Source of the DNA: Magallana gigas
Lineage: Eukaryota
Reading direction: 5' to 3'
DNA: 64,000 bases
Assembly: GCF_963853765.1 (NCBI RefSeq)
Contig: NC_088858.1
Location: forward strand, 19,654,001-19,718,000
The notes under the pieces were generated by a model. The model saw nothing but the letters and a program-made list of their open reading frames with translations. It did not search any database and was not told where the DNA came from. Of the stretch, positions 1 to 64,000 are shown one piece after another (the first letter of the stretch is position 1; the number at the start of each line of letters is the position of its first letter). The position numbers and the translations under genes are program-made.

Positions 1-26760: not shown

Positions 26761-27640
26761 CAATAATAAAAATTACAAAAACTTACTGAAGAATCCAATT
26801 AATTCCTAGGGGCTACTACAATTTGGTGTAAAAATATGATTTTGTAGGAAACACATTTATATTTTATCTTCAATGATTCAAAATAATTGTTTATGGGGAT
26901 GATAATTCATTGGTAAGAGTGAAATCTAAAAAACATTGGTCTCGAACAAACAACAACAATTCAACAGATTGAAGTAATTCATACTTCATAAATTTATTGC
27001 CATTTGCATGATAAAACATTTAGTTTTTATGGCAAAAGATCATAAAAATTCAGTAGTGTTTCTAATAATGTTGTACGTGGAAAAAAGAGAATCCCTTTGA
27101 CAGCTTCAAAATTATGACTAACAAATTTGAAGATTTAGCCATACTAATATGAAAATCAAGGAACCATATTTCTATGCATTACCAAGTAATTTACTCCTTC
27201 AAAAAATCTAGAACAGTTGCCAATAGTATGATTTGATGTACATTAATTGTCAATGAGCACAATTCAGTCTGAGGGTAATGACAAACTAATGATCACCCCT
27301 CAGAATCAAACTGGGCATTCATAATTTACCTAAGTATGTAGGGTCTTCAATTATCATGCAGCTGAGATAAAATATTAATCATAATACCGCTGAAAAAATA
27401 AGTTAATAAATCTATACTGATAATGATACAGTGAAACCTGTCTGCATCTATATCCTCTTCTTAACTATCCATTCTAAAAACAATTCTGATTTTTAAGATT
27501 TATCAGGAGTTCATGCGCATGCATTTCATTAATTTTAACATCGTCACATCGAACAATCTGACCATTCTGACTTCCTTCCAAAAGCACATTGATAAAGACT
27601 GGTTTCACTGCATCGAAAAATAAACTAAACTTGGCCATCA

Positions 27641-30600
27641 TTAACTTGGTAACTTGTACCTAAACAACCAAGAGTACATCAGCTGTATCCACAGACATAA
27701 TTCATAGACACTGATTTTGAATAGCTGCCATGAGGTAGCAAACTGAACTCTCATTCGATTGGTCCAGGAATGACACTGTCTGTATTGGTCCTCTCCAACC
27801 GCGCGAACACAGCACCTTGACATGTTGAGGAAAGATGTGGCATTTGGTTGAATGTTCAATGCATACTCGATCCCACGTAGAACATCATTGGTCTTGAGAA
27901 TAAGAAGCATTTCTCTAGGAATCTTGTTGAGTATTTCAGATATTTGTATTAGGTAGTTGGCAGCATTGTCTTTGATTTCATTACTCTGTCCATTAGAAAA
28001 AATAAACAATTAGGAGTTGTATAATCTAAAAACCCAACATATTGCTTCATTAAGGGGATGGGTACCATACATTATGGCATTTTTACATCTATTAGACTGA
28101 AAACTAGCTAGTTCATAACATAAATTGAGGATGAATATCCTAAAAGAATTTGACCCCTAAAACTTATATCTCCTGTGACTGCTGTGTATATTATTTTTAA
28201 GTGTAGCTCATTTGATTGAATAGCTGCTGGTTTGTAGCTCTAAGGCTGAAAAAATTTAGAAGCTACATTTAAATAGTTGCAATTTATGGCTAAAAAAAAT
28301 TGAGCTACTTTTGGACTGAATAACTTTAATTCCACACAAATTCTGTGAAAAAATTACCGGTAGTACCATTAAATTCTTCGGGCAATTTACTACTGTTATT
28401 ATCACAGCTTTACAATGTACTTGCCTCAACACTTTCTCTTAAATTAAACATGCAAACCGACCTCGAAATGAAGTAAGGTAAGTTCATGTGCAGATCGACA
28501 GTTGCCATTTTTAAACATAAACAAATACACCACTTCACTTTACAGGGCTGATGATGGTGATGGTGTTTAATAGAATATCAGAACAAAGAAAAGTGACGAT
28601 AAAGGAATTAAAATGTCCATGAATTTTTTTTGGAATCAAATATTTGTATAAATGTGTTAAAAAACAAGATTTATCTGTGCAAAACATAAATGCAACTTTG
28701 TACAGAATATGTTCGGAAATGAGATTAATCAGTCCAAAACTAGCACAATTTTTTGTGCGCCGTAAATTGCAGTTTTTTACTATGGGAGGCACTGAAGCTC
28801 CCAAGTCGTCCATCCAGATTTTTTCAGACCAGGAGCTACAGACCTGCAGCTAGTGATCTGCATAATGTCAAATTCCATATTAAAGATCCTTCCAACCTAG
28901 CTGGGACTATATGGGGTGAATTATTATTGATAATGTACCTCAGATTGTGTAATCTCTGTCTTGTCTATTCCACTGGTGATAGCATTCCATGAGCGAGCCG
29001 TTATCATGCATGCAAACAGTCCATACATGTCGCCACAGTTCAGCTCTGTGGCATACTTTTTAATGCCCTCTAGGTCTGCATTGATAAGAGACATCCACAG
29101 CTTACTGTAGCTGACACGAAATGTATCGGTCAATGACTATAGGAAAAGAACAGACTTATTCAATTAATGTTATACAAAAAGTTAGAAGGGTGTTTCAAAA
29201 GTATTTAATTACAATAGTGTATTACCGATAATTCTAATTGGCTGACTCTGGTGACCTGAAGACCATATTATATTTTACATGTACATGTATATCTGTCAAT
29301 ATCAAATCTTTACCTGGACACAAGGACACATAAGCTTTGTTACATTTGTTAAGGTCTTGTCTATACCAGTCAACATTATGATGATTCATTTATACTTTTC
29401 ATATACATGTACATACAACTAAAATCTTGAAGATATACATGTTGTTTGCACATGTAACTGTATAGATCTACAGTGCTGACAGTTCAAACTGTAACATGCA
29501 CAAATACATTACATGTTCATGTACATGTATTACATACGTAACCAAATTCTTCATTTTTTAAAATTTTGTATTGTAGCATCATAATGATAAGTGAAAATGA
29601 TGCAGTGGAAAACATTACAATGGGTGTGAGGGGCACAACATCGAATCCAAGGTATACTTAAAAATATAATTTCAATACCACTTGAAATTACCTGAAGCTA
29701 AAGAGAATTGATGAAAATAATATCAACAGTTATACCTGATACAATCCATGATCCAGAAGGACTATTTGAGTTCCCTCATCAGTTTTGTTGACCAGGACGT
29801 TGCCGGGATGGGGGTCACAATGAACATAGCCCTGGACAAATATCATCTCGCTGTACAGCTTCCCCAAGTTCTTTGTGACCTGGATAATCATAGAAAATCT
29901 ATTGTCTAAACAAGGTTAATTCTATGTTAGACATAACCCGAGTTTCAGAAGCAAACAAAATCCTTCTTTTTAAGAAATAGCAAAATTCACTTTGGTTTTT
30001 ACTATATAAACTTTTGTTAAAATCTTTGTTTGCTTAACCTCCTTCCACCCTTATAGATTTTTATTTTCAATTTTAAGGCAAAGTTAAACATATATTAAAT
30101 TTTAGATGATATTGCCATTTAAATGAATACATGTACCAATTTTGGTGTTACAAGTGCTGTAAGAGTTATCTCCCTTTCTAAAGCAATGAATTACAAAGTA
30201 CATGTATCCGCCATCCATTTTTTCTCATGCACCTTTATTGATTCTGTTACCTCATTGACATTTATTCCATGTTTCTCCATATACGCTTTGTCATCCACTT
30301 TTCCTCCCTCACAGAATTCCATGGTCAGCACCCTCTCCGAGGACAGATCCCAATGAATCTTGGGAACTTTCAGGAAGCTAAAGTGTTTAAAAAGTCTCTC
30401 AACCCTCTCACAGTTTCTCCCCTCGTGGAGAAAGTCAAGCTCTAGTGGAAGATTCCTCTTTGTTTCTTCAGCAAGCCACATATACTGGAAACCTGGGAAA
30501 ACCCAGGCAATGCAGTGAACCAAAAGCTGCAAGACCAATTGGAGCAATCACTTTAAAAAATTTACCCTAGATTGCAATTTGCATAATTTTTTAGATATTT

Positions 30601-32014
30601 TGATTCTTCATGTATAAATTTAGTTACGAGAATAACACCAGGAATTCACTCTCCATATTTATTACCTCCATAGTTTTTATGTCCACAAAGGAATGGCTTT
30701 TGACTTGTGGGTGTTGTATTTTGACAGCCACCACTGTTCCATCTTTGAGTGTTGCCTTGTGAACCTGGGCCAGCGAGGCAGCTCCAAGTGGCTCCTTCTC
30801 AAAACTATCAAAAACATCTTCCACCTAATGACAATACACAAGTCAACTTAAATCTAGTACATCCTAGAGGACTTTTGTAATATATTTAGACCTGTACTAG
30901 GACAAGAATATATTTACAGCACAAATGCAAAAACATATATTTATTATACCTGTACTTCATGAAAAATTCATATTTTCGAAAAAATAAATTTTTGGATTTG
31001 CATATTTCTGGAACAAATTTAGTAGTGAACAAAAAATGTTTCATACGGGTATTTATTTTACATTATGAGACAAGTTATCAAATTTTGTAAATTATCTTTG
31101 TGCAAAGTTACCTTCATTTTCAAATCTTCCTCAAAAACACCTTTCAGTTCATCTACGTTGGACTGTGGTGCTTTATTATGCAAAACCTTCATAGTCTCCA
31201 CATATTCCTTTGGAAGCAAGTACTCCAAGGACCCAACATGCTGTCCTACTTTGATAAAAGCTCCACCATTCATACAGCACATATCTCTCAATTGCAATGC
31301 TGACCGCAAGTGAATCTAACAAGGCGCAAGTGGTCAAATTATAAATTCAATATTTTGCTTATTTAGGTTTAATGTTAAAAACAATCTATTGCTGTAAAGC
31401 AACAAACAAATAAGAATCTGAATGTTAATGAAGAACTGGCTGTCTCAGAAAAAAAAGATTTAATGTACATTAAAATAAATGCAATACCTAACATTTCTTA
31501 CCTCAGATTTTAGTTTTTGATACTCTGGAGAATCATAATTCACGCCTCGGAGGTTAATCTTGTAATCTGCAACAAGCCTCACTGCCTGGAAAGATGAACA
31601 TTCAAAATCTTATGTATACAGTATTAACCATGTCCTTGTCAGTTCCAGATTCAACAGCACTTGTGACGAGGTTAAAGTGTCTAATTAAGGTTAAAGGTAT
31701 CTAATAAGTATTCTTAACTTTCCCTAAGATCTTCTGATTTATACTGGAGAAGTGAGGCAGTGGTGGTGGCACGGCAAGAGGTTGGGTTGGTTTAAATGTG
31801 CAATGGTAAATTTTTTTATTTTTTTTTAAGAAACATGGGGCATTGTCATACATATGTAAATAGCAATACATACTGCCCATGCTGCTCGACCAAATCGGAC
31901 CACACCTATGGTTGACACGTCCCAGTCATTCTTCTGCAGGAGATAGCCAGTTGTACCCACAGCTCCTAACAGTCCTCCATATTTTGTTATCTTCCACAGT
32001 CGTTTAAACACCAT
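27641..32014 (-). CDS. ADCK1: aarF domain-containing kinase 1 (about 516 aa)
   Basis: Exons 32014-31874, 31585-31502, 31315-31112, 30824-30666, 30526-30251, 29879-29736, 29136-28939 and 27985-27641 (1551 nt, in frame). Motifs GGAFIKVGQH, PLGAASLAQVHKA, VAVKIQHP, LPLELDF, HCDPHPGN, LLDHGLY. Confidence 0.96.
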
Positions 32015-32204
32015 CTTAACTGTCAAAGAGAGAATAATAGAGCGTTAAAGCTTATGAAGTACATGTACTTAGAACCGAGAATTATCATGGATTTTTAAGA
32101 CGAATCATAATCAATAGAATAAACTCCTGTCAGTACTTCAGAACTTTGATTATCTGACAAAGCATGAGATCATTTAGAATATTAAAAAACATTACTTTAA
32201 CAGA

Positions 32205-32535
32205 ACCCATATGGTATTGGTTATTCCTCAGTTTAAAAAACAGAGCTCTTCTGACTGAGCTGAATGTTTAACCCACCAGCTAGTGCTAGTAAAAGTGAGG
32301 CTGTACTGAGCTTATATTCACACTTTCCCCCCATTTTTATTAGATTTCTATCCCTCATAATATAGCTCACACGAGATTCTTCAATCCACTCAACTTTAGT
32401 TATATTTTTGGCACCAATATAATAGAATCGGGGGAATGACCACAGTAGGATTGAACTTGGGACCCTTCAGTTTAAAAACCAACACTTTACCGACTGAGTT
32501 AAATTTTAACCCACTAGCTAGTGCTAGTAGGAGTA
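32205..32535 (-). pseudogene. Two tandem degenerate tRNA-Lys(TTT)-like sequences
   Basis: Reverse complement of 32440-32505 reads taactcagtcggtaaagtgttggtttttaaactgaagggtcccaagttcaatcc, similar to tRNA-Lys but without an intact acceptor stem. A more decayed copy lies about 240 bp to the left with the same flank (taacccac.agctagtgctagt). Confidence 0.5.
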
Positions 32536-34849
32536 TGGCTTTGATAGAATGCCAGTAATCTTACTGTAACTACGCTTAAACCAGGTCCATAGGACATCTG
32601 TCATTCTAATAACAACAGAACATTCTATCTAGGTAGGGAGTGTGAGCATTACTTTTATAAACAAAGAAGATTGGCATCTGATCATATTTACTACAAACCT
32701 GCTTAATGGCTATATCACAGGGGTTCATGATAAGCCCCTGCATGTCGCTAAATGTACAGTAGAAAGATAATCTTACCATGACCAGGCTATGCTCGGGTCA
32801 TTGTAAGAATTCATGTCATATACTTGCAATGTAGCAGCTGTGAAGCTGATCTGCTTCACATAGATTTTCTTTTTAAATAATCTGCAGGGAAAAACCGCTT
32901 AAATATACATTATAAACCTTCTTGAACATGTGTATGTAGTTAAGTCCACAAATTATCCATTTAATGGGTCACACCAACATGACAAAGGCATTTACACTAT
33001 TTCGATGTTTGAATTTGCTTGTGTTTTGCCGGAAATTCCATACAGAAAATTTTATCACTAATATGGCAACTGTAAACAGCGAATTTTCAAAAGTGATGCA
33101 ACAGTAAATGGGACAATAAAAGAGCAACAATGGAGGAAATATTTTGGACCAATCATATGAAAATTTAGGCAAGATACAATGCCATTTTTTTTTCATTTGC
33201 TACAAAGTGGGTATAGGGGACTATTTCTATTGTTAAACCGGGTCTGTAGGACATCTGTCATTTAAATCATAGAACATTCTTATGTTCTATCTACGTGTAC
33301 AGATATTTTAAAAGAGTAATCACAAACAGTAGTCAAAAGATCGCAAAATATTTGTTGAATCATTGATCACAAATCCTCTCAGTCATCTTTTGATTGTAAA
33401 AGTTTTTATAAATGTGTTATTCATTTTTAAATGTTAATAAATACCTTAAAATCCGAATTTACTCTATAACAAAATGCATGAAGTGTAAATCTATTTAACA
33501 TCTGAAGCTTTTCTTTAAAAAATGAGATGTATATTAAATCACAGGAACTAAAACATCAAAATTACTAATACATACACCCTAATGGTCCTTTGCATTCCAG
33601 TCACTTACCCAACTGTTGCTTACATAAACTGACATTTGGAGGGCGTAGAAGAAATTAGACAAGTTAATTCTTTGTTATTCCGTTGAACATATTCTCAACG
33701 GAGACGAAATGTTAAAAAAATATTTAATTCTTCTCTAAGTTCGTGATTTTTATAAGTTTATATTAAATCATTGATTTAATGAACTTCTTAAAATATGATA
33801 TTTTATGAAAGTATTTGTCGAAAAACTTTTGCACGACTTATTTCGAATTGTTGGCATCTCGCCCCTAAGACAATTCGTCCCCTTGTGCACAGAAAAATGA
33901 AAGTTTGGACAGAACAGAATATTTAATTTTTTTTATCTAGAGCCCATAATATACAAATAAAAAATACAATTAGAGGAAAAGATGGATAATATATACATGT
34001 ATAGTATACATAATTTTCTTGTAACAAACCTCTTTCAAGTTAGATTATTGATATGATTATTCACCAATCATTCAAGAACCCGGGGGGGGGGGGGGTAATG
34101 CATTAAAATGTATTTAATTACTTATAAGATATTATTTGTAATAAATTTTTCCACAAAATTGATTGCCTTTGTCTTTAGTGATAATTAAGTAACCAAAAAA
34201 AGTTCAGTGTTCATATCTGAAAAATTTGTATTGAGCTTTCAATATACGTCCATTTGAAAAAGGTAGAACACTCTTAGTTTATGATATCGCCTAAAATATT
34301 GTGCTTTCAAAAATTATAAACAATAACAATATTTAATTACAGTATATATCTCTAAAGGAATACAAATAACACAATAACCTGATTGAAATAGTCCCTATAT
34401 ATATTATCTGAAAGGACATTAATGAATATTCGGGTTTTGTGAGGAGCAAGTTTTGAAAATGAACCACCTTAATAAAAATAAAATATTTTTGTCGACAGGT
34501 TTAAAAAATTTTACATTAAATTCATTTAAATTCAAACACACATTCGTATACAGTTTCATAAGTATGCTGAAAAGATATAAACCGATGATTATGATTACAA
34601 CTCTGACGGTTTTGAAGAGCCATAATCAGATTTATTTATGTAGCTCGAAAGAATGATATTTTAAGAAGATGGGGGAATAAGATGGCGCAAATGCCCATTC
34701 GGTTTAGTAGTGAAATACAATTTTGAATTTATTTTCCCCCAATTAAATCTATTCAAATATATTATAATACAACTTTGCAAAAGCAAAATTTCTAACTATA
34801 GTCAGTTTTTAATATATTTAACAAAAAATAAGAAAAAAAATATTGTCGG

Positions 34850-35180
34850 AAATTTTGGTGGTATCGAACCCGTAACATAAAAACCCTAGATATATAAGGT
34901 TAGCTTATGACAGGTACTCTAATCACTGAGCCATTTCAGACACAACAAAGTGGGCTTTTTAAATATTATGTGTGACTAGGGCTACGAACTACCCCTCTTG
35001 TATTATTTTTTCAAAACATTCAATTGTTGGGATAGAAAATATTTTTTGAGTATAGTGGGTCATCTCTCCACGTTTTTGTTGATTGAAATCGGTTTGTTTT
35101 CCAATAGACCTTAATTAGACTATGAGAAATATATGGAGCACAGACCCACTCTATAAAAGAAAATACCTTGAAGTTCTAAA
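34850..35180. mobile_element. Partial Kolobok-like element with tRNA-like cassette
   Basis: Minus-strand A-box tggctcagtga and B-box gggttcgatacc at about 34855-34945, followed by gtgggtcatct...cagacccact sequence. TIRs were not resolved. Confidence 0.4.
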
Positions 35181-36184
35181 AAAAAAATGACAGTATTTGC
35201 AGGTTTTGATACGTATACGCCTGTTTGAGTCAACATATTCCAAGTATTGAACATACCTTTAGGTTAAAAATCAATGATTCGTTAAATATATATTGTTTTA
35301 AATGATTTTTTAAAAACCCATTAGATTTATTGATACTTTAATTTTTCAGTAGCCTGTCCGACCGCGTATGGGCATTTTACACGCCTTATCCACCCATCTT
35401 CTTATTTTAAACTCGCTGGACAGCTAGTAGAAATCAAATCAATATATGTTAACATTAGAATACTGAATATATGGTAATTTTCCTAACTGTATTAATTTTA
35501 TGAATGGTGGTTGCCGTGTTCGATAGAAATTCGCGTTAAATGTTTGTTTATTTTGCCTACACACGGAACATACCCGCTTTGTAAATATAGTCGTCTACGT
35601 ACATGAAATGTGTCGATATTTAAATATACGACTCTTCAGGCGTTACGGGTATTAAAAATGAACAAAAAAAATGATAAATTTGAGTTCAAATCGTGTCCAA
35701 GTCCCTAAATTTAAACAGAGGTCAATAATTATTCATTTTTCTAATCTTATGTCCAAAATTATGACAAATCCGTGATCATGGATGCTATTTAACTAACAGA
35801 ATATCAAGGCTTTTTTTTTTTTTTTTTAAAGAAAAAGCACGTCTCGTTCATAAACTGACATAAGCCAGGGACGTATATACGTCCCTGCATAAGCGTAATA
35901 TTTTTTAATTTTTTTTTTTTTTTTTTTAATTTCGGAGTTTTCCCTTATGTTTTTTTAAATCAATCATTTTAATCATTTCAATTATGGAGTCATCGATAAA
36001 AAATATTCATAAAACATGGCATGGTCAGTCTTAATATGGATTTTTTACAATGTGGATAAAGAAAGGGGGCGAGTTGTCTTGGAAGCGAATTACCACGGTT
36101 CCAAACATTCCCTTCGTAATTCCTTTGATGATTCATCTATAACTGGTAAGCAACCGAGGTGTTCCGATTGAAAATAAAATCAAG

Positions 36185-39100
36185 ATGGCGATGAAATTGT
36201 CTGAGTGAGTGAAAAATTAAATCTTTTTTGCTGCTTATAATTGATTTTACATAATACATCATGTGATAAAAATTATTAATTGTATATTATCATCACAAGG
36301 TTGTAAATGTCTAAAACTGAAGAATCCAAATAATGTAGTAAATGACATGTGTACACTTCCCTTCACTGTTCAGCATGTTCAGTAGAATCAGTGCTATAAA
36401 CAAAAGGTCAATTAATTTTTACATCTGTGTGAAATGTGTTCGGAAGCCCTATCACAAAATAATTCATGTTGAATTTTCAACCTAAATTAAAAGTTATCCA
36501 TTCTGTATTAACTTTTGAGAAGTGTCAGTGGACAGGCATAGTCCTCATCCTTCATGAACATGACGAAGGCTGTGCCTGTTAACTTCTTGAAACAGAATAA
36601 TCGACTCTGCTGAAAATGATAAATTGCCCTGTGTGTATTAAATCACCAGCGAGTAATGTTTGTTTTCACCTTATTCCTTTCCTGATAACTGCTGTACAGC
36701 CGGTGCTGCTCTTTTTGTGGGGCAAATCAATACTGGATTGACTGATTTATTCTCACCAATAGCCATTTCTCACCTTTGCAATCAAAATGTCACATACACA
36801 AACTTATGTGGTCATATGGCAAGAATTGAGATACTTGATGAGAATCGGGTCTTGCTAAGGCATTTGTAGTTTCATATTAGTTTGACAAATTTTAGTTGAT
36901 AACTTGATAGATAACTAATGAGTAATGACATTAATCAAACAATTGCAGTTGCATCATATTTCACAAAACTAGTACCGGTATGTCAATTTCTTTTTGAAAA
37001 GCACTATGCAGATTAAGTAAAATAGGGTTATAATTGTTCCAACGTAGAATTCTGAACGTTGTTCTGACATTACATTTAGGTTGAAAACATGTTACATACC
37101 ATTAAATCAATACATGTACCGGTACATGTTTTAAATAACTGACTGTTGTAAAAAAGTTTATTAATGATGTTTTTAACTCCATAACATTTAGCAGGAACAT
37201 TGGATGCTTTGCTTGGGTTACTTATATCTTCTTCTTTTTTTTATTCAGCATATTGCCGGCTCCAAGCCAGCATGTGTTTGATAGAGAGGATGATGAGCAA
37301 CAACAGAGGAGTCAGACACAGGTACAGCCATATCGGCACCAAATAAAAAATTAAGGATTTATTTTTTTTCACTACCAAATGAGAGTGATATAAAACAAAT
37401 TTTAATCTGAATTTATCATAACAAATTACAATTATTCAAGAATTATAAAAACTTAAAGACATGTTATGTTATCATTTAAATGTTAAAATTCTTTCTTTTA
37501 ATTCATGAAACATTTCATGCATAAGCAAATCAAGATGTCTTTTTTTGTGTTTTAGCAGTTGAATGTGGAATTTTTTAAATTAAAAATTGGGATATATCTA
37601 GCATGTTTTGCATTGACATTAGAACTGTGTTCAGGGCCATTCATATAGGAGGGGGGAAAGGGCTGATTTATTTTCATATCATGTATTTTTTTTTAAAATG
37701 TAACTTAGCCTGTTCTGTCATAAACTATTCAGATGATGCCAGTAATGAGCAGAAGAACAGCTCCACCTTATGGTCACAGAAAAGGATGGGTGCCAAGAAC
37801 ACAGGATGTAAGTTTAGATGAATCTCCATCATAATCTTGTTAACATTCAAAGACCTAACTTTCCATGATTTCCTATCATATGCATGCTTGTTTAATACCT
37901 CACATAGAAGAAATTCTTTAATAGTTTTCTGATTCAGTAGCATTTTTCTGTTTTGAAATGACAGGATTTTGGAGATGGAGGGGCTTTTCCAGAGGTTCCC
38001 GTCGCACAGTTTCCCCTAGGAATGGGACAAAAGAAGTCCACATCCAATGCACTGGCAGTACAGCTAGACAGCAGTGGGAAAATCAAGTATGACGCCATTG
38101 CCAGATATGGTCATGGAAAAGACAAGGTAAAGAGCATTGATAATTTAAAATACTACGTTGAAGGGACTTCTGTAAATTTTAGCAGGCATGTGCATTATTA
38201 TACAGTTTGGTTTCATTGTCAACACTTAACATAGTCATTATTTTTTGTTTTGATGACTGACTAATTTGGCAAGCATCATTCATGGGGTCCTATGGAGTTG
38301 AAGCCCTCTTCCACTAAAAGTGAAATTGGGAGAGAACCACATTATTGTAGATAATGACTTACTTTTTCATGAAAAATGTCAATGAAAATCAAAATTAACA
38401 ACCCTTGATAAATTTATAATCACAAGATACATTTACAGATGAAACAATAAAGTGTAATCTGTAGTTCCCCATGCCTTAGAATTTATCTAAAACTAAAGCC
38501 TTCATTGTGGCAAACATATCAGGGCTCTAGGAGAAATGTAGCTGGCAAGACAAGCTGCCTCCCTCACAGAATGACAAGATCCATGGATTTGAATAGCAGA
38601 AAGTAAAAAATAGAAAAATTGTAATTAAAGTAACTTAATTACCTGCACTGGGCATGGAAATACAATGTAATAAGAAACACCTAGATGGAAATACCAATGA
38701 TATTAATCGCTACAAAGTAAGTAAAAGTTACGTATATAAATACTTTATATGATGGTGTATTCTCTTCTGTTAGGTTGTTCACTCCAAATTTCAAGACTTG
38801 GTACCTAAGCAAATTGATGAGGATGATCCAGACATGCAGATTCCAGATGAAGAAGCAGTGATGGACACCACTGAGAAAACTAGGCAGGCCCTAGAAAAAC
38901 TTGTCTCCACTAAGATATCAGCAGCTCTGCCGGTCCGGGCAGCTGAAAAGCAAGCCCCAGCCCAGTATATCAGGTAAAAGTCAAGAGAAACATATTTTTT
39001 GTGTAATAAGAAAAGAACTGGATGTGTAAGCTATAATTTGGAAATATATGTTTTGAAAATATACGTAAAAGATATAGTTAGTAGACTTGGAAATATTTTG

Positions 39101-41792
39101 GGTTTTAATATTGCATTCATAGCATATTTCCAATTCCATGTGTAAAAAAAGAAATAATTCTCTTTCCTAGATACACCCCATCACAGCAAGGTGTTGCCTT
39201 CAATTCAGGAGCCAAACAAAGAATTATCAGGATGGTGGAAGCCCAGAGAGACCCCATGGAACCTCCCAAATTTAAGTTAGTAATTATATTGCAAAACCAT
39301 GTCACAGAAAATGATTATTTAATGTGTTCATTGTTTATACGTTATTGACACATATACTTAAAGTAATTTCTGATATGTGTTGTTTTTTTATTTTGATTTG
39401 ACAACTGAGGCAAGGACTATTTTATCTGCAAAACAAAGTGTTCAATTTTTCAAATCTTTACATACAGAGTGAACAAGAAGATTCCCCGAGGCCCCCCTTC
39501 ACCCCCTGCTCCTGTCATGCACTCTCCTAACAGAAAGGTATGCTATCTAAAAAGAAGTATTAGTGAACAAGTTACTTAGTCTTATATTTGTGTGTTCAAT
39601 TCTGCATCGGTTAATAACAATACATCTTGTTGATTTGTAGGTCACTGTGAAAGAACAGCAAGAATGGAAGATTCCACCCTGTATCTCAAATTGGAAAAAC
39701 GCCAAGGTACTGAAATTCAAAACTGTTTTTTTTTAAGTGTTTGCTCATGAAGTGTATTTTGAATGAAAAATAAAAATATCCCCTATTATAGGGATATCTC
39801 CCTTCCCCCTTTGTTACTTTAACCATTCACTTAAGTAAATTTTTTCACCCAATATTAAAATTTTCAAGAAATTTGTGTTGACAATGATACATGTATATCC
39901 AATATCATTGAATTTAGGATAAAATTAAGGAAATGAAACTTGCAATTTTTTTCTAATGTATTAATGCTTGTTTAAGTTGTTTAAATTGAAAGAACAAGTT
40001 CACTGCTTTGTTATACAATCCAAAATGAATTCATCTTTTCATAAACTTTTCATGTGTTGTAATTCTATATCAGCTCTAAATGTTTTGTTGACAGGGTTAC
40101 ACAATTCCACTGGACAAGAGATTGGCAGCTGATGGGAGGGGTTTGCAAGGTGTACACATCAATGAAAACTTTGCTAAACTTGCAGAGGCTTTATACATTG
40201 CAGACAGAAAGGTAAGGTTCATTGTATAATAATTCCATTCATGTTGAAGTTTCGTTTCTCTGTTTCTCATGGGACCCATTGAATGATCTATGGCTTTCTG
40301 GTAATGTATGATTAATTTTTCTGGTTTTCTGGAATGTTTGATTTTTCTGGTTGTAGGCTAGAGAAGCAGTGGAAATGAGAGCACAGATTGACAGAAAAAT
40401 AGCTCAAAGAGAAAAGGAAAAGAAGGAGGCAACTCTCAGACAGCTGGCCCAGAAAGCCAGGGACGAGAGAGCGGGCATTAAATCTCATGACAGTAAATAT
40501 CAACAATTATGTGATTTTAAACCCTAAAATTCTTAGGAAATGATAGCTTTCACATAAAATTTAAAGAGATAGTCAGAAAACAAGCCTGCTTGATGTTTTA
40601 TTCACGAGTGCAAAGATGAGTAGCTGGGTTTAGTTGTTTTTTTTTCCTAATTCCCAGATGATGAGGTGCAAGAAAGAGATGAAATCAGAAGAGATAGACA
40701 AAAGGAGAGACAGAGAGACAGGAATTTGGCCAGGGCTGCCCCAGACAAGAGATCTAGGATACAGAGAGAGCGAGAAAGGGACATCAGTGAAAAGATTGCA
40801 CTCAACTTACCGGACGCAAGAGCAGGAGGCAGCGGGGATGTCCAGTTTGATCAGCGACTCTTCAATCAGTCAAAGGTAATTTGTCCTCACTGCTTAAATT
40901 TTCATGGTTTGTAGAAATTTATTTCAATTGCTATGCAAATTCAATTTTAAACTGTCACTTTCTTTCATTTTAGTCTTCATATTAATCTTATATGCTATGT
41001 TTGTTACCAAAAATGAACTTTACAAGAATTGAATAGATAAATTTTTACAATTTTTATATAAAGACAGTTTTCTAAAATGACGCGAATCAACTTTATTAGT
41101 GAAGTTTAAAAAGCATATGTGCACATATATATGTATATTATGTGCACATATGCTTTTTTGTATAAGACTCTCAAAGTGAAATTTTGTTTTCATGGATATA
41201 TTAGACTGTACATTTAATTAAAAGGTAAGCAGATTGCAAAAATATAATTGAATTTAGCTTTCATTATGACTACTTATAAAATGTTACATTGTGTTGTTTG
41301 GTTTCAGGGTATGGACAGTGGTTATGGAGATGATGAGGCGTACAATGTGTATGACCAGCCATGGCGAAAGGGCCAGTCAGAAATCGCTAACAACATCTAC
41401 AGACCCTCCAAGAACGTAGACAAGGAGATGTATGGAGGTGATCTGGAAACTATCATGAAGTCCAACAGGTATACATGCTGCTTGCTTCGTTCTTTTCATT
41501 TTATGGGTGAAGAAGTTGAGTTTTACTCTATTCTTTCTATTTTTGTATACTGTGGTTGTACGTGAAATCATCTTATTTTACACCTAGGTTTGTGCCTGAC
41601 AGAGGGTTTGCTGGTACAGACAGAAACTCCAGGAGAGAGGGACCAGTTCAGTTTGAGCAGGAGGAGGAGGATCCCTTTGGTCTGGGTCAGTTCTTGGAGG
41701 AGGCCAAGAGGGGAGACAACAAGCGCAAGGCGGACGACTCTCGGTCAAGCAGAGACTATGACAGCAGCAAAAGTAAAAAGAGGCGCGACTAG
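36185..41792 (+). CDS. SNW1: SNW domain-containing protein 1 (SKIP/Prp45, about 535 aa)
   Basis: 13 exons: 36185-36204, 37249-37321, 37733-37807, 37965-38126, 38774-38973, 39171-39275, 39468-39537, 39641-39706, 40095-40211, 40357-40492, 40658-40875, 41308-41468, 41588-41792 (1608 nt). Motifs [56 protein letters not shown]. Confidence 0.98.
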
Positions 41793-42993
41793 AGGAAAGG
41801 GATCGGACGTAGAGGCTGTTGATTTGTCTCCCTTTTTCCTGAACTTTTTGTTCCTCTTTATTCTCTTCTTTATGGAAGGGACATTACTTGTGATCACAGA
41901 TCAAGAAATAGTCATGAAAAATGACATCCCCCAAAAAAATTATTAAAAATTTGTGTATGTATATTGTGAGACTGAAATTTACCTCATGGTTTTATGAATG
42001 TTTGTGTCATATCATTAGACATCTAAAGCAAATAAATCATTTTGTGATGTGTAATTACTTTTTAATACAGAAATCAAAGTCCAAACTACCTATAATGGAA
42101 CTGAATTAGATCATTCTTATTTTTACAAAAGATCTGGCATGTACTTTTAATTCATATTTAGTAGTATTACACATGAAATTAAAAAATGTCTTTTTATTCC
42201 AATCATCATTTTTCATGCATTTATTTTAACCAAGTTGGTTAATATGTTCGGAGTTTTAATTTACTTGCAAGTACTCTATTAAAATGTGCATGCCTTGATG
42301 ACACAGCAGCCATGATAAACCTGTGTACAATTCATACACATAAAACACCAAAAATAACTTAACGTCCAAAGTTCATTTCCTGGATGATAAAGGCATGGAC
42401 ATAGCAATATCTATGAAATGGCTGGTCTTGCTCTGAATGTCAACTAACTGGCAAGGAAGAATCGATATAGGAGATGGGGACATCCGATCGAACAATGTTG
42501 AAGTTTACTTATATGAGCTCCCATTATATTGATTATTACATTGGCTGATTGGCACAGTACATGTATATATAGATTCTTGTTGTTAGGCGCAGTCAGTTTC
42601 AAAACAAAAAAAAACAATTTAATGCAATTGAGTATATGGAACTGATTATTAACTTTTGTTCTCATATGCAAACTACAAATAAGACAAATAATTATGAAGT
42701 TCAGGAAGCGCTTAGCCGATTTTCATTTTAAAGAGAACACTAAGATACAAGCATTGTATATAGCTGACCGTGTATCCAGTGTTTCGCAAAGATGCACAAT
42801 TTCACACCCCGTCAAATTGCCGTCCATGAGAAATTTAACCTTTTGTTTTTACATTGTGATATAATCTAGTCTCATAGCGCATGTCAATTCTCTCCATGTA
42901 ATCCGAGAACTTCGATTGTCTGTCTGGTATTGGTGGTATAGATGACTCGACGAAACCAAGATTTGCTCGAATGTAGACGTTGTGGCAACGAAA

Positions 42994-43884
42994 ATGCCGG
43001 CTTCTCAAAAATCAGGCGAAGATTTATATGATTTGGATATTTCTTTAGTATCAAGAGTGAATCGTGTTAGCGAGGCCAGGCTTAACAAGTACTTGACGGA
43101 GCTTCAGGGGAAGTACGACGTGATTGTCCGCAAGCTTCAGAAGAAAATCATAGAAACCAGACGAGAGTTGGAACTCATGCAAACGGAGCGGGATAAGATA
43201 GCAATGAAGGTGGTGAAGAAATACAACAGTAGAACGACCGACGAGAAAGAGCATGTTGTGTCTGGTGGAAACTTGAAGAAAATTTCGGCGTCATCAACCA
43301 GTACCTTGGCGTCGCTACCCGCTACGAGTTTTGCCACAAATTTTGAATCCGCGAGTGAGTCGTTGCCGTTGTCCAATATGTTGGCTTCAGTCTTTGAATC
43401 GACTTTGGAACCAGTGTATGAAAGTGCGCCCACAGCACCGATTTTACGGCCTCACACGCTAGGAAACCCCTATAAGTTGTATCAAAATCAGAATCAACCG
43501 AAATTTGGTCGCAATAGCAAGAAAGGATTTCGACGCTTGTTGGAATTAAATGAAAGAAATGTGAGTCGCATGGAGCGAAGTTTCGGAGCGGATCACAGAT
43601 CTAGGGACAACCGACGCAGCAGTGAGCATGGTGAAGGGTCTACTTTTGTGACAGAGATCTGGAAGAAGAATCGCTGTTTAAGTCGTGGACATATGCCGAG
43701 TAAAGAACTGAGTGTGGAGAGAGTGTACAAGCTAGGGGAGCGGGGTGTAAAACCACGCCCAAAGCCACCCCAGACGGCGGGCTACGAAATCATGACCACG
43801 AGTCGACCAGTGAGACTCGAACCACTGTCCGACAAACACAGACTCAAGTCGGGCTCGCACTTGTCAGTCATGACGGTTATATAA
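42994..43884 (+). CDS. Intronless uncharacterised protein with N-terminal coiled coil and basic/Ser-rich tail (about 296 aa)
   Basis: Open frame of about 900 nt with GC content well above its flanks. ATG in aaaATGc context at 42994. Heptad-like segment LNKYLTELQGKYDVIVRKLQKKIIETRRELELMQTERDKI. No family recognised. Confidence 0.8.
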   Translation: MPASQKSGEDLYDLDISLVSRVNRVSEARLNKYLTELQGKYDVIVRKLQKKIIETRRELELMQTERDKIAMKVVKKYNSRTTDEKEHVVSGGNLKKISASSTSTLASLPATSFATNFESASESLPLSNMLASVFESTLEPVYESAPTAPILRPHTLGNPYKLYQNQNQPKFGRNSKKGFRRLLELNERNVSRMERSFGADHRSRDNRRSSEHGEGSTFVTEIWKKNRCLSRGHMPSKELSVERVYKLGERGVKPRPKPPQTAGYEIMTTSRPVRLEPLSDKHRLKSGSHLSVMTVI

Positions 43885-44989
43885 ATTCGTGTGAATTGTC
43901 GTTCCCGGTTTTTTAAACTTTGTTTCAAGAGAATTAAAAAAAAATGTTAATCTCTTTCCTTAAATGTCAGCCAAATTTCGGGATATTTTACCTCGAAGTT
44001 AACGATACTACTACATGTACATGTACGTGTATTTGATAATTTTAAGGAATTAACAATTTAGTTCAGTGTCTGTATCTATATACTACTATATTAAAATAAT
44101 AGACTCGAATTTTTGGGCTTTAATACCGAGAAATTGGAAGAGTACTGTCTTTTGTTTTATATATTTTAAACAACATTGGTACTTAAAGATTACCAATTTG
44201 TTTTTATTTTTTCTCAATCAAGCTTCGCTAATTAAAAATCAACGAAAATTCCTTTAAATAATCCGGAAATCATCTGGATTTTTTCGATTTTACAATCTTG
44301 CGCATGCGCATTACATGCACGCTAAATCACGGGATGTTCTTTGGTTAATGTTTCCACGATAACACATTTGCATGCATAAATAAAGAAACAATATTACAGA
44401 TACGTGTAAATTTTCATAGAAAATTTGTCATATATTATGTTCATCAAAGGAAATACGGGAGATAACTCTAACTCATTTAATAGTGCATTTAAAAAGAAAA
44501 ATCCCGAGAGTTTTGAATGTCAACATGGTATGTAAATTCGAAGCGAGTAAAAAACATTGGTGAAAAAGTGTTGAATTCTTCTTTAATATGAATTCAATTT
44601 TTTAGATGAAAGGTGTTCACAGACCAAAATGGTTTGTTATGAATAATCTGACTGTTATTTTCAATTCAGCTTCATTAATTTTCTCCAAAATCGTTTCGGA
44701 GCTATTCTGCAGTTTTTTGCTACATTACGGGATACAGTGTATATGGGAGGCATTTTAACTGTGGTGAAGGCCTGTCCCGAGATACATTTAGATTATTCTA
44801 ACTTAGCAGAGTGTAGTGAAATTAATAGCATTATTCTAGGCTTAAAGCTTGGTTATGTAAATGTAAAAGATACGGTGTGTCGATGTATCTATTTCGTAAT
44901 TGTCCGATATCATATGCAATGTCAACCCGTGCACGCACAGGTCAAAGTCTAGTTACTTATAAATATGCAAGAATCTTGACATTTTGTTG

Positions 44990-45390
44990 ATGCATTGTTT
45001 ATATAGATTGTGAACCCTGGACAATTCTTGGGCCCAACAAGGGCTTCAAAGTTTGATGTAAGTTTTACATATTAAAGGACAGGTGACAAAATAACAAAAA
45101 CATTAAACAACAACCCCCCTTTCTCTCTCTCTCAGTGTTAATGTCAGGTGTATTGTTAGGTCATGCTCTTGTGTGAACTGCTCAGTATATACATGTATGT
45201 GATATGTCTACGATATCATATGTTACAAAAGGGGCTCAATGTTTTACATAAGAATATCCAGAGAAATGTTTTTTATAGACTCCATTCTACTATATTTGTC
45301 CAGATGTTTTGTAAACGGACTCCATAAAGTTAAGTTTGTTTTGTCTATTGTTTGTCAGGTGATCAATGTAGCCCATGGGCCTCTTGTTTT
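44990..45390 (-). mobile_element. HINE/Helentron-type element fragment
   Basis: Reverse complement starts AACAAGAGGCCCATGGGCTACATTGATCACCTGA, the typical 5' end of these elements. Confidence 0.65.
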
Positions 45391-46064
45391 GTTTTGTTTA
45401 TTTTTTATGGGGAGTTGTTATTTTTTGTTTGTATTGGCTTTTTCTTTGGGTGTGTTTAGCGACATTCAAGCAACAACATAAGAGTCCTATTCGATAATAG
45501 TTCGTGAAAGATGAAGGCAACAAAATATTTTTTTTCCTTTTAATGAATTATATAATTTAGAGTCTGAGAGGATGCTTTGATTCTGCCGAGTGTGAAGATA
45601 GCGATCGTTGGAGCACATTGAAAACTGCAGGATTCAGTTTGATATATACCGTGTCTGCATGCCTAGAAACTGAATTCATACACATTAGTAAGAGCTAGAA
45701 ACCTTAATATTTATTATAAAACCGCTTTTGGTATAAGAGATATATAAGTGATATATTTATTACAATGACTTTCTATAATAGCTAATATTATTTACAAACA
45801 TGAAATAAACGTTGAGGGTAGAAGTGTGTTGTCGGTTAGACGGAATTATGCTGGCACCAAAACAAAAAATGACACGTGAGGTCTCTTAAATCCACGGTAT
45901 ATTGATGTATACCATTTGAATGAATCATTAAGATATTCCCCTTGCGCTAAAAATAGAAGTGATCGAACGACTAGCTCAATAGTTCCAGCGTGTATCGGGG
46001 ACCGTCATATATATACAAACGATCGTAGCTACAGTTCTTTAAATTACACTAGAAGTTTGACAAA

Positions 46065-49001
<2,937 letters not shown>

Positions 49002-49227
49002 ACTAAAATCCACAAAAACGTCCATTCTTAACATTCCAGTGTTTGTTTTCTGCCAGAAGAAACTTACAGATGTTCCCTCAATGATGAACATAGAGCGCCT
49101 TGTTTAGAATCTTAAAAATTCTTGTCCGTCTTTTTGTATTGCTACAATTTGAAATATTCTTGTATTTTGTTTTTTGTTCCCTGTTTTTCTGATGACTCCA
49201 CTTCAATGATATTCAATGTTCATTTAA

Positions 49228-49676
49228 GGTCAGACGACACGTTCCTCGAGAATCTTTTTTGTATCTCCTCGTAATAAAGAGTTCCAACAAAAAATTTTAA
49301 TTTCATAATTACTTTTAAAATGATCAAAATTTACTTGTATATGGTTATATGCCTAGATGGTCGATTGGGTAGAACCGTGGCCGCTCACTGCCAGTAGCGT
49401 ATAGGTTCTAGAGGTCGTGAGTTCAAAGCCCCGCCCCGGCGGAGATATAGTTCTATTTTAGAGAATTTAGCTTTGCTGTAGATGTATTTATTTTCATATC
49501 AGCAATTCAAGTGTATCTTCAAGAAGATTATATAGGAAATTGCATATTCTAGTATTTTGCAGAAATGCCTGGTAAGGTACCCTAATTTTTTGCAAGAAAG
49601 CTTGTCAAAGTAGTTGTAAACCATTAACAAATTCCCGGAAAAAGTTATCTAAAATTGAGGAACGTGTCGTCTGACC
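49228..49676 (+). mobile_element. Kolobok-like MITE carrying a tRNA-like cassette (copy 2)
   Basis: TTAA|GGTCAGACGACACGTTCCTC ... GAGGAACGTGTCGTCTGACC|TTAA; tRNA-like segment at 49351-49442. Confidence 0.92.
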
Positions 49677-50450
49677 TTAACTTTGAAAATAATGACTGCA
49701 ATAGCAAAAAAAAGTTACTTCTTGCAGACTTTGACAAGAAGCATCAATTACAATGCTGTGATACATATTTTATAATCATTTCATTATGTGCAATATCTCT
49801 GAGTATGTTACATGTACATATATCATATTTCATAATATACGATTGGTTGCGATCTTATTCTACAAGTTGTGTGCTTTACATTCTTTGGCCTTTGCAAAGA
49901 TGTTAATTACAGCACCCAATTAAAAAAAAGTCATTCAATATCATATTTATTTTGTACACCATTTTTTGTACTTTTGTAAAATGAAATCACAAGCCATTTG
50001 ACAACAGTGTACCGGTAATGGTAGAAAACTATCATATGAATGAAAGCCAAGACAAAGTCTAGGCAGACATGTGATACAATATTTTGATACATTTGCTTTG
50101 AAACGAATTTACTGAAATAAAATGTTACAGAGAATATACTCTCTCTCTTTTTTTTAAACAATTGGTATCCCAACGCATCAAGAAAATAGTGCATAATGTT
50201 GGCATTATTTGGAATTCATTGGTGAGAGACATTTTATACAATTATATACAAGAACCATCCTTAGTAGTTGAAGTGACAAGTAACTAGCAGTTGTCAAGTT
50301 AACAAAAATAACCAAAATGTTAACAAAATCAACTGAAGAGAAATCTAAATATATAAATATGGATGTTTTGGCAACAAAACAACAACTGCTATCAAGCACT
50401 ATCCCAACAAATATACATGTATTTCAATATCAGTACCATACTTTGGCTTG

Positions 50451-50453
<3 letters not shown>

Positions 50454-50507
<54 letters not shown>
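50454..50507. repeat. (GA)n microsatellite
   Basis: Uninterrupted GA run. Confidence 0.98.
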
Positions 50508-50511
<4 letters not shown>

Positions 50512-51063
50512 ATGAAACAATGATTTTGAATCAAGATACAATTAAGACTTTTAAGTTTCACAGCAGCCATTTATGACAATTCACTATGATTTAGAGCTTC
50601 AGATCTGTTATTCTTTGAGATAATTTGGACCGACAATCTGTAGGGCTGAAGTTCCTCACATGTTGTCAACAAATTACCCATCAGGTATACCAATAAAAAC
50701 TAAGAGATGACTTAGAGATAATTTTTGCATTGCTTTGACAATATTTTTTTTGGCATGTGAGGAACAATACCCCAACAACTCTATACATATAAATCTAAAA
50801 GCTATATGATTCATTGTCTAATTACCACACTTTGGACTTTAATCAGACACAAAAAAATAAACATATCAGTACACTATATATGTACATTTTTAACAAAATC
50901 AGATATATCTTTTAAAAGCAAATAGGTCACATGTCATGCCTAAAAGGAGAGTTCCATAAAAATATGTATATTTGTTTAAAAATGGTAACACATGTGTAAC
51001 AGTTCCACAACATAATATCTGAACAAAACAAGGACAAAACACAAATCAAACACCAGTGAAGGA

Positions 51064-53088
51064 CTACTGAAGCTGTAAGAGAAGCTTGCTTCGCAGGGAA
51101 GTGTCTTCATGCGGGCAAACTATGCTGTCATTCAACAAGACACCATTAGGCAAAGTCATTTTGTGGTTTTGAAACATATCTGTGGATTTCTTCAGTCTTT
51201 CTGTCTTAACCACAACATCTGGAACAGACTGAAACAGAAAGATTTTGTATACTAATAACTTTATTTAAGGAATAAGGAATCATTCTTTGAGTATTATGAT
51301 GTGATCAAATACTGTCGGGGTGATCAAATCCAATAAAGCCCAAACGGCTACTACATGATAGATTGGATCAGACTCAACCTCATTTGATCACCTCATTATA
51401 TTCAGAGAATGATTCCTTACTACTTACATTTATACAACAATTTAATATTAAAATGGTCATTGATGTAATGTACTGGACTGTAGTGTTATCACAGACAAAG
51501 ACACTAGATAATGTAAATATCACAATCATTCACATATCACAGAAATAAGAAAAATTATATATAAAATCTCTAAAATTGAGAATATCTGTCAAAACTACAC
51601 AGAGTACACTACAATGTACCTTAATTTGTGAAGTCAGTTCCTTGCAGGAGTCAGCTAGTTTTTCTATTGTCAGAGAATTCTTCTGCCCATTCTCAGTTGT
51701 ATGTGAACACACTTTAACACCAGGGAGCTGAATTTTTGTCTTTACCTGTAAATTGTATTAGTTGGAAATAAAACTCCTTCTAGGAAAAAGTCATATATGC
51801 ACACATTCAATAAAACTGTGGGCAATATGACCAAATATTTGCTTATATGTTGCCATCATCCAGTAAAACTTTAGTCATTACAAATTATTAGTTTCAAAAC
51901 TTTATTTCTTTAAATACCCAACTGGCAGTTTTACTTAGAGTTGGCTTATTGGAACAAACATTTTCAATAAATGAAATATAATTTTATATATATATATCTA
52001 TGACCATGGTTTTAATTCAAATCTAATGAATCACAGAAAAAATAAAATTTATTTATGTAAAAATATTTACTTATTTTTTATATATCTCATTATCTTATTC
52101 TTGATCTATTGATTAATACTTACACATTGGACCGTTTTTGCTTCCAAAATTTTCCTACAATTGATAGTGAGCTTTGGAGGACATTTTTTCCGTCGGCCAC
52201 AAACTTCCAAGGTGGAATCATACACTAACTCAACTAAAGTTGTGTTAAGGTAGTTCTTTTTCTCAATATCAATTGGCTTGAATTCTGCAAAACAAAAACA
52301 TCATAACTAAAATCAAGATGAATTTCTTTTATTGACATTTTGTTTCTGTTGTGTATTTAACTATGTTGATTGTCTTTGGGGATATAAATACTCTAAGGGA
52401 TTTTATAACAGGACACCAAAATATTTGGTAGCATAAAGAAGGGGTCTGTTGGTCTATTTCCTTTTAACTATATGGGCTGACCCCGCAAAGGGAAACAACT
52501 TTATGCAGTGTGGACTGGTCTATACTAAGGTACCCAGCTTAATATGAACGCATTCCAAGATATACAAGAGTTTTACTGGGATGAGATACAATGATTTAGC
52601 TTTTCATAACATATATTTAACATAAATTGTTACACTATTTTACATAGGTTTACCTGCAGTTTCATCTCCACATGTTTCATCCCATCTCTGCCCGTCAATC
52701 ACAACGTTGCTTTTGATACACCCAGAATATATCTACAACAGTTACACGTTTATTACTGAACATCTAACTGAAGCATAATAAATTCAAACTGTCAAAAATA
52801 TTTCTTAATTTCTTAACAATACTATAGGCCTATATGAACTTAGATTCATTCGTATTTACAAGAAGACAGATTGTTGTTTTTTGTAAACAAACCCGTCAAC
52901 ATGCAAACCGCTTCAATGTTCCAACATAATTAAAGCATAATAACCTCTTTAAACCTGTCAAATATTCGCTGTTTTTCGTTGTTATCAATATCTTCGTTTG
53001 CTTGTAATGTTTTGGATATGCTATCTTCGATAATAGCTGACAGACTTTCCGTTGATCTTCGACTTCTACACTGAATACGGTCCGCCAT
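51064..53088 (-). CDS. NSL1: Kinetochore MIS12-complex subunit NSL1 homolog (about 224 aa)
   Basis: Exons 53088-52945, 52732-52654, 52284-52124, 51745-51620 and 51228-51064 splice in frame (675 nt). DRIQCRSRRS, IKSNVVIDGQRWDE and EVCGRRKKCPPKL parallel the remembered human NSL1 segments FRVRCTSKRA, VQENISINGQAWQE and DIATKRKQYPRKI. Confidence 0.75.
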
Positions 53089-53870
53089 TTTTTGAAATTT
53101 CCCACTTTTCTAATGCGCATGCGTCAATTGATAGCCTTGAACACAAAAATGTCGGATAAAGAGAATGCCCGCTTGTCAAAAGTTGATAAAATACGTCCAT
53201 AGAAAACAGACTTAAAGTCTTATTTATTGTTGTTTTAGTTTAAGTTTTTCATTGATAAAAAAAACCGTTGGATGCATTTCATTTTTTAAATCATCTCGGA
53301 CGAATAATACTCACATCTGAAATTAAAGTTTGCGTATTTTCTATGTAAACAGAGACATAAATAACCTGTTATATATGTCTCTGATGTAAATGATAAAAAT
53401 ACTGAGTAACATATCCTTATCAGAGCTGCAGGTAACATGTATTTATATTCCTATTTTTGATAGGATCACGGTATGCAGCTCTGCTCAAGCATTGCGAAAA
53501 CCTGAAGCAAGAAAAAGTTACTTATTTTTATTTATAAAATGTTCCGCCTTTTTTAATCAAAGGCGAATTTGAAAAGTCAATTGCGATGTTTCCTCTTAAA
53601 TTGTTAGTTCCATCTTACACAATAGGCAGCATTGCAAACAGTCCATAATTTAAAAAGAAATTGAATTTTATTTCTACAAGATGTAGTTAGGGATGTTTAA
53701 AATGTCCTTTTATGAACTTTAGAACCTTCATTTATATATGGTTTATTTATAAATTCCGAAGCATGCCTGAATAATCACTAGATAGGCTTTACGACTTTGC
53801 TAGCTAGTGAACCATTGTGATACTTTGTCGAGTTAACGTATATGTCTTTTACTGATTAACAATTTTTCAT

Positions 53871-53912
53871 TGTCAATGAGTCCATGACTAATTAGTCATG
53901 GACTCATTGACA
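53871..53912. repeat. 42-bp perfect loopless palindrome
   Basis: tgtcaatgagtccatgactaa|ttagtcatggactcattgaca. Confidence 0.95.
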
Positions 53913-53917
53913 GTTAA

Positions 53918-54259
53918 AGCAATATGAGCTGCAATTTTCAAGTTGAATTTGTTTTTCACAAAAATGTTATTTTCTACTAAAATGATAAAAAAATATCATG
54001 GTTTTTAAATTTCTATAGCCATATTTTTGTGGAAAAAGCCGTGAAGAAACCTTAATTGGAGCAAACTTGAATTATTGTCGTCCTGTACAAAAATTGATTT
54101 CCTATACATTCCTTAGAAAAGAAATCTTTCTTTTGACAAAAATTAATGATGTTTTCAAATCTTATTTATCATAAAAGTTTAAGTTACATGCAGACTTATC
54201 GTACTAGCAGTTTGTTTTCAGCAAAATAAAATCTAAAAAATACATGCAGCTATATTGCT
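53918..54259. mobile_element. Kolobok-like MITE (TTAA TSD)
   Basis: TTAA|AGCAATATGAGCTGCA ... TGCAGCTATATTGCT|TTAA. Confidence 0.8.
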
Positions 54260-54964
54260 TTAATTAGTAAAGGACATATATATCTCTACTTAGTGAGTTC
54301 GAACCATTAAGAACTCAGTGTGATTCGCAGCAATATCACTTCTCCATATACCGGTATGTCTGTCCGTTTCATACATTAGCTTTTTGATATTAACCACTTT
54401 TACAACTTATATTGTTATGGTTTTATTACGTGACAACATACATTTATCAAAAATGAGCTCGGAGAAAGAAATTCTTTGTGGATGACTATAGACAATTATA
54501 TGCCACCTTTCGTAGCAAAATACGATGCAGTTCTTTCCAGTTATATGGATTGACCTAGAATATTAAAAAAAGGGGGGAGGGAGGGGGTTCGGAAGAGGTT
54601 ATAAAGCTTGTTTTTGGAGAGGGGGTGTAGAGGCTATTTATTGGTTACTTTAATGTATTTCTTCTCTTTGTGTCCCTCCTCCCATATTGACACGCACTTG
54701 AGTGTTTTCCTGTAATAAAGCACTACATGTATTAGGAAAACTCTTCTTAAATACCGATATATAGATTTTTTTTAAACAACCTCTGTACTTATAAAATAGA
54801 TGCATACTAAATTACAGATAAAGTTACATGTAGCTATACTATAGTAACTAAATTCTATATTTAAATAACTCCAGCTCTCTAACTCCTCTAAAAAAATAAT
54901 GACCCAAGCATACCAATAAACCGTTCTTGATTTCTGACCAAACTTGTGCCATGAATACATTTTC

Positions 54965-55458
54965 TTAAGCAAGTGAATGAAAAGTGAGCAAGTTCACATA
55001 AACCACGCTCTACAATTACTTGACAATGCTGAATGGCAGCTAGGGTATGCGTTAAATACAAAAATAATTTGTATCAACGAGCATAACTTCCCCCAAAATA
55101 TTATTACGTCAAAACTTCCTGCAAATGCCCATCCGTTGTCTTTATTAACAACAAACTTCAAAATTCAAAAGTGTCAAAATTAGCAGAAAAAATAATGGAA
55201 TCGGAATTTCCTGGCAATACGCACATTTACCTATTTATAGCTTCACAATATTCTTTGCAGCTGATAAAGAGGAGTTGCGTCAAAACTTCCTGCAAATGCC
55301 CATCCGTTGTCTTTATTAACAACAAACTTCAAAATTCATAAGTGTCAAAATTAGCAGAAAAAATAATGGAATCGGAATTTCCTGGCTATACGCACATTTA
55401 CCTATATATAGCTTCATAATATTCTTTGCAGCTGATTAAGAGGAGTTGCGTTGATTGA

Positions 55459-55517
<59 letters not shown>

Positions 55518-55595
55518 AGACTGACGGACGGACGGACGGGTCAGGTAAAAAACATTATATCCCTCGATCAAAACTTGTTGCAAGGGGTATAATAA
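54965..55595 (+). mobile_element. HINE/Helentron-type element with internal 171-bp tandem repeat and (AAAT)n
   Basis: Two near-identical units start at 55107 and 55278. They are followed by (AAAT)n at about 55459-55516, (GGAC)n, and a terminal atatccct...aggggtataat hairpin. Confidence 0.8.
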
Positions 55596-56043
55596 TTATA
55601 AGGGATACCTTGCTGAATTTACTATCCCTTGCTGAATTTACAGACCAAATTTACTAGCTGTTTGTAAGAAATAACACTTTTTAAAATAAATTTTAAAAAA
55701 TACGACTAAGTATACACTAAAAGTGAGACATAAAACATTTAAAGTATATTTCTTTTATACAGAAACATTAGCTGTACAGATCCATGATAACTTTGTAGTC
55801 ATATATACCACGAAAACCGATCACGTGATTAAACTTTCAGGGTTCCAATGGATGACAAAGATAAGAAATATATATGGCAATCCACTCAGATATTCAGAAT
55901 ATTATTTCATATTTCTAGAATTGGACAGATATAGAGCGAAAGACATTCTATTTTTCCCCCGTCCACTCCACCGTAGTTCTGACCCGATTTATAATGAGGG
56001 TAACGATCTGTCCGATTTCACACAAACTTGCAGTCCATCCACC

Positions 56044-58359
56044 ATGAAGGTATAGTATTTCAGCATATGGTCAAAGACTCCACCAATATTATTGTGTCTA
56101 GCTATGATATGATATTGTTTTACATTTGTTTCTAATTATAGTTTTAAAATTTATTTTTTTATTGTAAATTTGTAATTAGATTAAAGAATGATTTAACTCA
56201 TTAATCTTAATTTTTTTCAACGATCTACATAATTTTGTATTTTTATCAATGGAAATAAAACAATTTGTTGCATATATCAAGTCAGATGCAAGTTAGAACA
56301 ATAACATCTTATTTAATACTAAAGGTTCCGGTATGTAGTTATTTAAAAATTCTTTATACAATATTAAAATATGAATATAAAACTGAAATAAAAGTACTTG
56401 ATGCAACTTTTATTAAAACAATCTGGAAAAAAAATTCTGAGCAATCAGCCGAAGTATTTTAAAATTTTGGCGACACGTTCACTTTAGGGTACAGCGTTCG
56501 TTATCTGCGGACTTCTGCTGACTGAGGCCTTCGCGGTCAGCCTTTTAAACCAGACCCCGGTAAACACCCACCAGAGAACCCCCAGCTATTTCCGTCAGAT
56601 AACTAATGTCTCCCCCCAGGCAGTTAAGGTAGGCGTGGACCTCTGCCCAACATGCATCCAATTTACTGGTCAAGCCATTGACATGCTTCTGAACATCATT
56701 CTCCGTAAGTCAACAAAAATAGCAAATTTTGGAATACCAAACTTGCAGGATTTTTTCTTTCGGATTGATTCGGATTTTTTTTCGGATTGATACGTCCCTC
56801 ATTGTGACGATATCTACGATGACCGTTTTTATATTTATTGGGTACATACTACATAACGATGTCATCTACGATTACATTTGGTTACAGAATCCGGTGTTAT
56901 TGGTTCTTGTGGAGCTCTCTGCAGCGCTCTTGCCCAGAAAACCGGAAGTCAGGCTCTAGGTGCCGTCTGCAACATCTTGTGTGACGTTGTAGGGGTAGAA
57001 GAATTCATCAAACTTATCCAAAAGTAAGCACATATTTCTCGTTGTTAAATCCATCGGAAACATTTCCAACCAATACCATTTGTTTAACATCGTGTATAGC
57101 ACTTTTTCTGATCTGACTGCATTTTTTTTCTCTTTTTTTCACATTTTTTTAAAGAGCTGATCTTGACCCAATCTATTTTTGCGAGCTCCTGAAAACATGC
57201 CCTATTAAGGATGACGGAGATGCCAAAATCACATCATTTACTGTTAGCCCCCAATCTGGACCCCAGGGTAGAGTATTGTCATTCCTGTGGGTATTTTTAA
57301 GAAATAAGATATCAGTTTTGGATGTATATCGGGATATAAATACGGATTGGTCACGTGATCAAATCCTATAAAGCCCGAAGGATGTTCCAGACTAACCAAT
57401 CGAACACTTTCCTTGAATTCAAAATAAAGTTATTACCATAGAGGATAATTGATGCACATGCGTATTGTCATAATGAGTAAATGAATTTTTTTGTCATAAT
57501 CAGGAACTTTTAATTTGGATCTCGAATTCGATTCTAAAAATGGCACCGGTACGGGTGAACTCATTTTAGAGTGCGAAACTGTTGACCATCTTCCTGTCAG
57601 TAAGTGAAAATGATCACTGCATTAATTGTAAATATGAAATTTCATCCACTATTTCGAATTTAGGAATGGTTTTAAACGTGTTTCTAATTTTTGTATGGCA
57701 TTGCTTTCATTTAAATAGGCGGAGGGTTTATCACAGAAGCCCAGCCTGCAGGGCAATACTCCAAGCAGTTCAACCTTAAAGCTGAACCGGATCCGAACTG
57801 CGACCCCTCACAGGGGCCATGTGAACAGTGGCTGCCTGGAAATTACAATGTGAAAATATGTAAGAAAAATACATCATTTGTCCTAGACCTAAATTCGGTT
57901 TGTCATAGATAACGGACAGAAATGGTCATAAATATACTGTATGCAAGAATTTGGAAAGATTCGCGATATAAAGCTGATAACATTTGTAACCTTTGTATGG
58001 TATTACCGTGTTATATCTCTGTATATTGTATATATATCTTATCTGGTCAGATATATACTAACTCGGTCACGAAAGTCACTTAATTCTCAAGTAACAGAGC
58101 CAGACTTGTTTTCATCTTTATCATCAAAATTTTTATTTATTAATTAATCAGTATAAATTGAATTTATGCGTACGTTTACTGTTCATAAGTCCCGTACGCT
58201 GTTTTATAGATCTGCATATTGTTAAAATATATATACAAAAGTGAACATTTATTTTTATCATCTATTTCTTCAGATATCTGCAATGGTGAATGCGGAAGCA
58301 AGCATCCTCACAGTCAAATTTACGACACAGCCCAAACCAGCTTCACAATTACTCAGTAG
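56044..58359 (+). CDS. Countin-like secreted protein: saposin-like domain plus C-terminal beta-rich domain (about 264 aa)
   Basis: Exons 56044-56049 (ccaccATGAAG|gt), 56488-56704, 56888-57023, 57155-57267, 57504-57599, 57719-57859 and 58274-58359 splice in frame (795 nt). Signal peptide MKGTAFVICGLLLTEAFA, then DLCPTCIQFTGQAIDMLLNIILQSGVIGSCGALC..VCNILCDVVGVEEFIKLIQKADLDPIYFCELLKTC, which matches the countin saposin pattern. Confidence 0.88.
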
Positions 58360-58675
58360 ATAACAACTTCATCGGAACAGCTTCATCTTGTGTTGTGATC
58401 ATTTCAATTTATTTGAGTTTTACCTCCATTAAAGCATTTATGTTTTTTCGGAGGTTTTGTTTATTTATGGATGATGATTTTATAATGTTTCCGGGGGAGA
58501 GCATAAAACAGTACATCAATGACTAGAAAAAAATGCGAATCCTTCTCTCACACGCAGGGCTCTATAAAATCACCCCGCCTACAAAAAAATCATAATGAGA
58601 TAATAATTTTAATGAGACTTCTGATGTAAAATAAAATTAACTGTTAATACAGAATCAAACGTTTGTAAAAACTCA

Positions 58676-59926
58676 TTAAAAATCAAAATGCTTCGGTAAA
58701 ACTAAAGATTCTACGAGTCTGTTCGCAAGTCTTCTGAACCAAGAGCAATGCTTTAAAAGGAAAACGGACAACTTTAAATATAAAACACGGCAAGTGTCAA
58801 AAAAGCTTAGATCATGACGTCTTTTCTTGTTTGCCATATCTAACGAAAAACCAATGACAGATTCCGGTGTATAAACCCTACAAAAGGACAAAAGGCAAAG
58901 TCCATCTGTAAATGCCTTTGCCATGGAATGAAAGTGTTTCGGCGGGTTAAAAAGCGCGGGGTACACAATTTCGTTTTCGACTTGTTTGCAAATTCGATAT
59001 GCATCGTCTAGTCCGTGAATGCATATGTTATTATCATCGTCTATTCCTGAAAAGAAACCAACCCATCTCCAAAAGTAAACAAAGTCTTCCAAGTCAGATT
59101 TAGAGCCTTGAAGTCCAAGTTCTTCTGGGTACAATATTATAAATCCCACAAAACCCGCCTGTACTAGGCTCATGTCGTATTGCGTAAAATGTCGACCGTC
59201 AGTGTTAGCTTCCACCATACGGTCTCTAACACTTTTGTGCATGCTGTGAACCTTCCTAATGGATTTCCTGGCTAAAGACAACGGGTCCAAGATATCACCG
59301 TAATGCCAAAGAGCCACGTGACGCACTGTGTCTAAATATCGTTTTAGCGATTTCTTGGGTGTGTTCGATTTGTTGGTAAACACTAACGGTTCCAAGAGGT
59401 TTACCACGCTAAACCCTGAGACAAGTGAGCACAACATTGCTACAACGCAAATGGCTACATTATTTTGGAAGTATTTTCTTCCGTTGTTGAACTTGTCAAT
59501 GTCAATTTCGGAAGGGCTGTCTGTAAGAACAGGAAAAGGTCCTATGTCTTTGGAACTTCCGCTACGTAACTGCTTTAGACGGTCTTCAGGCATACTTGAG
59601 CCAGTCCTAAAAGAAAACAACAACAACAACAACTGAATAATATAAAAAAAATCAATATTTTTTTTTTAATAAAAAAGATCATCCACATTGCGGTCCGTCA
59701 ACCATAATTTTTCGTGAAGCTACATTTCTGCAGGTATATATGCGAGATAAAGAGTTATAGAGTCATATCTTAGTCATAACAACAACAGCGATAACAACGC
59801 AAGCATGTAATTACTGCATGGTAATAGTAAATCAACAAATGTTTGATTTGTTTTCTATCATTCTAAATTTAATGGAAAATATAAGGGACGGAATCTCACG
59901 GAGGGACATAAGGCATACCTTGTCAT
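58676..59926 (-). CDS. ER-bound oxygenase MpaB/rubber-oxygenase (DUF2236)-like heme protein (about 312 aa)
   Basis: Micro coding exon 59926-59919 (ATGACAAG|gt) plus 59606-58676. Family motifs LVFT.KS.TP....KRYL.T, IRKVHSMHKSV (putative heme His), TQYDMSLVQAGF and FVYFWRWVGFFSGIDD..NIC. Confidence 0.85.
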
Positions 59927-60155
59927 TCAGTCTTTACTCAACAACGTTTTGACGAGCAATTGATCCCTGGTGAAAGGGGTGGGTCCGAGGATTAGCGAAG
60001 TTGATAGATCATAAACGAACTACATTTATCGGACATGGGTTGACATACACCTATATGTATTAATTATGGATGTATATACGTCCCTGATTATTTGTTGTAT
60101 TTTATGAGATGGTAATAAGAAGCATTAAAATAAATCGTGGCCCTAAAAAAAAAAG

Positions 60156-60616
60156 TCTGTCCCAAGATATTTTGGATTCACGTTTGGACGATTTTTAATA
60201 AAAATACACTTACCTGTGAAAGAAGTGCAATTGAAATAGTTGAAAGGGATATTTTCCAAGATAATTTCATTGACACATTATCATCTTTCACTCGGAAAAA
60301 TTCACAGGAACGAAAACAGATTCCTTACGGAGATTTATAATGGGGAATGTTTACATCTTTTCTCCATTCGGAATACACTCGGAATACATCGCGCAATATT
60401 TCAACGTTATCATCCGGGCTTGCTGCAATGCAAAATCTCCGTAGACATCACATTTTTTAGCATTGTATTGAAACCTGATAAGCTAACAGGGGCGTTTTGA
60501 CTGAGAAATCTTGGAAATTTTTCATACTTTTGAATGAACATCGTTTGGATCCTGAGGTATTTATAAATATCAAACAATTAAGCCAAACGTGAATCCAAAA
60601 TATCTTGGGACAGAGT
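60156..60616. mobile_element. MITE with about 31-bp TIR, probably Tc1/mariner
   Basis: ctgtcccaagatattttggattcacgtttgg (60157) is inverted at ccaaacgtgaatccaaaatatcttgggacag (about 60583-60613). The right end is followed by agTA. Confidence 0.8.
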
Positions 60617-60789
60617 ATAACAAATCATTGGAACTTTGTTAACTTGAATAAGTGTTGCTGATTGTTTACATACCTCTTTAGGACATATGAACGGTGTGTA
60701 TACTTACGCATCAGTAGCTGATATATATATATATATATTTACTGGCTATGAGGACGATAACAAGTTTATTGTCCCCCGAGACAGCGACT

Positions 60790-61020
60790 ATTTCAAACAC
60801 GAATTTAAAAATCATTTAAAAGATTTTTTAAAATCGTATAAACTATTTCCGAAATCGTACAAACGAATTTATAATTCGTACGAACGAATTTCCTAATCGT
60901 TCAAACGATTTTCTAAATCGTTTTAAAGATTAAAAATCGTTTTAACAATTTATAAAAACCTCACAAACGAATTTATTTTTTATTCTGCCCATTTGAAACG
61001 GCACTTATACGCCATCGTAG
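60790..61020. repeat. Short-period degenerate repeat array (aaatcgt/aaacgaatt) ending in a transposon-like terminus
   Basis: Many aaatcgt.caaacgaatt units ending ggcacttatacgccatcgta. Confidence 0.55.
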
Positions 61021-64000
61021 AAAATGAATCAAACTTGCGATTTCCTCATTTTCGATGCTAAAGAAAATATCCAATAGATACATGACGCAAAATATTCGCG
61101 AACAAACACAAATTTTCATCTTCGGTCGCAAAATTTTCGAATTTAAATTATTTTTTGCTACAGACATGAGCTTGTTCTTCTATTTATTATTCACGTTCCA
61201 GAATAAACTATACAAAATATCAGGGGTGATCTCAAAAGTCAATTTTAAGGCAAACATCTTTTTCATTCGCCAGTGTTGTAACTTACAGGGACTTCTTGTG
61301 TTTTAGTGCTACCACTTGATAAACGTCCTTTATATAATATATAGATATATATTTGATAGATCTTCAATATAAGTCTACATGACAGTCTAAATGGTCTATC
61401 AGCACTTCTATAAAATTATTTCATACATAATTATATCAGACAAAGTAGCGTCATACAATATATAGTATACATTGTTTAACGCTACTTTGTCTACATATTA
61501 ATAGATGCTAAAGCATTTGATCTCATATTTATTATCTATTTACTCCACTAAAATACAAACAATGCTGACCGTATGTTACACAACGTAGTGGAATTCAGCC
61601 ATTGTTTCGAATTTTTAGTCTGGTAAATATTTCCTTAGTTTTAAAGTATATAGCATGTTATATCAATTAACAGATGAGAAACCTACCTATATCTGACAAA
61701 TAAACGAAATAAATATCATGACACCAAATGCTCTTGAAAATAAACAACCGGTTCCCCCTTCATATCCGGGCCCTTTGTTCGAAACTAATAATCTACCACC
61801 TTGGGAACGGGAACATGTTAGAGTGTACATTATGATTATCTACTGTAATGTTTATGTGGAATTTGTGGCATAAGGTAAGAACAAATATAATCACTGGGTT
61901 CATTCTTATTAGATTAAGAACATGTCAATATCTGATTTATTTTTAATGAGTCGATTGCAAAATTTTGTTTATTATCGCAGCCATATTACCCATCCCCTGG
62001 CAGTAGTAAAAAATAAAAAAAAATGTTTAGTATTTAAAAACGAGAAAGCATATTTATTTTCAAGTGTTAATTGTGATATCAATGTCTTTGTGATTTCTTT
62101 TTTCGTATGCTTCAAAACTAATGTTATCCCGGCGTCTACAAAATATATTGACTTATATATATATCAGTGCTTGGTATAAATAGTGAAGAGATTGACATTA
62201 GATACAGTAACACTTCACTTAAGTTTGGTAGAGTGTTTGTTGTCATTTCCTGCTCAATATTGTTCAAATGTAGTATGTAGTAGACAAGCCCTGTAAAATA
62301 GCGGATCTGAGGTAGGGTGTCTTCACATGTACATGTAAAAGGGAAAAAAAAGCACATTATTGATACACTCCTTATCAGTTAAACGACATTTCCTTTTGAC
62401 TGAGTAGTGTATTGTTATCATATTGCTTGTATTTTGTCTAATGTTAATAACTTAATATGTATAATGAAATGTCATATATTTTTTGAATGTTGACTCTTAC
62501 ATATCCTTTATCTGTAATACATTTACATTACCTGCCGGCATTTACAGAGACCACTATAGATATATGATAAAGAGGTAACATGAGGACATTATCCAGTGGA
62601 TGTAGAAAGGGTATTGAGTCTTCTATGTTCTCTATAAATCAAATTAGACTTTTAGATTGCCCAAAACTACAAGTTGAACACATTGTGTAGAATCAGTACG
62701 ATCAGTGGTACATGGAATAAATTAAGAACTTGTATCTTCATAAACTTGAAATGGATTAGTTTGTTTTTTGTGACGATAACACGTGTGCAGGTTATTTAAC
62801 AAAACACTTTTATTTAGTTCAGATGTTTGTGAAAATGCTTCTAGTTGTACACATATGAATAGATTCATATGTTCAAATTGGCCTCTCTAGTAGCTAATGA
62901 ACTAAAGAGACAAAAAAAACCTCATTTTAAGTTTATAGCACCAGTTTACATTTTAGCTTCATCTCAGTTACAATTGTTTAAAACTGCACTGTTGAGAATT
63001 TGCGATGTCAAGCTTGCAGTTTTATGTTAAAAGAAATAATTGCCACGATTTAAATTGATTAAGAGAGATATTTACCAATTAAATGTCTTAAAGGAATTAC
63101 GAAATGTCCTTTGTTACATGTAAATGAAATAAGAGTCATGACTACAGTAACCTGCAAATACTTTGAAATACTTTTTTTGTTATGACGAAATCAGGGATTA
63201 GGTATTTCGAAATGTAACTGTAAACATGAAGTGACTAAAGGGAGCTTTGATAGAAACCAGGTTTGATTTATATAAAACATAAAACTTGGGAGGAAATACA
63301 AACTAAAAGAATACAGAACGGAATCTTTGGCCTCATGGTTGGTCATCTCAGTCGAAATCAAAATCAAGTTGACTGCTATTTTGGGATACAACTACAAGTT
63401 AAATTTATATATTGTTTAAGTTAACTTGAATACGAGTGCCATGGGGCAGGGTACTAGATAACTTGATGCACTAGTTCGAAGTACTGTTTACGGGAATGGT
63501 CCCTTTTGATTGATCGCACAATTATACAAATACGTATGATAATTGTCCGACTAGCTGTCTTACATAGAGGAGACACATGTCTGCTGTCTGTCTTTAAGAT
63601 ACTTTTCTTCAATCTTTGTCCAAGAATCTTATTGATCCAAAGCAAGCATAATGTTGAAGGTGGGGAAAACTCTCTTAAGAAATGATGAGACACATGGTAT
63701 CCATTAACCAGCGTATAAAACAATGAGGATTCCTTGGGAAATGTTTATGGTAGATGTATCATTGTTGTATATTGTCTTGGAAGACCTACTGGTGTACATG
63801 TTGGAAGTTCAATTAACGTGCAGACAAAGCAAGCAAATGCCAATTATTCTTTTTTATATGGTACTTGTCATTTTTTGCTGTACGTGGCCTGAAGTTGCTA
63901 TGGTGCAGATAATTAGCACCAAAACAAGACACAGATATAGTAAAGCATTTATAAATACTATTTAATGCCCTCAGGGATGTGGAAGGAGGAGTGGAGGAGC

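What the first reader, a model, noticed from the sequence alone, without database searches (positions are those of the whole stretch)
56044..58359. Intact 7-exon countin-like saposin gene that the ORF track misses
Seen in sequence: all seven exons splice in frame and give a signal peptide, a short linker, a Cys-patterned saposin-like domain, and a second domain of about 110 aa with alternating beta-strand patterns ending ICNGECGSKHPHSQIY. Established: countin is the saposin-family component of the Dictyostelium counting factor that regulates group size. Inference: animal countin-like proteins are patchily distributed and functionally uncharacterised. This one could be a secreted lipid-binding or membrane-active factor (density sensing, humoral immunity, or lysosomal lipid handling), and its C-terminal domain may be ML/NPC2-like.
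Basis: partly seen in the sequence, partly recalled or inferred. Interest (0 to 1): 0.7.

Follow-up and report, generated by a model that had tools for sequence, protein, structure and literature searches.

The report
Expressed oyster countin-like saposin gene
This is a real, strongly transcribed seven-exon oyster gene for a secreted two-domain protein (a saposin-like lipid-binding domain joined to an immunoglobulin-like beta sandwich); relatives in other oysters are already labelled "countin-1-like", so the gene is ordinary, though nobody knows what the protein does in animals.

Summary
Seven exons at 56044-58359 (+) join through GT..AG introns into a 795-nt frame of 264 codons. Five junctions appear as GT..AG joints in RNA contigs from three studies and in raw stranded polyA reads. 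The first junction is seen once, as a contig end.

The protein is single-copy in this oyster genome. It is 84.6% identical, end to end, to the Crassostrea virginica protein named "countin-1-like". It keeps all 71 columns that are at least 90% conserved in the family.

A confident AlphaFold2 model of that orthologue shows a signal helix, a disordered linker, a five-helix domain and a seven-strand beta sandwich. A profile of the helical domain alone hits solved saposins and the saposin subunit of acyloxyacyl hydrolase (E 0.002-0.016, cysteines in register).

The C-terminal domain is a generic Ig/FnIII-like sandwich, not specifically ML/NPC2-like.

The family occurs in many invertebrate phyla and protists, is uniformly acidic, and has no Pfam model, solved structure or tested animal function. 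The most likely role, by inference, is a lysosomal or secreted lipid-handling helper in digestive cells. Direct comparison with Dictyostelium countin was not possible.

Verdict: already known kind, modest interest.

The parts
56044..56049 (+). Exon 1: start codon plus one codon (ATG AAG), donor GT at 56050
   Evidence: An X1 RNA contig end reads ...CATCCACCATGA and is joined to exon 2.
56488..56704 (+). Exon 2: rest of the signal peptide (to about residue 18, AFA|VS), the poorly conserved linker (residues 19-49), and the first saposin helix with the C55-x2-C58 pair
   Evidence: Joint 56704>56888 is seen in X2, X1, X7 and X20. The linker is disordered in the model and has the lowest conservation.
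56888..57023 (+). Exon 3: saposin-like helices 2-3 with C82, C86, C102 and C106
   Evidence: Joint 57023>57155 is seen in X1, X7 and X20. The exon is single-copy in the genome.
57155..57267 (+). Exon 4: last saposin-like helices (ADLDPIYFCE motif, C129-x5-C135), the conserved D-x-G-D-A turn, and the first beta strand
   Evidence: The joint at 57266/57267>57503/57504 is seen in all four runs.
57504..57599 (+). Exon 5: beta strands 2-3 with the invariant N-G-T-G-T-G loop
   Evidence: Joint 57599>57719 is seen in all four runs.
57719..57859 (+). Exon 6: beta strands 4-6 and the C217-D-P...P-C224-E-x-W-x-P-G-x-Y loop
   Evidence: This exon was the query that retrieved the family. Joint 57859>58274 is seen in all four runs.
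58274..58359 (+). Exon 7: C239-N-G-E-C243-G-S-K-H-P-H-S loop, last beta strand, and TAG stop at 58357-58359
   Evidence: The motif is the most conserved part of the beta domain across diverse relatives.
56629..57215 (+). Saposin-like (SAPLIP) domain, residues 50-140, spread over exons 2-4, with eight invariant cysteines
   Evidence: AlphaFold2 models give five helices. The domain profile A2 hits AOAH and saposins C, D and A in the PDB at E 0.002-0.016. The best full-domain fold matches are NK-lysin (Z 5.5) and Na-SLP-1.
57216..58356 (+). Ig/FnIII-like seven-strand beta sandwich, residues 141-264, spread over exons 4-7
   Evidence: AlphaFold2 pLDDT is above 90 here. VIA Z is 9-11.5 to many unrelated Ig-like domains. 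See also Foldseek and the weak filamin-repeat similarity at E 0.25.
58360..58450 (+). 3' UTR, end not fixed. ATTAAA lies at 58428. RNA contigs reach at least 58414 and in two runs continue into the convergent neighbour.
   Evidence: The extent is inferred.

Best explanation
Shown: 56044-58359 (+) is the intact, single-copy, strongly transcribed oyster orthologue of the eukaryotic family that databases call countin-like. It encodes a 264-residue acidic secretory-pathway protein with four parts: a signal peptide, a variable disordered linker, an eight-cysteine saposin-like (SAPLIP) helical domain, and an Ig/FnIII-like beta sandwich. The sandwich carries two very conserved loops, N-G-T-G-T-G and C-x-G-E-C-G-S-K-H-P-H-S.

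Inferred: it acts in the lysosomal/phagosomal compartment or the secreted fluid of digestive-gland cells as a non-enzymatic lipid-handling helper. In this reading the SAPLIP domain lifts lipid or glycolipid out of the membranes of ingested algae and bacteria. The rigidly attached sandwich holds a head group or docks a partner hydrolase, much as saposins A-D and the saposin subunit of acyloxyacyl hydrolase do. The Dictyostelium counting role would then be a lineage-specific use of an older digestive protein.
For: Gene and transcript. Single copy.

Orthology: 84.6% identity over the full length to C. virginica countin-1-like and 78% to the Saccostrea protein. The oyster clade has 100% support in a tree that follows taxonomy. 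All 71 columns that are at least 90% conserved are kept. Variants in the RNA are five synonymous and one V-to-A.

Architecture: AlphaFold2 pLDDT 86 and pTM 0.75.

SAPLIP: the A2 profile hits the AOAH small subunit (E 0.0023) and saposin C (E 0.0039), with 10 of the 12 best hits being SAPLIPs and the cysteines aligned. The top fold matches are NK-lysin, Na-SLP-1 and saposins.

Saposin-like chemistry: median pI is 4.7 and none of 75 members is basic; the window's mature protein has pI 4.65.

Digestive context: a 'Countin-like protein' is among the 30 most expressed genes of the Mytilus digestive gland (PMC4203926). C. virginica countin-1-like rises together with meprin-like, plasminogen-like and Cvsi-2-like transcripts (PMC9498863). 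RNA depth here is roughly 5 to 300 times that over the neighbouring gene in three runs.

Strong constraint: 69% identity to amphioxus and 63% to a rotifer.
Against: The tissue of the RNA runs used here is unknown. The digestive-gland link comes from a mussel table and a larval data set, not from this species. No lipid binding, localisation or partner has been shown for any animal member. The fold match of the helical domain alone is weak (Z 5.5, Foldseek E 0.65 or worse). No Pfam SapB model matches. The invariant polar loops of the sandwich could mean catalysis or metal binding rather than docking. The only studied relative, Dictyostelium countin, acts as an extracellular signal and had only marginal liposome activity (PMC5890168).
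Confidence: 0.55

Rival explanations
1. It is a membrane-lytic defence effector. The SAPLIP domain would insert into and permeabilise microbial membranes, as amoebapores, NK-lysin, caenopores and hookworm Na-SLP-1 do. It would be released by haemocytes or gut cells, with the sandwich targeting microbial surface glycans.
For: The best full-length fold matches of the helical domain are NK-lysin (Z 5.5, 78 of 78 residues), Na-SLP-1 and caenopore-5. The sandwich resembles carbohydrate-binding modules such as the Wzt O-antigen binding domain (Z 10.9, 17% identity). Oyster metatranscriptome runs hold the transcript.
Against: The family is uniformly acidic, with median net charge -12 and none basic. 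Sequence conservation between phyla is 60-69%, which is unlike fast-evolving immune effectors. The gene is single-copy rather than expanded. Recombinant Dictyostelium countin showed only marginal pore-forming activity (PMC5890168).
Confidence: 0.2
2. It is a secreted signalling factor that reports cell or tissue density, acting through a surface receptor as Dictyostelium countin does within counting factor.
For: Sources name the orthologues after countin. The protein has a signal peptide. Strong conservation would suit a ligand with a conserved receptor.
Against: Transcript abundance is very high, which is unusual for a signal. No homologues of the other counting-factor subunits were examined. 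The family occurs in many unicellular, non-aggregating protist-like sequences. Homology to countin itself was not tested here.
Confidence: 0.1
3. The sandwich is a catalytic or metal-binding module. The disulfide-closed C-x-G-E-C loop followed by G-S-K-H-P-H-S, together with the N-G-T-G-T-G loop and the conserved acidic residues, would form an active site. The protein would then be a lipid-modifying enzyme with its own saposin-like substrate-presenting domain, like acyloxyacyl hydrolase.
For: These loops are the most conserved parts across animals and protist-like relatives. The closest profile hit of the helical domain is the AOAH saposin subunit, which serves an enzyme. pTM 0.75 suggests a fixed two-domain unit.
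Against: All structural neighbours of the sandwich are non-catalytic Ig-like modules. No enzyme family matched by Pfam or PDB profile.
Confidence: 0.12
4. It is not a functional gene: either a chance run of splice-compatible ORF pieces or a decaying pseudogene.
For: None beyond the tiny 6-nt first coding exon, which is supported by only one contig end.
Against: Exact joints in four RNA runs. Full-length alignment to orthologues. All conserved residues kept. Mostly synonymous variation.
Confidence: 0.01

Closest known systems
Animal 'countin-1-like' / 'countin-3-like' proteins (for example C. virginica A0A8B8DN14, and Saccostrea cucullata, Mizuhopecten, Branchiostoma, Lingula and Sycon entries)
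   Same: Same length, same two domains, same eight plus four cysteines, and the same conserved loops. Identity to the window protein is 84.6% (C. virginica), 78% (Saccostrea) and 69% (Branchiostoma). The window protein sits inside the oyster clade.
   Different: Nothing of substance; this is the orthologue in another oyster. The names are automatic and no function has been tested.
Dictyostelium discoideum countin (CtnA, UniProt Q86IV5) and CtnB/CtnC, subunits of counting factor
   Same: Secreted proteins with a saposin B-type domain (PMC11542183; PMC5890168). Databases named the animal proteins after them. An Atlas cluster dominated by Evosea is a near look-alike (score 0.94).
   Different: No Dictyostelium sequence could be fetched, so similarity over the beta domain, and its degree, are untested here. 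The group-size function belongs to an aggregating amoeba and has no obvious counterpart in an oyster.
Saposins A-D and the saposin-like small subunit of acyloxyacyl hydrolase (AOAH)
   Same: Profile hits at E 0.002-0.016 over the whole domain with the six canonical cysteines aligned. Acidic pI. A single SAPLIP domain serving a second module, as in AOAH.
   Different: There are two extra cysteines (a C-x3-C ... C-x3-C pair, eight in all). No Pfam SapB_1/SapB_2 match. The partner module is an Ig-like sandwich, not a GDSL lipase. It is not cut from a multi-domain prosaposin.
ML / NPC2 lipid-binding domain (PF02221)
   Same: Both are Ig-like beta sandwiches of about 120-130 residues in secreted or lysosomal proteins. 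Bovine NPC2 appears in the Foldseek list (rank 42, E 8e-5, TM 0.55 by target, rmsd 7.3).
   Different: Dozens of unrelated Ig-like domains match better (Z 9-11.5). No ML chain is in the VIA top 50, whose lowest Z is 8.2. There is no PF02221 hit in 75 full-length or 50 domain sequences. The weak profile similarity is to filamin repeats instead.

Membership tests
SAPLIP (saposin-like protein) superfamily | Cysteine frame C-x2-C ... C ... C ... C-x5-C forming three nested disulfides | tested here: met
   C55-x2-C58, C86, C102 and C129-x5-C135 are present, plus an extra pair C82/C106. All eight are invariant in 47 diverse domain sequences. They are in register with AOAH and saposin C in the HMMER alignments. 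Disulfide pairing itself is inferred.
SAPLIP (saposin-like protein) superfamily | About 80 residues folding into four to five amphipathic helices | tested here: met
   AlphaFold2 gives helices 57-79, 85-96, 99-112, 114-123 and 128-134 in the orthologue, with pLDDT above 90. The domain-only model has the same five helices at pLDDT 75.
SAPLIP (saposin-like protein) superfamily | Detectable sequence-profile similarity to established members | tested here: met
   A2 profile against PDB sequences: AOAH 5w78_A E 0.0023; saposin C 2z9a E 0.0039, 2qyp 0.0082, 2gtg 0.011, 1m12 0.016. Ten of the 12 best hits are SAPLIPs, each covering the whole domain. UniRef names many members 'Saposin B-type domain-containing protein'.
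SAPLIP (saposin-like protein) superfamily | Significant structural match to a solved saposin fold | tested here: inconclusive
   The best VIA hit is NK-lysin (Z 5.5, rmsd 3.4, 78 of 78 residues). Na-SLP-1 scores Z 4.6 and caenopore-5 Z 3.6, but TetR helices score alike. The Foldseek top 12 are nearly all SAPLIPs, yet E is 0.65 or worse.
SAPLIP (saposin-like protein) superfamily | Match to Pfam SapB_1/SapB_2 | tested here: not met
   No hit exon by exon or on full-length orthologues. Only 2 of 75 members touch PF20825 (Saposin-like domain), at E 0.085. These are model-sensitivity limits, not a defining biological feature.
SAPLIP (saposin-like protein) superfamily | Binding to or perturbation of lipid membranes | not testable with these tools
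   Needs recombinant protein and liposome or lipid-overlay assays.
Countin family (Dictyostelium CtnA/B/C and 'countin-like' proteins) | Full-length orthology to proteins that sources file as countin-like | tested here: met
   84.6% identity over residues 1-264 against 1-267 of C. virginica countin-1-like. Tree placement agrees. 71 of 71 conserved columns are kept.
Countin family (Dictyostelium CtnA/B/C and 'countin-like' proteins) | Significant similarity to Dictyostelium countin over both the saposin-like and the C-terminal region | not testable with these tools
   No Dictyostelium sequence could be retrieved. The two word-search lists stop at the best 120 hits, all closer relatives. A search from a divergent protist member found nothing. 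The 46-residue exon query could not reach that far. Indirect evidence: NCBI names, an Evosea-dominated Atlas look-alike cluster, and a Naegleria paper reporting similarity to countin-1 Q86IV5 (PMC6831594).
Countin family (Dictyostelium CtnA/B/C and 'countin-like' proteins) | Subunit of a secreted counting-factor complex that sets group size | not testable with these tools
   This is a functional property of the amoeba protein (PMC5890168). No animal data were found.
ML / NPC2 domain (PF02221) | Match to the ML family profile | tested here: not met
   No PF02221 hit at E up to 1 in 75 full-length members or 50 C-terminal domains. The A3 profile against the PDB gives only filamin repeats at E 0.25.
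ML / NPC2 domain (PF02221) | ML structures are the closest structural neighbours | tested here: not met
   NPC2 1nep is Foldseek rank 42 with rmsd 7.3. No ML chain is among the 50 best VIA matches (Z 8.2-11.5), which are AlkC Ig-like, GH2 Ig-like, RbmA, Wzt CBD, HAP2 domain III, transglutaminase barrels and RhoGDI.
Prosaposin | Tandem SapB domains flanked by SapA domains and processed to small saposins | tested here: not met
   There is one helical domain only, followed by a beta sandwich. The family alignment shows the same in 75 members.

The most novel reading that the evidence does not exclude
Countin-like proteins may be an ancient, eukaryote-wide helper of phagotrophic (intracellular) digestion rather than a 'counting' signal. 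A SAPLIP domain would be locked onto an Ig-like sandwich, and the invariant C-x-G-E-C-G-S-K-H-P-H-S and N-G-T-G-T-G loops would form a specific head-group, metal or catalytic site at the domain interface. On this reading the family is kept in microphagous animals (bivalves, gastropods, brachiopods, bryozoans, rotifers, amphioxus, sponges) and protists. It may even have been picked up by giant viruses (L086 and its low-GC, intronless relatives).
Probability: 0.2. Interest if true: 0.6.

Novelty: already known. Interest (0 to 1): 0.3.

Why it matters
For genome annotation it matters little: the gene is a plain orthologue of proteins already filed as countin-1-like in other oysters.

The family is worth a note for other reasons. 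It is one of the more conserved secreted proteins shared by oysters, amphioxus, rotifers and sponges (about 56-69% identity). It is very abundant in bivalve digestive tissue. It has no Pfam model and no solved structure. Its only studied relative is an amoeba group-size factor.

A lipid-binding and localisation study in an oyster or mussel would show whether the name 'countin' is misleading for animals. It would also show what the fused Ig-like domain adds to a saposin fold.

Tried and rejected
- Pfam on each exon found nothing, nothing on full-length orthologues, and nothing on all 75 members beyond two faint PF20825 hits.
- The PDB sequence search found nothing useful with exon 3 or with the full-length profile A1. 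Only the domain-only profile A2 worked.
- Own-genome searches with exons 2, 3, 4 and 6 found no paralogue. The one weak exon-6 hit, on C1, lies in a region whose ORFs look like a transposon DNA polymerase, and I rejected it as chance.
- A word search from the divergent protist member P0072, meant to reach amoebozoan countins, returned only the query itself.
- An Atlas search of the helical domain among Pfam-named clusters gave no usable hit.
- The Brock & Gomer 1999 paper is not held.
- One paper search was badly framed and gave nothing relevant.
- The upstream 5' UTR of the X1 contig has no match in the window at up to 3 mismatches. I read it as a divergent allele, because no AG precedes the shared part; a spliced leader or an extra upstream exon is therefore unlikely but not excluded.
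- The joined 264-residue model was never sent to any search or fold tool. Database work went exon by exon by reference, then through orthologue P0091 and locus references. The joined model was built only inside local scripts from the window file, for the frame check, local BLAST against fetched proteins, conservation mapping and the tree.
Full report
**Observation**

Reading 55700-58700 and assembling the seven proposed exons in a script gives these coordinates: 56044-56049, 56488-56704, 56888-57023, 57155-57267, 57504-57599, 57719-57859 and 58274-58359. Every intron starts GT and ends AG. The phases fit, and the 795-nt frame has a single stop at its end (264 residues, 14 cysteines). The bacterial-style ORF list sees only fragments, which is expected for a spliced gene.

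The window lies on contig 6 of a 564-Mb, 29-contig assembly. Runs labelled oyster metagenome hold the locus, and the nearest proteins are from Crassostrea and Saccostrea. The host is therefore an oyster.

**Transcription**

Nineteen runs from ten studies hold at least part of the stretch. The RNA-like runs hold 0.32-0.40 of its sampled words, which is roughly the exonic share.

I laid three contig sets (X2, X1, X7, from three studies) and one raw stranded polyA run (X20) on 55500-59000.
- Junctions 2-3, 3-4, 4-5, 5-6 and 6-7 all appear as exact GT..AG joints.
- The X20 reads have first mates on the minus strand, as expected for a plus-strand RNA in most stranded libraries.
- The 6-nt first coding exon is too short to be laid. 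One X1 contig carries ...CATCCACCATGA directly before exon 2, which is the window's exon 1.
- Upstream of that, the contig's 5' UTR differs from the window and has no match elsewhere in it. I take this for allelic divergence; it stays unexplained.
- Contig depth over the exons is in the hundreds to thousands, against 11-76 over the neighbouring gene. The tool warns that this is a rough measure.
- Six exonic variant sites are five synonymous changes and one V109A.

**Identity**

Pfam finds nothing exon by exon.

Exon 6, given by reference, was searched against 1.84 billion representative proteins. It gave 75 hits, mostly fragments, and a few full-length proteins of 235-289 residues with the same layout.

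A word search from one of these (P0019) and later from P0091 listed 261 and 172 relatives. Sources name them 'countin-1-like', 'countin-3-like', 'countin-1' or 'Saposin B-type domain-containing protein'. The named members come from many molluscs, Lingula, a bryozoan, an annelid, rotifers, Branchiostoma and the sponge Sycon.

A local BLAST of the script-built model against these fetched proteins gave the following:
- 84.6% identity over the whole length to C. virginica countin-1-like (P0091)
- 78% to Saccostrea cucullata
- 69% to Branchiostoma
- 63% to a rotifer

Further checks agree.
- In a 76-row tree the window protein sits with the two oyster proteins (support 100), and the tree broadly follows taxonomy.
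- All 71 alignment columns conserved at 90% or more are kept in the window protein.
- Exons 2, 3, 4 and 6 are single-copy in the genome.
- The window's own protein did not appear in the collection, so I cannot say whether this species' public annotation has it. Its orthologues clearly are annotated.

**Structure**

AlphaFold2 on P0091 with a 75-sequence alignment gave pLDDT 86 and pTM 0.75. The model has a signal helix, a disordered stretch (18-52), five helices (57-134) and a seven-strand sandwich (147-265).

Fold searches with the whole model matched only the sandwich. The matches are many unrelated Ig/FnIII-like domains:
- AlkC Ig-like, Z 11.5
- GH2 Ig-like domains
- RbmA
- Wzt carbohydrate-binding domain, Z 10.9, 17% identity
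- HAP2 domain III
- transglutaminase barrels
- RhoGDI, Z 8.2

NPC2 is only Foldseek rank 42, and no ML chain is in the VIA top 50.

Sub-ranges of these gave a 47-sequence alignment of the helical domain (A2; eight cysteines invariant) and a 50-sequence alignment of the beta domain (A3).
- The A2 profile hits the saposin-like subunit of acyloxyacyl hydrolase (E 0.0023) and saposins C, D and A over the whole domain with the cysteines in register. Ten of the 12 best hits are SAPLIPs.
- The domain-only model (pLDDT 75) has SAPLIPs as its best full-length matches: NK-lysin Z 5.5, Na-SLP-1, saposins A-D, AOAH, SP-B and caenopore-5. The scores are not significant on their own.
- A3 shows that C-x-G-E-C-G-S-K-H-P-H-S is the family's most conserved motif. 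The second cysteine pair (C-D-P...P-C-E-x-W) is absent in most protist-like members.
- The A3 profile finds only filamin repeats at E 0.25 and no ML or other Pfam family.

**Distribution**

Only one of 185,579 prokaryotic species genomes has a match, on a MAG contig where the gene is interrupted as if by introns. This is a eukaryotic contaminant. The family is therefore eukaryotic.

One IMG/VR giant-virus MAG contig carries an intronless copy. It is 50-56% identical to copies on long, low-GC freshwater contigs.

**Function**

Nothing here tests function. Several clues point to a saposin-type lipid-handling helper in digestive cells, lysosomal or secreted, rather than a cationic pore-former or a rare signal:
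- a signal peptide (heuristic only)
- uniform acidity (median pI 4.7, none of 75 basic)
- very strong cross-phylum conservation
- a single copy in this genome
- high transcript level
- a 'Countin-like protein' among the 30 most expressed Mytilus digestive-gland genes (PMC4203926)
- co-regulation with digestive-type transcripts in C. virginica larvae (PMC9498863)

Dictyostelium countin, the only studied relative, is a secreted subunit of counting factor with marginal liposome activity (PMC5890168; PMC11542183). I could not fetch its sequence, so the link rests on source names, an Evosea-rich look-alike cluster and a Naegleria report (PMC6831594).

The invariant polar loops of the sandwich leave room for a binding or even catalytic site.

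**Verdict**

The central reading (an intact countin-like saposin gene) stands, and the ML/NPC2 suggestion does not. The gene belongs to an already annotated family. Interest is modest and lies in the family's unknown animal function.

Noticed in passing
L086:4647-5372 (IMG/VR contig GVMAG-M-3300023179-123_000001); also L028, L034, L039, L031, L020/L021, L030: A giant-virus MAG contig (8.8 kb, 27% GC, six tightly packed ORFs including a ubiquitin-UBA protein and an OTU protease) encodes an intronless 241-residue countin-like protein. It is 50-56% identical to intronless copies on long, low-GC freshwater metagenome contigs of up to 82 kb. Whether these are viruses or a low-GC protist is not settled, because only 300-nt flanks of the metagenome contigs are held.
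   Followed up: partly
window 58676-59632 (-): A convergent neighbour: a 318-residue single-exon ORF with an MpaB/Lcp oxygenase-like domain (PF09995, E 2.3e-6). RNA contigs in X2 and X7 run from the countin-like exon 7 or 3' UTR into it, so the two 3' ends are close or overlap.
   Followed up: partly
window 57298-57380 (intron 4): RNA contigs and reads cover this short stretch with unmatched ends on both sides and on both strands. This looks like a dispersed repeat transcribed elsewhere, not part of this mRNA.
   Followed up: no
window 56020-56047 against the X1 contig end: The 5' UTR of one RNA contig matches the window only for the 12 bases up to ATGA. Further upstream it differs and has no match in the 64-kb window. 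It is probably a divergent allele; an unseen leader exon is not excluded.
   Followed up: partly
P0068 and L087:2291-3283: A protein filed as 'saposin domain-containing protein, partial [Escherichia coli]' groups with the apple snail Pomacea in the tree. The only prokaryote-genome hit is a Thermodesulfobacteriota MAG contig with an intron-like interrupted copy. Both look like eukaryotic contamination of bacterial assemblies.
   Followed up: partly
P0020 (756 aa): A predicted protein joins an ionotropic-glutamate-receptor-like N-terminal part to two partial countin-like repeats. It is probably a fused gene model over tandem countin-like genes in some other genome.
   Followed up: no
L003 (G000:C1:58457074-58460211): The only other exon-6 hit in the genome (E 0.5, with a stop inside) lies among ORFs that resemble a transposon-type DNA polymerase. 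I treated it as a chance match.
   Followed up: partly
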